A stretch of 64,000 nt of DNA from positions 2,068,092-2,132,091 of the forward strand of contig CP070812.1 of assembly GCA_020344015.1 (NCBI GenBank), read 5' to 3'. This document shows positions 1 through 64,000 of this stretch, piece after piece. The translations under genes were made by a program, and so were the position numbers. The DNA is from Gemmatimonadota bacterium. Its GTDB lineage: Bacteria > Gemmatimonadota > Gemmatimonadetes > Palauibacterales > KS3-K002. The notes under the pieces are model-generated. The model searched no databases and had not been told where the DNA came from. It saw only the letters and a list, made by a program, of their open reading frames with translations. Positions within the stretch are counted from its first letter, which is position 1; every line of letters begins with the position of its first letter.

Positions 1-289
1 CGAGATGGAGAGGGCCCACAGGGCCGCCAGTCTCTTCTTCCTCCTCGTTTTTAGGAAAGACTAAGTCCGCGGGCGGTGCTAAGGGGAAAGGCGCTTTCGG
101 GATTTTGAATCCAGGCCCGCAAGTACAGCTGCGCGCGACGAGGGCTCGCTTTGTGGGGCACTCGGTGCTGCTGCGGGTCCCTTGATGGGTGGTGCGAGCT
201 GCTTAGCGGTCTAGATTGTGATCTGTTAAGCCGCCCAAGGTCTTGCTCCGTGAGCAAGGCTTGCAGTAATTACGTCTGAGGAATGCCAA

Positions 290-805
290 GTGATTGAAGT
301 TGGCATCTTCATTCTGATTTCAATTCTGTTAGTGGCCTTCACGCTGACAAGGCCACACCGGCATCGATTTCCCCGTCTTCTCGCCCTCGAGAGCCTTAGC
401 GCTCTTGTCTTGCTGAATGCTCGCCGATGGTTCGAGAATCCTTTCTCCTTCCGCCAGGTCCTCTCCTGGATACTCTTGGCTAGCTCGCTTGCCTTGGCAA
501 TTCACGGGTTCAGGCTCATTCGGGCAGCTGGTGCGCCAGCGGGTGACATCGAGAATACCACCCGCTTGGTGACGGTAGGAGCGTATCGATTTATCCGTCA
601 TCCGCTTTATTGCACGTTTCTCTTGTGTGGAGTTGGGACAATTCTCAAGGGTGTGTCGGCTCTGGGATTTGGTCTACTGTTGACATTGTTTATCGCAGTG
701 TTCATTACGGCGAAGGTGGAAGAACAGGACAACATCAAGAGATTCGGTGAGGAATATGTTGCTTATAAGGCGGGCACATGGATGTTCGTCCCTTTTGTGA
801 TCTAG
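290..805 (+). CDS. Isoprenylcysteine carboxyl methyltransferase (ICMT)/phospholipid methyltransferase-family membrane protein
   Basis: 171-aa ORF with a GTG start. Multi-TM N-terminus and the ICMT signature 'RLVTVGAYRFIRHPLY' near the C-terminus. Confidence 0.7.
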   Translation: MIEVGIFILISILLVAFTLTRPHRHRFPRLLALESLSALVLLNARRWFENPFSFRQVLSWILLASSLALAIHGFRLIRAAGAPAGDIENTTRLVTVGAYRFIRHPLYCTFLLCGVGTILKGVSALGFGLLLTLFIAVFITAKVEEQDNIKRFGEEYVAYKAGTWMFVPFVI

Positions 806-915
806 TGTGCACTGGAGAATGCGATAGGCGGCGGCTTAATCACTCTTGAAGTGCGTATTAGACAAAACAACGCCCGATATCGATCCAATCCACCTATCGT
901 CTGCTGGAGGGCATC

Positions 916-1425
916 ATGCGACCGAGCACATTTGTACTCTCGAGCTTCCTTGCTGCTGCAGCGGTGGGATGTGCGCCCTTGCCGACTGCTGAGCTGGAGG
1001 CCAACAAGGACCTGGTGCGGCGATTCACCGACGCTCTCAATGCAGCTGACTGGGACGCGCTCGATGAGCTCGCAACTGAGGACTTTACTCGCCATAGTGA
1101 GGCCACTGCCGGACCCCAGGCGAACTCACGAGAGGAGTTCATTCAGCTCCAGGAATCTTTCTTGGTCACCTTCCCCGACCAACGAGTCACGATCGAGAAG
1201 CTCATAGCTGAGGGTGATAATGTGGCGCTGTTGGCCAAGTACTCCGGCACGCAGACTGGTCCGATGGGTGACTACCCGGCCACCGGGAGATCGTTTGAAA
1301 GCACGTTTCTCGCCTTCTTCCGCATCGAGGCCGGCCGCGTCGCCGAGCTTTGGGTGGAGTGGGACAACGTGGCGATGCTTACCCAGTTGGGTTTGTTTCC
1401 GCCGCCGCCGCCCGCCGGCACCTGA
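916..1425 (+). CDS. SnoaL-like (NTF2-fold) lipoprotein, ester-cyclase-like
   Basis: N-terminal lipoprotein signal peptide (…AAAAVGC). 'ANKDLVRRFTDALNAADWDALDEL' and a C-terminal 'GRVAELWVEWDN' are typical of SnoaL/NTF2-like domains. Confidence 0.6.
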   Translation: MRPSTFVLSSFLAAAAVGCAPLPTAELEANKDLVRRFTDALNAADWDALDELATEDFTRHSEATAGPQANSREEFIQLQESFLVTFPDQRVTIEKLIAEGDNVALLAKYSGTQTGPMGDYPATGRSFESTFLAFFRIEAGRVAELWVEWDNVAMLTQLGLFPPPPPAGT

Positions 1426-1616
1426 ACCGATTGGAGCGCCTGGGGGGTAGCTGCGGGGGGACGGGCCGGCGAGCCTGGCCGGCTCGCCCGGCGGTCGAAG
1501 CCTGACCAGCGCCTCAACTGACGCGAGCATCGCCTGCTGTAATGCCTTAGATTCCTGTCTCGTTGGCACCTGGCGGCTGGCGACAGGCAACGTAGACCGA
1601 GTCGGGGTACAACCTC

Positions 1617-2096
1617 ATGCAAATCTTCCAGACAAGCCGTCCGTGGAACGGGGAGCGGCTCAAGACGCTTGTGATCGCATGTTCGGACGGGCGACTTCAG
1701 GAGGAAGTCGACGAGTTCCTCCAGTCCCATTTGACCATCGACCACTACGATCGGCTCTACGTGCCTGGAGGTGCTGGGGCACTGGCGACGAGCGCTGCCG
1801 AGAGCGTCCGCTCGGATCGATTCCGCAGCGAATGTCAATTTCTGATTACAGCGCACGGCGTCGAGCGGATCATATTGATGTTCCACGGGCCGGCAGTGGA
1901 TGGCCCGCCCGAGGCGTTGTGCGGCGACTACAAGCGGCGGCTGCCGGCATCGTCGCCCTCAGCCATCCGTGAGCAGCAGGAGCGGGATGCGGAACAGATC
2001 TGGCGCGATGGACTAGGCGATGGAATTCGCCTGGAGATATATAGGTGCGAGGTGACGCGGGACGGGTTTGTGGGATTCGTCTGGATGTATGACTGA
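1617..2096 (+). CDS. Hypothetical protein (weak beta-carbonic-anhydrase-like 'CSDGR' motif)
   Basis: 159-aa ORF with coding-like codon usage. 'CSDGR…DRLYVPGGAG' resembles the beta-CA CxDSR/GDxFVxRNAGN motifs, but the second Zn-ligand Cys is absent. Confidence 0.4.
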   Translation: MQIFQTSRPWNGERLKTLVIACSDGRLQEEVDEFLQSHLTIDHYDRLYVPGGAGALATSAAESVRSDRFRSECQFLITAHGVERIILMFHGPAVDGPPEALCGDYKRRLPASSPSAIREQQERDAEQIWRDGLGDGIRLEIYRCEVTRDGFVGFVWMYD

Positions 2097-2121
2097 GCTG
2101 GCCATCAGATGGCAATGAAGT

Positions 2122-2658
2122 ATGAGCGCGGAGATTGAGGTGCTTCCCCCAGAGCTTCGAGGTCTTGTTCGGCATATGGAGTGGGCGGACGCGCAGGTCT
2201 GGGGATCGGTGTTGGCGCTGCCGAAGGCGCATAACGATACGCGCATGCGGGAGTGTCTCCACCACGTGCACTTGGTGCAGTGGGCGTATCTTCACATCTG
2301 GCGCGACGAACCGATAAATCTGCCGGACGTGTCGAGCTTCGAAGATCTACGCGCCATGCATGCATGGGGTCGTGAGTATTACAGCCAAGCGCTTGCGTAT
2401 CTCGACAGTCTCGAAGCGGGGACGCTCGAGCGGCGGGTCCAGTTTCCCTGGGCCGAACAAATGGTGGGGCGCTTTGGCAGCGCTGAGTCGGCGACGCTTG
2501 CCGAGACTATCCTTCAGATAGCACTGCATACGACGTATCACCGGGGCCAGGTCAACACGCGACTTCGCGAGCTCGGAGGTGAGCCTCCCTTGACCGACTT
2601 CATTGCCTGGATCTGGATGGGCAAACCTAACGCTGAGTGGGAGGATCATGCTGAGTGA
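2122..2658 (+). CDS. DinB/YfiT-family metal-dependent hydrolase-like protein
   Basis: 'HMEWADAQVW…HHVHLVQWAY…HTTYHRGQ' matches the DinB_2 four-helix His triad. Confidence 0.75.
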   Translation: MSAEIEVLPPELRGLVRHMEWADAQVWGSVLALPKAHNDTRMRECLHHVHLVQWAYLHIWRDEPINLPDVSSFEDLRAMHAWGREYYSQALAYLDSLEAGTLERRVQFPWAEQMVGRFGSAESATLAETILQIALHTTYHRGQVNTRLRELGGEPPLTDFIAWIWMGKPNAEWEDHAE

Positions 2659-3322
2659 GGATCCCACTTACAGAGTTCTGGTCACCGGTGCGAGCGGTCT
2701 CGCCGGCGGCGCCGTTCTGGAGCAGTGTCTGAAGGACCCCCGGATCTCGGCGGTGACTGCAGTCGGCCGCAGGTCGCTGGACGTCGAGCACCCGAAGCTC
2801 ACCCAGGTCGTCCACACCGATTTCGCCGATCAATCGGCCATCGTCAGTCATTACGAGGAGCTGGACGCGGTCTACTATTGTCTGGGCATCTCGCAGAGCG
2901 ATGTTCGTGACGAGAAGCGATATCGTGAGATCACGTACGACTACGCGATGGAGACCGCAGGAAGGCTGAAGGACCGTAGCCCGCGGGCGGTGATCCATTT
3001 CCTCAGCGGCGCAGGTACCAACGCGAACGGCCGCTTCATGTGGGCGCGGATCAAGGGCGAAACCGAGCGTGATCTCTCGGGGATGAGCCTCGGCGGGGCG
3101 GTCCACTACCGGCCGGGATTGATTGTCGGCCATGGATCCATGAAGTCCCGCTATATGGCGGAGAGGTTACTGCGGCCCCTGGAGTTCCTTTACCGGCCCT
3201 TCAAGGGCTTGTCGATCCGCGCCAGTGAATTTGGCCAGGCGATGATCCAGGCCACGATCGATGGTCTCACGGACGCGATACTCGAGAACCGCGATCTCCG
3301 AGCACTGGCCGAGCGCTACTAG
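2648..3322 (+). CDS. NAD(P)H-binding (atypical SDR/epimerase-like) protein
   Basis: 'RVLVTGASGLAGGAV' Rossmann motif directly after the Met at 2648. 'GGGAGGA' RBS upstream. The ORF track starts it earlier, at 2603. Confidence 0.75.
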   Translation: MLSEDPTYRVLVTGASGLAGGAVLEQCLKDPRISAVTAVGRRSLDVEHPKLTQVVHTDFADQSAIVSHYEELDAVYYCLGISQSDVRDEKRYREITYDYAMETAGRLKDRSPRAVIHFLSGAGTNANGRFMWARIKGETERDLSGMSLGGAVHYRPGLIVGHGSMKSRYMAERLLRPLEFLYRPFKGLSIRASEFGQAMIQATIDGLTDAILENRDLRALAERY

Positions 3323-3387
3323 GTGGACGGCGACGGCGGCAAGCAAGGAGAGCGTACGATGATGACCAAACTGATCCACACGTTTGA

Positions 3388-3584
3388 AACCACGCGAATG
3401 AATCTGTTCTGGAGCGGTCGCTGCCGGACGAGATGTTTCCGACGATGGGTCATGTACTCTTGCAGGTGGTCGTAGCACACACTGCCTTCCACGTGGGGCA
3501 ATTAGCCGTGTGGCGCCGAGCCATCGGCAAGCAGTCGGTTGCAGTCATCGTAATACTTGCGCCGCCCTACGGGCATCAGACATG
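3388..3584 (+). pseudogene. DinB-family gene remnant (C-terminal fragment only, no start codon)
   Basis: The frame that opens at 3388 translates to '…LPDEMFPTMGHVLLQVVVAHTAFHVGQLAVWRRAIGKQ'. This is the C-terminal His/GQ helix of DinB proteins. It has no N-terminal half and no plausible start. Confidence 0.5.
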
Positions 3585-3789
3585 ACGAATGGGCAGTCGT
3601 GGACACAGTGAGCCACACGCTGTGGGGTGGCGGTCTGTTCGGCTTTCGAGGGCATCCTTGGATGGCTGTAACGCCCGGGGCGGGGCCGGACCTCGTGCCG
3701 TTCTTGCCCCTGATGACGCTCTTGGTCGCGCGTGGATACCCACCGGATGCGCCGCCGGTTGAGGACGAGTTGTGAAGGAGGACCGAACT

Positions 3790-4293
3790 GTGAGTGATCC
3801 CCGACTCCGTGAGATTCTCAATCTTCTCGACCCGCCCGCCGGCAAGCGTCTGTGGTACGGGGGGGCCACAGTGGCTGGAACCCTTCGCGGTGTCACGCCC
3901 GAGCAAGCCGCGTGGAAGCCGACTCGCGAGCGGCACTCGATCTGGGAGTTAACGCTACACCTGGCGTATTGGAAGTACGCGGTACGCCGCAACCTAGAGG
4001 CCTTGCCACAGGGAACGTTTCCACGATCACCGGCCAATTGGCCGGCCGTGCCCAGGCCGGCGGATGCTTCGCATTGGAAGGCGGACCGCAGCTTGCTGCG
4101 GTCGGAGCACGAACAGTTGGTGGACGCCGTGCGGGCGTTTGATCCACGGAGATTGGACGCGGCGGCGCCGGGCAGTGGGAATTATCGGTTCGTGGACCTG
4201 CTATTTGGTGTTGCGAGCCACGATCTCTACCACGTCGGCCAGATACAGCTATTGAAGCGTTTGTACCAGAGCCGGCGCAGACGGTCGCGTTAG
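3790..4293 (+). CDS. DinB-family protein
   Basis: 'WELTLHLAYWKYAV…ASHDLYHVGQIQLLKRL' are DinB_2 motifs. 'GAAGGAGGA' RBS 7 nt before the GTG at 3790. The ORF track opens at 3772. Confidence 0.75.
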   Translation: MSDPRLREILNLLDPPAGKRLWYGGATVAGTLRGVTPEQAAWKPTRERHSIWELTLHLAYWKYAVRRNLEALPQGTFPRSPANWPAVPRPADASHWKADRSLLRSEHEQLVDAVRAFDPRRLDAAAPGSGNYRFVDLLFGVASHDLYHVGQIQLLKRLYQSRRRRSR

Positions 4294-4359
4294 GGTCGGG
4301 TCGTTGCCTACCGAAGCGACTGAACGGTGGCTTTCGCTCACGTTTGCCGTGGAAAGCTG

Positions 4360-5019
4360 ATGCTTGAATCGTCCAGGCGCCCGCTTACTCCAGCGGAGCA
4401 GCGACTTCTAGGCGCCAAGATCCGCGATCTCGAATCGCGCCTGCGTCGGGGGCCGAAGGTTCTGATCCCAGGCGGGGCGGTCCTCGTGATTCTCTGGGCG
4501 CTGACCCTCATCGTCTCGGGGTCATCGTGGCTGATCGTGACCTCCTTCTGGATTGTCGTTGGCACCGGTATCCTCGTTTGGGTCGGGCACGATCTCAAGA
4601 AGGACCTCGGCATCCTTCGCGACATGTTAGGCGAATACGAGTCTGCACGCCGAAGGAACGAAGCCGAGGTGTTCGAGGTCAAGGCGCGTGCCTTTGCAGA
4701 GTTCGAGGAGCTAGAGGACGAGGGCGCGTGCTACGCTTTCGAGATCGCCGGCAATCGGTTGGTCTTCGTCCTCGGGCAGGAGTTCTACCCGCAGGCAAAG
4801 TTCCCAAGTCACGACTTCTCGCTGGTGTACGTCCTGAACGAGCGAGGAGGGCCGGTCGACATGGTTATCGAAAAGCGAGGGCCGAAGGCGCCTCCAGCCC
4901 GAACGATATCGGCGGCCGCCAAACTAGAGCTCGAGGTTCCAGAGCACCTGGAGGTGTTCAACGGCAAGCTCAGCCGAATTGAAGACCTTCTCAGTTCGGC
5001 TCACCGGGGATCGGGATGA
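4360..5019 (+). CDS. Hypothetical membrane protein
   Basis: Two TM helices after the ATG at 4360 (LIPGGAVLVILWALTLIVSGSSWLIVTSFWIVVGTGILVWV), followed by an acidic soluble domain. No family recognised. Confidence 0.45.
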   Translation: MLESSRRPLTPAEQRLLGAKIRDLESRLRRGPKVLIPGGAVLVILWALTLIVSGSSWLIVTSFWIVVGTGILVWVGHDLKKDLGILRDMLGEYESARRRNEAEVFEVKARAFAEFEELEDEGACYAFEIAGNRLVFVLGQEFYPQAKFPSHDFSLVYVLNERGGPVDMVIEKRGPKAPPARTISAAAKLELEVPEHLEVFNGKLSRIEDLLSSAHRGSG

Positions 5020-5050
5020 CTTCCAGCGTTGCGCCGACCGGGAGGTGCTG

Positions 5051-5326
5051 ATGACCTATATGCTGTGTCGCAATCGAGTTGCGGACTTCGGGCGGTGGAA
5101 GGCTGTGTTCGCATCTCACGCGGAGGCCCACAGAGATGCTGGCTTTCGACTGGTCGGTATCTGGCGCGCTCTCGAGGAGCCCAACAACATCTTCTTCATG
5201 TTCGAGCTTGACAGCGTGGAGAAGGCCAGGGCGTTCGTCGGTGATCCCGAGGCCGCCAGAGCCGGAGAAGCTGCGGGCGTCCTCGACGGCGAGTATCACT
5301 TCGTCGAAGATGCGGGAGAGTGCTGA
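5051..5326 (+). CDS. Hypothetical small cytoplasmic protein (alpha+beta barrel-like)
   Basis: 'GGGAGG' RBS before the ATG at 5051. 91 aa. No confident family. Confidence 0.45.
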   Translation: MTYMLCRNRVADFGRWKAVFASHAEAHRDAGFRLVGIWRALEEPNNIFFMFELDSVEKARAFVGDPEAARAGEAAGVLDGEYHFVEDAGEC

Positions 5327-5333
5327 TTTTGCA

Positions 5334-5359
5334 GAGAGCGCTCTCGAGAGAGCGCTCTC
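5334..5359. repeat. Two tandem copies of the 12-bp palindrome GAGAGCGCTCTC between convergent genes
   Basis: GAGAGCGCTCTC-GA-GAGAGCGCTCTC begins 8 nt after the stop of the 5051-5326 gene. Confidence 0.5.
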
Positions 5360-5393
5360 AGTGGGGGCACCAGCATTGAATGAGCGGGCACCG

Positions 5394-5954
5394 CTAGGAT
5401 GGCCACAGCCATCCGAACGTACCGGCCGTCAGCAGCCCGTAAATCAGCCCGTCGAAGGTTGACTTGACCGTCGTGCTCCAGGCGCGTTTCCACCAGATCG
5501 AGTTCTGCCACAGCGCCAACGCATAGCCGACGAACGCGGTGGCTCCGGCGAAACGGAAAACTGCCAGGTATTCGGCACCCGGCCCCAAGGCGCGCCCGGC
5601 GATGTAGGCGGCGAAGATACTCACCACTACACAGTAGCCGAACCACTGCGCCAGGTTCTTCCCCATCGCCGGCGGCCCGTTCGGCATGACCGTGAAGACG
5701 ACGACCGGCCCCTTATTCATCTTCTCGATGAACTCGGGGTTCTTCATATCCTGCGGGCCGATCCCACGGGGGATCATGTAGTCGCCCGGTGGGATCTCGA
5801 ACTTGCGCAGCGCATCCATAAGGTCGTCCTCAGCCGGTACCTTCTTCACGTCGGTACGGTGATACGGGAGGAACATGTGGATGAGCCAGCTCGCTAGGAA
5901 CACGATGACCGCCGACAGGAAGATCGGCAGCCATAAGGACAGGACGGGGACCAT
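5394..5954 (-). CDS. Hypothetical integral membrane protein
   Basis: 'GAGGAGG' RBS 5 nt upstream of the ATG (complement of 5952-5954). Four predicted TM segments. Confidence 0.55.
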   Translation of the reverse strand: MVPVLSLWLPIFLSAVIVFLASWLIHMFLPYHRTDVKKVPAEDDLMDALRKFEIPPGDYMIPRGIGPQDMKNPEFIEKMNKGPVVVFTVMPNGPPAMGKNLAQWFGYCVVVSIFAAYIAGRALGPGAEYLAVFRFAGATAFVGYALALWQNSIWWKRAWSTTVKSTFDGLIYGLLTAGTFGWLWPS

Positions 5955-6115
5955 CGGCACCTCCTCGCGTTTCGCACGGCCATGGCCGCGCTACTATGGC
6001 GCCGGCCGCTGCCCTGGCGCGCAGCCAGCGGTCGGTATTCGGCTCGTTAGTCCTGCGTAGGAAGACTCGAGAATATAGGACCGGCGCGGTGGCGCGCCAC
6101 CCGGCCCTAGCTCGC

Positions 6116-6898
6116 CTACTTCTGCTTGCGGCGTGCGAACTTGAGGCCCGACCACGTCGCGTCGATCGCGCAGATCTTGTAGTCGACCAGGCCGTTGCCC
6201 AGTCCGATGCGTCGCACGTCGTTCTGGCTGAGGTCGGTGGCGACGCCCGACGCCTGTTTCGGCCAAGCGATCCATATCCCGCCATCGCCGACCTTGGTCG
6301 CCAGCACCCCGATCCGACGCTCCAACTCCGCCCGCGATTTGGTGAACCAGATGATCAGGTCGGCCGCGCCGAGCCGGCGTCGCAGCACGACACCGTCGGG
6401 CAAAGCGCCGAGAGTCTTCACGAAATCCGCCGGCGAACCGACCAACGAGACTCTGTACCCCGCCTTTATCCCCAGCTTCTTGACCAGCGGCGTTCCGGAG
6501 TAGCCAGCCAGGTTCGTGGCAGGTACAGCAGGCTCCGTCGGCGGGTTGGCGATGGCCCGCTTCAGCGAGCTACGTATTCGTCGCCACGTAGTGTACTCCG
6601 CATCCGGCAGCAGTTTCTTGACTCCTGCCACCTTCTTCGCGTCGCCTTCCACGAATACGATCGGTATGTGACGTGTAGTTCTTGAACCGCGGATGGCCAG
6701 CGCCACGTCACGGCCGTGCGACGGGATCCGGGTCAGGTCGATGACCACGGCGTCGGGAGGGTTCCGCCTCAGAGCCCTGAGCGTCTCCGGTGTGACCGGT
6801 GCGTTGTTCACGACGTAGCCGGCGGCTCGCAGCGTCGCCGCCCGGTCGCGCGCCTCTCCGACGTTCCAGTGAACCAGTCGTAATCTTCGCTTGGTCAT
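6116..6898 (-). CDS. Hypothetical two-domain protein (degenerate receiver-like N-terminus plus conserved C-terminal DUF)
   Basis: 260-aa ORF. The N-terminus has a CheY-like beta-alpha pattern ('AVVIDLTRIP…IPIVFVEG') but lacks the canonical acidic pocket. Confidence 0.5.
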   Translation of the reverse strand: MTKRRLRLVHWNVGEARDRAATLRAAGYVVNNAPVTPETLRALRRNPPDAVVIDLTRIPSHGRDVALAIRGSRTTRHIPIVFVEGDAKKVAGVKKLLPDAEYTTWRRIRSSLKRAIANPPTEPAVPATNLAGYSGTPLVKKLGIKAGYRVSLVGSPADFVKTLGALPDGVVLRRRLGAADLIIWFTKSRAELERRIGVLATKVGDGGIWIAWPKQASGVATDLSQNDVRRIGLGNGLVDYKICAIDATWSGLKFARRKQK

Positions 6899-7064
6899 CG
6901 CCTCGTGCCTCGGCCATCATTCTGTAGGGCGCCGACGGGCTGTGCAAGATCGGTGATTCGGGGCTATTGCGTCGAGGCTTTCTCGTGCGCTCCGGCGCCC
7001 TAGATTGTCATCACTCTGAGATGCGCTTTCGAGAAGCTCCCATGGCCAAGGCGACGGTACCGCT

Positions 7065-7448
7065 ATGAAGATCAAGCTGAGCAGTGTCATGGTCGACGAT
7101 CAGGGCAGGGCCCTGAAGTTCTACACGGAGGTCTTGGGTTTCGTGAAGAAGGAGGACATTCCGGTAGGCGAAGCCCGCTGGTTGACCGTCGTCTCGCCGG
7201 AAGCACCGGACGAGGTGGAGTTGTCGCTGGAGCCCAACAGCAATCCCGTTGCCGAGACGTACCAGCGAGCGCTCTTCGAGCAAGGGATACCACTGACGGC
7301 GTTCTGTGTTGAGGACATCCAGAGCGAGTATGAGCGGCTGAGCAAAATGGGTGTCGTGTTTGTCTCGGAACCTACGGATGTTGGGACAGCAACCGTCGCA
7401 GTGTTCAATGACACGTGCGGCAACCTCATACAGCTTTATCAAGTGTAG
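7065..7448 (+). CDS. VOC-family (glyoxalase/bleomycin-resistance fold) protein
   Basis: 'ALKFYTEVLGF' N-terminal VOC motif. The 127-aa size is typical. Confidence 0.75.
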   Translation: MKIKLSSVMVDDQGRALKFYTEVLGFVKKEDIPVGEARWLTVVSPEAPDEVELSLEPNSNPVAETYQRALFEQGIPLTAFCVEDIQSEYERLSKMGVVFVSEPTDVGTATVAVFNDTCGNLIQLYQV

Positions 7449-7463
7449 CCAGAGCGGCCGGCC

Positions 7464-7844
7464 GTGAAAGTCGAGACACCGAAAAAGATCGCCACTGTCG
7501 GCGGGATTCTCCTGTCCGTTAGTGGTGTGGTTAATGCCGTGCTCGGTGCACGAATAGGAGCACTGTTCTACGACGCGTATCCAGGTGGAAGGATGGGCCA
7601 TGTGGGGGTCATCGCCGGCCTCCTGGCGATCGTGATCGGGGTCATCATGGTATTCTTCGTTGTCCCACTGTATGAGCGTCGTAACAGGTGGGTTCTTGCC
7701 CTCGCGGGGATCTTGACGATTGTGCTCGGTCATGCGGGGGCGGTCGCCGGTGCGATCTACGTTGGCACGGCCGGGGTGGCTTTGTGCTACGTAGCAGGGA
7801 TATGGCTGTTGATTGTAGCCGTCAGGGGGATCCCCAATGGCTGA
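7464..7844 (+). CDS. Hypothetical membrane protein
   Basis: GTG start. Four hydrophobic helices rich in Gly/Ala. Confidence 0.45.
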   Translation: MKVETPKKIATVGGILLSVSGVVNAVLGARIGALFYDAYPGGRMGHVGVIAGLLAIVIGVIMVFFVVPLYERRNRWVLALAGILTIVLGHAGAVAGAIYVGTAGVALCYVAGIWLLIVAVRGIPNG

Positions 7845-7874
7845 TCTTATCCTTCACGGGAGAGGCAAGACTAC

Positions 7875-8318
7875 ATGCTCAAGTTGGCGCTAGTCCTGCA
7901 CATTCTGGGCGCCTCGGTTTGGACGGGCGGTCACCTCGTTTTGTCGCTGACGGTCCTTCCGCGAGCGCTGCGCCATCGCGATCCGGATGTAATCCGCAAC
8001 TTCGAAGAGGGCTACGAACGAATCGGACTCCCGTCACTGGCGATCCAAATCGTCACCGGCCTGTGGCTTGCGCACCGACTGATGCCGACGTGGGCAGACT
8101 GGTTTTCCTTCACGACCATTGCGAGTACACACGTGGCGCTGAAACTCCTGTTGCTGCTCCTGACGGTGGCTCTGGCGCTGCACGCTCGCCTGCGGATCAT
8201 TCCGAGGTTGAGCGAGCGAACGCTTCCGATGCTGGCCTGGCACGTGATCGCCGTGACGGTCTTGGCGGTGCTGTTCGTTCTGGTAGGCGTCGGCTTTCGA
8301 ACGGGTGGCCTTTTGTAA
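7875..8318 (+). CDS. Hypothetical membrane protein (CopD/DUF4149-like four-helix)
   Basis: 147 aa with four TM helices. The first helix, 'HILGASVWTGGHLVLSL', is typical of CopD-like proteins. Confidence 0.45.
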   Translation: MLKLALVLHILGASVWTGGHLVLSLTVLPRALRHRDPDVIRNFEEGYERIGLPSLAIQIVTGLWLAHRLMPTWADWFSFTTIASTHVALKLLLLLLTVALALHARLRIIPRLSERTLPMLAWHVIAVTVLAVLFVLVGVGFRTGGLL

Positions 8319-8333
8319 CACGAGATACGCTGC

Positions 8334-8807
8334 ATGAGTGATCTGCAAGTCGACATCGTCAGCGTTCCGCCCATGCGAGTCGCTAGCGTGCGTGTCGTCA
8401 GTGAGACGCCCGAGCGAGATGCCTGGGAGAAGATGCGCGCTTGGGCAGAGTCGAAGCGCCTGCTTACGCAACCTGGCGCCAACCCGGTGTTCGGCTTCAA
8501 CAACCCGCCTCCAGCAGAAGGTCGCAAGGAGTACGGTTACGAGTTCTGGATCCGTGTCGATCCGAATACCGAGGTGGCGGGCGAGCTCGAGGCCAAGGAC
8601 TTTCCCGGAGGGCTCTATGCCGTCACGCGCTGCAGACTCTACGGGGACCCCAAGGGCAATGTCCTTGAAATCTGGAAGCGGCTGTGGGACTGGGTGGTTT
8701 CCAGCGACTATGAGTGGCGCCGAACACACGAGCTGGAGAAGCCTGTAGATCCACTAGCACCTGAGGAGGAGCTAGTCCTGGATCTCTATTTGCCCATCGA
8801 GGGATGA
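8334..8807 (+). CDS. GyrI-like small-molecule-binding domain protein
   Basis: 'VPPMRVASVRVVSE…WEKMRAWAE…YEFWIRVDP…GGLYAVTRC' is the AraC-effector/GyrI-like pattern. Confidence 0.7.
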   Translation: MSDLQVDIVSVPPMRVASVRVVSETPERDAWEKMRAWAESKRLLTQPGANPVFGFNNPPPAEGRKEYGYEFWIRVDPNTEVAGELEAKDFPGGLYAVTRCRLYGDPKGNVLEIWKRLWDWVVSSDYEWRRTHELEKPVDPLAPEEELVLDLYLPIEG

Positions 8808-8873
8808 GTGCGACTGGGTTCCAGCCGCCCAAAAGGCGTCGCAACCGGCGCTGAGCGGAAGGAGCTGGCGGTA

Positions 8874-9776
8874 ATGATCGATCCTGAGCTGACGGGCAGG
8901 GTCGCTTTGGTCACTGGCGGTAACAACCCCTACGGGATCGGGGCGGCTACTGCGCAGGCGCTAGCCGCTCAGGGCGTAGCAGTGTTCGTCCATTACTTTC
9001 GCCAACGGGCGGCCGCAGCCGGTGAGCCGAAAACCGAGACCGATGACCTGGGCGATCCCGGCCTCGAGTTCTACATGGCGATGCAGGCCAAGACTGCAGA
9101 TGAAGTTGTCCGAGCGATTCGAGATCAGGGTGGGCGGGCGGAGTCTTGGGAAGCGGACCTCGGGGATCCGGCAGTAGTCCCTGAGCTCTTCGATCGGGCG
9201 GAGCAGACGTTTGGGCCGGTGGATATACTGGTAAACAACGCTGCGGACTACGAGGCTGATACGTTTCTGCCTCAGACGGGCCCCGAGGGTGACCGAGCCC
9301 TATGGGTTGGGGGGCCCATCACCTCGGCGGTCACGGCGGAAAGCCACGACCGGCACTTTGCGGTAAACACACGAGCGGCGGCTCTGATGACGGCGGAGTT
9401 CGCCCGCAGGCACATCCAAAGCTCGCGCCGCTGGGGCCGCATCATCAACGTGAGCGCGGACTGTTCAAGGGGCTGTCCCGGCGAGATCTCGTACAGGGCG
9501 AGCAAGTATGCGCTGGAGTCGTACAGTCGCAGCGCCGCGGCGGAACTGGGCCCGTTCGGCATCACGGTGAACGTCGTCTCTCCGGGTCCGATCCAGACGG
9601 GCTACATGGCGCCGGCTCTAGAGCTGGAGCTGGTCGCCGATATCCCGCTGCGAAGGGTAGGTCGGCCGGAGGATGTTGCCGACGCGGTCGTCTTTTTTAC
9701 CTCCCAGCAAGCTGGCTGGGTTACCGGTCAATTGCTGCTCGTTCACGGCGGACACCGTATGTCACTAGGCCTTTAG
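8874..9776 (+). CDS. SDR-family oxidoreductase
   Basis: 'VALVTGGNNPYGIGAATA' Gly-rich NAD(P) motif, 'NNAA' and 'YRASKYALE' catalytic Tyr-x3-Lys. 'GGAAGGAG' RBS before the ATG at 8874. Confidence 0.8.
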   Translation: MIDPELTGRVALVTGGNNPYGIGAATAQALAAQGVAVFVHYFRQRAAAAGEPKTETDDLGDPGLEFYMAMQAKTADEVVRAIRDQGGRAESWEADLGDPAVVPELFDRAEQTFGPVDILVNNAADYEADTFLPQTGPEGDRALWVGGPITSAVTAESHDRHFAVNTRAAALMTAEFARRHIQSSRRWGRIINVSADCSRGCPGEISYRASKYALESYSRSAAAELGPFGITVNVVSPGPIQTGYMAPALELELVADIPLRRVGRPEDVADAVVFFTSQQAGWVTGQLLLVHGGHRMSLGL

Positions 9777-9862
9777 GTCCGATGGTCACCGCGAATGCGG
9801 TCGTCGTTCTGATCCTCAAGCTGTCCGGCCAGGGCGACTCGGATTGACACTGCTGGAACACT

Positions 9863-10312
9863 ATGAACATCCCGCCTGGATTGTCGAGCGTATCGCTGAT
9901 CGTGTTGTACTTACTGCTTACGCTCATCGCGGTCTTCGTCGTCGTCGTTCTTTGGGCTCAGATCGGCTGCATCAGGGGTGTGCCCTTCAAGAATCCAGAC
10001 GGAACCACGGACGATTGGAAAGAGCAGAAGATGTTCTACGGGATCGCCTGGGCCGATGTGGCCGTTGCCTGCCCAGCCGCTCTCGTCGGACTCGCGTTGG
10101 CCTTCACTGCAGCGCGCTGGGGCTTCTACCTATTGGCATTGGTGAGCTTCTGGTTTTTGTGGGCCAACGTCATGACGACGGTGACCAGCCTCCGGTTCGA
10201 GAGGCCGAAGATCACGCTGCACTGGTTCATCGTCTTTCCGCTCGGCGCCCTGGTGGGTCTGAGCTACATCGTCTGGACGTTTTGTCACTTCGAGGCCATT
10301 TATGGCCTGTGA
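9863..10312 (+). CDS. Hypothetical membrane protein
   Basis: Four TM helices. No family recognised. Confidence 0.45.
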   Translation: MNIPPGLSSVSLIVLYLLLTLIAVFVVVVLWAQIGCIRGVPFKNPDGTTDDWKEQKMFYGIAWADVAVACPAALVGLALAFTAARWGFYLLALVSFWFLWANVMTTVTSLRFERPKITLHWFIVFPLGALVGLSYIVWTFCHFEAIYGL

Positions 10313-10354
10313 ACCCGCTGGCCGCCCGGCGAGCGACGGATGGAGGTGAGTGAG

Positions 10355-10774
10355 ATGGCTCTGAGCGCGTTTGGCGATAAGTCGAGGACGCCACGGCCCA
10401 CGGAGCTGAAGAAGACGCTCGGTCGGACGAGCGACCTGTGGGATAAGCTGAAGGACCACCTCGAATCACAGTATCAGCCGCTATCCGAGAAGTGGAGTTT
10501 CGCCGGACAGAAGTGGGGGTGGTCGCTGCAGCTGAAGCAGAAAAAGCGGACCATCTTATATATGACCCCACGCGAAGGGTTTTTCTCGACGGGTTTTGTA
10601 CTGGGAGAGAGAGCGGTGAAAGCCGCGCACGCGAGCGATTTGTCGGACTCGGTATTGGCCATGATCGACAGCGCGAAGAAGTACGTCGAGGGGAGGGGCG
10701 TTCGTATCGAGGTCAGGACCAAGAAGGACCTCGACACAACAAAGAAACTCGCCGCTATCAAGATGGCGAAGTAG
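10355..10774 (+). CDS. DUF3788-like hypothetical protein
   Basis: 'GGAGGTGAG' RBS before the ATG at 10355. Basic 139-aa protein. Confidence 0.45.
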   Translation: MALSAFGDKSRTPRPTELKKTLGRTSDLWDKLKDHLESQYQPLSEKWSFAGQKWGWSLQLKQKKRTILYMTPREGFFSTGFVLGERAVKAAHASDLSDSVLAMIDSAKKYVEGRGVRIEVRTKKDLDTTKKLAAIKMAK

Positions 10775-10798
10775 GTACTTTGAAGGGGAGGGACACTC

Positions 10799-11152
10799 AT
10801 GAGCCAGGCGGAACAGGACCGTCGTGTCGACTATATCGAGTTTGGGGTCACGGATATCGGCAAGGCTAAGAGATTCTACTCTGAAATCTTCGGCTGGGAG
10901 TTCACCGATTACGGTCCGGATTACACGAGCTTCCATGATGGCAGACTTGCCGGCGGTTTTCGCGCAGCACCGGAAGTCACACCAGGCGGCCCACTGGTCG
11001 TACTCTACGCCACGAACCTGGAAGACATCGAAGCGAGAATCAAAGAATCCGGAGGCCGGATCGTTCAGGAGACGTTCGAGTTTCCGGGCGGCCGGCGCTT
11101 TCACTTCACCGACCCGAGCGGAAATGAGCTGGCGGTCTGGTCGGATCGTTGA
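10799..11152 (+). CDS. VOC-family (glyoxalase) protein
   Basis: 'VDYIEFGVTDIGKAKRFYSEIFGWEF' VOC N-terminal motif. 117 aa. Confidence 0.75.
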   Translation: MSQAEQDRRVDYIEFGVTDIGKAKRFYSEIFGWEFTDYGPDYTSFHDGRLAGGFRAAPEVTPGGPLVVLYATNLEDIEARIKESGGRIVQETFEFPGGRRFHFTDPSGNELAVWSDR

Positions 11153-12051
11153 GTCAGAAGATTGAACGGGTGCGGTTTACCATGAACTGGGAGGGAGCGT
11201 TACCGGTTCTCGTCGCGCTGGCGGTTGGCATCTCGCCGCAGGCGCGTGCTCAGGAAAGTACTGCCGTAGTCGGGCCGGTCGAGCATGTCTACGCGTCGCC
11301 CGGAGGTCTGGACCTGAAGGCCTACGTGTTCGCGCCCGCAAACGAGGACGGTAGGGCGCCGCGGTCCGCTATAGTAGTCTTTCACGGTGGCGGTTGGCAC
11401 ATCGGGTCCGCGGAGTGGGCCTTCGGGAGGGCGACGCACTTTGCCGAACTTGGCATGGTCGCCATCGCTGCTCAGTACCGTCTGTCGGACCAGAAGTCGA
11501 TCACGCCGCTGGAGGCGATGGCCGATGCGCGGGCGGTGATTCGCTGGGTACGCTCGAACGCCGACCGCTTAGGGATCGCATCGGATCGTATCGCCGCCTA
11601 CGGCTGGTCGGCTGGCGCACACTTGGCGGCCTGTGCCGCGATCTTCGAGGACTCTCTCCCCAACGTGACCGTCAGCAACGCACCCAATGCGTTGGTCTTC
11701 GTCTCGCCGGCCGTTTCACTGGAGGGAGACAGCTGGCCCCAGCGACTTCTGGGCGAACGGGCGAGCGTCGATGAGATCTCGCCGGACATGCACGTTCGCG
11801 AGGGGTTGCCGCCCACGATCATCCTTCAAGGGCGCACGGACACGGTGACACCGCTGGCGGGCGTACAGCGTTTCTGCGACCGGATGCGCGAGGCAGGCAA
11901 TCGTTGTGACCTTCATGTCTATGACGGAGTCGGCCACCTGTTTACCCCGTCGACTGAGCCGGACGACGGATTGCCGAATCCAGATCCGGAAGTGCAGGCG
12001 GAGGCATACCAGAGGGCGGACGAGTTCTTGCGGTCGCTCGGATTCTTGTGA
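11149..12051 (+). CDS. Alpha/beta hydrolase (esterase/lipase, HGGG type) with signal peptide
   Basis: 'VVFHGGGWHIGS' oxyanion motif, 'GWSAGAHLA' nucleophile elbow, and a C-terminal 'DGVGHLF' His. Confidence 0.75.
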   Translation: MSQKIERVRFTMNWEGALPVLVALAVGISPQARAQESTAVVGPVEHVYASPGGLDLKAYVFAPANEDGRAPRSAIVVFHGGGWHIGSAEWAFGRATHFAELGMVAIAAQYRLSDQKSITPLEAMADARAVIRWVRSNADRLGIASDRIAAYGWSAGAHLAACAAIFEDSLPNVTVSNAPNALVFVSPAVSLEGDSWPQRLLGERASVDEISPDMHVREGLPPTIILQGRTDTVTPLAGVQRFCDRMREAGNRCDLHVYDGVGHLFTPSTEPDDGLPNPDPEVQAEAYQRADEFLRSLGFL

Positions 12052-12132
12052 GCGGTCTGTCTCGCGTCGGACTGAGAACGTCTCTATGGGGCTCCCGATC
12101 TAGTTCCAAGACGTCCGAGAGGAGGAAGGATC

Positions 12133-12302
12133 GTGACGTTGATAAGGCTCGGAAACTCGGATCTGGAGATCACGCCGATCGGGTTGGGCGTGCCGACCAG
12201 GTGGATGGGTTCGTCGGTGCCAATGACTTTCGGTTGAGCGAGAGTGAGATCGCTGAGATCGAGGCCAGTCTACCGGAATCGATCGACCTGGTGAGCCTCG
12301 AC
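12133..12302 (+). pseudogene. Aldo/keto reductase remnant (N-terminal ~30 codons joined out of frame to C-terminal ~25 codons)
   Basis: Frame 1 reads 'VTLIRLGNSDLEITPIGLGVPTRWMG', the AKR N-terminal signature. Frame 0 reads '…FRLSESEIAEIEASLPES', the AKR C-terminal tail. The roughly 250 codons in between are missing. Confidence 0.5.
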
Positions 12303-12338
12303 TGAGAGCCCGTGAACTGAAGCTACCGGGGGTGAAGC

Positions 12339-12821
12339 GTGCACAGGCCATCACGCGTAGTTGTGACCGCCCTAGCTCTTGTGATGTTCGGCATTTCGTG
12401 CGGCGACCCGAATCAGCGGCCGCGGTCCGATATCACTCACTTGAGCTCACCGGAAATGGCGGCGCTGAACCTGCCGTTCTCGGAGGCGGTTCGCGTCGGG
12501 GAAATGCTTTACCTCTCCGGTCAGATCGGGGTCCTTCCCGGCACGACGGAGCTGGTGCCTGGTGGCATCACGGAGGAGACGAGACAGACCCTTGAGAACG
12601 TACGCGCGGTACTCGAGCGCCACGGCTCGGGCCTGGATAGGGTCGTGAAATGCACGATCTTCCTGGCCGACATCGGCGAGTGGCCGAGAATGAACGAGGT
12701 GTACGTCACGTTCTTCGGTGACAAGAAGCCGGCCCGTAGTGCAGTGGCCGGCAGTGGGCTCGCCCTCGGTGCCCGAGTCGAGATCGATTGTATTGCAGTG
12801 ATAGTTGAAAGCGAGAGTTGA
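12339..12821 (+). CDS. RidA/YjgF-family (reactive intermediate deaminase) lipoprotein
   Basis: Lipobox 'ISCGD'. 'LYLSGQIG…TRQTLENVRAVLE…VVKCTIFLADI…PARSAV' are RidA motifs. Confidence 0.75.
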   Translation: MHRPSRVVVTALALVMFGISCGDPNQRPRSDITHLSSPEMAALNLPFSEAVRVGEMLYLSGQIGVLPGTTELVPGGITEETRQTLENVRAVLERHGSGLDRVVKCTIFLADIGEWPRMNEVYVTFFGDKKPARSAVAGSGLALGARVEIDCIAVIVESES

Positions 12822-12858
12822 TGCGCAAGCCGGTCCTCCGGATCCGGAGAATCCAGTC

Positions 12859-13470
12859 ATGACTAAGAAATCAGATCGAGTGGTGGCCCCGCCAACCAGA
12901 GGCATACGGATTCGCTGGCCGCGGTGGTATGACGCCGTAAACCGAATCCACTTCCTCGGTCGGGAGGATCGGTTCCGGGAATGGACCGTTGATCTCGCCG
13001 AAATCAAACCTGGTCAGGCCGTACTCGATGTTGGCTGCGGGACGGGCAACCTCACGATGGCCGCGAAGGTCCGTGCCGGAGCGGACGGCGAGGTCCATGG
13101 AATCGACGCCGCACCGGAGATGATCCTGGAGGCAGAGCGGAAGGCGGCCGAGAAAGGGCTGGATATCCAATACCAGGTTGGCCTGATCGAGAATATTCCG
13201 CTCCCGGATGGCAGATTCGACGTCGTGCTCAGCAGCCTGATGCTCCATCACCTTCCCAGGGACCTCAAGCGGCGCGGGGTAGCCGAGATCGCGCGGGTCT
13301 TGAAGCCCGGTGGGCGATTCGTGGCGGTGGACATAGACCCGGCACTGATGGGCAACCTACGGACTGTCGCCGAAGCAATGGAGGCCAAAGGCTTCAAGGA
13401 AATGAGACGCGGGAAGACGGGATTCAGGACGATGTTCATCCCGATGCATTACTTGAGCGGGACGCACTAA
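12859..13470 (+). CDS. Class I SAM-dependent methyltransferase (Methyltransf_11/UbiE-like)
   Basis: 'VLDVGCGTGNLT' motif I, 'FDVVLSSLMLHHL' and 'LKPGGRFVAVD'. Confidence 0.8.
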   Translation: MTKKSDRVVAPPTRGIRIRWPRWYDAVNRIHFLGREDRFREWTVDLAEIKPGQAVLDVGCGTGNLTMAAKVRAGADGEVHGIDAAPEMILEAERKAAEKGLDIQYQVGLIENIPLPDGRFDVVLSSLMLHHLPRDLKRRGVAEIARVLKPGGRFVAVDIDPALMGNLRTVAEAMEAKGFKEMRRGKTGFRTMFIPMHYLSGTH

Positions 13471-13509
13471 TCCCTGATGCGGATGGGTTTCGAGCTCTAG
13501 GAGGAGGAA

Positions 13510-13896
13510 ATGGCTGAGTCAGTCTCAGGTATCGTCTCGGTGTTCATCTTGGTAGTAGGCCTTTCGTATCTGATTCAGGCCGACGAATGGGTTCGATGGA
13601 TAGAGGAGACAACTAGTAACCCACAGCGGCTCATGACGCTGGGTCTGCTGTTGCTGGTCATGGGGCTGGCCTTGGTCAGCGCTCACAACCTCTGGGTTGC
13701 AGACTGGCGGGTGGTCATCACGGTCTTCAGTTGGGGGGCCGCGGTGAAGGGCGCTCTCTTGCTTCTGTTTCCCCAGCTGGGGAGGAAGTTCCACCGCTGG
13801 TCCGAGAGCTTCCTTCGGCGCTATATGAGAGTGGCTGGAGGGTTGTGGGCCGTCCTGGGCGCGTGGCTGTGCTACGAGGTATGGTTCGCCGCATAA
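13510..13896 (+). CDS. Hypothetical membrane protein
   Basis: 'AGGAGGA' RBS. Four hydrophobic helices. Confidence 0.45.
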   Translation: MAESVSGIVSVFILVVGLSYLIQADEWVRWIEETTSNPQRLMTLGLLLLVMGLALVSAHNLWVADWRVVITVFSWGAAVKGALLLLFPQLGRKFHRWSESFLRRYMRVAGGLWAVLGAWLCYEVWFAA

Positions 13897-13927
13897 GCAG
13901 AGCGGTCGGCTCGAGGAGGGTAGCTGG

Positions 13928-14230
13928 ATGAAGTTTCAATCAGAAGGTCGAGAGCTACAGAAGATCCCTGGTGTGGGGCCGAGTCTCGCTAGCGATCTGC
14001 ACGACCTGGGTGTCCGGCGTGTGGATGACCTGCGTGGAGCCGATCCCGAGGACCTGTATCGCAGGCTGTGTGCGATTCGTGATGCGCCAGTCGATCGATG
14101 CGTTCTCTACGTCTTTCGATGTGCCGTGTACTATGCGGGTCATCGCGAGCACGATGCGGAGCTCCTCAAGTGGTGGAACTGGAAAGACCTCGCGGACGAT
14201 GATAGGCAAGCACCGGGAACATGTAGCTGA
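13928..14230 (+). CDS. Helix-hairpin-helix protein (Cdd1/'pathogenicity locus' PF11731-like)
   Basis: 'LQKIPGVGPSLASDLHDLGVRRVDDL…DLYRRLC' HhH pattern in a 100-aa protein. Overlaps the start of the next gene by 32 nt. Confidence 0.55.
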   Translation: MKFQSEGRELQKIPGVGPSLASDLHDLGVRRVDDLRGADPEDLYRRLCAIRDAPVDRCVLYVFRCAVYYAGHREHDAELLKWWNWKDLADDDRQAPGTCS

Positions 14231-14828
14231 GACCATCGAGCACATAGCCGCGCGATGGGCAGAGCCGGATCTGAGACTGCTCAGGCAGGTTTTTCCCCTC
14301 CTTGCAGTAGGCCAGCCGGTTGCTGTGGATCGCATCGCGCAAGTCACTGGATCGGACCCTCATGAGGTGGAACGAGCGCTGCTGCTTGGGCGGACTGGGC
14401 GAGACGAAGAGGGACGCGTGACAGAACTGTTTGGCGTCATGCTGGCTCCGACGGTGCACCGGGTGGAAGTCGACGAAGCAGCGTTATTCTGCTGCTGTGC
14501 GTTGACAGCGCATCTCGTGCCGATCCTGACGCGGGAAACAGCAAAGGTGGAATCCGTCGACCCGGTCAGCCGCAGACTTGTGAGGTTGACAATTAGCCCG
14601 AGCGGTGTTCGATCGGTGGAACCTGAAACCGCGGTGGGCACGCTGATCAGGACAGATCGCGAGGGTGTACTGGGAGATGTCGGAGCCAATTTCTGCGGTC
14701 ACGTGCAACATTTCGCGTCCTCCGAGTCCGCTGCAGAGTTCGTCGCCCGCGTTCCGGGTCGTTATGTACTGGCGATGGATGAGTATCACGAATCGGCCCG
14801 GGGGCTCTACAGCGCGATCTGGTCGTAA
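14199..14828 (+). CDS. merB: Organomercurial (alkylmercury) lyase MerB-like
   Basis: 209 aa. 'ALFCCCALTAHLVPIL' corresponds to the MerB 'YAWCALDTLIFPAL' Cys96 region. 'NFCGHVQHFASSESAAEFV' corresponds to 'SFCCHVHFFASVPTAEDW' (Cys159, Asp). Length matches MerB. Confidence 0.65.
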   Translation: MIGKHREHVAETIEHIAARWAEPDLRLLRQVFPLLAVGQPVAVDRIAQVTGSDPHEVERALLLGRTGRDEEGRVTELFGVMLAPTVHRVEVDEAALFCCCALTAHLVPILTRETAKVESVDPVSRRLVRLTISPSGVRSVEPETAVGTLIRTDREGVLGDVGANFCGHVQHFASSESAAEFVARVPGRYVLAMDEYHESARGLYSAIWS

Positions 14829-14888
14829 TTATGCAAGCACTGCAGTCCTAACGACGCACTCGTTGTGGTCCAAGAAGGAAGGCCCTCA

Positions 14889-16049
14889 ATGCTAAGGCAC
14901 ATCTGTCCTCTGTTCTTGGCGTTTCTTGTCGTGGCCGTGAACGGCGCGAGCGCTCAATCGGTGCGGGCTCGGGATCTCGGAATTCCGTTCGACGGAGAGC
15001 CGGGCCCCCTGAACGCGATCACCGACGTGGCGGGCGTGGAAGTGGGACACGTGACGCTGGTCGAAGGGGAAGGCGCTTTGCAGGTGGGACGGGGGCCGAT
15101 TCGAACCGGGGTCACCGCCATACTGCCGCGTGGGAGTGAGGTCACACCGGTTTTCGCGGGTTGGTATTCGTTGAATGGTAACGGGGAGATGACGGGCACG
15201 ACCTGGGTGGAGGAATCGGGTTTCCTGGAGGGCCCTGTCATGATCACCAACACACACAGCGTGGGAGTGGTTCACGACGCGGTGATCGAGTGGATGCGGG
15301 ATCGCCGGGCCTACGACCGGCTCGGCCGCAGGGTCTGGTGGTCTCTGCCGGTCGTCGCCGAGACCTGGGACGGAACGCTGAACGACATCAACGGGTTCCA
15401 CGTTAGGAAAGAGCATGCCTTTCAAGCGCTGGAGGGGGCCACGGCGGGTCCTGTGCCGGAAGGAAACGTGGGTGGGGGCACCGGAATGATCTGCCACCGG
15501 TTCAAGGGAGGGATCGGGACGTCCTCGCGACGTATCGGCTCTCACACGGTTGGTGTATTGGTGCAGTGCAACTACGGAGGGCGGCGCGGCCTGAGGATCG
15601 CCGGGGTGCCGGTAGGGACGGAGATCACCGACCTCATGCCGGAGTATGGTGGAGCGGGCGACGCCGGAGATGCCGGCTCGATCATCGTCGTGGTGGCTAC
15701 GGATGCTCCGCTGCTGCCGCATCAACTTAAGCGGCTGGCGCGCCGGGTACCCATGGGCATAGGGCGGGTGGGCGGAATCGCGAGCAACGGGTCGGGCGAC
15801 ATCTTTGTCACGTTCTCGACGGCCAACGAAGGGGGGTGGCACGATAGCGAGGTGACGACGGTCGAGATGTACCCGAACTCGAGGATGACGCCGTTCTTCG
15901 AGGCGACGGTCGCGGCGGTAGAAGAGGCTATCGTCAACGCCATGGTCACCGCGCGAACGATGAAGGGGATCAACGGCAACCGCGTCCACGCGATCCCCCA
16001 CGAGCGGCTGCAGACGATTCTCGAGCGATACGGCCGGCTGGAGAGATAG
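14889..16049 (+). CDS. P1/S58-family peptidase (DmpA/L-aminopeptidase-D-Ala-esterase-like), secreted
   Basis: 'GAAGGAAGG' RBS before the ATG at 14889. Signal peptide. 'GVTAILP…NGNGEMTGT…GTGMICHRFKGGIGTSSR' is the DmpA/ArgJ-like autoproteolytic fold. Confidence 0.75.
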   Translation: MLRHICPLFLAFLVVAVNGASAQSVRARDLGIPFDGEPGPLNAITDVAGVEVGHVTLVEGEGALQVGRGPIRTGVTAILPRGSEVTPVFAGWYSLNGNGEMTGTTWVEESGFLEGPVMITNTHSVGVVHDAVIEWMRDRRAYDRLGRRVWWSLPVVAETWDGTLNDINGFHVRKEHAFQALEGATAGPVPEGNVGGGTGMICHRFKGGIGTSSRRIGSHTVGVLVQCNYGGRRGLRIAGVPVGTEITDLMPEYGGAGDAGDAGSIIVVVATDAPLLPHQLKRLARRVPMGIGRVGGIASNGSGDIFVTFSTANEGGWHDSEVTTVEMYPNSRMTPFFEATVAAVEEAIVNAMVTARTMKGINGNRVHAIPHERLQTILERYGRLER

Positions 16050-16091
16050 CGCGTGGCGGCGTAACGATCTATGACAGGAGGCAGAGCAGCC

Positions 16092-16529
16092 ATGACGTTT
16101 GACGACCTACGTAGAACTTCGGATAATAGAACAGCAGGCTTAGTCCGATTGTTTCTTGCGTTGCTCTTCTTGATGACCGGTGTCATGAAGCTCGCGGTGC
16201 CTATGCTGGCCGACGCCTTCTCCGGTCAGCTGCTGGCAGCAGGACTTCCGCTCTATGAACCCAGTCTCTGGATCGTGCCGATTCTCGAGATGCTCCTCGG
16301 GTTCGTTCTCGCCGTCGGTCTACTCGTACGGCCTGCGGCCGTGGCTGTCGTGGGTCTAATGTGCGTCGCAACGTACGTTCACCTGGTCGTTGACGATCCA
16401 TCGCTTTTTCCACTGCAACCGAGTGAGCCGATCATACCGCTCGTCGTGATCGTGATGAGTGGGTACCTGCTGTGGCGAGGGAGCGGGGCCTGGAGCCTCG
16501 ATCTGAGGGCTACGGATCGCGCTTACTAG
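16092..16529 (+). CDS. DoxX-family membrane protein
   Basis: 'RLFLALLFLMTGVMKL' DoxX N-terminal helix. Four TM segments. 'GGAGG' RBS before the ATG at 16092. Confidence 0.6.
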   Translation: MTFDDLRRTSDNRTAGLVRLFLALLFLMTGVMKLAVPMLADAFSGQLLAAGLPLYEPSLWIVPILEMLLGFVLAVGLLVRPAAVAVVGLMCVATYVHLVVDDPSLFPLQPSEPIIPLVVIVMSGYLLWRGSGAWSLDLRATDRAY

Positions 16530-16655
16530 CTGGCTTTTGCGGCTATGGCGCGTCTGGAACGCACCGCGCATCTTAGCCGGGTCCTCGATAAGCGAAGCCT
16601 CTCCACCCGGGCGTGTGCCGCGTCCGGGGGCTAACGATTTTGGAGGGAGCCAGAA

Positions 16656-17153
16656 ATGCACGAGCAGAGCATCGTCCTACTGAACCGGGCGGTCGCCGAG
16701 GAAATGTCGGCCGTTCACCAGTATATGTATTTCCATTTTCACTGCGACGATCAGGGTTATGACCTGCTGGCTGGCCTGTTCAAGCGGACTGCGATCGAGG
16801 AGATGATACACATCGAGCGGGCGGCTGAACGGATTCTCTTCCTCAAAGGCGAGGTGAAACTAGAGGCGTCAGAGGCGGTTCAGGAAATCCACGAGGTCCG
16901 TAAGATGCTGGAGCGTGCCGCCGCGATGGAAGAACAGAGCGCGAAATCGTACAACGAGTGGGCCAACGAATCCGGGGCGAACGCCGATTCGGCGACCAAG
17001 CGCCTGTTCGAGGATCTCGTCGCCGATGAGGAGAGGCATCACGATCAGTACACGACGGAGATGGAGAATATCGAAAAGTTCGGCGAGGGTTACTTGGCTC
17101 TGCAGTCCATCGAGCGCAGCAAGGGTTTGTCGGCGGGAACGGGAGCAGAGTAG
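16656..17153 (+). CDS. Bacterioferritin/ferritin-like di-iron protein
   Basis: 'GGAGGGAG' RBS. 'LLNRAVAEEMSAVHQYMYFHFH…EEMIHIERAAERI…EERHHDQ' ferritin-like E/H ligand pattern. Confidence 0.65.
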   Translation: MHEQSIVLLNRAVAEEMSAVHQYMYFHFHCDDQGYDLLAGLFKRTAIEEMIHIERAAERILFLKGEVKLEASEAVQEIHEVRKMLERAAAMEEQSAKSYNEWANESGANADSATKRLFEDLVADEERHHDQYTTEMENIEKFGEGYLALQSIERSKGLSAGTGAE

Positions 17154-17185
17154 AACCCGGCTCGAACTGAACGGCACAGTATACG

Positions 17186-18088
17186 ATGAGCCGTTACCGA
17201 CTCTATCAGGTCGACTCGTTTACGACCGAGAGGTTCCAGGGTAATCCCGCGGGAGTCGTACCGAACGCCGAGGGGCTTACCGGGATCCAGATGCAGGCGA
17301 TCGCCCGTGAGCTCAACAACTCAGAGACGGCGTTCATTCACCCACCCGACGGACCCGATCATGATGTAGTAGTACGATTCTTCACGCCAACGACCGAAGT
17401 GCCTTCCTGCGGGCACGCGACGATCGCTGCCCACTACGTGCGGGCGGTCGAGAAGGGCCTGCCCTCGTGTACCGTAGTGCAGAAGATCGGAGCGGGCATC
17501 CTGCCGGTAGAGGTTGTTCGCGATGGCTCGGGCTACCGGATCGTGATGACGCAGGGGGCTATCGAGTTCGGCGAGCCGTTCGACTCCGAGCTGGTGGTTG
17601 AGATCGCCCAGGCGCTGGGCCTGGCTGCCGGCTCGCTGGACGATCGATGTCCTGTCCAGATCGTCTCGACCGGCCATTCCAAGGTCCTAGTGGGGATCGA
17701 TTCGCGGGATACGCTCAACTCGCTCGCACCCGATCTGGCCCGACTGTCCGAGCTCAGCGGCCGCATCGGCTGTAACGGCTACTTCGTGTTCGCGCTGACC
17801 GCGGACGCTTCCGAGATCCGTGCCCACGGGCGCATGTTCGCCCCGGCGATCGGGATTCCCGAGGATCCGGTGACCGGGAACGCGAATGGGCCGCTGGGTG
17901 CGTATCTGGTAAAGCACGGCCTGGCGGTTGCCGAGGGCGGGACGTTGACGTTTCGTGCCCGGCAGGGTGAAGCGCTCGGCCGCCCGGGGGTCGTGGAGGT
18001 CATCGTGGAAGCCGAGGGGACGAGTCCTAAACTGGTCCGTGTGGCGGGCCGTGCGATTATCGCCTTTCAGTCGGAACTGGAACTGTAG
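17186..18088 (+). CDS. PhzF-family isomerase
   Basis: 'YQVDSFTTERFQGNPAGVV…SETAFI' PhzF N-terminal motif. Two-domain DapF-like fold, 300 aa. Confidence 0.8.
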   Translation: MSRYRLYQVDSFTTERFQGNPAGVVPNAEGLTGIQMQAIARELNNSETAFIHPPDGPDHDVVVRFFTPTTEVPSCGHATIAAHYVRAVEKGLPSCTVVQKIGAGILPVEVVRDGSGYRIVMTQGAIEFGEPFDSELVVEIAQALGLAAGSLDDRCPVQIVSTGHSKVLVGIDSRDTLNSLAPDLARLSELSGRIGCNGYFVFALTADASEIRAHGRMFAPAIGIPEDPVTGNANGPLGAYLVKHGLAVAEGGTLTFRARQGEALGRPGVVEVIVEAEGTSPKLVRVAGRAIIAFQSELEL

Positions 18089-18120
18089 TGCCCTAGGAGT
18101 GCTGCGGAGATGATGCTGTC

Positions 18121-18459
18121 ATGGCAAGTCTAGAGGACATCTCTCGGAAACGTAAAGCGGCGCACAAGAAGCTTCTCGACCTCGACTCGAAGGTCTATCG
18201 CGCGTTTCTGGATATGGAGCGGGCGGCGTTCGCGGACGGCGCCCTGCCGAAGAAGACCAAGGAGCTGATCGCCGTCGGGATCTCGGTGGTAATAGACTGC
18301 GAGTCGTGCATGCAGTGGCACATCGAGCAGGCACGGGACGCGGGTGCCGGCGAGCGCGAGGTGCTCGAGGCCGTTGAGGTCGGCATGGAGATGGGTGGTG
18401 GCCCGGCGACGGTCTCGGCCCGCTTCGCCCTCGAGGCTATCGAGGCGGCCTACAGCTGA
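18121..18459 (+). CDS. Carboxymuconolactone decarboxylase (CMD/AhpD-like) family protein
   Basis: 'KELIAVGISVVIDCESCMQWHIEQA' is the AhpD-like CxxC…H core. 112 aa. Confidence 0.7.
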   Translation: MASLEDISRKRKAAHKKLLDLDSKVYRAFLDMERAAFADGALPKKTKELIAVGISVVIDCESCMQWHIEQARDAGAGEREVLEAVEVGMEMGGGPATVSARFALEAIEAAYS

Positions 18460-18474
18460 TCAGAGAGACTATCG

Positions 18475-18942
18475 ATGAGAACCGTTCGTTTGGAGCCCCT
18501 GACGACCCCCGGCGTTGCGTGGGTGAACCTTGCCCTCGCCCTGGCACTGCACGTGCTGGACGAGGCGGTGCACGGGTTCCTGTCGTACTGGAATCCGGCC
18601 GCCCAGGCGATCCGCGAGCGGCTGTCGTTCGTGGGCCCGCCGACTTTCTCCTTCGAGGTCTGGCTGACCGGCCTGATACTCGGCGTCATCCTTCTTCTAG
18701 CGCTGTCTCCTTTGGCCTTCCGGCGCGCGCGTCCGATGAGACCTCTGGCACTCGCACTATCGGTCCTCATGGTCTTAAATGCCGGCACCCACTTCACCTG
18801 GTCGCTGGCACGGGGCGAAGCGGTGCCCGGCACCTATTCTTCGCCCGTTCTCCTTGCAGCAGCCCTGCTACTACTGGTAGCCGCGGTAAGGAATTGGAAG
18901 CCATCGAATTCGCGCCGTTCGCCGGATGCAGGCCCGGTCTGA
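18475..18942 (+). CDS. Hypothetical membrane protein
   Basis: Four TM helices. No family recognised. Confidence 0.4.
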   Translation: MRTVRLEPLTTPGVAWVNLALALALHVLDEAVHGFLSYWNPAAQAIRERLSFVGPPTFSFEVWLTGLILGVILLLALSPLAFRRARPMRPLALALSVLMVLNAGTHFTWSLARGEAVPGTYSSPVLLAAALLLLVAAVRNWKPSNSRRSPDAGPV

Positions 18943-19430
18943 TCTTCGATCTGTTGTCCGAGAGCTACGCTCCGTTGCTGGGGCAACTTCCTGACACGAA
19001 GGTCTCAGAACTGCTTCGAGACTGGCGGGAGTACGACGCGGCCGTCTTCGGCGAGCCCGACACGGTGGGTGCTAGCGGTTTTGTGACTCGCCTGGAGGAT
19101 AAGATCATCGGGTTTGCGTCGTGGAATCCGACAAACTGGCCGGCCGTCGGGGTCATAGGTCACAACTGCATAACGCCGGCACACGCCTGCAGGGGTTACG
19201 GTCGTAGGCAGATCGTGGAGATCTTGCGCCGCTTCACCGAGGCGGGCTTCGAAACGGCGAGCGTTCGGACGGACGAGCACCCCTTTTTCGAGCCGGCGCG
19301 GCGTATGTACCTGAGCTGTGGTTTCGAGGAGGTGGCCCGTTACCCTGGCGTGCTGCTCGACGAGTACGAGATGATTGAGTACGAGCGCCGCTTACATAGT
19401 CCCCTAGACGAGGAAGTCGACCATGCTTGA
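18899..19430 (+). CDS. GNAT-family N-acetyltransferase (start uncertain)
   Basis: 'GFASWNPTN…RGYGRRQIVEILRRFTEAGFETASVRTDEH…ARRMYLSCGFEEV' are acetyl-CoA-binding motifs A/B. There is no in-frame ATG, so a TTG near 18899 that overlaps the upstream gene was chosen. Confidence 0.55.
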
Positions 19431-19602
19431 CATCCAGGAACGTGATGAGGTACAGCCAATCTGTCCGCATTGTGAACGGGCACTGAGAACCGTCTGGTAC
19501 CGCCAGCTCAGGGGGATATTGGGCAGGCGCTACGTCTATTTCTGCTCAGACTGTCACAAGGTGCTGGGCATCTCGCATCGCAAGGGATTCTGGATGGGCT
19601 AG
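19423..19602 (+). CDS. Small zinc-ribbon protein (CxxC…CxxC), 59 aa
   Basis: 'MLDIQERDEVQPICPHCERALRTVWYRQLRGILGRRYVYFCSDCHKVLGISHRKGFWMG'. Two CxxC pairs. Overlaps the GNAT stop by 8 nt and ends 3 nt before the next ATG. Below the ORF-track length cutoff. Confidence 0.35.
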   Translation: MLDIQERDEVQPICPHCERALRTVWYRQLRGILGRRYVYFCSDCHKVLGISHRKGFWMG

Positions 19603-19605
19603 ACC

Positions 19606-20217
19606 ATGCGCGTCAGCAAGTGCGTTCGTTGTGAGGCATTTCCGTGCGCCGACGTAAGGCACGAGTGCTATGTCGTTCCCGGCGCAGAGGTCGAGCCCAA
19701 GAAGATCGCGATCGCGATGATTGCCGAGGCCGCTCCGGCCGATCCCGGCGACTACTACTATGCGAAGGGCAAGCCGCTATTTCAGGAGACCACGGTGCAG
19801 GCGTTCCGTGACGCCGGTGCGGATGTCTCTTCGGTTCGGGACATAGTCAAACTCGGTGTCTACCTCACAACGGCCGTGAAGTGCGGCAAGACAGTGTACG
19901 GTATCAAGGCCGGGACCGTCCAAGAGTGCTCTCTGCTGCTCGAGCAGGAGCTCGCTCTCTTCCCGAAGCTGAAAGCGATCATGTTGATGGGAGATGTGGC
20001 GATCAAGGCGATGAATTACATCGCCAAGAGGGCGGGCGCCGGTAGGGTGATCCCGGCGGGATCCACCTACAAAATCCGTGGCGGATGTTACTGTTACCGG
20101 GGAATACAAGTATACCCCTCCTACCTTCAGGCCGGCCCCAGCTTCTTCATCGAGAAGAGCAAGCGCAAGATGATCGCGGAAGACATCGGAAACGCCCTGA
20201 CGTTGTTGACGCACTAG
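19606..20217 (+). CDS. Uracil-DNA glycosylase superfamily protein (divergent, N-terminal Cys cluster)
   Basis: 'IAEAAPADPG' corresponds to UDG motif A (GEAPG). 'LTTAVKCGK' and 'VYPSYL' correspond to motif B (HPS). N-terminal 'CVRCEAFPC'. Confidence 0.55.
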   Translation: MRVSKCVRCEAFPCADVRHECYVVPGAEVEPKKIAIAMIAEAAPADPGDYYYAKGKPLFQETTVQAFRDAGADVSSVRDIVKLGVYLTTAVKCGKTVYGIKAGTVQECSLLLEQELALFPKLKAIMLMGDVAIKAMNYIAKRAGAGRVIPAGSTYKIRGGCYCYRGIQVYPSYLQAGPSFFIEKSKRKMIAEDIGNALTLLTH

Positions 20218-20229
20218 ATTAGGGTCACT

Positions 20230-20496
20230 GTGAGAAGGACAAAGGTCATTACCGTATTGGCGATCATCATGTTCGCGATCGCAGTCGGGGGCACCGTTTT
20301 CACAGTTCTCTTCACGGCGTTCTATGAGACGGCGCGGCCAAGCTACCAGCTGACGCTTGCGGGTGCAGGTTACGCGGTATCGGCCCTCGTCGCCGGCGTA
20401 GGGCTCTGGCGCGTAGCACGCTGGCGGTGGGCAGTTCTTATCGTCTGGGCCGTCTTCGCTCTCGCGCTAACGGTACTGGTAGGCGCCGGGGTATAG
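20230..20496 (+). CDS. Hypothetical small membrane protein
   Basis: 88 aa, three hydrophobic helices. Confidence 0.35.
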   Translation: MRRTKVITVLAIIMFAIAVGGTVFTVLFTAFYETARPSYQLTLAGAGYAVSALVAGVGLWRVARWRWAVLIVWAVFALALTVLVGAGV

Positions 20497-20595
20497 TGAG
20501 CATGCTGTGGCAGCGGTGCTGGCCTTAACGTCACTCCTGGGACTAAGTTTCATATAGCAGAGTCCGATTTACCCCCGCAGCCGTCGTACAGAGCG

Positions 20596-21192
20596 TTGAG
20601 CCAGGACGTCAGTACAGGTCGAGCGGAAGCCGGCCCCGCGCCGGAGCTGAGCGGCGAGGACAAGCAGAACTTGCTTCGCCTCGCACGGCAGACCCTCGAC
20701 GAATACCTCGGTATAGGTAAGCTGCCCGAGATCCACACCGATTCGCCTGCGTTGCTTGAGCGGCGCGCGGCTTTCGTGACGCTCTGGAGTCGAGGTTCTG
20801 GCGAGCTGCGTGGCTGCCGCGGCGAAGCGTACCCGCGCGTGTCGCTGATCGAGTCGGTGGTGCAGATGGCGATTGCCGCGGCGACGGACGACCCTCGTTT
20901 CCCTCCAGTCACCGCCGAAGAGGTTCCGCACCTACGAATCGAGATCAACGCCCTCACACCGATGGAACCGATCCGCCCGGATGAGGTCGTGGTGGGCCGC
21001 CACGGTCTGAGAATCGTATGCGGCGGCGCCACCGGACTGCTGCTTCCGGAGGTACCGGTACGGTACGGTTGGGACCGCGCAGAATTCCTGCGCTGGGTGT
21101 GCAAGAAAGCGGGACTGGCACCCGATGCGTGGCAGGGTGAGGACGTCCAGCTGTACTGCTTCGAGAGTGAGGCGTGGGGCGAGGAAGAATAG
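20596..21192 (+). CDS. AMMECR1-domain protein (AmmeMemoRadiSam system protein A-like)
   Basis: 'AAFVTLWSRGSGELRGCRGEAYP' matches the AMMECR1 LRGCIG core. 198-aa length and the C-terminal 'GLLLPEVP' match. Confidence 0.75.
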   Translation: MSQDVSTGRAEAGPAPELSGEDKQNLLRLARQTLDEYLGIGKLPEIHTDSPALLERRAAFVTLWSRGSGELRGCRGEAYPRVSLIESVVQMAIAAATDDPRFPPVTAEEVPHLRIEINALTPMEPIRPDEVVVGRHGLRIVCGGATGLLLPEVPVRYGWDRAEFLRWVCKKAGLAPDAWQGEDVQLYCFESEAWGEEE

Positions 21193-21227
21193 CGGTACCC
21201 GGCGCCGCAGGTCCGGAGAACACCAAG

Positions 21228-21542
21228 ATGCAATACAGAATCGACTTCGAGTCCGCCCCGTGGGATACTCCTATGCCGGGGCTCCGCCACAAGGTTGTCG
21301 AGCACGGAGGAAGGCGGTTACGCCTGGTCGAGTACACGGATGAGATGGAGCCACACTGGTGTGAGAAAGGGCACATCGGCTTCGTCCTGCAGGGGCGGTT
21401 CGAGATCGGGTTCGCCGATAGGACGTACGTGTTTGGGCCCGGCGAGGGGGTGTTCATCCCGTCGGGCAAAGAGCACAGACACATGGGGCGTGTTTTGGCG
21501 AGTCCAGTGCGCGCGCTGTTCGTTGAGGACGCAGACGAGTGA
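21228..21542 (+). CDS. Cupin-domain protein
   Basis: 'EPHWCEKGHIGFVLQGRFEI…GEGVFIPSGKEHRH' two-motif cupin signature. Confidence 0.6.
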   Translation: MQYRIDFESAPWDTPMPGLRHKVVEHGGRRLRLVEYTDEMEPHWCEKGHIGFVLQGRFEIGFADRTYVFGPGEGVFIPSGKEHRHMGRVLASPVRALFVEDADE

Positions 21543-21602
21543 AGCAGCCGCGGCTGCTTGGGTCGAACAACTCGAGGAAGTGACCGCGCGGAGGATTCGC
21601 CG

Positions 21603-22271
21603 ATGGGCTTCGAACTCGATCACGTTTTCGTCGCGACCGCGCCGGGCGGCTCGGAGATCGCGGCCCTGGTGTCGAGAGGTTTCGCCGAAGGCCGGACGAA
21701 TACACACCCCGGCCAGGGGACGGCCAGCCGGGGGATCTTCTTCGAGAACGCGTACCTCGAGTTCATCTGGCTCGTCGACCCGGCGGAGGCGGCGTCGGGG
21801 GCCATCCGGCGAACAGGTCTGCGAGAGCGAACCGATCCGGGGCACCCGGCGAGTCCGTTCGGCGTCGGGATGCGGTCGCCGGGTGCTGCGGTGGACCTTC
21901 CGCCGGGGGCGGACCTTCCGTTCGGGACCTGGGATTACGCTCCGCCGTACCTGCAGAGCGGTGTCGTCATCCCGGTAGGCCTGAACTCCGAGCGTCTCGA
22001 CGAGCCCTTCCTGTTCTTTCTTCCCTGGAGCCGCGGGCCCGCGTGGGATATCCCTGAACATCCAAACGGCACGCGGGCGATCACGGGTGTCTCGCTCGTC
22101 ATTCCTGAGGCGGGGGGGTCGTCATCGCCGGAGCTCGATGCGTTCTCGGGGCTCGAGGTCGCAGCGGTCGAGCGAGGAGCCGAGCCGCTGATGCAGATCG
22201 AGTTGGACGGAGGTGCGAGGGGTGACTGCGTCGATCTCCGTCCTGCCGTGCCGCTTCTCGTCCGCTGGTAG
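21603..22271 (+). CDS. Glyoxalase-like (VOC superfamily) domain protein
   Basis: 'ELDHVFVATAPGGSE' N-terminus and the overall beta-alpha-beta3 pattern. 222 aa. Confidence 0.5.
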   Translation: MGFELDHVFVATAPGGSEIAALVSRGFAEGRTNTHPGQGTASRGIFFENAYLEFIWLVDPAEAASGAIRRTGLRERTDPGHPASPFGVGMRSPGAAVDLPPGADLPFGTWDYAPPYLQSGVVIPVGLNSERLDEPFLFFLPWSRGPAWDIPEHPNGTRAITGVSLVIPEAGGSSSPELDAFSGLEVAAVERGAEPLMQIELDGGARGDCVDLRPAVPLLVRW

Positions 22272-22417
22272 AGTCAGCGAGCAGGCTTGCTGGCCCGAGG
22301 CGCAGGTCTCATCTATAGAGTATTAGAAAAGCCGCCCACGCCGAGCCCGTGCTTCAGGAGTGGCGGTGCCGGTAGGCATCGAGGTACCGAGCACGGGCGC
22401 CGCCACGAGGAGGAGCG

Positions 22418-22831
22418 ATGGCCAGCAAAGTCCGCCGAGTCAGCTACTTCCACACCGCGGTCCAGGACCGACCCGGTGAGGCGTACAAGCTATTGTCCCA
22501 GTTGGCGGAGTTCGGCATCAACCTGCATGCAGTGACCGCCATACCCATGGGTCCTCTGCGGACGCAGCTGACGCTGTTCCCGGAAGACGTATCGAAGATG
22601 GAGAGTGAGGGAAAGAAGGCGGGGCTCAGCCTCGATGGACCATACCCCGCCTTGCTCATCCAGGGCGATGACGAGCCGGGTGCCCTGGTGGGCGTCCACG
22701 AGCGGCTCTTCCAGGCGAACGTCAATGTGGCTGCCGCCACGGGTGTGGCGGATGGCGGAGGGCACTACGGTTACGTCCTCTATTTCAGGCCTGAGGACTT
22801 CGAGAAAGCGGCTGCGGCTCTCGAGGTGTGA
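22418..22831 (+). CDS. Hypothetical protein (possible tandem ACT-like fold)
   Basis: 137-aa ORF. 'GAGGAGGAG' RBS. Two repeated beta-alpha-beta-beta-alpha-beta-like halves. Confidence 0.45.
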   Translation: MASKVRRVSYFHTAVQDRPGEAYKLLSQLAEFGINLHAVTAIPMGPLRTQLTLFPEDVSKMESEGKKAGLSLDGPYPALLIQGDDEPGALVGVHERLFQANVNVAAATGVADGGGHYGYVLYFRPEDFEKAAAALEV

Positions 22832-22837
22832 GTCAGT

Positions 22838-23305
22838 ATGGGAAGATTCGTGCTGGGTTTCGTGCTGGGCGTAGTCGCCGGGGTCGTGCTGACGGTGGTG
22901 TTCTTCGTGGCGGTGGCGACCCAGGATGGGCTGTCCCTGGTATCGACGATCTACGCACCGGAAGAGGTCCAAGTCGGTGAGCCGTTCGCGTTGCGGATCG
23001 TCGCGTACAACCCTCACCCGGAAGAAGTACAGCTGCACAGTATCGACATAGACGAGTCGTTCATCGGTGCGTTCGAGGTGCTGGCGATAGAGCCGCGACC
23101 GACCGATTCGACGCGCGTCCCGTTCCTGGACCAGAAGAGCTGGTTCTTCGAGCGCGATGTAGGACCGGGTGACAGCCTGGAGGTCACCTTCACGCTGAGT
23201 CCGCTGCAGGTAGGAGTGCCGGTGGGAAACGTCGAGATCTGCAACACCGCGGTGGACTGCACGCCGCAGAGCCCTAGGCTCGAGGTCATCGGCAGATCGC
23301 CATAG
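22838..23305 (+). CDS. Hypothetical secreted/membrane-anchored protein
   Basis: N-terminal TM helix followed by a beta-rich domain. Confidence 0.45.
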   Translation: MGRFVLGFVLGVVAGVVLTVVFFVAVATQDGLSLVSTIYAPEEVQVGEPFALRIVAYNPHPEEVQLHSIDIDESFIGAFEVLAIEPRPTDSTRVPFLDQKSWFFERDVGPGDSLEVTFTLSPLQVGVPVGNVEICNTAVDCTPQSPRLEVIGRSP

Positions 23306-23341
23306 CTGCGGCCATGTAACCAGAACACAAGAGAGGACGGC

Positions 23342-23542
23342 ATGAGCGACAGCCCCAACCCGAAGACATGCCTCGCCTGCAAGAGGGGGGCCGACGTGAC
23401 ACCGCTGATCCCTTTAGAGTACCGAGACTCTACGATCTGGATCTGCCCGCAACATCTGCCCGTGCTGATCCACGATCCGGCACAGTTGATCGGTATACTA
23501 CCCGGCGCTGAGGGTCTGAGCCCGGCGGACCACAAGGACTGA
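23342..23542 (+). CDS. Hypothetical small Cys-containing protein
   Basis: 66 aa with 'CLACKRG…ICPQH'. 'AGAGGA' RBS. Confidence 0.35.
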   Translation: MSDSPNPKTCLACKRGADVTPLIPLEYRDSTIWICPQHLPVLIHDPAQLIGILPGAEGLSPADHKD

Positions 23543-23633
23543 GGCGAATCAGTGTATCCGCTAGTCTCGTCTGCGGCAGCGCGGTATGTTGAAGCAACCC
23601 TATCCTGCGATGAAATGTGATAGGAGGTGCGCT

Positions 23634-24233
23634 GTGAGACTGAACGCTCCCCTCAGGATCGCGCCGACCGTGGCGCTGCTGGTGTTCCTCCTTGCCCCGC
23701 CAGGACTGTTCGCCCAGAGCGCGCGGTTCGAGCAGTTCGCCGAGACCAAGCCGACGGCAGGTGAGATCGCTCCCGACTTCACGCTGGAGACTTTGGACGG
23801 CGAAGGTTTCACTCTCAGTGAGGTCTACGCCGAGCAACCCGTCGTAATCGAGTTCGGCTCGTACACTTGACCCCCATTCCGTCGGCGGTCCGCCGACGTC
23901 GAGAAGATACGTGAGGAGTTCGAGAGCCAAGTCAAGTTCATTATCCTCTATCAACGTGAAGCGCACGCCGGCCAGATGATGTTCAGCGAGATCGAGCAGC
24001 CCGAGACGTACGAGCAACGCAAGGCACTGGCCGAGAAGACGTGCGATGAGCTTCATATCGCGACGACCGTCGTGATCGACGACATGGAGAACACGGTTCG
24101 CGAGGCTTACGGTGGATTGCCGAACAGCGCGTACATCATCGACAGGGGAGGGGTGATCGTTCACAAGGAGGCCTGGGCGCGACCGACTGAGTGGCCGGAC
24201 GTGCTTCGCGGTCTAGTGGAGGAAGAGAGCTAG
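23634..24233 (+). CDS. Iodothyronine-deiodinase-like thioredoxin-fold selenoprotein (in-frame UGA = Sec at 23868-23870), secreted
   Basis: 'AGGAGG' RBS 5 nt before the GTG at 23634. Signal peptide (…LFAQS). 'PVVIEFGSYT-U-PPF…FIILYQREAH' matches the deiodinase 'PLVLNFGSCTUPPF…FLIIYIEEAH' motifs. The two ORF-track pieces (23586-23870 and 23976-24233) are in the same frame and are joined by a single TGA. SECIS-like hairpin directly downstream. Confidence 0.75.
23880..23898 (+). promoter_or_regulatory. Bacterial SECIS-like hairpin starting 10 nt 3' of the UGA
   Basis: cgtcggc-GGUCC-gccgacg. 7-bp perfect GC-rich stem with a G/U-containing apical loop, positioned like the fdhF SECIS relative to the UGA. 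Confidence 0.55.
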
Positions 24234-24256
24234 GCGGGGAGTACGGCGCGCGAGTT

Positions 24257-24298
24257 GGCCCAGCGGGAAGCTCATCTTCCGCTGGGCCATTGTTTGTC
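24257..24298 (+). terminator. Intrinsic terminator after the selenoprotein gene
   Basis: ggcccagcggga…cccgctgggcc 12-bp stem (one G.U) with an 8-nt loop, followed by ATTGTTTGT. Confidence 0.5.
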
Positions 24299-24369
24299 GG
24301 CCCCACCCCCACCACCCTTCATAACCGCTGTGGCCGAACACTAGCCTACCTATTATAGGAGGTTCCGTC

Positions 24370-25209
24370 GTGTCGAAGACCGTGGCAGGACTTGTCGCGG
24401 CGATCCTCGCCGGATGGGGAGGGGCGTGGGCGCAAACGCCGGGTGCCTATCTCGGCGAGCTCAGCTGGCCGGAGGCAGAAGCGCGGCTGCGCGCGGCGCC
24501 GCTGGTCATCCTGCCGTTCGGTGCTGGCGCGAAAGAACACGGCCCGCACCTGCCAATGAACGCGGATCAAAAGGTCATGGAGTACCTGTGCCGGCAGGCG
24601 GTGGACTCGCTGCCGGTGCTGGTGGCGCCGCCGATCCTGCATGGCTGGTTCCCGGCTTTTCGTGACTATCCAGGCACTGAAGTGAGTGACCCCGAGGTTT
24701 TCTCGCAGTATGTGTTAGAGGTGGCCCGCTCGTTGGTCGAGCACGGCGCCCAACGCATCGTCTTTCTCAATACCGGCATCAGGAACGCTACAGGCCTGCC
24801 GATCGCCATCGCGGCGCGGGAGATCCGGGTTACCACCGGCACACCGGCGCTGGTGATCTCATGGGATGATCTCGAGACACCGGAGATCGATGCATTGCAG
24901 GAACAGATGGTAGGCGGCCACGCGGGCGAGATCGAGACGTCCATCAACCTGTTCCTGCAGCCGGAGCTGGTAAGCGACGACCTTCCGCCGGCCGACTACG
25001 GGGAGGGTCGAGCGAAGGATTATCCCGGCTACCAGCCCGGGCTCTTCTCGCGCGACCGCGACGATCCGGCGTACTCCGAGACGGGCTACTTCGGCGATCC
25101 GAGCCTGGCGAGCGCGGAGAAAGGCGAGTCAGCGTTGGCGATCCTGACGCGCCAGTGGCTGGCGGCGCTAAGAGGGTTCTCGACGGCGCCACTCGGCGCC
25201 CAGCCGTAA
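24370..25209 (+). CDS. Creatininase-family (creatinine amidohydrolase-like) protein
   Basis: 'LPFGAGAKEHGPHLPMNADQ…GGHAGEIETS' creatininase metal-binding motifs. GTG start with 'AGGAGG' RBS. Confidence 0.75.
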   Translation: MSKTVAGLVAAILAGWGGAWAQTPGAYLGELSWPEAEARLRAAPLVILPFGAGAKEHGPHLPMNADQKVMEYLCRQAVDSLPVLVAPPILHGWFPAFRDYPGTEVSDPEVFSQYVLEVARSLVEHGAQRIVFLNTGIRNATGLPIAIAAREIRVTTGTPALVISWDDLETPEIDALQEQMVGGHAGEIETSINLFLQPELVSDDLPPADYGEGRAKDYPGYQPGLFSRDRDDPAYSETGYFGDPSLASAEKGESALAILTRQWLAALRGFSTAPLGAQP

Positions 25210-25260
25210 ACCTGGCATGGAGAAGAGTCGATGATCTGGCAAGCTCAGGGGAGGTGCTCT

Positions 25261-26589
<1,329 letters not shown>

Positions 26590-26607
26590 CTCGAGCGGAG
26601 TGAACAT

Positions 26608-27588
26608 ATGAGGACATTGGCGATCTTGATCTTAGGGCTAGCTGTCGCGCCGGCGATCTCTTCGGCGCAGGATTACATCTCGGCGGAGGGCAAGTTGAAA
26701 GTCGCACTGGTGAAGATGCCGTACTCCGGCTCGCGCAACGTCCCCGAGCTGTCGGGCGTGCCGGACTACCTGGCTGAAGGCGGTATCGAGGCCCGGCTGG
26801 CAGGACTGAACGTCGAGCTCAAGCCGATGAATACCGTGGAGCTTACGCCGGACGAGCGGCGCGAGTACGGCGAGTGGCACCGGTTGGGGCTGGCCAACGG
26901 ACACCTGGCCGAGATCGTCGCGGCCGACCGGCGCGACGGTTATCTACCGGTGGGCCTCTTGGCCAACTGCAACGCGCTGATGGGGATGCTGGGTGGGTTA
27001 CAGCACTCGGGCCCATCGAGCCGTCCGCTCAAGGTAGGGCTCTTATGGATCGACGCCCACGGTGACTTCAATACGCCCGAGACGACTCTGAGCGGTATGC
27101 TCGGCGGCATGCCGGTGGCCGTGTCCGCCGGTCTGGCGCTGACCAACCTACGGCTCAAGTCGGGGCTCGATCCTGCGTTGCCGACCCGCTACATCGTCAT
27201 GGCCGCGGTGCGGGACACCGACCCGCTGGAGCAGGAGCTAATCGACCGCTCCGACATCGAGCACATCACGGTCGAGGATATCCGGACGCTGTCGGAGAAC
27301 ATCGGTCATCAGATGGAGCGGTTGTCGCGGCTGACCGACGTGATCTACGTGCACATCGACATGGATGTGCTGGATCCGCGTGAGGTAGAGGGCCACTCGC
27401 TGACCGTCGCCGACGGACCAACCAGCGTGGAGCTGGCTGCGGAGTTGGCCGAGATGTTCCGCTACGAGAAGGTCGCGGCCCTCGGGATCGCCTCGACGCC
27501 GGCGGGGGAACGGGATCCGGATGGCCTTTCGCGAGAGGCTGCGTACCGGTTGATCGAGGGGGCGCTGGAGGGGGTCAAGCGTCGCTAA
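26608..27588 (+). CDS. Arginase/agmatinase/formiminoglutamase-family ureohydrolase, secreted
   Basis: 'LLWIDAHGDFNTPETTLSG…GGMPVA' and 'YVHIDMDVLDP' are Mn-binding arginase-fold motifs. Signal peptide. Confidence 0.75.
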   Translation: MRTLAILILGLAVAPAISSAQDYISAEGKLKVALVKMPYSGSRNVPELSGVPDYLAEGGIEARLAGLNVELKPMNTVELTPDERREYGEWHRLGLANGHLAEIVAADRRDGYLPVGLLANCNALMGMLGGLQHSGPSSRPLKVGLLWIDAHGDFNTPETTLSGMLGGMPVAVSAGLALTNLRLKSGLDPALPTRYIVMAAVRDTDPLEQELIDRSDIEHITVEDIRTLSENIGHQMERLSRLTDVIYVHIDMDVLDPREVEGHSLTVADGPTSVELAAELAEMFRYEKVAALGIASTPAGERDPDGLSREAAYRLIEGALEGVKRR

Positions 27589-27614
27589 CGCCGTTCGATG
27601 GGAGAGGGCCAAAG

Positions 27615-28070
27615 ATGAGACGCACTATGATAGTAGTCTTGCTGCTCGGCTGGTCTGGTACGCTGGCCGCTCAGGGCCCCGCTACAGCCGAGCGTGACGC
27701 GGAAGAAGTCAAGGCTACTCTCGTCGCTATGTGGGCGGCGATCGAGGACGGCCACATCGAGCGCTACGCGAGTTACATCCATCCCGAGATCACGGTGTTC
27801 GGTGAGAACGATGTGTACCTGGCCGAGGGCAAGGAGCTGGAGGTGCGCGGCGTCGCCGACTGGGTAGAACGTGCGCCAGGCGTGCACACGGAGCTGCACC
27901 AGCCGCAGGTGACGGTCCGGGGTGACGTGGCGTGGATCACCTACTACTGGACCGACTCGGGAGTCCAGGACGGCGAGCGGTTCAGCACGCGCGGCAAGTC
28001 GACGCGCATTTTCGTCAGGGAGGGCGGTCGCTGGCTGTGCATCCACGCACACTTCACCGCCGTTCCCTGA
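27615..28070 (+). CDS. SnoaL-like/DUF4440 (NTF2-fold) protein with signal peptide
   Basis: 'EVKATLVAMWAAIEDGHIERYASYIHPEITVF…WITYYWT…GGRWLCIHAHFT'. Confidence 0.6.
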   Translation: MRRTMIVVLLLGWSGTLAAQGPATAERDAEEVKATLVAMWAAIEDGHIERYASYIHPEITVFGENDVYLAEGKELEVRGVADWVERAPGVHTELHQPQVTVRGDVAWITYYWTDSGVQDGERFSTRGKSTRIFVREGGRWLCIHAHFTAVP

Positions 28071-28097
28071 CGCCGGGCGTCGAAAGGAGAAACGACC

Positions 28098-28334
28098 ATG
28101 GCCTGGAAGACGGTCGACAAGTACCGGTTGGGCTACAACGTGCAGAAGAGGGCCTTCTACTTCTCCTATCGGCTCGAGGGTGACAATACCGTCTATCAGC
28201 TCTATCCATCGCCGGCGGAATTCACGGCGCTGGCCGACATGTTCAGGAACGAAGGACCGATTCACTTCAACACCGATGGGAAGTACTTTGTGACGGAGGC
28301 CGAGGAGGTGGGTGAGGAGGAGAGCGCCCCCTAG
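28098..28334 (+). CDS. Hypothetical small protein
   Basis: 78 aa, 'AAAGGAGAA' RBS, acidic C-terminus. Confidence 0.4.
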   Translation: MAWKTVDKYRLGYNVQKRAFYFSYRLEGDNTVYQLYPSPAEFTALADMFRNEGPIHFNTDGKYFVTEAEEVGEEESAP

Positions 28335-28356
28335 TCTCTAGCTTGGTGTCTCCGCT

Positions 28357-30603
28357 ATGACGGAGCACTCAGACCGTTTGCGTTCAGCCCTGGCCGACCG
28401 CTACGCCATCGAACACGAGCTGGGTAGCGGCGGTATGGCCGTCGTATACCTCGCCGGCGATCTTCGGCACGACCGCCAGGTAGCTGTGAAAGTCCTCCGT
28501 CCCGAGCTCGCCGCCGCCATGGGTGGGGATCGCTTCCTGCGCGAGATCAAGCTCACCGCGAAGCTCAATCACCCGCACATCCTGCCGTTGCTCGATTCCG
28601 GGGAAGCCGACGGGTTCCTCTACTACGTGATGCCGTACGTGGCGGGCGAGTCGCTGCGGGGACGACTGGAGCGCGAGACCCAGCTCCCTGTGGACGAGGC
28701 GCTGCGCATCACGCAACAGGTGGCCTCGGCCCTGGACTTCGCCCATCGCCAGGACGTGATCCACCGGGACATCAAGCCGGAGAACATCCTGCTCCATGAA
28801 GGCGAAGCGATGGTGGCGGACTTCGGGATCGCGCTGGCGGTGAGCGCGGCGAGAGGCCAGCGGCTGACGGAGACGGGTGTCTCGGTGGGTACGCCGGAGT
28901 ACATGAGCCCAGAGCAGGCGCTGGGCGAGGGGGAGCCGGACGCGCGGAGCGACATCTACAGTCTGGGTTGTGTGCTGTACGAGACGCTGGTGGGCGAGCC
29001 GCCGTACACGGGTCCGACGGCGATGGCGGTGTTGGCGAAGCGGTTGAGCGATCCGGTGCCGAGCGCGCGGCGGTTGCGGGCGGCGATCCCGGAGCCGATG
29101 GACGCGGCGCTGCTGCGGGCGCTGGCGAAGGAGCGTGCCGACCGGTTCGGGAGTGCGGGTGAGTTCGCGGAGGCGTTGGCCGCGGAGGCGGCTGAGGAGA
29201 CGGAGGCGGTGAAGTCGATTGTGGTATTGCCGTTCGAGAATCTGAGCCCCGATCCGGACAACGCGTTCTTCGCAGATGGACTGACGGAGGAGCTGATTGC
29301 CGACCTCTCGAAGCTCCGGGCGCTGCGTGTGATCTCGCGAACCTCGGCGATGGCGTTCAAAGGCACGAGCAAGAAGGTCCCGGAGATCGCGGAGGAGTTA
29401 AACGTTCGGTACGTGTTGGAGGGGAGCGTTCGGCGTGCGGCGAATAGTGTGCGTATCACCGCCCAGCTAATCGAGGCGGCGACGGATGCGCACCTCTGGG
29501 CCGAGAAGTACAGCGGCACGCTGGACGCCGTCTTCGACATGCAGGAGCAGGTGTCCCGAGCGATCGTCGACGCGCTAGAACTGGAATTGACGGGAGTCGA
29601 GGACCGACAGATCGCTAAGCGACCGATCGCAGACGCGCGGGCGTACGACTGCTATCTGAGAGCTCGAGCTGCGATCTGGCATGTTGCGGAGGGAGGTCTT
29701 GATGAGGCCGCGCGAAATTTCGAGGAGGGTCTCGCGATTGTCGGTGATAATGCGCTGCTCTACGCCGGTCTAGCCCATGTCTGGCTCGAGTACGTACGCA
29801 CTTGGATCAAGCACGAAGATGAGCTTGCGAGGGCAGAAGACTATGCCAACAGGGCGCTGAGTCTCGATCCCGACACGGCGCTGGCGTGCGTCGTGTTGGG
29901 AGTCGTCGAGTACCTGCGCGGGAAGGGGAAGGAGGGTCTGCCCTGGCTCAAGCGGGCGCATATTCTGGATCCGAATGACCACGAGATCCACCACTGGTCG
30001 GGCTGGGCTTACATACTAGCGGGAAGGACGTCCAGCGCCTTCCCGCTCGCCCAACGCATGATCGAGCTGGATCCACTCAACCCTCTTAATGTCTTCCTGG
30101 GAATCGTACACTTCTACGCGGGTCAGTTCAACGAGGCCGTCGAGTTGGCGAGCAAGTTCGAGTCGCCGGCGGCACTGGACCTGCCGTGGTATCGATGGTG
30201 GGCAGCCTATTTCCTGGTCTATGCCGAACGCCCGGAAGAAGCGCTGGACCTCCTGGAGCCGATTGAGCGGACGACCGCAACGGACCTTTTCACCCAGAAC
30301 GCTCGATTCTTGCGGTACGCGCTGCGGGGAGAGAGGGATCGGATCCCCGAGTTATTGACCGATACTTTCGTGGCGCAGGAGCGGAGAGACGCGGCGGTGT
30401 CTTGTTGGGCCGCAACGTGCTACGCGATGCTCGACGACTACCAGCAGGCGCTCGACTGGCTCGAGAACGCCGTGGACCGCGGGTTTCTCAACTACCCCTA
30501 TCTCGCCGAGCACGACCCTTTCCTGGCCAAGTTCCGCGATGAACCGCAGTTCAAGGAACTAATGGTCCGCGTGAAACGCGAATGGGAGCAGCTTGAGGTT
30601 TAG
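28357..30603 (+). CDS. Ser/Thr protein kinase with C-terminal TPR/tetratricopeptide-like domain
   Basis: 'LGSGGMAVVYLA…AVKVL', 'HRDIKPENILL', 'DFGIA', 'GTPEYMSPEQ' Hanks subdomains. 748 aa with a TPR-like tail. Confidence 0.85.
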   Translation: MTEHSDRLRSALADRYAIEHELGSGGMAVVYLAGDLRHDRQVAVKVLRPELAAAMGGDRFLREIKLTAKLNHPHILPLLDSGEADGFLYYVMPYVAGESLRGRLERETQLPVDEALRITQQVASALDFAHRQDVIHRDIKPENILLHEGEAMVADFGIALAVSAARGQRLTETGVSVGTPEYMSPEQALGEGEPDARSDIYSLGCVLYETLVGEPPYTGPTAMAVLAKRLSDPVPSARRLRAAIPEPMDAALLRALAKERADRFGSAGEFAEALAAEAAEETEAVKSIVVLPFENLSPDPDNAFFADGLTEELIADLSKLRALRVISRTSAMAFKGTSKKVPEIAEELNVRYVLEGSVRRAANSVRITAQLIEAATDAHLWAEKYSGTLDAVFDMQEQVSRAIVDALELELTGVEDRQIAKRPIADARAYDCYLRARAAIWHVAEGGLDEAARNFEEGLAIVGDNALLYAGLAHVWLEYVRTWIKHEDELARAEDYANRALSLDPDTALACVVLGVVEYLRGKGKEGLPWLKRAHILDPNDHEIHHWSGWAYILAGRTSSAFPLAQRMIELDPLNPLNVFLGIVHFYAGQFNEAVELASKFESPAALDLPWYRWWAAYFLVYAERPEEALDLLEPIERTTATDLFTQNARFLRYALRGERDRIPELLTDTFVAQERRDAAVSCWAATCYAMLDDYQQALDWLENAVDRGFLNYPYLAEHDPFLAKFRDEPQFKELMVRVKREWEQLEV

Positions 30604-30607
30604 AGCG

Positions 30608-32068
30608 ATGACTACGCCACCGGAACGGGACCAAACGATAGAACGTCGCGGCGAGCGGGCGCTGCTGGTGGCGGTAGAAGGCCAGAAAGGGACGGCGCGG
30701 TTCGTCGGAAACTGCCGCATCGGTCGCGCGCCGGATAACGACCTTGTCATCGAGTCGCGCTCGGTGAGCCTCTACCACGCCGAGGCCGTGCTTGAGGGCG
30801 GAAGCTGGCAGCTGCGTGACTTGGGCAGCACGAACGGAACCGTAGTCTCCGGCCAGCGGATCGATCGCATCACTCTGGGTGGGCCGACGCGCGTGCACCT
30901 AGGTTTCGAGGGCCCGAGGCTGACGCTGACGCCCGAGGGCCTGGAGGGGATGGCGGAAGCCGAGCCGACGCTCGTGCCGTCGGAGAGCGCCATCGTGAGG
31001 CGCTACTTCGCGCCGCGTGCGCCGAAGAACATTGGGACTCATACTGCGGCGCTGCGCCGAGCGTTCGCCAATATACAGAGACGACGCACTCATAAGTACG
31101 CGGCAGCGCTCCTGGCCGTCGCGACGTTCGGTCTGGCCGCCGGCAGCTACGCCTACCTACTACACAAACGGATGCAGAGGCAACGCTCCGCGGCGGAGAG
31201 CTTGTTCTATGCCTCGAAGGACATCGAACTCGCGCTCGCCAAATTGGAGGGCAGCGGGGACGAGCGGCAGGCTCAGCAGGCACGCCACGCCGAGTTCGAA
31301 AAACAGTATCAGGACTTTCTGAAAGAACTCGGCATCTACAGTGACGCGACACCGGAAGAAGTGCAGCTGGTCTACCGGGTGGCGCACCGGTTCGGCGAGT
31401 CGGAGGTCAACGTTCCGCAGGATTTCGTGGACGCGGTTCTCACCTACGTCAGACTTTGGAAGACATCGCCGCGGCTTGAGGATGCCATGGAGCGGGCGCA
31501 GCGCAACGGCTACGGCCAGCGGATCGCCAAAACGATGCTGGAGCACGGCCTGCCACCCGAGTTCTTCTACCTCGCATTGCAGGAAAGCGATCTACGAGTG
31601 GAGGCGACGGGTCCCGAGACGCGGTACGGGATCGCCAAAGGGATGTGGCAGTTCGTGCCGGGGACCGCGCGCGACTACGGTCTCAAGACGGGTCCTCTGG
31701 TGGGAGTCAGACGGCCTGATTCCCTGGACGAGCGGCACGACTTCGAGAAGTCGACGCGGGCGGCGGCGCGCTACCTGCGGCGGATCTACACGACCGACGC
31801 TCAAGCATCGGGCCTTCTGGTGATCGCGTCGTACAACTGGGGCGAATCGAACATCCTGCGGCTGGTCCGCTCGCTGCCCGAGAACCCGCATGAGCGTAAC
31901 TTCTGGCGACTGCTCGACAAGTACCGCGAGCAAATTCCGCAGGAGACCTACGACTATGTCTTCAGCATAGTCTCGGCCGCGGTCATCGGCGAGGACCCGG
32001 AGCTTTTCGGGTTCGATTTCGACCCGCCCTACGACCGTCCTGAGATCGTAGCGGCCAGCGGAGACTAG
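30608..32068 (+). CDS. FHA domain - TM - lytic transglycosylase (SLT) domain protein
   Basis: N-terminal FHA ('GRAPDNDLVI…LRDLGSTNGTVVSGQRI'). One TM helix. C-terminal SLT domain ('ETRYGIAKGMWQFVPGTARDYGL', 'SYNWGESNI'). Starts 5 nt after the kinase stop. Confidence 0.75.
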   Translation: MTTPPERDQTIERRGERALLVAVEGQKGTARFVGNCRIGRAPDNDLVIESRSVSLYHAEAVLEGGSWQLRDLGSTNGTVVSGQRIDRITLGGPTRVHLGFEGPRLTLTPEGLEGMAEAEPTLVPSESAIVRRYFAPRAPKNIGTHTAALRRAFANIQRRRTHKYAAALLAVATFGLAAGSYAYLLHKRMQRQRSAAESLFYASKDIELALAKLEGSGDERQAQQARHAEFEKQYQDFLKELGIYSDATPEEVQLVYRVAHRFGESEVNVPQDFVDAVLTYVRLWKTSPRLEDAMERAQRNGYGQRIAKTMLEHGLPPEFFYLALQESDLRVEATGPETRYGIAKGMWQFVPGTARDYGLKTGPLVGVRRPDSLDERHDFEKSTRAAARYLRRIYTTDAQASGLLVIASYNWGESNILRLVRSLPENPHERNFWRLLDKYREQIPQETYDYVFSIVSAAVIGEDPELFGFDFDPPYDRPEIVAASGD

Positions 32069-32089
32069 GCCGACCGCACTGACCCTTGT

Positions 32090-34747
32090 CTATAGCGACT
32101 CGAAGCGTCCCTGGAAGAAGCGCAACTTCGATGGCTCGTAGACGAACTTGAGTCCCTTGATCTCCTCTCTGCGGTCGTAAACGCGTCGGATCCCTTCCGC
32201 CACCGCCTTCATGTGATCGTTGGTGTAGACGCGACGCGGGATGGTAAGCCGCACCAGCTCGAGCGCCGGCCGGTAGTTGGCGCCGGTTTCGGGATTGCGG
32301 CCCTTCGACACGTTGCCGCGCTCCATCGCCCGCACCCCGGTCTCGACGTAGATCTCCGCCGCCAGCCGCTGGGCGGGGAACTCGTCCTGGTCGATCTGGG
32401 GCAGGAAACGCTTTGCGTCGAGGAAGATGGCGTGGCTGCCCGGGGGCGTGACGATGGGGATGCCCAGCTCGAGCAGCAGCTCGCCGAGATACTGGGTCTG
32501 CTCGACGCGTGAGCGGATGTAGCGGTCGTCGACCATCTCTTCTATCCCGCGTGCGATGGCCGCCAGGTCGGCGGTGGATAGGCCGCCGTCGGAGATGTTG
32601 CCCTCGTAGATGCGGAGCAGCTCGTGGGCCTTCTGGGCCAGGTCCGCGTTTTCCCGGAAACAAAGCACACCGCCGATGTTGATCAGGAAATCCTTCTTGC
32701 CGCTGACCGTGCAGCCGTCGCCGTAGAGCATCATCTCGCGGATGATGTCCTTTACCTTGGTCTTGTGGTAGCGGGCATCACGGCTCTGGATCATGTAGGC
32801 GTTTTCGGCGAAGCGGGTAGCGTCGAAGAACACCGGGATGCCCACCGCACTGCAGTACTCGTAGACTTCCTTCATGTTGTCCATGCTGGCCGGCTGACCG
32901 CCGGCCATGTTGACAGAATGCTCGAACGAGAGGTAGGCGATCTTCTGGGCGCCGTGCTCGTCGACCAGCGCTCTGAGCTTGTCGAGGTCGATGTTCCCCT
33001 TCCATTGGAACTCGCTCTCCGGGTTGTGCGCATCGTCGACGATGACGTCGACGAAGACGCCGCCGGCCATCTCCTGGTGCAGCTTGGTGGTCGTGAAGTA
33101 CATGTTGCCCGGCACCAGCTGGCCGTCCTTGATGCAGATCTGGCTGAGGATGTGCTCGGCGGCCCGTCCCTGGTGCGTGGGAATGATGTGATCGTAGCCG
33201 GTAACGTCCTGGAGGACCTCGACCAGGCGGCGGTACTCAGCGCTCATGGTCGTGCTGGCGCGCACGCCCTCGTAGGCGGCCCACTGGTCGGTGCTCATCG
33301 CCGATGTGCCCGAGTCGGTGAGCAGGTCGATGGCGACGTCGGCCGAGCGCAGCAGGAACGTGTTGTACCCGGCGGCGCGGATCGCCTTCTCGCGGTGGCC
33401 GCGGGTGAGTGCACCCACCTTCTCGATCGTGTGGATCGTGTAAGGGAAGGTGTCGAAGGAGAAGGGCTCGAGTGTGGGATAGACCCAGGTGTACTGCATC
33501 TGGTCGCGCCAGCTGCCGATGACCGACGCCTGTAGCCCGGTCACTTTATCGCGCTGTGCGAAGAGGCTGATGATGGCGTCGGCCACCTGATCAAGCTGAT
33601 CGGTGGTCATCGCCTGACGCGGGAGCTGCACCGGCAGCAAGTTGTCGCGACCAACCAGCCCCTGCGCGGTAGCTCGCACACCCGACATCAGGTAGAGGGC
33701 GGCTGACAACGTGTCCTGCTGGTGGACTTTCACGTGGGGCAGGAATTCGTCGGCCATGATGTAGGCGCCGTCGCAGCCGCGCTCGAGCGGCACGCCGCCG
33801 TCTCGCAGCCGCTGCGTGAAGCGCTCGGTCTGATACATGTCCCAGTGCACCTCGTCCTCGTCGCACATCTCCATGATGCCGCGGGCGAGGACCTCCATCG
33901 TGCGGCCGGCCATGCCGCCGTAGGTGTGCAGGCCCTCGAAGACGACGACCTCGTTCATGAATTTCTCGTGGTCGTCGGGGTTGTCGGTGACGAGGATGCC
34001 GCCGGTGTTGCACTTGGGATCCTGGGCGCCGTCCATCAAGAAGATGTGGCAGGTCTTGGCTATCTGTTTCACGAGGTCGGCGATCGAGCGGTCGGCCTGA
34101 CCCGGCTCGTGCTGCTGGATGTACCAGGCGTTCTCGATGACGCGCGAGCCGTCGCAGATCAACCGCTTGCCGTACTTATCTGCCAGAGCTCGGACGCCGC
34201 GCAGGTTCTCGAGGCTGAACGGGTGCTGCCCGTCGGCGAAGGCCTGGATGCCGACGAACGCCACGCTATGTGCCTTGAGGGTCTGTTCCAGCTTACCCAG
34301 GTCCATGTCGCCGGTGAAGACGGGCTGCTCGCGGTCCCGCGTGTCGGGGTACTGGATGCCTAGAGGATCCAAAACATCCAGTTTGGTGCGGGCGTTGCTC
34401 GGCACGACAGATCCAAGCGGCACCATGGTCGTAACGATCAGCTTGACCGAGCCCAGGTTGTTGTGTGTGGGACATACGTAGGTGTGACCGAGAACCTCGC
34501 GGACCGCCGTCTCGAGCGCCTCGAAGTTCCGGGAACCGGCGTAGGCCTCGTCGCCGATGAACTGGCCGGCCAGCTGTTCCTGGCTGAGTGCATTGGTACC
34601 CAGCGAGCACATGTCGAACGTGACCTGCCCGGGCGTCAGGTTCCAGACGTTGAAGTCGGCTTCGGCAAGGTATTTCTTTCGCTCGTCGAGCTTTGGCCAG
34701 GACAAGAGGCGGACGGTCTTGATCTTGTGCGGTTCGTGATTCGCCAT
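32090..34747 (-). CDS. Tandem-fused beta-eliminating lyase (tryptophanase/tyrosine phenol-lyase family), 885 aa
   Basis: The C-terminal half (aa ~430-885) aligns along its full length with TnaA/Tpl ('FLLRSADVAIDLLTDSGT', 'IPTHQGRAAE', 'NMAGGQP', 'VSGKKDFLINIGGVLC', 'RLTIPRRVYT'). The N-terminal half is a diverged second copy ('CPTHNNLGS', 'MDGAQDPKCNTGGIL') in which the PLP-Lys position appears substituted. Confidence 0.75.
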   Translation of the reverse strand: MANHEPHKIKTVRLLSWPKLDERKKYLAEADFNVWNLTPGQVTFDMCSLGTNALSQEQLAGQFIGDEAYAGSRNFEALETAVREVLGHTYVCPTHNNLGSVKLIVTTMVPLGSVVPSNARTKLDVLDPLGIQYPDTRDREQPVFTGDMDLGKLEQTLKAHSVAFVGIQAFADGQHPFSLENLRGVRALADKYGKRLICDGSRVIENAWYIQQHEPGQADRSIADLVKQIAKTCHIFLMDGAQDPKCNTGGILVTDNPDDHEKFMNEVVVFEGLHTYGGMAGRTMEVLARGIMEMCDEDEVHWDMYQTERFTQRLRDGGVPLERGCDGAYIMADEFLPHVKVHQQDTLSAALYLMSGVRATAQGLVGRDNLLPVQLPRQAMTTDQLDQVADAIISLFAQRDKVTGLQASVIGSWRDQMQYTWVYPTLEPFSFDTFPYTIHTIEKVGALTRGHREKAIRAAGYNTFLLRSADVAIDLLTDSGTSAMSTDQWAAYEGVRASTTMSAEYRRLVEVLQDVTGYDHIIPTHQGRAAEHILSQICIKDGQLVPGNMYFTTTKLHQEMAGGVFVDVIVDDAHNPESEFQWKGNIDLDKLRALVDEHGAQKIAYLSFEHSVNMAGGQPASMDNMKEVYEYCSAVGIPVFFDATRFAENAYMIQSRDARYHKTKVKDIIREMMLYGDGCTVSGKKDFLINIGGVLCFRENADLAQKAHELLRIYEGNISDGGLSTADLAAIARGIEEMVDDRYIRSRVEQTQYLGELLLELGIPIVTPPGSHAIFLDAKRFLPQIDQDEFPAQRLAAEIYVETGVRAMERGNVSKGRNPETGANYRPALELVRLTIPRRVYTNDHMKAVAEGIRRVYDRREEIKGLKFVYEPSKLRFFQGRFESL

Positions 34748-34968
34748 TGATCCCCCCTGGGGGCGGTGATTGTCTCTGCGTCAGGGGCCGCGCCGGACGC
34801 GGTCCGTCTCTTCGGTGTGTGCGGTCCCTCAACCTATCCGAGCGTGGCCACCTACAAAAGAGCGTTTCTGGCCTGGTCCGAAGGAGCGACGTATCTTCCT
34901 CGGGCCGCTTCCGGCGGTATGGATTGCCGCCTCCCCATTCGGTTATAGCAACACCAGAGGAGGGATAG

Positions 34969-36207
34969 ATGCAGCAGTCACTGACTATGGGTGGGAACAC
35001 TCTTCCGCGGTTTCTCAGCTTCTTATCCGGCATTGGCATGGCGGTCTTCTCGATAATGACGATCGACCACTATTATTCCGCCAACTATCCGGAGTCGATC
35101 TTCGAGGGCTCGTTCTGCGATATAAGCGCTTTCTTCAACTGTGACAGCTCGGCCTACGCGGCAATTTCTGCGATCGGAGGTGTGCCGCTCGGCTACTTCG
35201 GCCTGGTCGTCGGAGCGCTGGTGGCACTGGGCGTGGTTCTGCCGTCGCTGAGCTTCGAGAGAACGAACAAGGCGATCTCGCTGCTCAACGCGGTCGGCGT
35301 TGTCGCCCTCTTCATCTATACGGTCTTCTTCCTGGGCAGCCTTTGCCTGCTATGCACTGGATTCTACGTGTTCTCCCTAGTCAGCTTCTTCCTGTTCTGG
35401 AAGCACGGTGTCGACAGAGAGTTGGGATTCCTGGCCGACTGGTTCCGACCGTCGGTCAAGTTACTGGCGACGTTCGCCGCGCTGGGTCTGTTCGGGGCCT
35501 ACGCCTTCACGTTCTACACCGATGCGAGGCAACTCGCACAGTCGGGCGGGGTGGCGACGCGGGCCGTAAAGGAGTTCTACAATCTGGAGCCAGTGGAATG
35601 GCCGAGCTTCATCTCGCCGCTCTGGACGGCGCAGTCGACCGAGCACTTCGAGGACGCACCGATCCGGATCGTGGAATACGGGGATCTGCTCTGCTCCGAT
35701 TGTCTGATACTGTATAGGCAACTGAACGAGCTGAAAGCCGAGTTCGAGGGGAAGATCAACATCGCCTTCCAAATGTTCCCGCTCGAGGCCCAGTGCAACG
35801 ACGTTGTGGAGAAGGACCTGCACCCCGGCGCCTGCGATGTGTCGTACATGGCGGCGTACGATCCGGACAAGTTCGTGGCGATCCACGATGAGATCTTCGA
35901 GAACCTCCGGCTGGCGAAGCGGCAGGCGGAATGGCGGGCCGATCTGGCCCGGCGTTTCGACGTGGAGGCAGCGCTCACCGACTCGGCGACCATCGCTCTG
36001 GTCGACCGCATGATCCAGACCGGCCGCGAATACGAGAAGACGCACGAGCGCTTCTCGTATGGCATCAGGTCAACGCCGACGATGATCGTCAACAACCGGA
36101 TGATCATCGGAACGCTGCCGATCGAGCAGTTGCGCGCCGTATTCCAGGCGCTGGTCGATGAGCACGAGTCCGGCGAGCGTCGGTTTATCGAGAACTGGGA
36201 AGAGTAG
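34969..36207 (+). CDS. Vitamin K epoxide reductase (VKOR)-DsbA/thioredoxin-like fusion protein
   Basis: N-terminal five-TM VKOR domain with 'CDISAFFNC' loop cysteines and 'CLLC' in a TM helix. C-terminal thioredoxin-fold domain with 'CSDC'. Confidence 0.75.
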   Translation: MQQSLTMGGNTLPRFLSFLSGIGMAVFSIMTIDHYYSANYPESIFEGSFCDISAFFNCDSSAYAAISAIGGVPLGYFGLVVGALVALGVVLPSLSFERTNKAISLLNAVGVVALFIYTVFFLGSLCLLCTGFYVFSLVSFFLFWKHGVDRELGFLADWFRPSVKLLATFAALGLFGAYAFTFYTDARQLAQSGGVATRAVKEFYNLEPVEWPSFISPLWTAQSTEHFEDAPIRIVEYGDLLCSDCLILYRQLNELKAEFEGKINIAFQMFPLEAQCNDVVEKDLHPGACDVSYMAAYDPDKFVAIHDEIFENLRLAKRQAEWRADLARRFDVEAALTDSATIALVDRMIQTGREYEKTHERFSYGIRSTPTMIVNNRMIIGTLPIEQLRAVFQALVDEHESGERRFIENWEE

Positions 36208-36224
36208 GGCTAACGGAGGTGGGT

Positions 36225-36638
36225 ATGATCGACGGAGTTGGCGGCGCGTTTGTCTTTTCGAACGATGCGGGACGACTGGCCGACTGGTACTGCCACTACC
36301 TCGGGATGGAGTTCGAGGGATCGGGCGAGGCCTTTTACATAATGTACTGGGGGCTCGACCCGGAAGATCACTCGCGGAAGCTCGATACCACGTTCTCGAT
36401 TATGCAGGCGAAGGTGGAACTGCCGCAGCGCGGCGACGGCAGCGAACCGGATGACATGTACGGCGACCAGCCGTTCATGGTGAACCTGCGGGTGCGTGAC
36501 ATAGATGCGGTCCTGGAGCATCTGGCGAAAAACGGTGTCGAGCCGATAAAGCGGGAAGAGTACGATTACGGTCGCTTCGCCTGGATCCGCGATCTGGATG
36601 GTAACCGCGTAGAGCTGTACCAGCCGCTGCACAGTTGA
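36225..36638 (+). CDS. VOC-family (glyoxalase) protein
   Basis: 'GAFVFSNDAGRLADWY' and 'MVNLRVRDIDAVLEHL' VOC motifs. Confidence 0.7.
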   Translation: MIDGVGGAFVFSNDAGRLADWYCHYLGMEFEGSGEAFYIMYWGLDPEDHSRKLDTTFSIMQAKVELPQRGDGSEPDDMYGDQPFMVNLRVRDIDAVLEHLAKNGVEPIKREEYDYGRFAWIRDLDGNRVELYQPLHS

Positions 36639-38035
36639 TGATGCCGGACTGGGCCCTCGCCGTACTCGATCCCCTCGCGGTCGCGGTCGGCCTGGGTTTC
36701 TTCATGGCTCTGGCCTATGCTGGGCTGGTCTCGGCGCGTGAGAAAGAGCCACGCGCCGTCTTCGTCTCGTCGTTGCTCGCCGTGATCCTTTCGGCTCCAT
36801 ATCTGTTGCTGGGACTCTCCGATCTGGAAGGAAGGTCGGGCGTCAGTGTAGGGCTCCTGCTGTTGACCGGCGCGGCCGGGCTGGCGCTGGTAATCCCATC
36901 GGGAAAGAAGCGCATCACCGAGGACGACACGCCGAGGGGCCGAATCGACGAGCGTGACATCATGTTCTCGAGGAACTTGTTGGAGCCGGGCACAGCGCGG
37001 TTCGAGGAGTACTACGCGGCCAATCCAGAGAAGCGGGCGGTGGACGATGCGTTCAGAGCGCTGCCGGGCCTCTTGGCGGAAGGGTCGACTATGTACGACC
37101 CGTACGCCTACGCGGCCGCCGGAGCGACGGAGGCGACGGTCGAGTATCTGAGGCCGCTGGTGGAGGGAGGGGTCGCGACCGAGCCTACCGTTACCGATCC
37201 GGTGGAGATCATGGGGTTCATCAAAGGCTGGACGCTCAAGCAGGGGGCCATATCGGTCGGTGTGACGGAGCTCAGGGATTACCACACGTACAGCACGGTG
37301 GGGCGCGGAGATGATTACGGCCGGCCGGTCGAGCTGGATCACGACTACGCCATTGCGTTCACGACCGAGATGTCGAGAGAGATGGTTGCCGGCGCGCCCA
37401 AAGCCTCCATCGTGATGGAGTCGTACCAACAGTACCTGGCCACGGGCGCCATTGCGATACAGTTGGCGAAGCTGATCCGCGGCTTGGGCTACTCCGCCAG
37501 GGCGCACGTGGATGGCAACTATCGTGTCGTGTGCCCGCTGGTTGCCCGGGACGCCGGTCTGGGCGAGATCGGTCGCATGGGCCTGCTGATGACTCCGGAG
37601 CTGGGCCCGCGTGTGCGGCTCGCCGTTGTCACCACCGAGATGCCGTTGGTGGCCGACGAGCGAAGCTTGGACTACACGATGATCGACTTCTGCGCGCGCT
37701 GTAAGAAATGCGCGGAGATTTGCCCCGCCCAAGCGATCCCGTCAGGTGATCGCGAGATGATCGACGGGGTACGTCGCTGGCAGATCGATCAGGAGGCCTG
37801 CTTCACTCTGTGGTGCCAGATCGGTACGGACTGCGGCCGTTGCGTCTCCGTGTGTCCCTACTCACACCCGAACAACCTGCTTCACAACCTGGTCCGGCTG
37901 GGAGTGCGCAACTCGTCTCTGTTCCGCAGGCTGGCGATAAAGGCGGATGACCTGTTCTACGGGAAGCGACCGCCAAGCGCGGAGCTGCCGGATTGGATGC
38001 GGATGAACCCGATCGCCGAGGATTCGTCTAGTTAG
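36635..38035 (+). CDS. Reductive-dehalogenase/QueG-superfamily Fe-S protein with N-terminal three-helix membrane anchor
   Basis: 'ARDAGLGEIGRMGLLMTPELGPRVRLAVVTTEMPL' is the RdhA/QueG conserved core. Two ferredoxin-type clusters 'CARCKKCAEICP' and 'CFTLWCQIGTDCGRCVSVCP'. Three N-terminal TM helices. No Tat signal. Confidence 0.7.
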   Translation: MMMPDWALAVLDPLAVAVGLGFFMALAYAGLVSAREKEPRAVFVSSLLAVILSAPYLLLGLSDLEGRSGVSVGLLLLTGAAGLALVIPSGKKRITEDDTPRGRIDERDIMFSRNLLEPGTARFEEYYAANPEKRAVDDAFRALPGLLAEGSTMYDPYAYAAAGATEATVEYLRPLVEGGVATEPTVTDPVEIMGFIKGWTLKQGAISVGVTELRDYHTYSTVGRGDDYGRPVELDHDYAIAFTTEMSREMVAGAPKASIVMESYQQYLATGAIAIQLAKLIRGLGYSARAHVDGNYRVVCPLVARDAGLGEIGRMGLLMTPELGPRVRLAVVTTEMPLVADERSLDYTMIDFCARCKKCAEICPAQAIPSGDREMIDGVRRWQIDQEACFTLWCQIGTDCGRCVSVCPYSHPNNLLHNLVRLGVRNSSLFRRLAIKADDLFYGKRPPSAELPDWMRMNPIAEDSSS

Positions 38036-39494
38036 GTCTCCACTCGGGGTTCGGCGTCGGCATCCGGGCGCCGACGCTCCGACGCCAATCCTCGAGAATC
38101 TCGTGCAGCTCGGCGGTCAGCTCGGGCCTCTCCCCGGCCAGATCCCGCGACTCGCCGATATCAGCGCTCAAGTCGTAGAGTTCGATCTTACCATCCTCGA
38201 ACCACTCGAAAAGTTTGTAGTCGCCGATCCGCGCGGCGCCCGACGGCCTGTTGCCCGAGCCGTGGTAGTGGGGGAAGTGGAAAAACAGCCGCTGACGATC
38301 AAGCGCACCCGTGCCGAGCATAGGATGTACGAGGCTCAGCCCGTCGGTATGCTGGTCCGGCTGAGCCGGCAGTCCGGCGATCTCCAGCAGAGTCGGGTAG
38401 AGGTCCATAGTGATCGCCGGTTGGTCGATCACGCGCCCGTCCTCGACAGCGCCGGGCCATTTGATGATCAGCGGCACGCGGACGCCACCCTCGTAAAGCC
38501 AGCCCTTCCCGGCCCGCAGCGGCAGAACCGCCGTGGGTATACCGCGGCTTCGCCTGAGCGTGCTCAGGCCGCCATTGTCCGAGACGAAGACCACGACCGT
38601 GCGGTCGGCGAGCTCCAGACTGTCGAGCAGCGCGAGAACCCGGCCGACGCTCTGGTCGGTACTCTCGATCATGCCCGCGTATACGGCGTGGTCCTGACGC
38701 TGTTTTGTAATCGCGTTCGTTCCCTCCGGGAGAAACGCTGGCGCGTCTGTGGCGGCCAGGCCCTGCGCTTTGGACTCGTACTTTGCGGTAAGCTCCGCCT
38801 TAGACTGCAGCGGTGTGTGTACGGCGTAATGCGAGAAGACGAGGAAGAACGTGGTATCGCTCTGCGCCTCGATGAACTGCAGCGCCGCGTCGGTGAGGCG
38901 ATCGGTCAGGTAGTCGCCCTCCTCGCCGTCCTCGAGGTCCGGAACGTTCGTCACCGGCCAGTTCGGGTTCTCGTAGGGATAGAAGTACGAGCCGGGCTGG
39001 CCCGCGTGGTTTACGGCGAAGGAGTAGTCGAACCCCTGGTCCGGCGGCAGGAATCCTTCTGCGCCGAGGTGCCACTTGCCGATGTACCCCGTGGCGTAGC
39101 CGGCCTCCTTGAACGCTTCGCCGAGCGTTATCTCCTCCAGCGGCAACTGTCGCAGGTACTCGGCCTGAATCAGCATGGCACGACCTTCGCCGCCGATCCA
39201 GTTGGTGATGTGGAGGCGCGCCGGGTCCTTGCCGGTCATTATGCTCGCTCGGGTCGGCGAGCATACCGGACTGGCCGAGTAGAACTGGGTGAAGCGGGCG
39301 CCCTCGCGGGCCAGGCGATCGATGTTCGGTGTCTCGTAGAACGTACTGCCATAGACGCCGGTGTCGACCCAGCCGAGGTCATCTATAAGAAAGAACACGA
39401 AGTTGGGGTGTTCGGCAATCGGGCGGTTGCATCCCCAAGCGCACGCGAGGAAGACCAGCGTGAGACGCATCCAGTAGCGGCAGCGGCTTCTCAA
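38028..39494 (-). CDS. Arylsulfatase-family sulfatase (formylglycine-dependent), secreted
   Basis: 'CSPTRASIMTG' C-x-P-x-R motif, 'GKWHLG' and 'DNGG' sulfatase motifs. Signal peptide. Confidence 0.8.
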   Translation of the reverse strand: MRSRCRYWMRLTLVFLACAWGCNRPIAEHPNFVFFLIDDLGWVDTGVYGSTFYETPNIDRLAREGARFTQFYSASPVCSPTRASIMTGKDPARLHITNWIGGEGRAMLIQAEYLRQLPLEEITLGEAFKEAGYATGYIGKWHLGAEGFLPPDQGFDYSFAVNHAGQPGSYFYPYENPNWPVTNVPDLEDGEEGDYLTDRLTDAALQFIEAQSDTTFFLVFSHYAVHTPLQSKAELTAKYESKAQGLAATDAPAFLPEGTNAITKQRQDHAVYAGMIESTDQSVGRVLALLDSLELADRTVVVFVSDNGGLSTLRRSRGIPTAVLPLRAGKGWLYEGGVRVPLIIKWPGAVEDGRVIDQPAITMDLYPTLLEIAGLPAQPDQHTDGLSLVHPMLGTGALDRQRLFFHFPHYHGSGNRPSGAARIGDYKLFEWFEDGKIELYDLSADIGESRDLAGERPELTAELHEILEDWRRSVGARMPTPNPEWRPN

Positions 39495-39584
39495 TGCGGT
39501 CCCTGTGCTGAGGGGAGTGTGCGGTGGCAGGGTCGAGGGCAGCGGCTGGCCCGACGCCCTCGACCCTGCCGCGAGACGGCTGTG

Positions 39585-40355
39585 CTACTCTTTTTTGGAC
39601 GAGTGGATCGCGAAGGCCGCTCCCTGCGGATCCATGCACTGCGCGATCCAGTCGCCGCCGGGCACCTCCATCGGTTCGACGAGCACCTGGCCGCCCAATT
39701 CCTTGACCTTCTCGGCGGAGGCATGCACGTCGGCAACCGTAGTGTAAAACAGCCAGAACGGCGGTCCGGGTATCTCTGCCGGCTTGTTGAACATACCGCC
39801 CAGCGTCGTGCCGCTCACACCGTACATCTGATAGATGCCCATATCGCCCATGTCGCTGGCGTCTGTCTTCTCCCAGCCGAAGAGTTCGCCGTAGAAGTTG
39901 AGGGCTGCTTCGTAGTCCGAGGTCGCCAGCTCGTGCCATGAGAACTCGCCTACCTGCGGCGGTCCCTCCTTGGCCGGCGTTTCCTCCTTGGATGTGAAGA
40001 CGGCGAACACCGCGCCCTGTGGGTCGGCCAGCACGGCAAAACTGCCGACCGTCGGGATCGTGACGGGACCATGCAGCACCCGGCCGCCAAGTTCCGTCGC
40101 CTTCTTCGCAACCGCCTCTGTGTCGGCCACATCGACGTAGGCCAGCCAATGAGACGGCGCACCCGCGGCCCTGGCGTCTTGCGGCAGGTCCATGACGCCG
40201 CCGATCGGCGTCTCGCGATTAGTCCACAAAGTGTAGGGCGCGGGTCCACCCTCCCAAGGGGCAGTGCCCCAGCCGATCAGCTCTGAATAGAAGGTTTTCG
40301 CGGCCTGGGGGTCCGAGGTCATCAGGTCGTACCAGACGAATCGTCCGCGGGGCAC
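39585..40355 (-). CDS. Two-domain VOC-family (glyoxalase-like) protein
   Basis: Two repeats of 'F.WYDL.TSD…A..FY..L.GW' VOC modules. 'AAGGAGGA' RBS before the ATG (complement of 40353-40355). The ORF-track upstream extension is low-complexity. Confidence 0.7.
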   Translation of the reverse strand: MPRGRFVWYDLMTSDPQAAKTFYSELIGWGTAPWEGGPAPYTLWTNRETPIGGVMDLPQDARAAGAPSHWLAYVDVADTEAVAKKATELGGRVLHGPVTIPTVGSFAVLADPQGAVFAVFTSKEETPAKEGPPQVGEFSWHELATSDYEAALNFYGELFGWEKTDASDMGDMGIYQMYGVSGTTLGGMFNKPAEIPGPPFWLFYTTVADVHASAEKVKELGGQVLVEPMEVPGGDWIAQCMDPQGAAFAIHSSKKE

Positions 40356-40470
40356 ATCGGACATGGGGTCCTCCTTACTTGCTAGCGCGTCACGCGCGCG
40401 ACTGCGGTCATCGACGAGGAAAGCCCCAATATGGACCTCTCGGAGTGCTGAGTCTAGGTTGTGCTGACGT

Positions 40471-41007
40471 ATGGCTGCGCGACCCAACTTGAGGATCATT
40501 CCGGAGCCGCCCGCCGCGACGCTCGTCTTCGTGGTCGAGGCGCGAGTGATCGAAGACGATACGCACATGGTACTCGGCGCCGATCCGGTGCCACGCGAAA
40601 CGCATGAGGAACCGGAGCAGCTGCTGGAGAATGCAAGGGCGAGCATTGGGCCGGCACCAGGCACGCTGGTTGTACGAGGCGGTCACCCCATCCGCCTGCA
40701 CGCCATCGTCCACGACCTGGATGGTGAGCCGTCGTGGAGAGAGGAGTGGGTGGCGAGCGCGCTACGCGAGGTTCTTCGGGAGGTAGAGGCCAGAGAGCTG
40801 CGCTCGCTGTCGCTGCCGCTCCTGGGGTGTGTTCACGGGCCGCTGGCGCCCGACCGCTTCGCCGAATTGTTGAGAGACGCTCTGACGGAAGCGAATGTTG
40901 AGCCTCTGGAGGAAGTGTGGGTGACCGTGCCGCCCGAAATCGCCGCCGAGATGGCGACTCGGTTTCGGGCGTTCGGGATGGAAGTCACGGAGAGAGGACA
41001 AGAGTGA
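40471..41007 (+). CDS. Hypothetical protein (possibly macro-domain-like)
   Basis: 178 aa. 'LRSLSLPLLGCVHGPLAPDRFAELL' weakly resembles the macro-domain 'SIAFPAISTGIYGYP' strand-loop. Confidence 0.4.
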   Translation: MAARPNLRIIPEPPAATLVFVVEARVIEDDTHMVLGADPVPRETHEEPEQLLENARASIGPAPGTLVVRGGHPIRLHAIVHDLDGEPSWREEWVASALREVLREVEARELRSLSLPLLGCVHGPLAPDRFAELLRDALTEANVEPLEEVWVTVPPEIAAEMATRFRAFGMEVTERGQE

Positions 41008-41137
41008 GACGAAATGCCGGCGATGAGCGAACCGGTGGAGAGGTTCCTGGCGCAGAATGCGCTGGGTCCTGAATGTCACCGGCGGCCTGCCCAAAGAGGC
41101 CTAGTCGCCACCCGGGGAAGGCCGCCGCTCGCCGCGC

Positions 41138-41347
41138 TCAGCAGTTGTCGTCGGGACAGGTACTGACGCCGAACAGCTTGTAGCCGGGGCAAAAGCCTGC
41201 CACCCCGGTCAGCAGCGGCAGGATACCCAGGAACCCCCAAGGCGTCTTCGGACCGACAAAGGCCACCGCCAGCAGGCCTAAGCCCACCACTATGCGAAGG
41301 ATACGGTCGATGGCGTGCTCGTTTCGGGGCACGACCTTGGACTGCAT
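41138..41347 (-). CDS. DUF2892 (YgaP-like) small inner-membrane protein
   Basis: 'DRILRIVVGLGLLAVAFVG…LGILPLLTGVAGFCPGYKLFGVSTC' is the DUF2892 pattern. Confidence 0.55.
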   Translation of the reverse strand: MQSKVVPRNEHAIDRILRIVVGLGLLAVAFVGPKTPWGFLGILPLLTGVAGFCPGYKLFGVSTCPDDNC

Positions 41348-41603
41348 GGTCTCACCCTCCTGGCAAAAATCGGCTATGTAAACAGATGTGCCCGCCCCAC
41401 TATCCTAAGCCATCCGGGCGCCCGGCGGAAGTACTTCACTTTCGGGCCCTCTGATCGGCTCCCGACCCCCAACCCCGCCGTCGCCAGAGCACTGGTGGGA
41501 AGCTGTCCGTCCCGATTGGCGTTTAGGCTGCACCCGCCGCAGCCATTACGCCGCAACGGCGCTGCTGGTCAAGCGCCGATAGGGACCCTATCTTGAGAAT
41601 CGT

Positions 41604-41637
41604 GCGGGGCCGGGCAGTGGACGGCCCCGTTTTCTTT
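41604..41637 (+). terminator. Intrinsic terminator (+ strand) with no annotated gene upstream
   Basis: ggggccg-ggcagtgga-cggcccc hairpin followed by TTTTCTTT. Confidence 0.45.
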
Positions 41638-41706
41638 AGGCGCGGTCGTAGCCGCGCAGGTGAAAAGCCAATCCGTTAGACTGCATTGAAATCGGAGGTC
41701 TTCGTC

Positions 41707-42030
41707 GTGATTAGTCGGGTCTGGCACGGTTGGACGAGGTCTGCGGACGCACCGGTTTACCAGCGGCTTCTCCAAACGGAGATTCTGCCCGGGATTGAGG
41801 CGAAAAACCTGCCGGGGTATCACGGGGCGCATCTGTTGCGGCGCGACCTCGATGGCGAGGTCGAGTTCGTGACTATTCTGTGGTTCGAATCCTTGGACGG
41901 AGTACGTGCCCTGTCGGGCGAGGATTATGAGGTGGCCTGTGTCCCGCCCCAGGCGCGAGCGGTTCTGTCGCGCTTCGATGCGAGGTCGCAGCATTATGAT
42001 ACGCTGTTGACACCCAACGCTAATCCGTAG
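41707..42030 (+). CDS. Antibiotic-biosynthesis-monooxygenase (ABM)-like protein
   Basis: 'GGAGG' RBS 9 nt before the GTG at 41707. 'FVTILWFESLDGVRALSGEDYEV' ABM-like ferredoxin fold. Confidence 0.55.
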   Translation: MISRVWHGWTRSADAPVYQRLLQTEILPGIEAKNLPGYHGAHLLRRDLDGEVEFVTILWFESLDGVRALSGEDYEVACVPPQARAVLSRFDARSQHYDTLLTPNANP

Positions 42031-42074
42031 GTGGCGCCTGTTAGGAGTGGACGCTAGAGGAACTAAGAATTCCG

Positions 42075-42695
42075 GTGACGCTGCAAGAGCACCGGATAGA
42101 TGCGCGCGGGCTGGCCCTCGAGGGCTTGGTAATCGTTGCCAGCATCCTCGCCGCGTTCGCGCTCGACAGGTGGTGGGACGATCGACGGGAGCGAGTCGAG
42201 GAACGGGTGACCCTGGCAGCACTGCAGGACGAGTTCCTGCAGGCGAGGGCAGAGCTGGAGTTGTACCTTCGCGTTCACCGGCGGATCGAAGGATCCGTCA
42301 GATCAACGGTCGACGCCCTGCGGAGCGGGCTCGATCGCGGAGTTTCCTTCGTTTCGATCCCAGACACCGCGCTGGCGTGGGCCTACATCCCACCCACGAC
42401 CCAACTAAGTCTTGGCACACTCAGCGGTCTTCTTCAGTCGGGTCGGCTGGGCATTCTCCAAGATCCGGAGCTGCGAACCGCTCTTTCGGGCTGGGCGGGT
42501 ATGTTAGGCGATCTGACAGAAGAAGAGACGCGTTCGCTCGAGTACGTCCAGTATCAGCTCGATCCCGTGCTCCGAAAGCGCGTAGACGTGACCGCCTTCG
42601 TGTCCAACAAACTCATCGGTGACCTTGCCGCAGGGAACCTTCCCCAGGCGGTAGTGGATGGGGAGAGCAGGATACCCGTCGACCTTGAAACTTAG
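42075..42695 (+). CDS. Hypothetical protein with N-terminal TM helix
   Basis: 206-aa ORF with one TM helix and coding-like composition. No family recognised. Confidence 0.4.
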   Translation: MTLQEHRIDARGLALEGLVIVASILAAFALDRWWDDRRERVEERVTLAALQDEFLQARAELELYLRVHRRIEGSVRSTVDALRSGLDRGVSFVSIPDTALAWAYIPPTTQLSLGTLSGLLQSGRLGILQDPELRTALSGWAGMLGDLTEEETRSLEYVQYQLDPVLRKRVDVTAFVSNKLIGDLAAGNLPQAVVDGESRIPVDLET

Positions 42696-43160
42696 GGGTC
42701 TTCGCTAGCCGGCTGGCAATCCTCCAGCACGGGATCGATGAGTTCTCGCCGGTTCAGAACGAGGCCGACCGGATCCTGAGCCTGATTGGGCGGTCACTGG
42801 AACGGTGATGGCCAGCTGTTAGACGCGGGAGCCGCGAGGCAGTAAATTGGGTACAGAGGAAGAAAGCCAATGCTGAAGCGATCCGCAGCCGGCGCCGTAG
42901 GCATCCCGCTGCCTCCCATGAAGCTCCTGCCCCGAGAGGCGCGGCCTGGCATCTTTGCACCCCCCAACAATTGACCCACTAGCGCGGTAGGGTTGCCGGC
43001 CCGCCCGGGGACCCGCGCGAGCCGATCTCGCTACCCCGATATCCGTGCCGGCGACGCCTGGTCGGGGCATTTTGCGTCCCCGCCTCCTCCGCCCGCGCCA
43101 ACTCCGCGTCGTGCCGGTATGAGCTTGTGAAAGGGATAGTACATACGACTGGAGATAACG

Positions 43161-44465
43161 ATGTCTGAAATAACCGTACCATCCGACGCCGTCTTTCCGA
43201 TACTGAAAGAGAACATCCTGGTAGACGGCTTCCATATCGTGATCGATCTGCAGAAGTCGCACGGATCGGTCATTGTAGATGCGCTGGAGGGCAAGGAATA
43301 CCTGGATTGCTACGGGTACTTCGCTACCCTGCCGATCGGGCACAACCACACGAAGCTGGAGGACGAAGGTTTCCGTCGCTCGCTGATGACGGCGGCGCTC
43401 GCCAACCCGGCGAACAGCGATATTTACTCACGTGAGTTCGCGGCGTTCGTGAGGACGTTCCGCGAGATCGCCGTACCTGATGAGTTCCGCTATCTGTTTT
43501 TCATCGCCGGAGGCGCGCTGGCCGTCGAAAACGCGATGAAGGTGGCCTTCGACTGGAAACGCCAGAAGAATCGCGCACAGGGGGTCGAGGGCGGCGGCGA
43601 TAAGATCATGCACTTCGTCGACGCGTTCCATGGGCGGAGCGGCTACACGCTTTCCGTTACGAACACGGACCCGACCAAAACCCGGGACTTCCCGAAATTC
43701 GATTGGCCGCGCATCTCAAATCCGACGATCCAGTTTCCGGTAAACGAGGCGGAAGCCGCGGCGGCCGAGGCGAAGGCGTATGCGGAGATCGAAGCGGCCT
43801 TTGCGAACGATCCGCACGGGATAGCCGCGATCATGATCGAGCCGATCCAGGGTGAGGGTGGTGACAATCACTTCCGACCGGAGTTCATGCAGCGTCTACG
43901 CAAGTACGCGGATGAGAACGATGCGCTGTTAATCTTCGACGAGGTGCAGACCGGGATGGGGGTGACCGGAAAGATGTGGGCGTATCAACACTTCGGCGCG
44001 ACGCCTGATATCATCGCCTTCGGTAAGAAGACGCAGGTTTGCGGCATAATGAGCACGAGGCGCGTTGATGACGTGAAGGACAACGTTTTCCACGTCTCGT
44101 CGCGCATCAATTCGACCTGGGGCGGCAACCTCGTGGATATGGTTCGCTGCGCCCGCTACCTGCAGATCATACAAGAGGACGGCCTGGTGGAGAATGCGGC
44201 GCGCGTCGGCGCCATCTTCAAAGAAGGTTTGGAAAAATTGCAGGCCGACTTCCCGGCGGTCACCAACGTGCGCGGCCTTGGCCTGATGCTGGCCTTCGAT
44301 CTGCCCGACGGCGCGACGCGCGACAAGGTACGTCAGGATTGCTGGGATCGGGGGTTCGCTTCATTGCCGTGTGGGCCCCGCTCGCTGCGATTCCGGCCCC
44401 CGCTGGTGTTCAGCGAAGCGGAGGCGGAGCGGTCGCTGGCCACGATTAGGGAGGTGCTCGGGTAG
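43161..44465 (+). CDS. lat: L-lysine 6-(epsilon)-aminotransferase, class III PLP aminotransferase
   Basis: Near-collinear similarity to mycobacterial LAT: 'FFIAGGALAVENAMKVAFDWK', 'FHGRSGYTLSVTNT', 'FDWPRI', 'EPIQGEGGD', 'LIFDEVQTGMG', 'FGKKTQVCG', 'NSTWGGNL'. Confidence 0.85.
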   Translation: MSEITVPSDAVFPILKENILVDGFHIVIDLQKSHGSVIVDALEGKEYLDCYGYFATLPIGHNHTKLEDEGFRRSLMTAALANPANSDIYSREFAAFVRTFREIAVPDEFRYLFFIAGGALAVENAMKVAFDWKRQKNRAQGVEGGGDKIMHFVDAFHGRSGYTLSVTNTDPTKTRDFPKFDWPRISNPTIQFPVNEAEAAAAEAKAYAEIEAAFANDPHGIAAIMIEPIQGEGGDNHFRPEFMQRLRKYADENDALLIFDEVQTGMGVTGKMWAYQHFGATPDIIAFGKKTQVCGIMSTRRVDDVKDNVFHVSSRINSTWGGNLVDMVRCARYLQIIQEDGLVENAARVGAIFKEGLEKLQADFPAVTNVRGLGLMLAFDLPDGATRDKVRQDCWDRGFASLPCGPRSLRFRPPLVFSEAEAERSLATIREVLG

Positions 44466-44514
44466 GCTGCTGGAACTGCTTCGTTGCGAACCCCGTAACC
44501 AGGGAGCGCGAGAC

Positions 44515-46563
44515 ATGATTCGGTACGTGACGTTGTCCCTAGTCTTCGCCGTGATGGCGAGCTCGGCCGCGCTGGCCCAGGACTACGCGCCGCTGCTCGA
44601 TGCGGGTAGGCGCAACCTGCTGCACGAGGAGTTGAGCGGTGATATCGCTAAGGATCACGTCATCCAGATTACCCGCCACCATCGGATCCAGGGTTCCCGC
44701 GGCTACCGAGACGCTGCGCAGTATGTGCTGGAGCAGTTACGCGCCTACGGGTTCGATGAGGACGAGGCTTGGATCGAGTCGTACCCGTCCGACGGAAAGA
44801 TCCATTACGGGACCTGGCAGGCGCCGTCGGGCTGGGACATCGACTTCGCGGCATTACGGATGGTCGAGCCTTACGACTGGCGGATCGTCGGCTATCCCGA
44901 GGTCGCGATGAGCCTGATCACTTACTCCAACCCCGGCGACGTGACGGCCGAACTGGTTTGGGTGGGCTCGGGCACCCGCGACTCGGACTACGAAGGCAAG
45001 GACGTACGCGGGAAGTTCGTGCTGGCGACGGGCTACGGCGGCAGCGTCCATCGGCTGGCGGTGGTCAAGTACGGCGCGGCGGCTGTGGTCTGTTACCTGG
45101 ACGACGACCGGGCCAAGGAATACCCCGACATGCTGGCGTACACCGGTATGTGGCCGCTACCCGAGGAGCTGGAGCACGTCACCTTCGGGTTCAACCTGAC
45201 CAACCGCCAGGGCGAGCGGCTGCGGGGGATGCTGGAAGCGGGGCAGCGCGTGGTACTGCACGGCCGCGCGTCGGGGATCGGGCTCGAGCCGTACTACATG
45301 GACGTGGTGGTGGCGCGGGTCGCGGGCTCGGAGGCGCCGGACGAAGAGCTGGTCATCGCCGCGCACCTCGATCACCCGAAGGAGTCGGCGAACGACAACG
45401 CCAGTGGCTCCGCCGCCCAGCTGGACATGGCTCGGGCGTTGAACACTTTGATCGATGGGGGGCGGCTGCCGCGGCCGAAGCGCTCGCTGCGTTTCCTCTG
45501 GGTGCCCGAGTGGCACGGGACGATGGCCTATATCGAGGAGCACCCGGAGATGGTCGGGCCGGCGCTGGGCGGCACCTACCTGGCCCACATCAACCTCGAC
45601 ATGGTCGGCGAGCATCTGGAGCTGCTCCACTCGCGGATGAACATCACGAGCACGCCGTGGTCGGCCCCGTCGGCATTGAACGATGTCGTGGAGAACATGG
45701 CGCAGATGACGGCTCGGTTGAACGTACGGTCGCCGCGGGGCAGCCTCTCGATGATGAACTTCCAGCTGACGCCGTACGGTGGCGGCAGCGATCATATGAT
45801 GTTCATCGATCGGGATATCCCGGGGATGATGATCGGGCACTCCGACTACACGCATCACACCTCGGAGGACACGCCGGATAAGGTCGACCCCGTGGAGCTG
45901 GAGCGCAGCGAGATCATCGCGATGGCTTCGCTGCTATACCTGTCGGATCTAACGGAGTCCGAGGCGCTCGATCTGGCTTACCTGGTGGGTGCCAACGCCG
46001 CCGGTCGGCTGGGTGCAGCGGCGCGGCGGGCGCGGCGACAGATGGTCGCCGCCCTCGAGGATACACCCGACGTCGCCTGGTTCGAGGCCCGCAACACGGT
46101 CGCGGAGGCGGCGGCAACGGAGCGCGAGGCGGTAAGCTCTATACTGCACTTCAACGGCGCGGAATCGGTGCGGGGTGTGGTGCGTACGATCCAGGAGCAG
46201 ATCGATGCGCGGGAGCTGGCTTTGATCGCGGCGTTGGACCGGGAAGCAATATCACTGGGTGGCACGAGTCCAACGCGCGGCGAAGAGATAGACGCACGCA
46301 TTCCGCTGCGCCTGACTCGGGGGCCGCTCGATTTCGCGCTGCCGGCGAGCAAGCTGTCGGAAGGCGAAGCGGCGTGGTACTCGTCGCGCCAGTTCACGCT
46401 CTCGGGGAACGCCCGCTTCGAGCTGGTCAACTTCATCGATGGTACGCGCTCGGTGACAGCGATCCGCGACGCTATAAGCGCCGAGTTCCGGCCGGTATCG
46501 ACCGCGGTAGTGGCGCGGTACCTGGATGACCTCGTGAAGGTCGGGCTAGTCGACTGGAAGTGA
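44515..46563 (+). CDS. M28-family zinc peptidase (PA/M28 with C-terminal extension), secreted
   Basis: Signal peptide after the ATG at 44515. 'AAHLDHP…DNASGSAAQLDMARAL' and 'NLDMVG' M28 metal-binding motifs. Confidence 0.75.
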   Translation: MIRYVTLSLVFAVMASSAALAQDYAPLLDAGRRNLLHEELSGDIAKDHVIQITRHHRIQGSRGYRDAAQYVLEQLRAYGFDEDEAWIESYPSDGKIHYGTWQAPSGWDIDFAALRMVEPYDWRIVGYPEVAMSLITYSNPGDVTAELVWVGSGTRDSDYEGKDVRGKFVLATGYGGSVHRLAVVKYGAAAVVCYLDDDRAKEYPDMLAYTGMWPLPEELEHVTFGFNLTNRQGERLRGMLEAGQRVVLHGRASGIGLEPYYMDVVVARVAGSEAPDEELVIAAHLDHPKESANDNASGSAAQLDMARALNTLIDGGRLPRPKRSLRFLWVPEWHGTMAYIEEHPEMVGPALGGTYLAHINLDMVGEHLELLHSRMNITSTPWSAPSALNDVVENMAQMTARLNVRSPRGSLSMMNFQLTPYGGGSDHMMFIDRDIPGMMIGHSDYTHHTSEDTPDKVDPVELERSEIIAMASLLYLSDLTESEALDLAYLVGANAAGRLGAAARRARRQMVAALEDTPDVAWFEARNTVAEAAATEREAVSSILHFNGAESVRGVVRTIQEQIDARELALIAALDREAISLGGTSPTRGEEIDARIPLRLTRGPLDFALPASKLSEGEAAWYSSRQFTLSGNARFELVNFIDGTRSVTAIRDAISAEFRPVSTAVVARYLDDLVKVGLVDWK

Positions 46564-46593
46564 CGTGACGAACCAACAGACTGGGTGACTCTA

Positions 46594-49158
46594 ATGTCTC
46601 GCATCCTAATCTCCATCGGATTGTGCCTGTGCAACTTCACCACAGGCGGCTACGCGCAGCAGCATCTCGTGGCACTCTACGATTCGGCGTACTACGCCTG
46701 GGACGCCGGCGACTACCACGACGCGCTGGAACGCCTCGAGCGCTTGTTGAGCGACCCGGCCGGAGCCGAGTTCGTTGAACGGGTCGCGCTGCTCACGGGC
46801 GAACTGTACCGGGTTGAAGAGCTCGCCGCGGACGGCCGAGCGGTACGCTGGAGTCCCGATGGACGGTTCGCCGTCTACGAGACGGGGGTGGGAGCGGAGA
46901 CCGTGACGCACATCCTCGCGGTGGGCGAGGAGGGCGTGCGCCGGCTGGCAGAGGTGAGTGGGCGCGGTCTGGCTTTTGCGCCGGGCGGAGATCGTGTGGC
47001 CTACCTTGTGGTCGAGGAGTCGCCCGAGCTCGAGGCAGCGCGCGCGGAGCTGCGCGGCAGCCTCGAGGTCCGCGACTACGCGAGCTACAGGCGGCTGCGC
47101 AGCGAGCTGGTGCGGCTCGATGCGGAGCACTCGAGAGTCGTTCTCCGGGACCTGGGGACGGGCGTAGAACAGGAAGTGGCGGCGCCGGGGCTGGGGAAGT
47201 CCGAGGTCATTTTCGGCCCCGACGGCGCATCGCTCTACCTGACGGGCAACGAGGTCGGCGAGCGCGAGCGAACCGACATATATGAAGTGCGTCCCGGGTC
47301 GGAACCGGTAGCGATCACGACGGGCCCGGGCCTGAAGGAGCGTCCCGTACTCGTACTGGGCGGCGAAGCGCTCGCCTATCAGAGCGGTGGCAACCTGGCG
47401 CTCGTCGACCTTGATGGGCGGTCGACGCGAACGATCGCGGCGCCGGCGCCGGCGATCTCGGCGGATGGCTCGACGATCGCGTATCTCAGCGCGGACGGTG
47501 ACATGACGGTACTCAACGTGCTGTCGTTGTCGCCCGGAGCTGAGCCGGCCGCAGCTGTGCGGACAGGGTACAGGCTGGCGGCCAGCGTGAGCAGTGCTTG
47601 CGCGGTGTGTCCGGAGCTACGGAGCTACGCGCTGTCGCCGGACGGGGGTCGTGTAGCCTTCCAGATGATGACTCGCGAGGATTGGGAGCTCTATGTGACG
47701 GAGGTCGCCGGGGCTGGTGAAGTGCGTCTCACGCACGGGATCGAGCACGATCTGTTCCCGCAGTTCTTGGATGAGGAAAGGATCATAGGGCTGGCCGGCG
47801 AAGGACGCCATCGCAGGGCTTACCTGTACAACACGAGCACGGGAGAGCGAACGCGCGTCTTCCACAACAACACCGTTCGCACGATCGCTCCGCAATACGA
47901 ATGGGCGGTGAGTCCGGACGGTTCCAAGATGTTGATCGTGGCCGAGCGGGATGGAAACACGGTGTCGCCGGAGCGGGGCGTCTACCTGGTCGACCTGGAG
48001 CGCAGGGTCTCGTTGCAAGATGTGTTGGAGCGGGTCCGCGCCAACCTGGCTGCCGAGCGCGAGCTGCGCCGGCGCGGGCAAGAGATGTTCGCCCCGGTGG
48101 CCGACGTGGTGGGGCTTGCCGTGGCGGACGTCAGTACCGCCCGGATCTACGAGTACGAGCGAGAGCTGTTCCGCTTCGGATCCAAGCACATAACGCGGCC
48201 GGGTAACGCACAGGCCATCGAGTATCTGACCGCGCAGCTCCGCTCGTTCGGGTACGAACCGGAGCTTCAGTGGTTCGAGCCGCGTCCCGGTACGCGGTCG
48301 GCGAACGTGGTGGCGGTACTCGAGGGGAGCGTGAATCGGGACGTCAAGTACGTTGTCAGCAGTCACTTCGACTCGTCGACCCGAGGGCCCGGCGCCGATG
48401 ACAACACGTCGGGTACGGTGGCGCTACTGGAGGCGGCGCGGGTGCTGGCGGAGCGCCCGCAGTCGGCGACCATCCAGTTCGCGTTTCTCACAGGCGAAGA
48501 GGCGGGGCTGCTCGGCAGCCGCGAGTATGTGCGGCGAGCGGCGGAGGCGGGCGGCCAAATCGTTGGAGTGCTAAACAACGACATGGTGGGCTTCGCCGAC
48601 GATCACCGGCTCGACAACACGATCCGCTACTCGAACGCCGGTCTGCGTGACCTGCAGCATGCGGCGGCTTTTCTGTTCACCGAGCTGATCACCTACGATG
48701 CGGAGTACTTCAGGGGAACGGACGCGCACTCGTTCTACGACGCGTTCGGCGATATTACAGGCGGCATAGGCTCGTACCCGGTCCTGTCGAGCCCGCACTA
48801 TCACCAGGTGCACGACGTGCTGGAGACGGTCAACCATCAGCTGATAACGGAGGTGAGCAAGACGACGGTAGCTTCCGTCATGCTGATGGCTTCGAGCCCG
48901 TCGCGGGTCAGGGATCTCGAGCTGGTGTCGCGGGCCGGTTCGAGCGTGGAGTTGCGCTGGGCGCCTGCCTTGGAGCGGGACGTGGAGTCGTATGTTGTCT
49001 ACAGTGGCCCGTCGCTGGGCGAGCTGCAGTTGGTGCGCAGCGTGAGCGTGCCGGGTGTGTCGCTGAGCGATGCAGAGCGGGGAACGGTGGTGGCCGTGAA
49101 GGCGGTGAACGGGCGCGGTCTGGCGGGCTGGGATTGGGCCTGGCTGGCCGTGGAATAA
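46594..49158 (+). CDS. PD40/TolB-like beta-propeller - M28 peptidase - Fn3-like multidomain protein, secreted
   Basis: 'SPDGRFAVYE' and 'SPDGSKMLIV' PD40 repeats. 'SSHFDS…DDNTSGTVALLEAARVLAE…FAFLTGEEAGLLGS' M28 core. A beta-sandwich C-terminal tail. Confidence 0.7.
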   Translation: MSRILISIGLCLCNFTTGGYAQQHLVALYDSAYYAWDAGDYHDALERLERLLSDPAGAEFVERVALLTGELYRVEELAADGRAVRWSPDGRFAVYETGVGAETVTHILAVGEEGVRRLAEVSGRGLAFAPGGDRVAYLVVEESPELEAARAELRGSLEVRDYASYRRLRSELVRLDAEHSRVVLRDLGTGVEQEVAAPGLGKSEVIFGPDGASLYLTGNEVGERERTDIYEVRPGSEPVAITTGPGLKERPVLVLGGEALAYQSGGNLALVDLDGRSTRTIAAPAPAISADGSTIAYLSADGDMTVLNVLSLSPGAEPAAAVRTGYRLAASVSSACAVCPELRSYALSPDGGRVAFQMMTREDWELYVTEVAGAGEVRLTHGIEHDLFPQFLDEERIIGLAGEGRHRRAYLYNTSTGERTRVFHNNTVRTIAPQYEWAVSPDGSKMLIVAERDGNTVSPERGVYLVDLERRVSLQDVLERVRANLAAERELRRRGQEMFAPVADVVGLAVADVSTARIYEYERELFRFGSKHITRPGNAQAIEYLTAQLRSFGYEPELQWFEPRPGTRSANVVAVLEGSVNRDVKYVVSSHFDSSTRGPGADDNTSGTVALLEAARVLAERPQSATIQFAFLTGEEAGLLGSREYVRRAAEAGGQIVGVLNNDMVGFADDHRLDNTIRYSNAGLRDLQHAAAFLFTELITYDAEYFRGTDAHSFYDAFGDITGGIGSYPVLSSPHYHQVHDVLETVNHQLITEVSKTTVASVMLMASSPSRVRDLELVSRAGSSVELRWAPALERDVESYVVYSGPSLGELQLVRSVSVPGVSLSDAERGTVVAVKAVNGRGLAGWDWAWLAVE

Positions 49159-49197
49159 AGGGGAAACACACTGGCGCAAGCTACCCGACACTGTTAA

Positions 49198-52100
49198 TTG
49201 AGAAGTATGAGGTTGCTCCATCTCTATCGAGCGCCTGGGCTGTCGGCAGCGGTGCAGGCGGCGCTTCTGCAGATGGCGCGGCAGCGCGTCTCCCCCGACA
49301 TCCAGGCGATCGAGACCGAGTACTGCTTCAACATCGCGGCGGCGGATGAGCTGACGGCGGGCGAGTTCCAGACCCTCAGCTGGTTGCTCAGCGAGACCTT
49401 CGAGCCCGAGCGGTTCGGCGGACTGAGCTTCCTGGACCCGGGTGACGGGGTCCTGCTGGAGGTGGGCCCGCGGATGAACTTCAGTACCGCCTGGTCGACC
49501 AACGCCGTCTCGGTCTGCCACGCCTGCGGGCTGACGAAGATCCTGCGGATCGAACGCTCGCGGCGCTACCTACTGAAGGGAATCTCGAAGCTCAGCGATG
49601 AGAAGGCCTGGGCCTTCCTGTCGGAGGTCCACGACCGGATGACCGAGACCCCGTATCAAGAGCCGTTGCGCAGTTTCGAGAGCGGGGTGAGGCCGGAGCC
49701 GGTGCAGGAGATTCCGGTGCTGGAGGAGGGGCGGGCGGCCCTCGAGCGAGTCAACCGTGAGATGGGGCTCGCCTTCGACGATTGGGACCTGGAGTACTAC
49801 ACCGACCTGTTCGCCAACCGAGTCGGACGTAATCCCACCAACGTCGAATGCTTCGACATCGCTCAGTCGAACAGCGAGCACTCGCGGCACTGGTTCTTCA
49901 AGGGTCGGCTGGTCATCGACAGGGAGCCGATCGCGGCCAAGCATCTCATCGCGCTGATTAAGAGCCCGCTGGAGGCGAACCCGAACAACAGCGTGATCGC
50001 CTTCAAGGACAACTCGAGCGCGATCCGCGGCTACCCGATCCGCACGATCATACCGTCGCGGCCCGGCGAGCCGTCGGCGTTCATCGCCAGCGATCTCGAC
50101 TATCACATCATCTTCACCGCCGAGACCCACAACTTCCCATCCGGTGTGGCGCCGTTCCCCGGCGCCGAGACGGGGACCGGCGGCCGCATTAGAGACGTGC
50201 ACGCCACCGGCCAGGGCTCGCTCTACATCGCCGGCACCGCCGCATACTGCGTGGGCAACCTCCGGATCCCGGGCTACGAGCTGCCTTGGGAGAGCCCGGA
50301 CTTCGCCTATCCGGGGAACCTGGCGTCGCCGCTCGAGATCGAGATCGAGGCATCGAACGGCGCCTCCGATTACGGCAACAAGTTCGGGGAGCCGGTGATC
50401 CAGGGGTATACGCGCTCGTTCGGCATGCGGCTAACCAACGGCGAGCGACGTGAGTGGCTCAAGCCGATCATGTTCACCGGCGGCATCGGCCAGATGGACG
50501 CGCGGCACGTCGAAAAGGGCGGTCCCGAGAAAGAGATGTGGGTCGTCAAGATCGGCGGCCCGGCCTACCGGATCGGCATGGGCGGCGGCGCCGCGTCCAG
50601 CATGGTGCAGGGCGAAAACATCGAGGAGCTCGACTTCAACGCGGTACAGCGTGGCGACGCCGAGATGGAGCAGAAGGTGAACCGAGTGATCCGCGCCTGC
50701 GTCGAGCTTGGCGACCGCAACCCGATCGTCAGCATCCACGACCAGGGTGCCGGCGGTAACTGCAATGTATTGAAAGAGATAGTCGAGCCGGCGGGCGCGC
50801 GGATCGAGATCCGCGAGATACCGTTGGGCGACGAGACGCTGTCCGTGCTGGAGATCTGGGGCGCCGAGTACCAGGAGAATGACGCTCTGCTTTTGAGGCC
50901 CGAGCACGCGGACATGTTCCGTGCGTTCTGCGAGCGTGAAAAGGTCACGTACGCGTTCGTCGGCCGCATCACCGGCGACGGGAAGATCGTCGTCCACGAC
51001 GAGATCGATAACTCGAGCCCGGTGAACCTCGACCTGGACGCCGTGCTGGGCGACATGCCGCAGAAGACGTTCGAGTTCGAGCGGGTTCCGCCCAAGCTGG
51101 AGCCGCTGAAGCTGCCCGACGGCCTCAGTGTGAGGGCGGCCCTCGATCGAGTTCTGCGCCTGCTGTCGGTGGGGTCGAAGCGCTTCCTTACCACCAAAGT
51201 CGACCGGAGCGTTACCGGCCTCATCGCGCGACAGCAGTGCGCCGGCCCGCTGCAGGTAACGGTCGCTGACGTCGCCGTCATCGCCCAGAGCCACTTGGGC
51301 ACGACGGGCGCCGCCACCGCCATCGGCGAACAGCCAATCAAGGGTTTCCTGGACATGGGGGCGATGGCGCGGCTCAGCGTCGGCGAGGCGCTGACCAATC
51401 TCGTCTGGGCACAGGTGAGCGCGCTGGAGGACGTTCGCTGTTCGGGTAACTGGATGTGGGCGGCGAAACTGCCGGGCGAAGGCGCCGCGCTACACGACGC
51501 CGCGGCCGCGATGAGCGAGATGATGAAGGAGCTCGGCATAGCCGTGGACGGCGGCAAGGACAGCATCTCGATGGCCGCGCACGCGCCGGACGCATCCGGT
51601 GCGGACGAGACCGTAAAAGCGCCGGGCGAGCTGGTGATCTCCGCCTATGTGACATGTCCGGACATAACGAAGACGGTGACCCCGGATCTCAAGCTGCCTG
51701 GTGAGGGGCGTCTTCTGTATGTCGATCTGGGCGGTGGGGCTCACCGGCTGGGTGGCTCGTCGCTGGCGCACGTATACGATCAGATCGGTGAGGCGGCGCC
51801 GGATGTGGAAGACGTCGCTTTGCTGAAGCGGACCTTTAACGCCGTACAGGAGTTGATCGCGGGCGAAAAGATTTCGGCTGGCCACGATCGCAGCGACGGC
51901 GGACTGATCACGACGATCCTGGAGATGGGGTTCGCCGGCAACCACGGCGCAGAGATCGCGTTCGAGGACTCGAGTGACGCCGGCGCGATCCCGTTCCTGT
52001 TCTCCGAGGAGTTGGGGCTGGTTCTCGAGGTGAGGGCTACCGACGAAGCCGACGTTCTCGAGACCTTCCGTCGTGCGGAAGTGCCGTGTGTGGCGATCGG

Positions 52101-53148
52101 CACTACCCGCGCTGACGCGGCCGTGGTAGTGCGCTACAACGACCGCGAAGTTCTGAGCGACAACGTTCGCGACTTGAGGGACGTTTGGGAGGAGACGAGC
52201 TTCCAGCTCGACCGCTTGCAAGCCAACCCGGAATGCGTTGAGCAGGAGCGGTTGGGTCTCCGCGAGCGGACAGGTCCCAAGTTCAAGGTTCCGTTCACGC
52301 CGCAGCCGACGCCGGCGGCGATCCTGGAGGGCAAGGAGAAGATCCCCGTCGCCATCCTGCGCGAGGAGGGAAGCAACGGCGACCGCGAGATGACGTCGGC
52401 TTTCTATGCGGCGGGCTTCGAGCCCTGGGACGTGGTGATGTCGGACCTGCTCGCCGGGCGTGTCGACCTGCGGCGCTTCCGCGGCGTCGTCGGCGTCGGC
52501 GGTTTCAGTTATGCCGATGTGCTCGACTCGGCGAAAGGCTGGGCCGGCGTCATCCGGTTCAACGAAAGTCTTTGGCAGCAATTCCAGGAATTCTACGAGC
52601 GGCCTGACACGTTCAGCCTCGGGATCTGTAACGGCTGCCAGCTGCTGGCGCTACTGGGGTGGGTGCCGTGGCAGGGGATCCCGGACGAGCGGCAGCCGCG
52701 CTTCATCCAGAATGCTTCCGGTCGGTTCGAGTCGCGCTTCGTGGCGCTCAAGCTCCAGAAGAGCCCGGCGATTATGCTGCGGGGGATGGAGGGTTCGACG
52801 CTGGGCGTCTGGGTCGCGCACGGCGAAGGTCGGGCGTTCTTCCCGGACGGATCGATCCTCGAGCGCGTCCTCGAGGAAGGGCTGGCCCCGGTCCGCTTCG
52901 TCGACGACGAGGACCGGGTCACCGAAGCCTACCCGTTCAACCCCAACGGCTCGCCCCACGGTATCGCCGGCCTCACTTCGCCGGATGGCCGACACCTGGT
53001 GATGATGCCGCACCCCGAGCGCGCTTTCCTCAAGTGGCAGTGGGGTTGGATGCCGGAAGCGCTGAGGCGCGACTTGGAGGCCTCGCCCTGGCTGACGATG
53101 TTTCAGAACGCCAGGGAGTGGGCGGAGTCGGTGGCCGGGGGCCAGTAG
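49198..53148 (+). CDS. purL: Phosphoribosylformylglycinamidine synthase, single-chain large type
   Basis: 1316 aa. 'FTAETHNFPSGVAPFPGAETGTGGRIRD', 'AIGEQPIK' and a C-terminal glutaminase domain 'GICNGCQLL' with the Cys-His-Glu triad. Confidence 0.9.
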   Translation: MRSMRLLHLYRAPGLSAAVQAALLQMARQRVSPDIQAIETEYCFNIAAADELTAGEFQTLSWLLSETFEPERFGGLSFLDPGDGVLLEVGPRMNFSTAWSTNAVSVCHACGLTKILRIERSRRYLLKGISKLSDEKAWAFLSEVHDRMTETPYQEPLRSFESGVRPEPVQEIPVLEEGRAALERVNREMGLAFDDWDLEYYTDLFANRVGRNPTNVECFDIAQSNSEHSRHWFFKGRLVIDREPIAAKHLIALIKSPLEANPNNSVIAFKDNSSAIRGYPIRTIIPSRPGEPSAFIASDLDYHIIFTAETHNFPSGVAPFPGAETGTGGRIRDVHATGQGSLYIAGTAAYCVGNLRIPGYELPWESPDFAYPGNLASPLEIEIEASNGASDYGNKFGEPVIQGYTRSFGMRLTNGERREWLKPIMFTGGIGQMDARHVEKGGPEKEMWVVKIGGPAYRIGMGGGAASSMVQGENIEELDFNAVQRGDAEMEQKVNRVIRACVELGDRNPIVSIHDQGAGGNCNVLKEIVEPAGARIEIREIPLGDETLSVLEIWGAEYQENDALLLRPEHADMFRAFCEREKVTYAFVGRITGDGKIVVHDEIDNSSPVNLDLDAVLGDMPQKTFEFERVPPKLEPLKLPDGLSVRAALDRVLRLLSVGSKRFLTTKVDRSVTGLIARQQCAGPLQVTVADVAVIAQSHLGTTGAATAIGEQPIKGFLDMGAMARLSVGEALTNLVWAQVSALEDVRCSGNWMWAAKLPGEGAALHDAAAAMSEMMKELGIAVDGGKDSISMAAHAPDASGADETVKAPGELVISAYVTCPDITKTVTPDLKLPGEGRLLYVDLGGGAHRLGGSSLAHVYDQIGEAAPDVEDVALLKRTFNAVQELIAGEKISAGHDRSDGGLITTILEMGFAGNHGAEIAFEDSSDAGAIPFLFSEELGLVLEVRATDEADVLETFRRAEVPCVAIGTTRADAAVVVRYNDREVLSDNVRDLRDVWEETSFQLDRLQANPECVEQERLGLRERTGPKFKVPFTPQPTPAAILEGKEKIPVAILREEGSNGDREMTSAFYAAGFEPWDVVMSDLLAGRVDLRRFRGVVGVGGFSYADVLDSAKGWAGVIRFNESLWQQFQEFYERPDTFSLGICNGCQLLALLGWVPWQGIPDERQPRFIQNASGRFESRFVALKLQKSPAIMLRGMEGSTLGVWVAHGEGRAFFPDGSILERVLEEGLAPVRFVDDEDRVTEAYPFNPNGSPHGIAGLTSPDGRHLVMMPHPERAFLKWQWGWMPEALRRDLEASPWLTMFQNAREWAESVAGGQ

Positions 53149-53180
53149 CCGGAGGCCGGTGGTTGGTGGGCGGCACCTTC

Positions 53181-55841
53181 CTATTCGTAGCGCAGGGCTT
53201 CCATCGGGTCGACGCTGGCGGCGCGCCTGGCGGGGAGGTAGCAGGCAGGCAGCGCGACCGCGATGGTGAAAGCGACGACGGCGACAAACGTCGTCGGGTC
53301 GTTCGCACTCACCCCGTATAGCAACCCGGAGAGCACGCGACTCAGAGCCAACGCCCCGGCCGTGCCGATGGCGACACCGACGAGGACGAGCGTCATACCC
53401 TGGCGTGTTACGAGGCCGAGGACGGTCGGTTTTCCTGCCCCCATCGCCAGCCTAATTCCCAATTCGTGGGTGCGTTGGCTGACGGTATATGAAAGGACGC
53501 CGTAGATCCCCACGGCGGCGAGCAGTAGGGCGACAGCGGCGAAGATGCTGAGGAGCAGCAGCCAAGAGCGCTGGGAGGCCAGCGAGTCGCTCATGATCTG
53601 CTCCATCGTTGCAACCTCGTAGAGTGGCAGATCTGGGTCGAGTCTCCACACAGCCTGGCGCACGCTGGGAACCAGGCCCAGTGGGGATGTGCCGGCAGTC
53701 CGGATGACGATGGCCATCGATTCCGGCGTTTGGATCTGCGGGTTCGGCAGGTACATCGTCGGATCGACGTCCGCGTCGAGGCCGAACGCCCGGATGTCAC
53801 CAACGACTCCGACGATCTCCAGATCCTCCGCCTGAGTAGGCCCGTCCCAGGCGATGTGCATGCCGACTGCGTTCACGCCGGGAAAGATGCGGCGCGCGAG
53901 TGTTTCGTTCACGATGATCACCCGCGGCGCATCCGCTGCGTCGGTGTCTCGCACGTCGCGCCCAGCCAGCAGTGGTATTCCCAGCGCCCTGAAATACCCG
54001 GGAGTGAGATGCCGACGTTGGACTCTGTAATCCTCATCGGGGCGACCGGGAACGGTGACCGTGGTACCGTGGAACCAGGTGAGGGGGATCCCCTCGATCG
54101 CCGCTACGGCTCCAATTCCCGGCATCCGCTGGATGTCGTTCACCAACTCTGCGAAGAAGGCCGCGCGTTCTCGTTGAGTCTCGTACTTCGATGTGGGCAG
54201 CGATACGCGAGCCGTTAGCACCCTCTCGTGGCTGAACCCAGGGCCCACGTGTGCCAACCGCCAGAAGCTGTTAAGCAGCAGGCCGGCACCGATCACGAGC
54301 ATCAGCGACAGTGCTACCTCGGCGACGACCAGAGCGCCACGTAATCTGCGGCGGCCCAGGCCGGCTAACCCTTTGAGACCACCCTCCTTGAGCGCTGAGA
54401 GCAGATCGACGCGGACCCCCTGCGTGGCGGGAATCAGCCCGACCAGGATGCCGGCGAGCAGTGTGACCAGCATCGTGAAGAGGAGGACCGGCCAACTGAT
54501 GTTGACTTCGGCCGCCCGTGGAAGCTGACTCCCGATGCTCGCCAGGAGTACCTCGGTCCCGGCGACGGCCAGCCCGAATCCCAGGACGCCGCCGATGACC
54601 GCAAGGACGATGCTCTCGGTGAGCAACTGCTTGATCAGTCGGCTCCGACCGGCCCCGATGGCGGCGCGGACGGCGATCTCACGACCGCGGGACTCCGCGC
54701 GAGCCAGCGAGAGGTTCGCCACGTTGGCACAGGCTACGAGGAGAACGAACCCGACCGCTCCGAGCAGCATCAGGAGCGGTGTTCGCGCTCCGCCCACGAT
54801 TTCGCGGCGCATCGGCGCCGCTACCCACCGCCACCCCACGTTGGTCTCCGGGTACGCTTCGGCGAGGCCGCGCGCGATCGCCTCCAGCTCTTCGCCGGCC
54901 ACCTCGAGTGCGACCCCCAGCCTTAGGCGACCCAGGACCCGTAGGAAGTGCCGTCCCCGTAGGCTCACGTCACGGACGCTGAACTCTTGAGGGAGCCAGA
55001 GTTCGGGCGTATCGGGGCCGAACCGCAAGGTCGGCGGCGCGATGCCGACGACGGTTCGCGGCACATCGCTCAGGATGATCGTCCGACCGAGAACCTCCCT
55101 GTCCCCGCCGAAGCGGCGCTGCCACACGCCGTGACTCAGGATTACCACCGGCTCGGCGCCGGTCAGCTCTTCCTCGGGAAGAAACGAGCGGCCGAGTTGC
55201 AGCGGCGTTCCGAGCAGCTCGAAGAACCCGGTCGACACTCTCATCGCCGCCAGTCGCTCGGGATCTCCTTCGCCGATGAGCGTAACCGAAGTCTCCCGAT
55301 AGGCGGCGACATCCTCGAGCAACGTCGTCTCGTCTCGGAGGCTCATGAAGTTGGGCGGAGAGAAGGTGAACCACCAACCGCCCCGCGGCTCGATCTCGAA
55401 GATCCGGACAAGGCGATCGGGATCTTGATACGGTAGCGGCCTTAACAGCACACCGTTTACAACGCTGAAGATCGCCGTGTTGGCTCCGATGCCCAGCGCC
55501 AGCGTCAGCACCGCCACGGTCGTGAAACCCGGGTTGTTCCGGAGTGAGCGGAATGTGTAACGAATGTCCTGTGCGGTCGCGGCTGCTCGTTGGAGCAGAG
55601 CCGTGACTACGACGCTCCAGAGTTCGCGGACGACGAAGGTGATGACCGCTCCCTTCGCTCCAGCCCGCGCTTCGTCATATCGCTCGTTGAACATCTGGAC
55701 CATGCCCGGGCCGTACGCGTCGCGGAACGAGGTTGGGTACCAGCGAAGCCAGCGCTGGTAGAACCTCGACAGCGACCGGTCGACTTCGGTGCCTGTGCCT
55801 GTCTCAGCCATCTCGGGTGCCTCCGACCCCGGCCGCGCCAT
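53181..55841 (-). CDS. ADOP-family ABC permease (duplicated FtsX/MacB-like domains)
   Basis: 886 aa. Two repeats of MacB_PCD plus four-TM FtsX modules. The start ATG shares one nucleotide with the PadR stop (ATGA… TGATG overlap). Confidence 0.8.
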   Translation of the reverse strand: MARPGSEAPEMAETGTGTEVDRSLSRFYQRWLRWYPTSFRDAYGPGMVQMFNERYDEARAGAKGAVITFVVRELWSVVVTALLQRAAATAQDIRYTFRSLRNNPGFTTVAVLTLALGIGANTAIFSVVNGVLLRPLPYQDPDRLVRIFEIEPRGGWWFTFSPPNFMSLRDETTLLEDVAAYRETSVTLIGEGDPERLAAMRVSTGFFELLGTPLQLGRSFLPEEELTGAEPVVILSHGVWQRRFGGDREVLGRTIILSDVPRTVVGIAPPTLRFGPDTPELWLPQEFSVRDVSLRGRHFLRVLGRLRLGVALEVAGEELEAIARGLAEAYPETNVGWRWVAAPMRREIVGGARTPLLMLLGAVGFVLLVACANVANLSLARAESRGREIAVRAAIGAGRSRLIKQLLTESIVLAVIGGVLGFGLAVAGTEVLLASIGSQLPRAAEVNISWPVLLFTMLVTLLAGILVGLIPATQGVRVDLLSALKEGGLKGLAGLGRRRLRGALVVAEVALSLMLVIGAGLLLNSFWRLAHVGPGFSHERVLTARVSLPTSKYETQRERAAFFAELVNDIQRMPGIGAVAAIEGIPLTWFHGTTVTVPGRPDEDYRVQRRHLTPGYFRALGIPLLAGRDVRDTDAADAPRVIIVNETLARRIFPGVNAVGMHIAWDGPTQAEDLEIVGVVGDIRAFGLDADVDPTMYLPNPQIQTPESMAIVIRTAGTSPLGLVPSVRQAVWRLDPDLPLYEVATMEQIMSDSLASQRSWLLLLSIFAAVALLLAAVGIYGVLSYTVSQRTHELGIRLAMGAGKPTVLGLVTRQGMTLVLVGVAIGTAGALALSRVLSGLLYGVSANDPTTFVAVVAFTIAVALPACYLPARRAASVDPMEALRYE

Positions 55842-56194
55842 CAGGCCGGCAGGAGTCTCATCTCACGTGCCGCCGACAAGAGAGCCTCGAGCCGTCGCGC
55901 CTCCGCGGCGAAGACGCGCCGGCCGAACGGTGTCAGCTGGAAGTACTGGCGACGCGCATCGACCACTGCGATCCGTCGAGGTCGTTCGCTTTCCTCGATT
56001 AGCCCGTCGCGGTGCAGCCCCCGCAACGCCTGATAAAGGCTGCCCGTCGCCGGGCTGAGTCGGCCGCCGGAGCGGCGCTCGATCTCCTTGCCAACGGCAT
56101 AGCCGTGGGACGGCCCCGCGCCCAGCGCCAAGAGGACGTGGAAGGACAGGTCGCTGAGAGGCAGGAATTCGGCGGGGTTGCGGGTCTCGCTCAT
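55841..56194 (-). CDS. PadR-family transcriptional regulator
   Basis: 'LSFHVLLALGAGPSHGYAVGKEIERRSGGRLSPATGSLYQALRGLHRDGLIE' winged-helix PadR signature. 117 aa. Confidence 0.75.
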   Translation of the reverse strand: MSETRNPAEFLPLSDLSFHVLLALGAGPSHGYAVGKEIERRSGGRLSPATGSLYQALRGLHRDGLIEESERPRRIAVVDARRQYFQLTPFGRRVFAAEARRLEALLSAAREMRLLPA

Positions 56195-56584
56195 GTGGCG
56201 ATGTCCTTTCTGGGGAAGCGGAACCAGCGGGACCGCCGCCGTCGCTTCTATAGTGGAAACAACTATAGTGATATTACGAATAATGCGGTGAACGGGTTTC
56301 AACCGCAAGCTTCTCCGATGGCGGGACGCATGAGGGCCTGAGAAACCCAAGAGGGGCCCGGGCCGTAGGGTGTTCTGGAGAACCAGACTAGCCGATAACT
56401 CCTATCCCGACATCAAGTCTCGCGGCAGGTGGGGCACGCAGGGGCGCTGTGATGGTGTCGTGTGTCCTGACCCTGTCACGTCGCGAGGCGGCGCGAATAA
56501 AGGCGCCGCCGCCCGTGTAGTCTAGACAGAACACCGCGATTGCCCCGTGCGAAGGCCACTTTGGCCGAGGTACGTGAAGGGTCG

Positions 56585-56812
56585 ATGAACGCGGTCGAGC
56601 TACGCAACGTAACCAAGAGCTTCGGCAAGACCATCGCAGTTGAAGGTCTGTCGCTGGACGTTCCGCTGGGGAAGGTTTACGGGTCCATCGGTCCTAACGG
56701 ATCCGGCAAGACGACGACGCTGCGGATGATCATGAACATCTATAATCCGGACGGTGGCACGATTCGACTGTTTGGCGATGAGTTGCGCGGCGCCTGCACG
56801 AGCGTTGATTAG
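56585..56812 (+). pseudogene. Truncated ABC-transporter ATP-binding protein (N-terminal ~75 aa with Walker A only)
   Basis: 'VELRNVTKSFGKTIAVEGLSLDVPLGKVYGSIGPNGSGKTTTLRMI…'. The frame ends at a TAG after 75 codons. Q-loop, signature and Walker B are absent. Confidence 0.55.
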
Positions 56813-56845
56813 ATGAACCGCAACGAGGAATGGAGGCTATCGAGA

Positions 56846-58105
56846 ATGAGAGCAAACCGAGTAGTCGGTTTCGTGGTCGTGGTCCTGGTAGCCACCGCCT
56901 GCGCGAGCGACGGTGGAGGCCGGTGGGCCGGCAGCGTGACCGATAGCGCCGGGGTGGAGATAGTATCCAACGCCGGCCAGGGCATGTGGACGGAAGCTGA
57001 TGCCTGGACAGTGGAGGAAGAGCTGAAGATCGGTACGCTCGAGGGCGACACGGACTACATGTTCGGTCAGGTCGGCTTCCTTGCGGTCGACTCGAACGGT
57101 CGGATCTTCGTCCTCGACGCGCAGGCTCAGCAGGTCAAGGTATACTCCGCCGACGGTGCCTACGAGCAGACGATCGGCGGCCGGGGCAGTGGGCCGGGGG
57201 AGCTGTTGGGTGCGACTTTCGTACTGATGGCGCCGGGCGACACGCTGGTTGTACCCGACCTCCAGAACTTGCGGATCAGCCGCTTCGCGCCGGACGGCTC
57301 CAGTCTGGGGAGTTCGCCGATAAACCTGCAGCAGCACGGGGTACCCCTGGTCTTCGCCGGCACGGCCTCGGGGGTGCTCATCAGACAGGAACGCCAGTTC
57401 TCATTCCCCGGCCAGCCCGAGATCGAGAACCCGCTGGATGCGATCGTCACCTTCGCGGCCGACGGCACGGTTTTGGACACGCTGAAGACGTTCCCGGCCG
57501 GCGAAACGATCCGGCTGTCGGGCGGTGCGCCGGAGTTCAACTTCTTCTCGCCGGAACCGGTCTGGGCCGTGAGCGATGACATGAAGCTGTTCTACGCCGT
57601 GAACGACGACTACCGGGTCGGCGTCTACTCCGCCGCCGGCGCGCTGGAGCGCGTGATCAAGATGCCGTTCGAGCGTGAGCTGGTGGGGGAACGTGATCAG
57701 GAAGCGCTGATGACGTTCCTGGAACGGGCGTGGGCGGACGCCGGCGTTCCGCCGGAGGCGATCGCCCAGTTGAGCTCACGGGTCAGCTTCGGAGAGTTCT
57801 TCCCGGCGTTCGCCAGTATGAGAGCAGGGCCTGAGGGCACCCTCTGGGTCCAGCACGGCCAGGCGCCGTCCGAGCTCAGCGAAGAGGAATTCGAGAGCTA
57901 TAACCCGCTGGAGGACGCCGGCGGACCCGATTGGGACGTCTTCGACGGCGCGGGACGCTACCTCGGTGTCGTGACCCTGCCGGCGCGTTTCGCTCCGCGT
58001 CTGGTCCTCGGCGACAAGATCTACGGCGTCTGGCGCGACGAGCTCGACGTCCAGTATGTGATGAGGATGCGGGTCATCGGGATCCGCGAGTACCGGGAAG
58101 GCTAA
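56846..58105 (+). CDS. Beta-propeller (NHL/6-bladed-like) lipoprotein
   Basis: 'GGAGG' RBS. Lipobox '…VATACAS'. Repeated 'G..G.GPGE' and 'VVPD' strands. Confidence 0.5.
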   Translation: MRANRVVGFVVVVLVATACASDGGGRWAGSVTDSAGVEIVSNAGQGMWTEADAWTVEEELKIGTLEGDTDYMFGQVGFLAVDSNGRIFVLDAQAQQVKVYSADGAYEQTIGGRGSGPGELLGATFVLMAPGDTLVVPDLQNLRISRFAPDGSSLGSSPINLQQHGVPLVFAGTASGVLIRQERQFSFPGQPEIENPLDAIVTFAADGTVLDTLKTFPAGETIRLSGGAPEFNFFSPEPVWAVSDDMKLFYAVNDDYRVGVYSAAGALERVIKMPFERELVGERDQEALMTFLERAWADAGVPPEAIAQLSSRVSFGEFFPAFASMRAGPEGTLWVQHGQAPSELSEEEFESYNPLEDAGGPDWDVFDGAGRYLGVVTLPARFAPRLVLGDKIYGVWRDELDVQYVMRMRVIGIREYREG

Positions 58106-58262
58106 TTACCGGTGGTCGGTGGCCGGTCGTCGGTGGGTTTAGTAACGGCGACCGACCGCCGGCTGCCCCGACCGTCATCCTGCTTTTCTTTCGTGAGTTG
58201 GGATCGCGGCATAGCTTGGTAGTGCGGCCGATTCAGCAGGGTTCGCTGGCCGATACACTACG

Positions 58263-58841
58263 GTGTGCGCGGTGGCTCGCTCCAACTTCTCCCATGTCGT
58301 AGGCTTCGACGACGGTCCTTTCGACAAGTACCGGCACGCGGACGTGCCTGTTGTGGGTGCCGTGTTCTCCGATCTGCGGCTCGAGGGCGTGCTGACCGGC
58401 CGAGTGCGGACCGACGGCGCGAACTCGACGCGCGTTCTGGCCGAAATGGTCATGGCGTCCAAGTTCGCGCCGCAACTGCAGCTCGTCTTGTTGCAGGGGA
58501 TCGCGCTGGGTGGGTTCAACGTGATCGATCTGCACGGCCTGCACGAGCGGCTGGGGATCCCGGTGATGGTGGTGGCGCGACGGCAGCCACGGCTGGACAG
58601 GATCCGCAAGGCGCTGCTGACTCGAGTGCCGGGCGGCGCGCGCAAGTGGTCGTTGATCGAGGGCCTTGGTCCGATGGAGCCGGTCGCGGGTGTCTACGTG
58701 CAGCGACTTGGGCTGTCGCCGGGAGAGGCGGAGGAAGTGATCGGCCGGCTTGCGGTGCATAGCAACATCCCTGAGCCGTTGCGGACCGCGCACCTGATCG
58801 CCGGTGGGATCGCAACGGGCCAGAGCCGGGGCCGTCCTTGA
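58263..58841 (+). CDS. DUF99 (UPF0215)-family protein
   Basis: 'HVVGFDDGPF…VPVVGAVF' corresponds to the DUF99 'V.G.DDG.F' N-terminal motif. GTG start. Confidence 0.45.
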   Translation: MCAVARSNFSHVVGFDDGPFDKYRHADVPVVGAVFSDLRLEGVLTGRVRTDGANSTRVLAEMVMASKFAPQLQLVLLQGIALGGFNVIDLHGLHERLGIPVMVVARRQPRLDRIRKALLTRVPGGARKWSLIEGLGPMEPVAGVYVQRLGLSPGEAEEVIGRLAVHSNIPEPLRTAHLIAGGIATGQSRGRP

Positions 58842-59057
58842 CTCCCCATCGCCATCGGCATCGTTATCGTCATCGAGAGTGGGGTGGGATCGGGGGCCGG
58901 TTCGCACACGAAGGTTGAGTACAGCTATACGTACGAAGGCGAGGGTTACTGTGGCAGCTACCCGAAGGGGAGCCGTTTCGAGCCGGGCCAGAGGATCACC
59001 GTCGTCGTCGACCCGAACGCACCCAAGAACTCGCTGATAAGGGAGGTGTTCGTGTAA
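58842..59057 (+). pseudogene. DUF3592-like C-terminal remnant, in frame after the DUF99 stop
   Basis: '…VEYSYTYEGEGYCGSYPKGSRFEPGQRITVVVDPNAPKNSLI' is the DUF3592 C-terminal beta-domain pattern. There is no start codon or N-terminal TM. Confidence 0.3.
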
Positions 59058-59131
59058 ATAGGTGTGTGGCGGCTGGTGCGACGGCGCGGCGGAGCCTAGG
59101 ATGGTCGTAAGGCGATAACGAATCAGCATCG

Positions 59132-59968
59132 GTGACAGTCATGGACACACAGGATCTGCGGCCGACCGCGGTGGCCGGTCGCTTCTATCCGGCGGAGCGG
59201 GACAAGCTGACGAGCATGATCGAGTCCTTTCTTCGGGACGTCGAGGAGGAGCCGCGTCCGGTACGGGCGGTTATCGCACCGCACGCCGGACTCGTCTATT
59301 CCGGCCAGTGCGCGGCGCACGTGTTCGGGCGCGTGTCGATCCCCCCAGTGGTCGTCATCCTGGCGCCGAACCACTCGGGGCTGTGGAGGTCGCCGGGTGG
59401 TGCCAGCCTCTGGGCGCGGGGCGCGTTCGAGACTCCACTCGGTCGGGTGGCTGTGGCGGAGAAGTTCGCGAGCGAGCTCGAAGCACGCTGTCCGCTGGTA
59501 GCGCACGACCCGCTGGCGCATGGAGATGAGCACGCGGTCGAGATCGAGTTGCCGTTCCTGGCGAAGCTGGCACCCGAGTCGGCCATCGTGCCGATCGTCA
59601 TCGCCTTCGACGATTGGGAGCGCACCCGTGAGCTCGCCGACGCGCTCGCGGGGCTGATCGCGGAATGGCCGGATGAGGTGCTGGTGGTCGCTTCCTCGGA
59701 CATGACGCACTTCGAGTCAGCCGATCGTGCGGCGGAAAAGGACAGGATCGCGCTTGCCGCTGTGGAGCGGCTCGACGGCGAGGAGTTGTTGAACGCCTGC
59801 GATCGCGAGCGGATAACGATGTGCGGGCGGGCGCCGGCGGCCGTGGCCGTGGAGGCGGCGCGGCAACTGGGGGCGACGCGCGCCGAGGTCGTCGACTATC
59901 GTCACAGCGGTTGGGTGACGGGTGATAACTCGAGCGTTGTCGCGTACGCCGGGGTCACCATCACCTGA
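59132..59968 (+). CDS. MEMO1-family protein (AmmeMemoRadiSam system protein B-like)
   Basis: 'AGRFYPAE…AVIAPHAGLVYSGQCAAHVF…VILAPNH…SSDMTHF' are MEMO1/dioxygenase-like motifs. The GTG at 59132 or the ATG at 59141 could be the start. Confidence 0.75.
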   Translation: MTVMDTQDLRPTAVAGRFYPAERDKLTSMIESFLRDVEEEPRPVRAVIAPHAGLVYSGQCAAHVFGRVSIPPVVVILAPNHSGLWRSPGGASLWARGAFETPLGRVAVAEKFASELEARCPLVAHDPLAHGDEHAVEIELPFLAKLAPESAIVPIVIAFDDWERTRELADALAGLIAEWPDEVLVVASSDMTHFESADRAAEKDRIALAAVERLDGEELLNACDRERITMCGRAPAAVAVEAARQLGATRAEVVDYRHSGWVTGDNSSVVAYAGVTIT

Positions 59969-59987
59969 AGTCCTGCGTTAGGCGATC

Positions 59988-60093
59988 GGGCACGGCGGGG
60001 ACCCCTCGCTTCATGTCGCGCGGCTCGATTGCAGGAAGGGCGGCTGCGCCGCCCCGCGCTCCAAATGTCCGCTCGTGGGTCCCCGCCGTGCCC
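59988..60093. repeat. 17/18-bp inverted repeat (gggcacggcggggacccc … gggtccccgccgtgccc) flanking a 71-bp GC-rich spacer
   Basis: The arms at 59988-60005 and 60077-60093 are reverse complements with a single mismatch. Located between the MEMO1-like and MFS genes. Confidence 0.5.
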
Positions 60094-60161
60094 TCCCTCC
60101 CACACCGACCACCGGGCGACCTCACCCTCGCGCGGTGCCCCGGCGATCGCTAATCTTCCGC

Positions 60162-61355
60162 ATGCCCGAGGACACGACGGCGTCCAGCCAAAGCGAGGCA
60201 CTTCTCCTCCGAGATCCTAACCTGCACGTCATATTCGGGGTCACGCTGATGGCGGTGCTCGGCGTATCGAGCATCACGCCGGCGTTCCCTCAGATCGCCG
60301 ATGAACTGAATCTCAGCCCCGGCGCGGTGGGGATGCTGGTCGCCATCTTCACGCTGCCGGGCGCGACGCTCACGCCTGTGATCGGCGTGCTGGGCGATCG
60401 GATCGGGCGGAAGCGCGTCCTCATCCCTTCGCTGTTCTTGTTTGCGGTGGCCGGGACGGCATGCGGCTTTGCCAGGGACTTCGAGACGCTCCTCTGGCTT
60501 CGCCTGCTTCAAGGTGTGGGCGCGGCGGCGCTGGGAGCGCTCAACATAACGATCGTGGGTGACCTCTATTCGGGCTGGAAGCGCGCCACGGTCATGGGAT
60601 ACAACGCCAGTGTGCTCAGCATCGGTACGGCGTTGTATCCTGCGATCGGCGGTGCGCTGGCCCTGATCGGATGGTTCTACCCGTTCTTCCTTCCCATCCT
60701 CGCGGTTCCGGTCGCGCTGCTGGTGATCTGGCGGCTGAAGAATCCGGAGCCGTCGATGGACGAGAAGCTGAGCACCTACCTGCGCAACACGCTGATCAGC
60801 GTGCGGAACCCGCGGGCACTGGGCCTGTTCCTGGCGAGCCTGGTCATCTTCGTTGTTCTCTACGGCGCCTATCTCACGTATCTGCCGTTTCTGTTGCGGC
60901 TGACGTTTGATGCATCGCCGTTGCTCATCGGGCTCATGTTCTCCGCCACGTCGCTGGCTACGGCGGTGACGTCGTGGCGTCTGGGGCGCCTGGCGCGGAG
61001 ATTCTCGGAGCGCAACCTGGTGAGGTTCGGGTTCGCGTTCTACGCTGTCGCGATGATCGCGATACCGCTGGCACCGAGCGTGGGACTGCTGCTTCTACCC
61101 GCGTTGTTGTTCGGCGCCACGAACGGGATCAGCATTCCCAGCATCTTATCGATGCTGACGGGGCTGGCGCCCGCCGAGTACCGTGCCGCCTTCATGTCGG
61201 TGAACGCGATGACGCTGCGCTTGGGCCAGACGCTGGGGCCAGTGGTCGCCGGGCTGATGCTACAGGTCGGGGGCCTCGCAGGTATTTACTACGGGAACGC
61301 GATACTGTCGGTGGCGACGTTAGGGGTCGTCAGCGTTGTAGTGAAGAAAAGCTAA
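60162..61355 (+). CDS. MFS transporter
   Basis: 12 TM helices. 'GVLGDRIGRKRVL' MFS motif A in the loop between TM2 and TM3. Confidence 0.75.
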   Translation: MPEDTTASSQSEALLLRDPNLHVIFGVTLMAVLGVSSITPAFPQIADELNLSPGAVGMLVAIFTLPGATLTPVIGVLGDRIGRKRVLIPSLFLFAVAGTACGFARDFETLLWLRLLQGVGAAALGALNITIVGDLYSGWKRATVMGYNASVLSIGTALYPAIGGALALIGWFYPFFLPILAVPVALLVIWRLKNPEPSMDEKLSTYLRNTLISVRNPRALGLFLASLVIFVVLYGAYLTYLPFLLRLTFDASPLLIGLMFSATSLATAVTSWRLGRLARRFSERNLVRFGFAFYAVAMIAIPLAPSVGLLLLPALLFGATNGISIPSILSMLTGLAPAEYRAAFMSVNAMTLRLGQTLGPVVAGLMLQVGGLAGIYYGNAILSVATLGVVSVVVKKS

Positions 61356-61373
61356 CAACAAGGCGAGTCTTCC

Positions 61374-62246
61374 GTGCAAGAGACATTTGTGGGGACCCCC
61401 GACGGGGTCAAGCTCTACTGCCGGACGGTGGGTGCGGGGGAAGAGACGCTCATCATTCCGCTGGCGACCTACCATGCGGATCGCTTCGATCCGCTGGCGC
61501 GCAGCCGGCGCTTGGTTTTGTACGATCCTCGTGGCCGCGGCCGGTCGGATGCCGTCGGCACGTCGGCGGTATCGCTCGAGTACCAATTGCGCGACCTGGA
61601 GGCGGTGCGAGAAGCTTTCGGGGCAGAGAAGCTCGCGCTCGTCGGCTGGTCGAGCTTGGGGATGGAGCTGTTTGTCTACGCCTTCAAGTATCCCGACCAG
61701 GTTACGCGGCTCGTGCAGCTGGCGCCTCTCCCACCGCGCCGCACGCCGTACATGGACCAGATCATCGAGGACCGTGAGCGGCGGACGGATTCCCAGGCGA
61801 TGCAGGCGCTGCAGGGCCGGCAGCAGGTGGGCGAGTTCGATGACGACCCGGCCCGCCTGTGCCGCGAGATCAACTATCTCAGCTGGGGCGCCACGTTTGC
61901 CGACCCGGTAGCGGCGCTGGAGGTGCCTGACGTCTGTGTACACGAGAACGAATGGCCGACCAATCTGGGCCCCTACCTAGAGGTTCTGCAGGGGTCGTAT
62001 GGCGACTACGATTGGCGGCCCGAGTTGAGGGTGGTAACCGCTCCGCGGCTCGTGATCCACGGTATCGAGGACAACATCCCACTGGAAGGAAGTAAGGAGT
62101 GGGCGGCGGGCCAGCCACACGCACGCCTGCTGGTCCTTCAGGATACGGGGCACTGGCCGCACTATGAGAACAGGGGAGTGGTCATCGAAGCGATCGAGAG
62201 CTTTCTGTCGGGTGGATGGCCGCCGGGCGCGCTGGTCGTCAGCTGA
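61374..62246 (+). CDS. Alpha/beta hydrolase (prolyl-aminopeptidase/epoxide-hydrolase-like)
   Basis: 'LVLYDPRGRGRSD', 'LVGWSSLG' nucleophile elbow and a C-terminal 'GHWPH'. Confidence 0.7.
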   Translation: MQETFVGTPDGVKLYCRTVGAGEETLIIPLATYHADRFDPLARSRRLVLYDPRGRGRSDAVGTSAVSLEYQLRDLEAVREAFGAEKLALVGWSSLGMELFVYAFKYPDQVTRLVQLAPLPPRRTPYMDQIIEDRERRTDSQAMQALQGRQQVGEFDDDPARLCREINYLSWGATFADPVAALEVPDVCVHENEWPTNLGPYLEVLQGSYGDYDWRPELRVVTAPRLVIHGIEDNIPLEGSKEWAAGQPHARLLVLQDTGHWPHYENRGVVIEAIESFLSGGWPPGALVVS

Positions 62247-62288
62247 GTAGTTTCTGAATGCGGATCTCGGTGGGAACTAGTGAGTCCG

Positions 62289-62394
62289 TGACTAATTGAC
62301 TAATTGAGCAACTGGCTCACGACTTGAGAGGTGAATGCCGAGCTAAGGAATTGCAGCAAGTCTAAACTCGAGTATTCAGTTGGTCTATTAGTCA
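62289..62394. promoter_or_regulatory. Low-GC promoter region with two direct TGACTAAT 8-mers and one inverted copy
   Basis: TGACTAAT is repeated directly at 62289-62296 and 62297-62304. The reverse complement ATTAGTCA lies at 62387-62394. This is an AT-rich island upstream of the M64 peptidase gene. Confidence 0.35.
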
Positions 62395-62443
62395 AGTACT
62401 CATGGAGTCCCATTCCCAAGCACCAGGCTAGGAGGGTGATAGC

Positions 62444-63892
62444 ATGACTGCACGCATTCCTGCGACGGCCGGTCCGTTCGTTCTCTTGGCTGCCGCGCTC
62501 GTCGGGTTCGCGGCGGTCGCGGGCGACGACCCTGAGTTCGACCGCTACTTCACGGACAAGACGATGCGCGTCGACTACTACCACACGGGCGACGCGACGC
62601 ACGAAGTTCTGAGTCTCGAGCGTGTGGTCTCGGACGGTCCCTGGGCGGGACCGCGCATGAACCTGATCGACGACACCAACTTCGGGAAGTACTTCTACGA
62701 GGTTTACGATCTGGATAGCGGTGCTCTGCTGTTCACGCGCGGCTTCGCGACGATCTATGGGGAGTGGGAGACGACCGGCGAGGCGCGAACGACCCACCGG
62801 ACGTTCCACGAGTCGGTGCGTTTCCCCTGGCCGAAGGGTCCGGTAAAGGTAGTCGTCAAGAAGCGCGACGACCTGACGACGTTCCATCTGATCGGCGAGT
62901 TCGAGATCGATCCGGAATCACGGTCGGTCAACCCGGCCGACCCGCCGTCGCTCGGGAATGTGTGGACGCTGTTCGAGCATGGGCCGCCTTCCGATAAGGT
63001 CGACATCGTGTTGCTGGGCGAAGGGTACACGGCGGAGGAGACGGAGAAGTTTCACGCCGACGCGCGAAGGTTGGCCGAAGAGCTGTTCTCGTGGGAACCG
63101 TTCAAGAGTCGCAGATCCGACTTCAACATTCGGGCGATAGATCTGCCCGCGGCGCAGTCGGGCGTGACGCGAGCGCACTCCGAGCGGTACCGCAGGAACC
63201 TAGTGGGGACGCAATACGGGATATTCGACTCGGAGCGGTACATGTTGACGTACGACAACCGTACGCTGCGAGATGTGCTGTCGGCGGCGCCCTACGATTT
63301 CATGGGGATCCTGGTGAACGAGAAGCAGTACGGCGGCGGCGGCATCTACAGGACCCAGATGGCGACGGCGGTCGACTCGGATTTCTCCGACTACATCTTC
63401 GTACACGAGTTCGGGCACCACTTCGCCGGGCTGGCCGACGAGTACTACACGTCGGACGTGGCCTACGAGACGGGTGCGGTGGAACAGCCGGAGCCATGGG
63501 AGGCGAACGTCACGGCGCTGCACGATCCGGCGGCTTTGAAGTGGGCCGACCTGGTGGAGCCGGGCACCCCGATTCCGACGCCGTGGGCGAAGCTTGCCTT
63601 CGAGGAGCACTCACAGCAGATCCGCGCCCGGCGCGCCCAATTGATCGAGCAGCAGGCGCCGGAGTCGGAATTCGACGCGCTATTCCACGAGCAACGTGAG
63701 ATCGAGGCCCGGATGCTCGCCACTCAAGAGTACTCGACCGCCGTCGGTGCCTTCGAGGGGGCGATGTACGAGCCGACGGGACTCTACCGGTCCTCGATCG
63801 ATTGCATAATGTTCACCCGGGACGAGGTCGGATTCTGTCGCGTCTGCCGGCGAGCGATCGAGCGGGTTATCGATCTGTACGCCGGGCGGTAG
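62444..63892 (+). CDS. M64-family (IgA-peptidase-like) zinc metallopeptidase, secreted
   Basis: Signal peptide. 'VHEFGHHFAGLADEY' HExxH…E zinc motif within an M64-like architecture. Confidence 0.7.
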   Translation: MTARIPATAGPFVLLAAALVGFAAVAGDDPEFDRYFTDKTMRVDYYHTGDATHEVLSLERVVSDGPWAGPRMNLIDDTNFGKYFYEVYDLDSGALLFTRGFATIYGEWETTGEARTTHRTFHESVRFPWPKGPVKVVVKKRDDLTTFHLIGEFEIDPESRSVNPADPPSLGNVWTLFEHGPPSDKVDIVLLGEGYTAEETEKFHADARRLAEELFSWEPFKSRRSDFNIRAIDLPAAQSGVTRAHSERYRRNLVGTQYGIFDSERYMLTYDNRTLRDVLSAAPYDFMGILVNEKQYGGGGIYRTQMATAVDSDFSDYIFVHEFGHHFAGLADEYYTSDVAYETGAVEQPEPWEANVTALHDPAALKWADLVEPGTPIPTPWAKLAFEEHSQQIRARRAQLIEQQAPESEFDALFHEQREIEARMLATQEYSTAVGAFEGAMYEPTGLYRSSIDCIMFTRDEVGFCRVCRRAIERVIDLYAGR

Positions 63893-63924
63893 GAGGCGGC
63901 GATTAGAAGGCAGGGCGGGCTGCG

Positions 63925-64000
63925 AGTGCGCAAGGGTCGTTCGGACGTCTATACGCGCATCTATGAGGTCGTGAAGCGCATTCCGCGCGGCCGAGTCGCG
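63925..64000 (+). CDS. Partial: MGMT-family DNA-binding domain protein (runs off the window end)
   Basis: 'VYTRIYEVVKRIPRGRVA' matches the N-terminal helix of 6-O-methylguanine-DNA methyltransferase-like DNA-binding domains. GTG start is tentative. Confidence 0.3.

Follow-up and report, generated by a model that had tools for sequence, protein, structure and literature searches.

The 64-kb window (the whole stretch of DNA that was analysed) contains, on its forward strand, a predicted selenoprotein coding sequence at positions 23634 to 24233. It comprises 199 codons followed by a TAG stop at 24231, starts at a GTG, carries a putative selenocysteine (Sec) at codon 79, and translates into a deiodinase-like protein of the thioredoxin fold. 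A Shine-Dalgarno sequence, AGGAGG, can be read directly on the same strand at 23622–23627, 6 nt 5' of the GTG. In the upstream-frame translation this hexamer reads as RR, and RR is retained in close orthologues. The GTG at 23634 is also kept in close orthologues, whereas the upstream ATG at 23586 is not conserved; loci L002, L009, and L031 have Ile there. These observations bear out the RBS-linked GTG start proposed in an earlier note on this DNA. The downstream intrinsic terminator that the note described lies on the forward strand at 24256–24299, with a 13-bp stem (9 GC; 24256–24289) and an 8-nt loop followed by TTGTTTGT. The two open reading frames that the note had joined, 23586–23870 and 23976–24233, share one frame and are interrupted solely by the TGA at 23868–23870, and translation through this codon reproduces the quoted read-through peptide exactly.

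The TGA, which would encode Sec79, lies within the motif FGSYT-U-PPF. Thirty orthologues and one tandem paralogue carry TGA at exactly this codon. The orthologues derive from separate metagenome-assembled genomes (MAGs) of Gemmatimonadota type, share 54–88% identity, and are mostly from Gemmatimonadota, with a few in MAGs labelled Acidobacteriota or Zixibacteria. Those with 85–88% identity come from the MAGs JBDHJU01, JBDHKT01, JASFTI01, and CAYFSW01. In all 30, the TGA is embedded in FGS[YF]T-TGA-PP[FY]RR, and the protein is conserved on both sides: mean amino acid identity is 74% over the 40 residues upstream of the TGA and 69% over the 40 residues downstream. Substitutions are concentrated at the third codon position both upstream (176, 179, and 539 at positions 1, 2, and 3, respectively) and downstream (240, 190, and 484). 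More distant homologues (P0026–P0034, P0058, and P0068), including those at 30–39% identity, have Cys at the position of Sec79, the Sec/Cys pairing that the earlier note had anticipated.

Directly 3' of the UGA, on the forward strand at 23880–23898, is a hairpin that begins at the 10th nucleotide after the UGA (9 nt between). It can be drawn with an 8-bp stem (CGUCGGCG/CGCCGACG) and the loop GUC, or with a 7-bp stem and the loop GGUCC. Single-sequence folding is uninformative in GC-rich coding sequence, and we therefore used covariation analysis. The single-sequence fold was not significant (z = −0.67), so the hairpin by itself could be due to chance in GC-rich DNA. Comparison of the orthologues excludes a chance origin. 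The hairpin keeps one register in every orthologue, with 96.7% of cells paired across 30 distinct sequences, compared with 19–70% when the 3' partner was slid. Compensatory changes were found in five of the eight pairs, and no shuffle out of 500 matched the observed hairpin score. The first base of the loop is G in 31/31 sequences. Four Cys-form controls formed 6, 2, 5, and 1 of the 8 pairs at this position, and the hairpin is not retained in the three of them in which the peptide differs there. A stem-loop immediately 3' of the UGA, within the coding region, whose small apical loop includes a G is the published description of a bacterial SECIS (PMC1088965), and the covariation and the invariant loop G agree with the earlier placement of a SECIS here. 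Neither the whole window at the gathering threshold nor 23820–23960 at a permissive one matched a SECIS or any other relevant family in Rfam; since the library matched no bacterial SECIS whatever the threshold, we did not count this result against a SECIS here. A covariance model for this lineage could take the 31-sequence alignment as its starting point.

On these comparisons, we consider it highly probable (about 0.9) that 23634–24233 is a true selenoprotein gene that depends on its SECIS and belongs to the bacterial deiodinase-like family; Sec insertion itself we infer from the sequence. Translation would start at GTG 23634 behind the AGGAGG, the UGA at 23868 would be decoded as selenocysteine by means of the hairpin, and synthesis would end at TAG 24231, with transcription ending at the terminator. 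The apical loop, with its invariant G 17 nt past the UGA, would present the geometry employed by bacterial SelB-GTP-Sec-tRNA(Sec).

The assignment of the read-through protein to the deiodinase family, also made in the earlier note, agrees with profile, sequence, and fold comparisons. The protein matches Pfam PF00837 (T4_deiodinase) with 68.8 bits (cutoff 27; E = 5.6e-19) over profile positions 68–214 of 237. The Pfam families Redoxin and AhpC-TSA score 35–38 bits, about half of that value, although the AhpC-TSA match (38.2 bits, threshold 26, 1.5e-9) covers the full-length profile. The NCBIfam family NF038285 (deiodinase_rel, a hypothetical equivalog of 347 aa) matches with 130.3 bits, below its cutoff of 250, and over profile positions 175–325 only; the window protein lacks that family's N-terminal half. 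The closest solved structures by sequence are mouse Dio3 (4tr3, 1.6e-11) and Dio2 (9h48, 1.5e-10). Folds were compared using the AlphaFold2 model of the orthologue P0001, which is 71% identical to the window protein (pLDDT 90). Foldseek again placed Dio3 (2e-11) and Dio2 (5e-11) first, then ResA, TlpA, DsbE, and CcmG; Etrx, SdbA, and Bcp1 also matched. The 172-residue mature domain is predicted to adopt a thioredoxin/peroxiredoxin-like fold, with Sec79 between strand β1 and helix α1.

The active-site motifs FGSYT-U79-PPF and Y106-Q-R-E109-A-H111 are both present and align with their counterparts in Dio3 and Dio2. Sec79 falls on the catalytic Sec/Cys of these enzymes, the position that the earlier note had given it. 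Y106, E109, A110, and H111 are invariant in 19 homologues, including Cys forms. The protein retains the complete Ser76/Thr78/Tyr106/Glu109/His111 network by which deiodinases are defined. The arrangement of Gln107, Asn164, and Trp181 may recall that of GPx, a possible resemblance that we treat as a lead only.

Bacterial deiodinase-like selenoproteins with a bacterial SECIS and Cys homologues were described in 2005 from the Sargasso Sea metagenome (Zhang, Fomenko & Gladyshev; PMC1088965). They were later counted in the GOS metagenomes (PMC2398784) and included in reviews of 2022 and 2026 (PMC9312934, PMC13188914). The family has thus been known since 2005, and the window gene is a further member, in a distinct exported U-P-P-F subclade. 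It shares with the described members the PF00837 domain, a UGA-encoded Sec, a SECIS just downstream whose small apical loop has a G, the existence of Cys homologues, and a predicted redox function. In contrast to the UxxC that the reviews give for the representative, the window clade has U-P-P-F, as in animals, and lacks the motif Cys. It differs further in having a predicted cleavable signal peptide, a single distal Cys, and a concentration in Gemmatimonadota-type MAGs, three features that we did not find stated in the published accounts consulted. Together with T-U-P-P-F and an 8-bp SECIS with a G-first triloop, these features mark a coherent subclade. The known picture of Sec decoding and of the deiodinase-like family is left unchanged.

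Vertebrate Dio1-3 (4TR3, 9H48) are the best matches of the window protein by sequence and of the P0001 model by fold. They share FGSxT-U-PPF, Y-x-x-E-A-H, and a Trx/Prx-like fold with an N-terminal β-hairpin module. Despite this likeness, identity to the window protein is only ~24%. The vertebrate enzymes have an N-terminal membrane anchor and a SECIS in the 3'-UTR, whereas the window protein has a hydrophobic segment followed by an A/S/G-Q cleavage-type site, and its gene has an in-frame bacterial SECIS. The Dio-specific loop-D is ~5 residues shorter in the window protein, and the Dio sequence FERLY, with its Arg, is replaced by GLPNS, a cis-Pro-type loop as in ResA/TlpA.

A Sec-type signal peptide is predicted for residues 1–27 (23634–23714, forward strand), with the sequence VRLNAPLRIAPTVALLVFLLAPPGLFA followed by QS, so that the mature protein would begin at Gln28. 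We judged signal peptides by the Kyte-Doolittle hydrophobicity of the core combined with a cleavage-type site. The core here spans 12 residues with a mean of 2.68, and a comparable core (2.2–3.2), followed by a small residue and Q (AQ, SQ, or GQ), is present in all orthologues whose N-terminus is intact. The earlier prediction of a signal peptide therefore extends to all of these orthologues. The N-terminus has no twin-arginine motif. We infer from these features that the protein is exported to the periplasm and that its signal peptide, of ~27 residues, is removed on export.

Cys137 (24042–24044, forward strand) is the sole Cys of the mature protein. Exactly one Cys is present in the mature protein of 28 of 29 orthologues, 58 residues after Sec (57 in one subclade), in the context KTCDEL or RCRxEL. 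Its position differs from those of Dio3 Cys239 and Dio2 Cys205. Comparison with the distal Cys residues of Dio and 2-Cys peroxiredoxins (PMC11592359) makes Cys137 a candidate resolving Cys. In the catalytic cycle that we sketch, the selenolate would attack a small periplasmic substrate at an electrophilic atom (the oxygen of a peroxide, the halogen of an organohalide, or sulfur) to give a Se-X intermediate. Cys137 would resolve this intermediate to a selenenylsulfide, and a periplasmic thiol reductant of the TlpA/ResA type, dependent on CcdA/DsbD, would regenerate the enzyme. We regard the odds for this cycle as evenly balanced, and the choice of any single substrate class as doubtful. Genomic context gave no conserved neighbour pointing to a reductant or a substrate: none of the genes around the 31 loci is a universal partner, and synteny (a creatininase, a fucosidase, and an arginase-family gene) is limited to close relatives.

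Within this gene structure, the protein could be a periplasmic reductive dehalogenase that removes iodine or bromine from halophenolics, its selenolate taking X+ and the ring being protonated by a Ser/Thr/Tyr/Glu/His relay. The earlier note had suggested reductive dehalogenation or some other Sec-dependent redox chemistry in the periplasm, and dehalogenation stands as one possibility, though an unlikely one in our estimate. In its favour, Dio3 and Dio2 are the nearest relatives both by sequence and by structure. The proposed proton-relay residues of deiodinases (roles from PMC11592359) are conserved, with Y106, E109, and H111 invariant even in distant homologues, and most of the related loci derive from environmental MAGs. 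However, in the best alignments, residues of the vertebrate substrate site lack equivalents. In Dio3, His219 and Arg275 (Lys in Dio2) have been implicated in thyronine binding, and Cys239 is the distal Cys (PMC11592359). His219 aligns with Arg129 in the HMMER alignment, or with Pro123 via the Dio2 alignment; the two disagree locally, and neither gives His. Cys239 aligns with Thr144 (HMMER). Arg275 falls outside the aligned region, and extension by hand brings it to about Trp181, which is invariant. A thyronine is a very unlikely substrate. The shorter loop-D, the GLPNS loop in place of the vertebrate Arg, and the nearly equal structural match of ResA-type oxidoreductases (7e-10, rmsd 2.0–2.1 Å), with TlpA and CcmG also among the next fold neighbours, likewise argue against dehalogenation. 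No dehalogenation-related neighbour is conserved among the 31 loci, and no bacterial deiodinase-like member has been assayed (PMC13188914). A bolder version, in which the exported U-P-P-F clade is a Se-dependent periplasmic dehalogenase that takes iodine or bromine off natural halophenolics in the habitats of these MAGs, represents a cofactor-free, non-corrinoid route of dehalogenation, and is the bacterial functional ancestor of the thyroid-hormone deiodinases, is in our view improbable. As a small, soluble, exported protein with a single predicted Sec/Cys pair, this member is nonetheless a handy candidate for asking whether deiodinase chemistry predates thyroid hormones.

The same gene structure could instead encode a reductase of protein disulfides or sulfenates that acts on one periplasmic client in the manner of TlpA/ResA/CcmG, with Sec in place of the nucleophilic Cys of CxxC. 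In known systems, TlpA/ResA/CcmG/DsbE proteins rely on a membrane electron shuttle. Like them, the window protein would be an exported thioredoxin-fold domain of similar size with a cis-Pro-type loop, GLPNS lying at the expected cis-Pro site. The fold matches that follow Dio (ResA, DsbE, CcmG, TlpA-like, Etrx, and SdbA) fit this role, with Foldseek E values of 7e-10 to 1e-7 and rmsd of ~2–3 Å for the TlpA/ResA/CcmG/DsbE group on the P0001 model, as do the predicted signal peptide and the similarity of UPPF to motifs of the WCPPC/WCEPC type. The window protein nevertheless has no CxxC; a single Sec nucleophile is followed by PPF, and all Sec forms read U-P-P-[F/Y] or U-P-Y-F. Since the second Cys is replaced (F/Y) in all of them, they cannot make the intramolecular disulfide that is usual for such proteins. 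Membership of the deiodinase family is favoured by the E-A-H motif and by the PF00837 score, set against those of Redoxin and AhpC-TSA, and neither a cytochrome-maturation gene nor a Cu-chaperone gene is conserved nearby among the 31 loci. We give this function a small chance.

Atypical 2-Cys peroxiredoxins of the PrxQ/BCP type offer a further comparison. The Prx motif is P-x-x-x-T/S-x-x-Cp, accompanied by a conserved catalytic Arg. The S-x-x-U of the window protein resembles T/S-x-x-Cp, its lone distant Cys could act in resolution, the match to AhpC-TSA spans the whole profile, and Bcp1 is among the fold matches. However, the Prx Pro (position −7) corresponds to Glu72, the E of V-I-E-F-G-S, and the GLPNS loop has Asn/Ser in place of the catalytic Arg. 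The absence of the canonical Arg and Pro weakens a classical peroxiredoxin reading.

We also weighed two accounts of the TGA that do without selenocysteine, and for both the Sec machinery is relevant. As the earlier note had reported for the window, we detected no selA, selB, selD, or tRNA-Sec in the 64 kb, nor in ~430 kb of related loci (32 loci). ARAGORN returned neither a tRNA gene of any type for the window nor a tRNA-Sec for the 32 related loci. Regular-expression searches of six-frame translations for SelA, SelB, and SelD signature motifs gave no match, and Pfam scans of 20 window ORFs revealed no sel genes. The literature yielded nothing specific on Sec utilisation in Gemmatimonadota. 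The lack of Sec machinery in the window, together with gene callers that halt at the TGA and annotate C-terminal fragments of 109–117 aa (labelled in some cases "deiodinase-like protein" or "peroxiredoxin family protein"), would fit a true stop, leaving either a pseudogene or two genes, one encoding a short, secreted N-terminal peptide and the other starting at ATG 23976 as a separate C-terminal ORF. We consider this highly improbable. A stop that disabled the gene would not have become fixed at one codon in 30 species-level lineages with both flanks under purifying selection, and the hairpin covaries. The 35 codons from the TGA to the first ATG encode conserved protein, including part of Y-x-x-E-A-H, and no RBS-bearing start codon follows the TGA. 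The split would also sever a single thioredoxin-fold domain exactly at its catalytic residue.

Equally remote is a UGA read as Trp, Gly, or Cys through a reassigned code or near-cognate read-through, which two JGI calls that render the TGA as W (P0001 and P0006) and the missing Sec machinery in the window and related loci would accommodate, but which is contradicted by the use of TGA as the stop codon of 13/41 coding-like window ORFs and 97/208 from related loci, by Pfam-complete genes without internal TGA, and by a position that is the family's catalytic Sec/Cys, with a covarying hairpin and an invariant loop G at SECIS distance. A reassigned code had been considered after a first sample, in which one of 19 ORFs ended in TGA, and the larger survey ruled it out: TGA is an ordinary stop in this lineage, and the genetic code is therefore not reassigned.

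Neither adjacent same-frame ORF pairs nor a scan for TGA with a hairpin and coding sequence on both sides revealed a second selenoprotein gene in the window; the scan returned solely the 23868 site and one antisense artefact. The locus offers a clean, comparatively validated bacterial selenoprotein gene, as read from sequence, that current pipelines misannotate, either by fragmenting it or by placing Trp at the position of Sec. Three proteins that topped the representative search (P0036, P0037, and P0040) were rejected as relatives. They are multi-domain WCGPC (TlpA-like) repeat proteins, not deiodinase-like, and ranked first because partial matches were summed.

Translated through a single in-frame TGA (23868-23870, codon 79), which is the sole interruption of its frame, the forward-strand gene runs from a GTG at 23634 to a TAG at 24231-24233 and encodes 199 residues. 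Around codon 79 the product reads ...VVIEFGSYT-U-PPFRRRSADVEKIREEFESQVKFIILYQREAH..., an exact match to the peptide quoted in the earlier note, where the locus was described as a selenoprotein gene. The GTG lies 6 nt downstream of a Shine-Dalgarno sequence, AGGAGG (23622-23627), and is kept in close orthologues, three of which have an Ile codon in place of the upstream ATG (23586). This pattern points to GTG 23634 as the likely translation start, as had been proposed. Inspection of the region also located the expected intrinsic terminator, a 13-bp GC-rich, terminator-like stem followed by TTGTTTGT on the same strand (24256-24289), the only strong site of its kind around the gene. Directly upstream are two small forward-strand ORFs (23342-23542 and 22838-23305) without a Pfam match, one of 66 aa with CxxC...C and the other of 155 aa with an N-terminal membrane helix. 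Both are conserved in the closest relatives only.

A protein search returned mostly 109-117-aa proteins covering only the C-terminal 54% of the query, which are the product of gene callers stopping at the TGA. Two JGI gene products (P0001 and P0006) have W here; in homologues with 30-39% identity the residue is Cys (FGSYTCP), in line with the Sec/Cys pairing that the earlier note had suggested checking. A scan with each GTDB species represented by one genome yielded 32 loci, nearly all from Gemmatimonadota MAGs, with a few labelled Acidobacteriota or just "bacterium". TGA occupies the identical codon in the same frame in 30 of the 32, within FGS[YF]T-TGA-PP[FY]RR. Mean identity of the orthologues to the window protein is 74% over the 40 residues preceding the TGA and 69% over the 40 that follow. 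Because the differences pile up at codon position 3 on both sides (176/179/539 at positions 1/2/3 upstream and 240/190/484 downstream), both halves are, judging from the codon pattern, under purifying selection as one protein. TGA serves as a normal stop in this lineage (13 of 41 coding-like window ORFs and 97 of the 208 from related loci end in it), which excludes a reassigned genetic code.

At 63% GC, TGA is expected to be the dominant stop. Among the coding-like window ORFs (at least 150 aa), TAG was the most frequent (20, with 8 TAA) and also ended 13 of 19 Pfam-supported ORFs; the related loci had 81 TAG and 30 TAA. Public annotation of the clade (P0001, P0006 and P0002-P0025) is systematically wrong: most entries are C-terminal fragments, which NCBI in some cases names "deiodinase-like protein" or "peroxiredoxin family protein", and two have Trp at the Sec codon.

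The region from the TGA to +51 could be aligned without gaps in all 31 sequences. The SECIS-like hairpin claimed at 23880-23898 (forward strand; eight pairs, alignment columns 13-20 with 24-31) had standard pairs in 96.7% of cells, with compensatory double changes in five of the eight pairs (for example, U-A to G-C or A-U, G-C to A-U or U-A, and C-G to A-U or U-A). In 500 column shuffles, neither the pairing nor the covariation score of the real alignment was ever reached; pairing fell to 19-70% when the 3' arm was shifted by 1-3 columns, and RNAalifold independently predicted the same helix. All sequences have G as the first base of the loop, 17 nt past the UGA. Bacterial SECIS elements are described as having a small apical loop with a G immediately 3' of the UGA (PMC1088965). 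The compensatory changes alter the encoded peptide (RRRSADV, RRQAVDV, RRKASAV, RRLATVV, RRQVAVG), and the alignment indicates that it is the RNA structure, not the peptide, that is conserved. Four Cys-form controls formed 6, 2, 5 and 1 of the eight pairs at the homologous position, and the control with six encodes nearly the same peptide as the Sec forms (RRQSADV). When the whole window was scanned for a TGA flanked by coding signal on either side and accompanied by a hairpin of this kind, only the 23868 site and one antisense artefact were found. In a Gemmataceae MAG (L033:2842-3507, Cys form P0029), the post-active-site peptide is almost the same (CPPFRRQSADVE) and six of eight SECIS pairs are kept, either as a by-product of the shared peptide or as a fossil SECIS from Sec-to-Cys conversion.

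As previously stated for selA, selB, selD and tRNA-Sec, the 64-kb window contained no sel gene and no tRNA gene of any kind, and neither tRNA-Sec nor sel signatures were found in the related loci. Given the conservation of the TGA in orthologues and the SECIS covariation, it is very unlikely that the genome is without Sec machinery.

With Cys put in place of the stop codon for profile and sequence searches, the window protein matched Pfam PF00837 (T4_deiodinase) at 68.8 bits (cutoff 27, E = 5.6e-19), AhpC-TSA at 38.2 bits and Redoxin at 34.9 bits. The best PDB sequence matches were mouse Dio3 (4TR3, 1.6e-11) and Dio2 (9H48, 1.5e-10). In both alignments, codon 79 aligns with the catalytic Sec/Cys, the position claimed for Sec. 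A homologue with 71% identity, P0001, was modelled with AlphaFold2 (mean pLDDT 90.1), and the model likewise gave Dio3 (2.1e-11) and Dio2 (4.7e-11) as its best Foldseek matches, upholding the proposed deiodinase-like thioredoxin fold. Next came the extracytoplasmic thiol-disulfide oxidoreductases ResA, DsbE, CcmG and TlpA-like proteins (from 7e-10, rmsd near 2 Å). Membership in the NCBIfam equivalog NF038285 ("deiodinase family protein") was ruled out since the match (130 bits, cutoff 250) is confined to the C-terminal half of the 347-residue profile. Five proteins of 843-1717 aa that topped the representative search through summed partial matches (P0036, P0037, P0040, P0114, P0130) are unrelated; their architecture is unusual, with between four and six TlpA-like thioredoxin domains (WCGPC) in tandem.

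Ser76, Thr78, Tyr106, Glu109 and His111 of the window protein match the proton relay residues proposed for deiodinases (PMC11592359), and the last three are invariant even among distant homologues. In contrast, His219, Arg275 and the distal Cys239 of Dio3 have no equivalent at the aligned window positions (Arg275, outside the HMMER-aligned region, was positioned manually), and the loop specific to Dio is shortened by about five residues. Before strand β3, the window protein has G-L-P-N-S, a cis-Pro-type loop as in ResA/TlpA, whereas vertebrate deiodinases have F-E-R-L-Y.

In every orthologue with an intact N-terminus, 3-16 residues separate the start codon from a hydrophobic core of 12 residues (mean Kyte-Doolittle 2.2-3.2), which is followed by a proline- or serine-containing segment and an A/S/G-Q site (LFA|QS, after residue 27, in the window protein). 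No twin-arginine motif was found in the N-terminus. These features fit the Sec-type signal peptide claimed earlier, with predicted export to the periplasm. Elsewhere in the family, signal-like N-termini are seen in P0027, P0029 and P0068, the domain stands at the very start of P0032 and P0058, and many members carry N-terminal extensions of 150-300 residues. In 28 of 29 orthologues, the mature protein contains a single Cys, which follows Sec by 58 residues (KTCDEL) except in one subclade, where the spacing is 57 (RCRxEL). A fusion protein encoded in the window some 11 kb from the selenoprotein gene (34969-36207, forward strand) joins a membrane domain of VKOR (vitamin K epoxide reductase) to a DsbA/thioredoxin domain and represents an oxidative disulfide-forming system of the cell envelope.

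The earlier observation is confirmed and its interpretation supported. The locus is a further member of an already described family, since deiodinase-like selenoproteins were reported in 2005 with bacterial SECIS elements and Cys homologues (four Sec and six Cys sequences from the Sargasso Sea; PMC1088965), counted in GOS data (22 Sec sequences; PMC2398784) and listed in prokaryotic selenoproteome reviews of 2022 and 2026 (PMC9312934, PMC13188914), and the family is large (724 representatives of 50%-identity clusters match the profile at E ≤ 1e-30). The 2026 review considers the functions of such families largely unknown (PMC13188914). Both reviews give UxxC as the motif of the family representative, whereas the window clade has U-P-P-F. 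The cited literature on the family does not state this animal-like motif, the cleavable signal peptide predicted here, the single conserved distal Cys or the concentration in Gemmatimonadota.

Drawing on the sequence comparisons and on what is established about Sec decoding in bacteria, we propose that UGA79 is recoded in a SelB-dependent manner directed by the 23880-23898 hairpin. The protein would act as an exported, Sec-dependent two-electron reductase with a ping-pong cycle. The selenolate would attack a periplasmic substrate at an electrophilic atom (O, S or halogen), Cys137 would resolve the Se-X intermediate to a selenenylsulfide, and a periplasmic thiol reductant would recycle the enzyme. 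We infer this cycle from the single conserved Sec/Cys pair, the structural neighbours and analogy with deiodinases and peroxiredoxins. Three substrate classes are roughly equally plausible, each with modest weight: organohalides, hydroperoxides or other small electrophiles, and disulfides or sulfenates of proteins or of low-molecular-weight compounds. Thyronine is very unlikely.

Some genomes carry more than one copy. In MAG JAZGAL01, a tandem paralogue (about L013:10760-11360) lies 323 nt downstream of the orthologue (L013:10001-10597), with its own predicted signal peptide, its own in-frame TGA (L013:10917; VFGSYT-U-PYFRWRSADAE) and eight of eight hairpin pairs. Two unlinked copies occur in both CAZZEL01 (L024, L026) and JALGVQ01 (L021, L029). 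Several copies appear damaged: L009:2070-2621 has an internal deletion of about 15 residues, L031:1175-1692 loses frame after FESQITF, L029:2393-2833 is without the segment bearing the conserved Cys, and only a C-terminal remnant is left of L030 and of L032. Such copies may be pseudogenes, or the MAG contigs may contain assembly errors. Elsewhere in the window (28357-32068, forward strand), a gene for a 748-aa Ser/Thr protein kinase containing TPR repeats overlaps the next gene, which encodes an FHA-domain protein in fusion with a lytic transglycosylase (SLT) domain.

Follow-up and report, generated by a model that had tools for sequence, protein, structure and literature searches.

Two adjacent genes on the forward strand of the 64-kb window (the whole stretch of DNA analysed) encode a Hanks-type Ser/Thr kinase and, directly downstream, a protein that joins an FHA domain, one transmembrane (TM) helix and an SLT lytic transglycosylase domain, hereafter FHA-SLT. 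The ORF list and Pfam domain searches bear out both open reading frames as an earlier, sequence-only reading of this DNA had described them. The kinase gene and the gene junction comprise the following features:

28357–30603, forward strand: Hanks-type Ser/Thr kinase ORF (748 aa, predicted soluble)
28402–29205, forward strand: kinase domain (aa 16–283; Pfam Pkinase)
29206–29583, forward strand: TolB-N/FlgO-like domain of the kinase (aa ~284–409; weak FlgO hit)
29674–30576, forward strand: TPR region of the kinase (aa ~440–740; several Pfam TPR families)
30595–30598, forward strand: ribosome-binding site (GAGG) of the FHA-SLT gene, within the 3′ end of the kinase-coding sequence
30608–32068, forward strand: FHA-TM-SLT ORF from its ATG (486 aa; ORF list, Pfam FHA and SLT, AlphaFold2 model)

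Pfam Pkinase (PF00069) matched residues 16–229 of the kinase (E 2e-48, 165.5 bits against a threshold of 31.7), and the catalytic motifs are intact, comprising the Gly-loop (G23), VAVK45, HRDIKPEN136, DFG155 and the APE-like SPE184. All NCBIfam kinase equivalogs stayed below threshold, among them the PknB/Stk1 PASTA kinase equivalog NF033483 (313 bits over the kinase domain only, against a cut-off of 450), and TPR_END_plus was also matched; PASTA repeats gave no match in the Pfam search. A hydropathy scan of the kinase found no TM segment (19-residue maximum of 1.38, with the peak inside folded domains), and the protein is predicted to be soluble, not membrane-anchored. Because nothing TM-like is present, the kinase has no juxtamembrane region, and the earlier suggestion to test phosphorylation of its own juxtamembrane Thr residues is inapplicable.

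The kinase TAG stop (30601–30603) is followed by agcg and then by the ATG at 30608, so that the gap is 4 nt and not the 5 nt previously given; starting instead at a TTG at 30593, FHA-SLT would overlap the kinase stop. Scanning for a promoter or terminator between the two genes gave nothing above shuffled expectation. This arrangement points to translational coupling of the two genes within one operon, and since the 64-kb window yielded no second Hanks kinase, their adjacency appears to be more than chance. A 78-aa ORF 5′ of the kinase, which has no Pfam match, was considered as a conserved partner and rejected, as it is present in the closest relatives only.

Domain architecture and conserved residues of FHA-SLT

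Four features are recognised along the FHA-SLT protein:

30662–30934, forward strand: cytoplasmic FHA domain (aa 19–109; Pfam, AlphaFold2 model, residue conservation)
30983–31057, forward strand: juxtamembrane motif RYF...G-x-H-T146-x-x-(L/I/V/M)-R150 (aa 126–150; conservation)
31100–31168, forward strand: single TM helix (aa 165–187; hydropathy maximum 1.68)
31355–32008, forward strand: periplasmic MltD-like SLT (family 1) lytic transglycosylase domain (aa 250–467; Pfam, PDB match, model)

The AlphaFold2 model (pLDDT 90) consists of an FHA beta-sandwich (19–109), a single long helix (144–212) and an all-alpha SLT domain (250–467). Pfam FHA (PF00498) matched residues 36–98 (E 4.9e-15, 56.2 bits against a threshold of 20.7). 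Each of the residues that bind phospho-threonine (pThr), namely G39, R40, S54, H57, S74, N76 and G77, is 97–98% conserved across 81 cross-phylum sequences; G39, R40, S54, H57 and G77 do not vary among 118 closer homologues, where conservation of S74 and N76 is at least 90%. The Arg, Ser and Asn on which the sequence-only reading had staked its proposal are therefore in place, at 97% conservation or more. By both sequence and fold searches the closest solved structures are the FHA domains of GarA/OdhI, Rv1747 and EmbR, with target-normalised TM-scores of 0.76–0.87 for the GarA, Rv1747 and OdhI folds. The domain could instead be a phospho-independent structural module, as in YscD/PrgH of the T3SS, which would make FHA-SLT a constitutive membrane-anchored transglycosylase. 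Such a reading draws on a match to Pfam Yop-YscD_cpl (PF16697; 39.6 bits against 33.2), which falls on the residues already assigned to the stronger FHA match, and on the presence of the T3SS FHA-like structure 4d9v among the fold matches. However, conservation of every canonical pThr-contacting residue argues against it, as do the top matches of the sequence and fold searches, all of them genuine pThr-binding FHA domains (GarA, OdhI, Rv1747 and EmbR); it would leave the strong PP2C and kinase linkage described below unexplained, and we consider it highly improbable. No T3SS genes were seen among the annotated neighbours of family members. In the best explanation of the locus the FHA domain would be a functional phospho-threonine reader.

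Between the FHA domain and the membrane lies a motif in which T146 (codon 31043–31045) is 96% and R150 92% conserved across phyla, and in which the residue at +3 from T146 is aliphatic in the sampled rows (27 of 81 sequences). Many family representatives align from approximately residue 125 onwards despite differing N-termini. From its conservation, Thr146 is a candidate phospho-acceptor or FHA ligand, for which GarA, whose FHA domain binds a pThr of its own chain, provides a model. The AlphaFold2 model places the motif at the N-terminus of helix 144–212, and the conservation of T146 may be structural, reflecting a helix N-cap position. The TM helix forms part of this same continuous helix in the model and is hydrophobic in all homologues displayed.

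Pfam SLT (PF01464) matched residues 315–421 (E 2.1e-13, 50.3 bits against a threshold of 21.3), with QES, GxWQF and YNWG motifs and a catalytic E326 encoded at 31583–31585. Six residues, the catalytic E326-S327 together with W347, Q348, Y409 and N410, are 100% conserved in the 81 cross-phylum sequences. The best PDB sequence match (E 2.6e-11, residues 282–480) is 8rhe, a LysM-domain protein of MltD type, and the catalytic domain is most similar to that of MltD (family 1D), with which it has the ES, GxWQF and YNxG motifs in common (NCBIfam PRK10783, E 1.3e-14). The score against the PRK10783 equivalog is nevertheless 53.3 bits against a cut-off of 508 and, unlike MltD, FHA-SLT has neither a lipoprotein signal nor LysM repeats (no Pfam match), carrying an N-terminal FHA domain and TM anchor instead. 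The protein is thus predicted to be a bitopic inner-membrane lytic transglycosylase.

Family distribution and gene neighbourhoods

The FHA-TM-SLT family was found in at least 554 species-level genomes, forming 253 clusters at 50% identity, with more than 120 clusters of full-length homologues, and spans Gemmatimonadota, Acidobacteriota, Ignavibacteriota, Desulfobacterota, Nitrospirota and Gammaproteobacteria. Its tree roughly follows taxonomy, which suggests vertical inheritance. Literature searches for an FHA-SLT fusion found no paper describing such a protein, and this is a conserved, widespread and apparently unstudied family.

Gene neighbourhoods were sampled within 6 kb of FHA-SLT in two sets of 80 loci, one from genomes and one, an independent replicate, from metagenomes. 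A kinase or PP2C gene was present in 39/80 genome loci (kinase in 33, PP2C in 22) and 32/80 metagenome loci, with neither gene in about half of all loci. These genes tend to lie close beside FHA-SLT: in the genome set, PP2C directly adjoined it in 16 of the 22 loci with PP2C (binomial p 1e-10), and in 27 of the 33 loci with a kinase the distance was no more than 2.5 kb (p 5e-5), both p values overstating independence as the loci are related; kinases were found upstream and downstream and on both strands. A kinase, PP2C or type VI secretion system (T6SS) marker was present in 29 of the 39 metagenome loci of at least 7 kb. Linkage to kinase or PP2C is scattered over all clades of the family tree, and the order with a same-strand kinase directly upstream of FHA-SLT was seen again in at least nine loci belonging to four phyla (L036, L040, L070, L091, L095, L109, L111, L123 and L146), the one in the Acidobacteriota locus L040 having the same architecture as the window kinase. 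These counts support linkage of FHA-SLT to Ser/Thr signalling genes at the family level. Most partner kinases of the family have a TM helix, unlike the window kinase.

Among Gemmatimonadota relatives, this particular pairing is labile. In the closest syntenic relative, whose FHA-SLT is 93% identical, the kinase ORF has been cleanly deleted, and FHA-SLT is intact, keeps all key residues and is expressed from the kinase's start codon; the window kinase is therefore dispensable. A relative with 87% FHA-SLT identity retains the kinase, which is 60% identical to the window kinase overall (90% in the kinase domain, 28–37% in the TPR region). Two further loci (L088 and L089, 57–58% identical) carry a divergent PP2C gene and a homologous kinase-TolB-like-TPR gene 1.3–4 kb away; small ORFs between PP2C and FHA-SLT in these loci had no Pfam match and no detectable similarity to the 78-aa ORF of the window. 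Three other Gemmatimonadota loci (L086, L087 and L090) have neither kinase nor PP2C within 6–8 kb, and no PP2C gene was found in the 64-kb window.

The clean loss in the 93% relative, the divergence of the kinase and above all of its TPR region from those of the 87% relative, and the Gemmatimonadota loci without a nearby kinase would all fit an adjacency that is incidental or only loosely functional, in which other kinases elsewhere, or none, serve FHA-SLT while the TPR kinase, as an accessory gene that evolves fast, happens to share its operon. Against this stand the 4-nt gap and shared ribosome-binding-site arrangement, the absence of a second Hanks kinase in 64 kb, the recurrence of the kinase-upstream order in four phyla and the homologous kinase architecture near FHA-SLT in L088, L089 and L040, and we regard it as rather unlikely. 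The expectation that the kinase and FHA-SLT pair would be conserved in relatives thus holds at the family level and fails for the specific kinase, and the window kinase is not supported as an obligate partner.

The wider sample also revealed context beyond that of the sequence-only reading, namely the PP2C partner and, in other phyla, T6SS genes beside family members. Core T6SS genes (TssK/L/M, VgrG, ClpV) flank FHA-SLT in 10/80 genome and 16/80 metagenome loci, the neighbours identified by Pfam being TssK, TssL, TssM, VgrG, ClpV and PAAR-like proteins, and in other loci PAAR-like, pentapeptide and DUF3540 genes of vgrG islands lie nearby. One T6SS-linked locus, L056, belongs to the culturable Thiocapsa roseopersicina DSM 217. 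In some loci FHA-SLT follows PAAR-like genes and was considered as a T6SS effector; this was rejected because the N-terminal cytoplasmic FHA domain, the TM anchor and the downstream PP2C or kinase genes fit a regulator or assembly factor and do not suit a toxin that is secreted.

FHA-SLT of the window could be a dedicated T6SS accessory, combining an Fha/TagH-like scaffold with a wall-opening enzyme, for a system encoded outside the window. Core genes directly beside family members in 26/160 loci and the vgrG-island genes in others favour this, a T6SS has been reported in Gemmatimonadetes (PMC9113992), and earlier work has established the PpkA/PppA/Fha pathway as well as the requirement for MltE or TagX when a T6SS is assembled (PMC13584744; PMC2660368). 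Nevertheless, the 64-kb window contains no TssK/L/M, VgrG, ClpV or PAAR-like gene, the examined Gemmatimonadota loci showed no T6SS marker, the T6SS FHA family was not among the NCBIfam matches of FHA-SLT with E up to 0.1, and the vertical inheritance suggested by the family tree contrasts with the reportedly patchy distribution of the T6SS (PMC9113992). We consider a dedicated T6SS role at this locus improbable.

A putative phospho-gated transglycosylase

With moderate confidence, we favour kinase-gated peptidoglycan cleavage by FHA-SLT as the best explanation of the locus, building on the domain architecture of the protein, on the conservation of its catalytic and pThr-binding residues, on the operon that the two genes form and on the repeated linkage to signalling genes. 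A Hanks kinase (here soluble, TPR-tailed and probably co-translated from the same operon) would create a pThr mark, with candidate sites in the kinase activation loop or linker, at the invariant Thr146 of the transglycosylase or on a membrane partner. The FHA domain would bind this mark, and binding would alter the location or oligomerisation of the enzyme across the membrane, which would confine peptidoglycan cleavage to the place and time set by the signal; PP2C phosphatase would reset the switch. The kinase-controlled peptidoglycan remodelling originally proposed is therefore plausible and has family-level support, but not with this kinase as an obligate partner. Since neither T6SS nor PP2C genes lie nearby, FHA-SLT may here serve wall remodelling of a general kind, gated by a kinase.

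Comparable circuits are known from Actinobacteria, where pThr marks made by Hanks kinases are read by FHA proteins and wall synthesis or hydrolysis is controlled (PknB with FhaA-MviN/CwlM, FipA/FhaB Rv0019c and GarA/OdhI). The FHA domain of FHA-SLT is closest to GarA/OdhI and has a sub-threshold match to FhaB/FipA. In the actinobacterial circuits, however, reader and enzyme are separate, whereas in FHA-SLT they form one membrane-spanning polypeptide in diderm phyla.

In many other lineages FHA-SLT, PP2C and kinase appear as a module inside or beside T6SS loci, the same triad of Hanks kinase, PP2C and FHA protein as PpkA (TagE), PppA (TagG) and Fha1 (TagH). FHA-SLT differs from Fha1 in being membrane-anchored and fused to a lytic transglycosylase, and the window departs from the PpkA pathway in that its kinase lacks a TM or periplasmic domain and no T6SS gene is present. 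Like MltE of EAEC and TagX of Acinetobacter, the peptidoglycan-remodelling enzymes of the T6SS, FHA-SLT would be an envelope enzyme that opens the peptidoglycan layer. TagX resembles FHA-SLT in its inner-membrane anchor, its periplasmic catalytic domain and its encoding in T6SS loci (PMC13584744), but it is an L,D-endopeptidase; MltE, for its part, is a housekeeping lipoprotein whose gene lies away from the T6SS locus, and neither carries an FHA domain or other phospho-reader. The T6SS-linked module would probably serve as a phospho-gated 'space-maker' while the machine assembles, doing the work of both Fha/TagH and a dedicated peptidoglycan hydrolase. More tentatively, we suggest that FHA-TM-SLT proteins could constitute an unrecognised class of phospho-gated, space-making lytic transglycosylases in which a Hanks kinase/PP2C switch acting on the FHA domain, possibly via Thr146, licenses local cleavage, and which might replace both Fha/TagH and MltE/TagX in T6SS assembly of Acidobacteriota, Ignavibacteriota, Desulfobacterota and some Gammaproteobacteria.

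Lytic transglycosylases are dangerous to have active, and little is known of what restricts them to the right place and time. A fusion of reader and transglycosylase would offer a simple means, open to testing, of relaying a kinase signal through the membrane to the cell wall. Its repeated occurrence with kinase/PP2C pairs and with T6SS genes suggests a way in which T6SSs outside the Proteobacteria might couple a threonine-phosphorylation checkpoint to peptidoglycan opening, two steps known so far only as separate components.

Architecture of the kinase and FHA-SLT proteins

The only Hanks kinase gene in the 64-kb window lies directly upstream of a gene for an FHA-TM-SLT protein (FHA-SLT), which combines a phosphothreonine (pThr) reader, one transmembrane (TM) helix and a lytic transglycosylase:

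28357–30603, + strand, Hanks-type Ser/Thr kinase, 748 aa by ORF scan
Ending at 32068, + strand, FHA-SLT; listed start TTG 30593, 486 aa from ATG 30608
32090–34747, − strand, neighbouring gene 3′ of FHA-SLT and convergent with it

Both ORFs described in the sequence-only reading are present, with Pfam Pkinase, FHA and SLT matches well above gathering scores, and they are immediately adjacent, although the junction (gagg-ttTAG-agcg-ATG) leaves a gap of 4 nt and not the 5 nt originally given. The GAGG ribosome-binding site of FHA-SLT sits within the kinase 3′ end. No promoter-like or terminator-like site was found between the two genes which, given their spacing and the convergent next gene, therefore form the 3′ end of one transcription unit and are co-translated.

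The kinase ORF matches Pkinase (E 2e-48) and many TPR families, and its catalytic motifs are complete (G23 loop, K45, HRDIKPEN136, DFG155 and SPE184), with Thr171 and Thr173 in the activation loop. The kinase domain is followed by a TolB-N/FlgO-like domain (weak matches) and then by a TPR array. No TM-compatible hydrophobic segment was found in the kinase (maximum 19-residue hydropathy 1.38, peaking within folded domains), indicating a soluble protein without a juxtamembrane region, so that the juxtamembrane Thr residues previously ascribed to it have no counterpart. At two other FHA-SLT loci, L088 (10726–13356) and L089 (13623–16244), the homologous kinases have a TM helix that separates the kinase domain from the TolB-like/TPR part, which would be periplasmic there; this helix is absent at the corresponding linker (window 29190–29240) of the window, L083 and L040 kinases, whose TolB-like/TPR domains would thus be cytoplasmic. 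Topology appears to have switched among members of a single kinase family.

In FHA-SLT, Pfam places FHA at residues 36–98 (E 4.9e-15) and SLT at residues 315–421 (E 2.1e-13). An AlphaFold2 model built from 118 homologues (pLDDT 90) comprises:

Residues 19–109, FHA beta-sandwich
Following the FHA domain, a low-confidence linker
Residues 144–212, single continuous helix including the hydrophobic stretch 165–187
Between this helix and the C-terminal domain, a helical hairpin
Residues 250–467, all-alpha domain

The protein is bitopic, with a cytoplasmic FHA domain and a periplasmic MltD-like domain. By sequence and fold the former is nearest to the genuine pThr readers GarA, OdhI, Rv1747 and EmbR, while the latter has its best alignment with 8rhe, an MltD-type structure (E 2.6e-11), and scores far under the equivalog cut-off of the NCBIfam MltD model. 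In an 81-sequence alignment covering several phyla, the ligand-binding residues G39, R40, S54, H57, S74, N76 and G77 are each ≥97% conserved, so the residue loss that would have pointed to a coincidental linkage is not seen, and the catalytic E326-S327, GxWQF and YNWG motifs are 98–100% conserved, so both ends look functional. A phospho-independent FHA scaffold like YscD is contradicted by the conserved pThr residues, and we regard it as very improbable. About 20 residues ahead of the TM helix lies a conserved cytoplasmic motif, G-x-H-T146-x-x-(L/I/V/M)-R150, in which T146 is 96% conserved and position +3 is aliphatic in the sampled rows (27 of 81); FHA domains classically prefer an aliphatic +3 residue, pTxx(I/L/V). 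We hypothesise that T146 could be a phospho-acceptor, a role kept hypothetical because the residue caps the N-terminus of the long helix in the model.

Kinase pairing among relatives

Loci L083, L084 and L091, whose FHA-SLT is 87% identical to that of the window, retain a 749-aa kinase-TPR gene with position and 4-nt spacing unchanged. The kinase domain of L083 is 90% identical to that of the window and the TPR region only 28–37%; at the DNA level, window 29577–30450 is unalignable with L083 between flanks of ~83% identity. The sensor/tail region of the kinase thus appears hypervariable or replaced. The nearest relative, L081 (FHA-SLT 93% identical), shows synteny on either side but has no kinase, with 43 nt in place of window 28369–30629, and its FHA-SLT ORF takes over the ATG of the kinase, opening with the first four kinase codons (MTEH). 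The presence of the kinase in L083, a more distant relative, makes loss by deletion along the L081 branch the simplest reading. The L081 protein (P0001) keeps all key residues, so the enzyme has no strict need of this kinase. In the more distant Gemmatimonadota loci L088 and L089 (57–58% identical), PP2C phosphatase genes lie upstream and divergent, with the homologous kinase-TolB-like-TPR gene 1.3–4 kb downstream; at L086, L087 and L090, also distant Gemmatimonadota, neither kinase nor PP2C was found within 6–8 kb. The L081 deletion and the fast-evolving TPR tail both favour an adjacency in the window that is only loosely functional, an explanation we consider unlikely, though the most serious of the alternatives.

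Gene content around the pair also differs among close relatives, at window 34879–34956 and 25210–25292 in comparison with L081 and L083. The window lacks a 434-aa gene of unknown function (L081 10320–11624) and a DoxX gene (L081 2461–2898), and the fucosidase and SnoaL genes are missing from L083; such an indel-rich neighbourhood fits the kinase deletion. A 78-aa ORF (28098–28334, +) ends 22 nt before the kinase begins; its L081 counterpart (5742–5978) is 97% identical, and it is present in L082, is weakly matched in L083/L084, and has no Pfam family and no match in more distant loci. The convergent gene at 32090–34747 encodes an 885-aa protein of two tandem beta-eliminating-lyase (tryptophanase-like) halves, and its position is kept in L081, L083 and L085.

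Distribution of the family and linkage to kinase and PP2C genes

Protein searches returned >120 full-length FHA+SLT clusters of 46–93% identity, those with a named source being Gemmatimonadota or Longimicrobiales, and 253 clusters (50% identity, E up to 1e-30) came from an exhaustive search of representatives. With one genome scanned per species, at least 554 carriers were identified, of which the best 80 are all full-length matches from Gemmatimonadota, Acidobacteriota, Ignavibacteriota/Bacteroidota, Desulfobacterota, Nitrospirota, Geobacter, Thiocapsa and Methylococcaceae. Together with a rough neighbour-joining tree that largely tracks taxonomy, these numbers argue for a real, old and common family and no local accident. 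Neighbouring genes were counted with HMMs made from neighbour clusters with Pfam-annotated representatives, and the family is genetically linked to kinase and PP2C genes.

Table. FHA-SLT loci with marker genes nearby
Set; kinase; PP2C; either; T6SS core
80 genome loci (±6 kb); 33; 22; 39; 10
80 independent metagenome loci; 21; 15; 32; 16

PP2C directly adjoins FHA-SLT in 16 of 22 genome loci, with 12% of flank DNA that close (binomial p 1e-10), and the kinase lies ≤2.5 kb away in 27 of 33 (p 5e-5), p-values that take no account of common descent and therefore exaggerate how independent the loci are. Among metagenome loci ≥7 kb, 29/39 have a kinase, PP2C or type VI secretion system (T6SS) marker. 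Genome-set kinases occur upstream and downstream on either strand; the window arrangement, with a same-strand kinase immediately 5′ of FHA-SLT, is also seen in L036, L040, L070, L091, L095, L109, L111, L123 and L146, and the acidobacterial L040 kinase has every part of the kinase/TolB-like/TPR architecture (32% identity over 751 residues). Even with shared ancestry, the diversity of arrangements and phyla speaks for proximity having been selected repeatedly. The proposed wiring of kinase to enzyme is a plausible reading that finds support at family level, with FHA residues retained and pairing recurrent, but is weakened for this specific kinase by its natural deletion in L081.

Other neighbours were also seen. 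A PEP carboxykinase (PEPCK_ATP) gene lies beside FHA-SLT or one small ORF off in L032 (7445–9058), L057, L066 and L087 (6215–7795), from Calditrichota, KSB1, an unclassified bacterium and Gemmatimonadota. A trypsin-like protease gene separates PP2C and kinase downstream of FHA-SLT in deltaproteobacterial and Geobacter-type loci, and a DcrB-like gene is immediately 5′ in Ignavibacteria (jointly L046, L051, L052, L071, L073, L094, L102, L117, L124 and L153); both are lineage-specific extra members of the module.

Type VI secretion context and proposed mechanism

Pfam-identified neighbour clusters include TssK (VasE), TssL (DotU), TssM (IcmF), VgrG, ClpV and PAAR-like (DUF4150-type) proteins, besides two kinds of protein characteristic of vgrG islands, pentapeptide and DUF3540. 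The following gene orders recur:

Acidobacteriaceae, FHA-SLT, PP2C, then TssM-TssL-TssK on the opposite strand
Other Acidobacteriaceae, ClpV-VgrG-TssK-TssK-FHA-SLT
Ignavibacteria, pentapeptide-pentapeptide-x-PAAR-like-FHA-SLT-PP2C-kinase
Geobacter, similar to Ignavibacteria with extra genes between
Thiocapsa, upstream part of the Ignavibacteria order; PP2C/kinase not detected

Kinase, PP2C and FHA-SLT beside T6SS genes mirror the PpkA/PppA/Fha threonine-phosphorylation pathway (PMC2660368). T6SS assembly requires a peptidoglycan-remodelling enzyme, either MltE, whose gene lies outside the locus, or TagX, an endopeptidase; the 2026 review of T6SS accessory genes describing these does not include an FHA-transglycosylase fusion (PMC13584744), and a full-text literature search found no description of one. 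FHA-SLT may work like Fha/TagH, but lies outside that family, as the NCBIfam T6SS FHA model has no match in it. A T6SS role in the window's organism as well is improbable, with no T6SS gene found near FHA-SLT in the window or in any Gemmatimonadota locus examined.

In the mechanism we favour, the kinase would place a pThr mark, whether on its own chain, at Thr146 of FHA-SLT or on a partner; the FHA domain would bind it, recruiting or re-arranging the transglycosylase for local peptidoglycan cleavage, and PP2C would reverse it. We judge this reading as a whole, including a possible general wall role here, to be reasonably probable. Hanks kinase/FHA control of wall enzymes is already known in Actinobacteria, as are the T6SS threonine-phosphorylation pathway and specialised transglycosylases serving envelope machines; no description appears to exist of a pThr reader fused across the membrane to a transglycosylase, of how widely this fusion is distributed or of its link to T6SS. 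In T6SS-linked lineages the target site would probably be the assembling membrane complex, and in the host of the window the role may be general wall remodelling.

Follow-up and report, generated by a model that had tools for sequence, protein, structure and literature searches.

A single gene in the 64,000-nucleotide stretch of Gemmatimonadota DNA analysed here (the window) encodes what is very probably a single-chain pseudo-heterodimer with one composite tyrosine phenol-lyase (TPL) active site. Its C-terminal half lacks the residues that act in trans and its N-terminal half has them, which points to one shared site rather than to an intact C-terminal enzyme with a dead domain attached. In canonical TPL and tryptophanase, a pair of identical subunits makes up a 'catalytic dimer' that contains two active sites. 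Each of these sites combines PLP- and substrate-binding residues of its own subunit (cis) with Tyr71 and Tyr291 of the partner (trans). Tyr71 acts as the general acid, protonating the leaving ring, and Tyr291 bonds the PLP phosphate; the TPL reaction converts L-tyrosine and water to phenol, pyruvate and ammonium (EC 4.1.99.2).

The ORF list confirmed an 885-residue reading frame at exactly 32090 to 34747 on the minus strand. The Pfam profile Beta_elim_lyase (PF01212) matched the whole protein with 318.7 bits in two stretches, and the N-half alone with 86.9 bits (E=2e-24; cutoff 27). The two halves are 25% identical to each other (E=2e-34), and each is a significant member of the beta-eliminating lyase family of fold-type I PLP enzymes, in agreement with the initial annotation, which had read the protein as a tandem fusion of two domains of the same family. 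The junction between the halves is in frame and adds few residues beyond the TPL-equivalent termini. A chain mass of about 98 kDa is predicted from the sequence, with one PLP site per chain.

32090..34747 (stop codon included), minus strand: whole gene, an 885-residue fused double beta-eliminating lyase (ORF list; two Beta_elim_lyase stretches; at least 120 full-length homologues of about 885 residues).
33464..34747, minus strand: N-half, residues 1-428, a PLP-dead TPL-like domain with the trans-donated residues retained (Pfam E=2e-24; HMMER alignment to TPL structure 1C7G, E=2e-59; residue table; dN/dS 0.06-0.33).
32093..33463, minus strand: C-half, residues 429-885, predicted catalytic TPL domain (TIGR02618, 864.7 bits against a cutoff of 720.7; HMMER alignment to 1C7G, E=6e-159; cis residues 20/20, trans residues 0/9).

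The C-half (approximately residues 429-885) thus passes the TPL equivalog TIGR02618, and it stays below the cutoffs of both tryptophanase equivalogs, TIGR02617 and NF053783 (scores of 601.9 against 825.8 and of 672.2 against 750). It is 52.8% identical to C. freundii TPL. All 20 same-subunit PLP and substrate residues that we checked are retained, 20/20 in each of 121 family sequences. They include an invariant PLP set made up of Lys257, Asp214 (pyridine nitrogen) and the phosphate binders Gln98, Gly99, Arg100 and Ser254. The TPL specificity residues Thr124, Arg381, Phe448 and Phe449 are Thr, Arg, Phe and Phe in 121/121, and Met379, counted with them, is likewise invariant. In TPL, Lys257 is the PLP site, and Arg381 and Phe448/Phe449 have specificity or substrate-pocket roles (PMC10170061).

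32690..32707, minus strand: C-half VSGKKD, residues 681-686, intact PLP Schiff-base lysine motif with Lys256/Lys257 (alignment and residue table; PMC10170061).
32315..32332, minus strand: C-half RAMERG, residues 806-811, TPL specificity residues Met379, Glu380 and Arg381 (alignment and residue table; role of Arg381, PMC10170061).
33086..33103, minus strand: C-half MYFTTT, residues 549-554, Phe123, which stacks on PLP, and Thr124, for TPL specificity (alignment and residue table).
32108..32125, minus strand: C-half LRFFQG, residues 875-880, substrate-pocket Phe448/Phe449 (alignment and residue table; PMC10170061).

NCBI records label these proteins 'tryptophanase', and as a side activity TPL and TIL also accept Ser and Cys derivatives (PMC10170061). 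Both facts would suit a substrate other than that of TPL, either tryptophan or cysteine and serine derivatives with good leaving groups that need no Tyr71. However, Thr124, Arg381 and Phe448 of the C-half are a TPL signature, replaced by Asp, Ile and His in the tryptophanase-like representatives P0143 and P0145. Asp-133 and His-458 bind the indole ring in TIL (PMC11301627); positions of this type are occupied by Thr and Phe in the C-half. The equivalog scores likewise side with TPL, and Tyr71 being kept in trans implies a poor leaving group that still has to be protonated. We consider a non-TPL substrate very unlikely and infer that the fused protein would have tyrosine phenol-lyase activity.

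What the C-half lacks are the residues that a TPL subunit supplies to the site of its dimer partner, namely Tyr291 and the Asp68-Gly73 loop, which includes the general acid Tyr71. Asp68, Glu69 (which we take to be the potassium-site residue of TPL), Tyr71, Val283, Met288 and Tyr291 are all substituted, and none of nine trans residues is kept. Tyr occurs at C-half position 71 in 0/121 family members. The pair Tyr71 and Tyr291, which a canonical TPL carries within one domain so that its homodimer needs no other donor, is absent from this one (Tyr71 to Thr, Tyr291 to Asp, with Glu69 to Ala). The initial annotation had called the C-half a complete tryptophanase or TPL with the VSGKKD site; the motif and the cis set are intact, but without Tyr71, Glu69 and Tyr291 the half is not complete.

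33242..33283, minus strand: C-half WAAYEGVRASTTMS, residues 489-502, degenerate trans loop with Asp68 to Arg, Glu69 to Ala and Tyr71 to Thr (HMMER alignment to 1C7G/1TPL; Tyr absent in 121/121).
32582..32608, minus strand: C-half YEGNISDGG, residues 714-722, degenerate Tyr291 loop with Met288 to Asn and Tyr291 to Asp (alignment and residue table).

In the N-half, the alignment and the 121-sequence table showed the loss of Lys257, Lys256, Arg100, Phe123, Thr124, Asn185, Ser254, Arg381 and Arg404. The Schiff-base lysine, Lys257, is Gln in 121/121. Against TIGR02618 this half scores 244.8 bits, under the TPL cutoff of 720.7, and its PLP pocket is not that of a TPL. Two motifs can be paired with their TPL counterparts, PTHNNLG with PTHQGRG and MDGAQD with MSGKKD. 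The N-half had been described beforehand as a diverged copy in which the PLP lysine is substituted, with a CPTHNNLGS motif, and the whole as a covalent pseudo-dimer with one dead protomer. The motif is real, and the alignment, in which a retained PLP lysine and catalytic residues would have spoken against that description, upholds it: Lys257, Arg100 and other pocket residues are gone. The same N-half is invariant (121/121) at Asp68, Glu69, Tyr71, Ala72, Gly73, Val283 and Tyr291.

34532..34555, minus strand: N-half GDEAYAGS, residues 65-72, retained Asp68/Glu69/Tyr71 loop, predicted to supply the general acid to the C-half (invariant in 121/121; present in every fused lineage; PMC11301627).
33914..33937, minus strand: N-half EGLHTYGG, residues 271-278, retained Tyr291 equivalent, predicted to hydrogen-bond the partner PLP phosphate (Tyr in 121/121; PMC2770544).
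34019..34036, minus strand: N-half MDGAQD, residues 238-243, degenerate PLP-lysine motif with Ser254 to Asp, Lys256 to Ala and Lys257 to Gln (HMMER alignment to 1C7G; Gln in 121/121).
34451..34471, minus strand: N-half PTHNNLG, residues 93-99, degenerate phosphate-binding motif with Gln98 to Asn, Gly99 to Asn and Arg100 to Leu (alignment and residue table).

The trans assignment is transferred to TPL from structure papers on tryptophanase and TIL (PMC11301627, PMC2770544). In TIL, Tyr72* belongs to the partner chain within the catalytic dimer (PMC11301627), and in E. coli tryptophanase Tyr74 and Tyr307 of one subunit bond to the PLP phosphate held by its neighbour (PMC2770544). We equated E. 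coli Tyr307 with TPL Tyr291 by residue counting.

Read from these alignments, the degeneration is reciprocal, each half having preserved those parts of the shared active site that are missing from its counterpart. That the C-half is degenerate too, in exactly complementary residues, is a point absent from the initial annotation. An unbiased scan covered 44 positions conserved at 90% or more among 46 canonical single-domain enzymes. Nineteen are kept in both halves, 14 in the C-half only and three in the N-half only, and none is lost in both. The three N-half-only positions are Asp68, Tyr71 and Tyr291; the 14 C-half-only positions are cis-pocket residues together with several that have no assigned role. 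The reciprocal pattern extends to the complete fused representatives of group A, at 43-52% identity, and the DEAYAG motif and Tyr291 are retained in N-halves across lineages down to 35% identity. In group B, which comprises separate fusions, Tyr71 is retained in the C-half only if Lys257 is still present in the N-half.

An AF2 model folded both halves (pLDDT 79.8, pTM 0.72), with confidence dropping under 50 precisely where the trans loops (residues 63-73 and 272-281) and the junction (436-444) lie. Foldseek, which searches per chain, superposed one half of the model on TPL (TM 0.93); only that half was matched. AF2's uncertainty about the interface loops would leave room for a homotypic assembly, with a C:C catalytic dimer of canonical type, N:N pairs and an N-half that is a structural or regulatory appendage without a catalytic role, and canonical TPL and tryptophanase are indeed homo-oligomers (PMC10170061, PMC2770544). 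A C:C dimer, however, would be without Tyr71 and Tyr291 in both sites, and in E. coli tryptophanase the corresponding mutation, Y74F, leaves negligible activity (PMC2770544). Homotypic pairing also leaves unexplained why DEAYAG and Tyr291 are absolutely conserved in a domain that has no PLP pocket. We think it very unlikely, and favour a composite site formed by N:C pairing.

Selection acts on both halves: dN/dS lies between 0.06 and 0.33 in the N-half and between 0.07 and 0.24 in the C-half, well below 1 in each case, which indicates purifying selection. The strong constraint on the N-half could also mean that it was retained mainly as a new ligand-sensing or allosteric domain using the former PLP pocket. 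Within the close family the substitutes in the dead pocket are near-invariant (Leu100, Asp254, Ala256, Gln257 and Pro404 at 118-121/121), as such a function would have it. Yet the substrate-pocket positions 99, 379 and 381 vary even there, and the pocket positions all differ between distant fused lineages: Lys257 is replaced by Gln, Glu or Asp, Arg404 by Pro, Gly, Ala, Asn or Phe, and position 217 holds Arg, Tyr, Gln, His, Gly or Asn. Such variability looks like decay rather than a conserved new site. We consider a new pocket function very unlikely as the main reason for retention, although it could coexist with the trans-donor role that we prefer for the N-half. The earlier suggestion that the architecture alters regulation or substrate scope found no support, given specificity residues that are invariant in the C-half and a dead pocket that is not conserved in distant lineages.

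The full-length gene is present in at least 119 species genomes, all of them MAGs and mostly Gemmatimonadota, and at least 120 full-length homologous proteins from many independent assemblies are among the matches listed. In a tree of the halves, the C-halves form one clade adjoining canonical TPL and the N-halves cluster together, a topology best read as one fusion event followed by co-divergence of the halves. We sought split two-gene orthologues among the relatives and found no convincing case. In one relative (P0254, locus L001), which lies on a long-read-style contig, a frameshift interrupts the fused gene at the junction, most likely through an indel error. P0129 (455 residues) spans the N-half and the first C-half residues and was assumed to be a truncated fragment, and P0146 (locus L002) is a divergent stand-alone protein without the Tyr71 loop whose upstream ORF is unrelated. 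The broken gene at L001 is what would favour an artefact or pseudogene, that is, an assembly or frameshift join of adjacent genes or a decaying duplicate. Against this stand the uninterrupted architecture in the listed proteins and species genomes, dN/dS values well below 1 and the in-frame junction. We regard an artefact as exceedingly improbable; the initial annotation had itself named such a join as grounds for abandoning the fusion, and the shared ORF speaks against it.

Two proteins of 620-700 residues, P0147 and P0162, carry a relic N-terminal extension. We had predicted that the relic would keep the Tyr71 loop, and this failed, both relics being without it. Their catalytic domains keep their own DESYAG and TYGG motifs, which fits a putative rule whereby Tyr71 disappears from a C-half only if a complete donor half accompanies it.

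Flanking ORFs of 81 loci were clustered, and no gene neighbourhood was kept beyond close relatives; operon context therefore gives no clue to function. A VKOR-DsbA gene flanks the fused TPL gene in 15 of these loci, and the large clusters among the flanking ORFs are antisense ORFs inside the fused gene. A promoter and terminator scan was uninformative, with no promoter-like sites and with terminator-like sites at chance level.

These observations suggest the following model. An ancestral TPL gene would have undergone tandem duplication and fusion, after which its two copies would have degenerated in complementary fashion. The C-half, with its full cis pocket, would bind PLP at Lys685 (equivalent to Lys257). 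Tyr69, Tyr276 and Glu67 of the N-half (equivalent to Tyr71, Tyr291 and Glu69) would be inserted into the C-half pocket through an N:C pairing that could be intrachain or interchain (swapped). The reciprocal site, made of the N-half pocket and the C-half loops, would be dead on both sides, so that each N:C pair would have one composite site. Two chains would probably form a pseudo-tetramer with two sites instead of four.

Canonical TPL (C. freundii and E. herbicola; 2TPL, 1C7G) shares the fold with the C-half (TM 0.93), which keeps all of its PLP-, carboxylate- and phenol-binding residues. The canonical enzyme, however, is a homotetramer of 456-residue (~51 kDa) subunits with four equivalent sites and both cis and trans sets in each subunit, whereas in the fused protein the two sets are divided between two fused non-identical domains and one site per pair is expected. 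A functional analogy, not homology, can be drawn to eukaryotic serine palmitoyltransferase SPT1/SPT2 (LCB1/LCB2), in which a lysine-less partner still donates residues. The features of such a single-site arrangement recur here, with a lysine-less N-half that retains the donated residues and selection on both halves. SPT1 and SPT2, though, are alpha-oxoamine synthases of eukaryotes, two separate membrane-associated polypeptides that share only the fold type with the fused TPL. A single-gene SPT fusion in Coccolithovirus (EhV) was reportedly described by Han et al. in 2006. It is a natural fusion of lysine-less and lysine-bearing fold-type-I paralogues, and is split in some strains (PMC5371807). 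It differs in enzyme family and in its viral/eukaryotic origin, and it joined paralogues that pre-existed separately, whereas for the TPL fusion no convincing split form was found. The Serratia Ser4/Ser5 aminotransferase (SerTA) is a bacterial fold-type-I pair whose lysine-less partner provides residues that activity requires; each heterodimer has a single active site, and two heterodimers make up the tetramer (PMC11726168). Unlike the fused TPL, SerTA is encoded by two genes in a biosynthetic cluster, its dead partner is truncated to the large domain only, and its chemistry is that of an aminotransferase (PMC11726168).

Literature searches covering fused or duplicated TPL or tryptophanase and pseudo-heterodimeric PLP enzymes turned up no account of such a protein, and the conserved fused design appears undescribed. 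More speculatively, we may be looking at a widespread class in which a symmetric homotetramer with four sites became, by tandem duplication, fusion and reciprocal loss, an obligate pseudo-tetramer with two. Its dead site might be reused, for example as an allosteric pocket or with Asp254 as a phosphate-mimicking plug, so that phenol production by soil and sediment Gemmatimonadota and Myxococcota would be regulated or of the half-of-sites type. The group B fusions P0132 and P0137, with Lys257 in both halves, might be intermediates. We offer this wider reading only tentatively and think it somewhat doubtful.

The fused TPL would be an unusually clean natural case of a symmetric homo-oligomeric enzyme turned asymmetric, in a design preserved by more than 100 species. 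For PLP enzymology it would offer a naturally occurring scaffold for mutating the cis contributions to a TPL site separately from the trans ones, which is impossible in a homodimer. Because TPL is used industrially to make L-DOPA and tyrosine analogues (PMC10170061), such a scaffold could also be useful in practice. Enzyme mining with a length filter of 400-600 residues (PMC12980246) excludes fused TPLs, and annotation labels them 'tryptophanase' although their residues indicate TPL. Taken together, the fused enzymes point to a predicted phenol-producing tyrosine catabolism in uncultured Gemmatimonadota and Myxococcota.

One reading frame was confirmed as coding for the fused protein:

32090..34747, minus strand, fused double beta-eliminating lyase of 885 aa

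Pfam places two Beta_elim_lyase stretches within this protein, the reading frame is uninterrupted across the junction of its N-half (residues 1–428) and C-half (about residues 429–885), and a G-rich Shine–Dalgarno-like stretch lies upstream of the ATG. The C-half scored 864.7 bits against TIGR02618, the NCBIfam equivalog for tyrosine phenol-lyase (TPL; cutoff 720.7), and fell below both NCBIfam tryptophanase equivalog cutoffs. It matched solved TPL structures with E ~1e-158 and shares 52.8% identity with C. freundii TPL, whose residue numbers are used here unless stated otherwise. When queried alone, the N-terminal 430 aa matched Beta_elim_lyase (E=2e-24) and, over nearly the full length, TPL 1C7G (E=2e-59). 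The two halves share only 25% identity, and no further TPL-like sequence was found within the 64-kb window. Public databases name the 885-aa proteins either 'tryptophanase' (NCBI) or 'tyrosine phenol-lyase' (JGI); the equivalog scores, together with the residue signature Thr124, Arg381 and Phe448, support the latter as the better-fitting name.

Among 5.8 billion proteins searched, at least 120 were full-length homologues of ~885 aa, at 74–97% identity and from many independent assemblies. Using one genome per GTDB species, we found 119 loci coding for a relative. The 80 loci listed were all from MAGs and covered practically the whole query, except for a few cut by contig ends; the closest match among them, at 95% identity, came from a Gemmatimonadota MAG, which makes this phylum the most likely origin of the window. 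Gemmatimonadota (Gemmatimonadales, Longimicrobiales) predominate in these 80, which also include Myxococcota, Acidobacteriota, Eisenbacteria, Planctomycetota and a few others. The initial annotation had allowed that the ORF might be an assembly or frameshift join of two genes; since full-length homologues occur in many assemblies and species genomes, and the junction is in frame, the ORF is not an artefact. One homologue, P0254 (L001:3968-6740, ENA contig_29850), does carry a frameshift at the junction, giving overlapping ORFs of 540 aa and 549 aa. The frameshift most probably reflects an indel error of long-read sequencing; a true split or recoding event is the less likely reading.

Enzymes of this family form their active site where the two subunits of a 'catalytic dimer' meet (PMC10170061). 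In TPL, Lys257 binds PLP, Thr124 holds the phenol OH, and general acid and general base catalysis fall to Tyr71 and Arg381, respectively (PMC10170061). Counting residues puts Tyr307 of E. coli tryptophanase (FPTY) at the position of TPL Tyr291 (MPSY). We take Glu69 of TPL to coordinate the activating K+ in trans. To tabulate residues serving a subunit's own site (cis) and those donated to the partner's site (trans), 121 family members were cut into halves and aligned to TPL, with numbering read from HMMER alignments.

Active-site residues in the halves of 121 family members
C-half, cis, kept in 121/121: Thr49, Asp50, Ser51, Gly52, Gln98, Gly99, Arg100, Phe123, Thr124, Asn185, Asp214, Thr216, Arg217, Ser254, Lys256, Lys257, Asn262, Met379, Glu380, Arg381, Arg404, Phe448, Phe449
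C-half, trans, all replaced: Asp68-Glu69-Ala70-Tyr71-Ala72-Gly73 to RASTTM in the window protein; Val283 to Arg, Met288 to Asn, Tyr291 to Asp
N-half, cis, lost: Lys257 to Gln (121/121), Lys256 to Ala, Arg100 to Leu, Ser254 to Asp
N-half, cis, unconserved: Phe123, Thr124, Asn185, Arg381, Arg404
N-half, trans, invariant in 121/121: Asp68, Glu69, Tyr71, Ala72, Gly73, Val283, Tyr291

Separate HMMER alignments gave the same kept or lost call at every tabulated residue; where deletions or gaps fall (positions 123, 124, 185 and 404), the identity of the replacing residue varies with the aligner. Given the cis and trans roles at the catalytic-dimer interface, the N-half thus retains exactly the residues that a subunit donates, and the C-half exactly those serving its own site. 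The N-half motif PTHNNLG and the lysine-site substitution first noticed in the sequence are both borne out: PTHNNLG pairs with TPL PTHQGRG and MDGAQD with MSGKKD, so that the Schiff-base Lys257 is replaced by Gln and Lys256 by Ala. The accompanying view of a degenerate N-terminal copy joined to a complete C-terminal one was right in its first part but incomplete, as the C-half is also degenerate and lacks the trans residues.

To avoid hand-picking of residues, we took the 44 alignment positions whose conservation reaches 90% or more across 46 canonical single-domain enzymes and scanned 38 N-halves and 38 C-halves of TPL-type fused proteins, distant lineages included.

Fate of the 44 conserved positions
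Retained by both halves, 19/44: mostly Gly and other likely structural residues
C-half only, 14/44: Thr49, Asp50, Ser51, Gln98, Arg100, Glu103, Phe123, Asn185, Gly189, Ser254, Lys257, Pro339, Arg404, Arg410
N-half only, 3/44: Asp68, Tyr71, Tyr291
Intermediate, 8/44: Gly99, Thr125, Phe154, Pro191, Ser193, Asp214, Arg217, Asn221
Absent from both halves, 0/44

Most C-half-only positions are known PLP- or substrate-pocket residues; for Glu103, Gly189, Pro339 and Arg410 no role was found in the sources consulted. Phe154, counted as intermediate, comes near the N-half-only class (0.89 versus 0.11).

Exhaustive searching with HMMER across 1.84 billion cluster representatives yielded more fused representatives of 850–930 aa, including two groups:

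Group A, 43–52% identity: P0121, P0123-P0126, P0128, P0130
Group B, 864–909 aa, 35–37% identity: P0132, P0134, P0137, P0138

All group A C-halves keep 20/20 cis and only 0–4/9 trans residues, and all group A N-halves keep 8/9 trans and only 3–9/20 cis residues. The dead-site residues vary across these lineages (Lys257 to Gln, Glu or Asp; Arg404 to Pro, Gly, Ala, Asn or Phe), as does the C-half trans loop (RASTTM, DESPAG, AEAETG and others). This is the hallmark of relaxed constraint on both dead-site components, set against absolute constraint on both live-site components. With Val or Leu in place of Arg381, group B does not belong to the TPL type; its N-halves have Lys257, with most of the pocket in 3/4, and C-half Tyr71 is retained only in P0132 and P0137. 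Group B is a second and distinct family of fused double beta-eliminating lyases, whose members could represent two-site fusions or intermediates of the same degeneration process. Two TPL/tryptophanase-like proteins, P0147 (706 aa) and P0162 (625 aa), have a hydrophobic, signal-like start, then an N-terminal extension of 190–250 aa and a catalytic domain with its own Tyr71 and Tyr291 (DESYAG/TYGG retained). This relic extension matches the same fold weakly, and solely over its N-terminal arm and some of its small domain, and may represent a different kind of partial internal duplication. Loss of C-half Tyr71 is thus confined to proteins with an attached, complete N-half that bears Tyr71 and lacks the lysine.

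In a neighbour-joining tree, distance-based and midpoint-rooted so that deep placements are tentative, group A C-halves form one clade adjoining canonical TPLs, group A N-halves cluster together and group B lies apart. Sub-groupings of the two halves partly agree (the close family with P0121; P0125 with P0128 and P0130), consistent with a single old duplication-fusion followed by co-divergence. Between the window gene and 11 orthologues, Nei–Gojobori dN/dS was 0.06–0.33 for the N-half and 0.07–0.24 for the C-half, with mean pairwise identities of 74% and 81%; the N-half is not decaying.

A stand-alone TPL-like protein, P0146 (461 aa; L002:481-1866), has Lys257, Thr124, Arg381 and Phe448/449, lacks the Tyr71 loop (GSSSQA) and Tyr291, and carries Asn at Lys256 and His at Arg217. 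No partner gene was found on its short contig, where an MCPsignal chemoreceptor gene lies downstream.

The AlphaFold2 model (57-sequence alignment; mean pLDDT 79.8, pTM 0.72) has an alpha/beta PLP-type domain in each half, one of which superposes on TPL structures with TM 0.92–0.93 (Foldseek). No two-domain chain of the beta-eliminating lyase family was among the best 50 PDB matches. In the trans loops (63-73, 272-281) and near the junction (436-444) confidence fell below 50, and we infer the putative N:C interface from the residue pattern, not from the model. The N-half alignment reaches TPL residue 438/456 (query residue 406) and the C-half alignment begins at TPL residue 3 (query residue 431), so the junction contributes only a few residues in addition to the TPL-equivalent termini.

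On one side the gene converges with an FHA/SLT-domain gene, and on the other it is transcribed away from a VKOR-DsbA fusion gene:

28357-32068, plus strand, Ser/Thr protein kinase with a long TPR region (748 aa), overlapping by 11 nt a downstream gene for a fusion of FHA and lytic transglycosylase (SLT) domains
34969-38035, plus strand, VKOR-thioredoxin/DsbA fusion (412 aa), glyoxalase-fold protein (139 aa), then membrane-anchored 4Fe-4S dicluster-domain protein (466 aa)

The first pair suggests signalling tied to cell-wall remodelling, and the 466-aa protein has the look of a reductive dehalogenase or an enzyme of the QueG type. The latter three genes co-occur in the closest relatives (9–15/81 loci). 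No neighbour is conserved across the 81 loci of the fused gene, which thus behaves as a stand-alone catabolic gene.

Homology, the residue partition with its conservation and covariation, selection and phyletic spread are observed, and we consider it quite likely that the N- and C-half share one composite TPL active site. What we infer is how the halves pair, how much PLP a chain binds, which substrate it takes and how chains assemble: each N:C pair would form one composite TPL site with PLP on C-half Lys685. N-half Tyr69 would protonate C-gamma of the departing phenol, N-half Tyr276 would bond the PLP phosphate and N-half Glu67 would complete the cation site; two chains would probably assemble into a pseudo-tetramer with two sites. 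Similar in logic, among fold-type-I PLP systems, are SPT1/SPT2, which needs its lysine-less partner and is presumed to have a single active site (PMC6148460), the coccolithovirus single-gene SPT fusion (PMC5371807) and Serratia Ser4/Ser5 (PMC11726168). No description of such an architecture in beta-eliminating lyases appeared in the literature searched, although one may still be published; a tryptophanase-mining study from 2026 explicitly kept only sequences of 400–600 aa (PMC12980246). Nothing here establishes a new fold or new chemistry for the fused TPL. The enzyme and the evolutionary principle are already known, and the instance is new and unusually well documented. The evolutionary pattern is a striking one that lends itself to direct testing, and it has practical value for TPL engineering and annotation.
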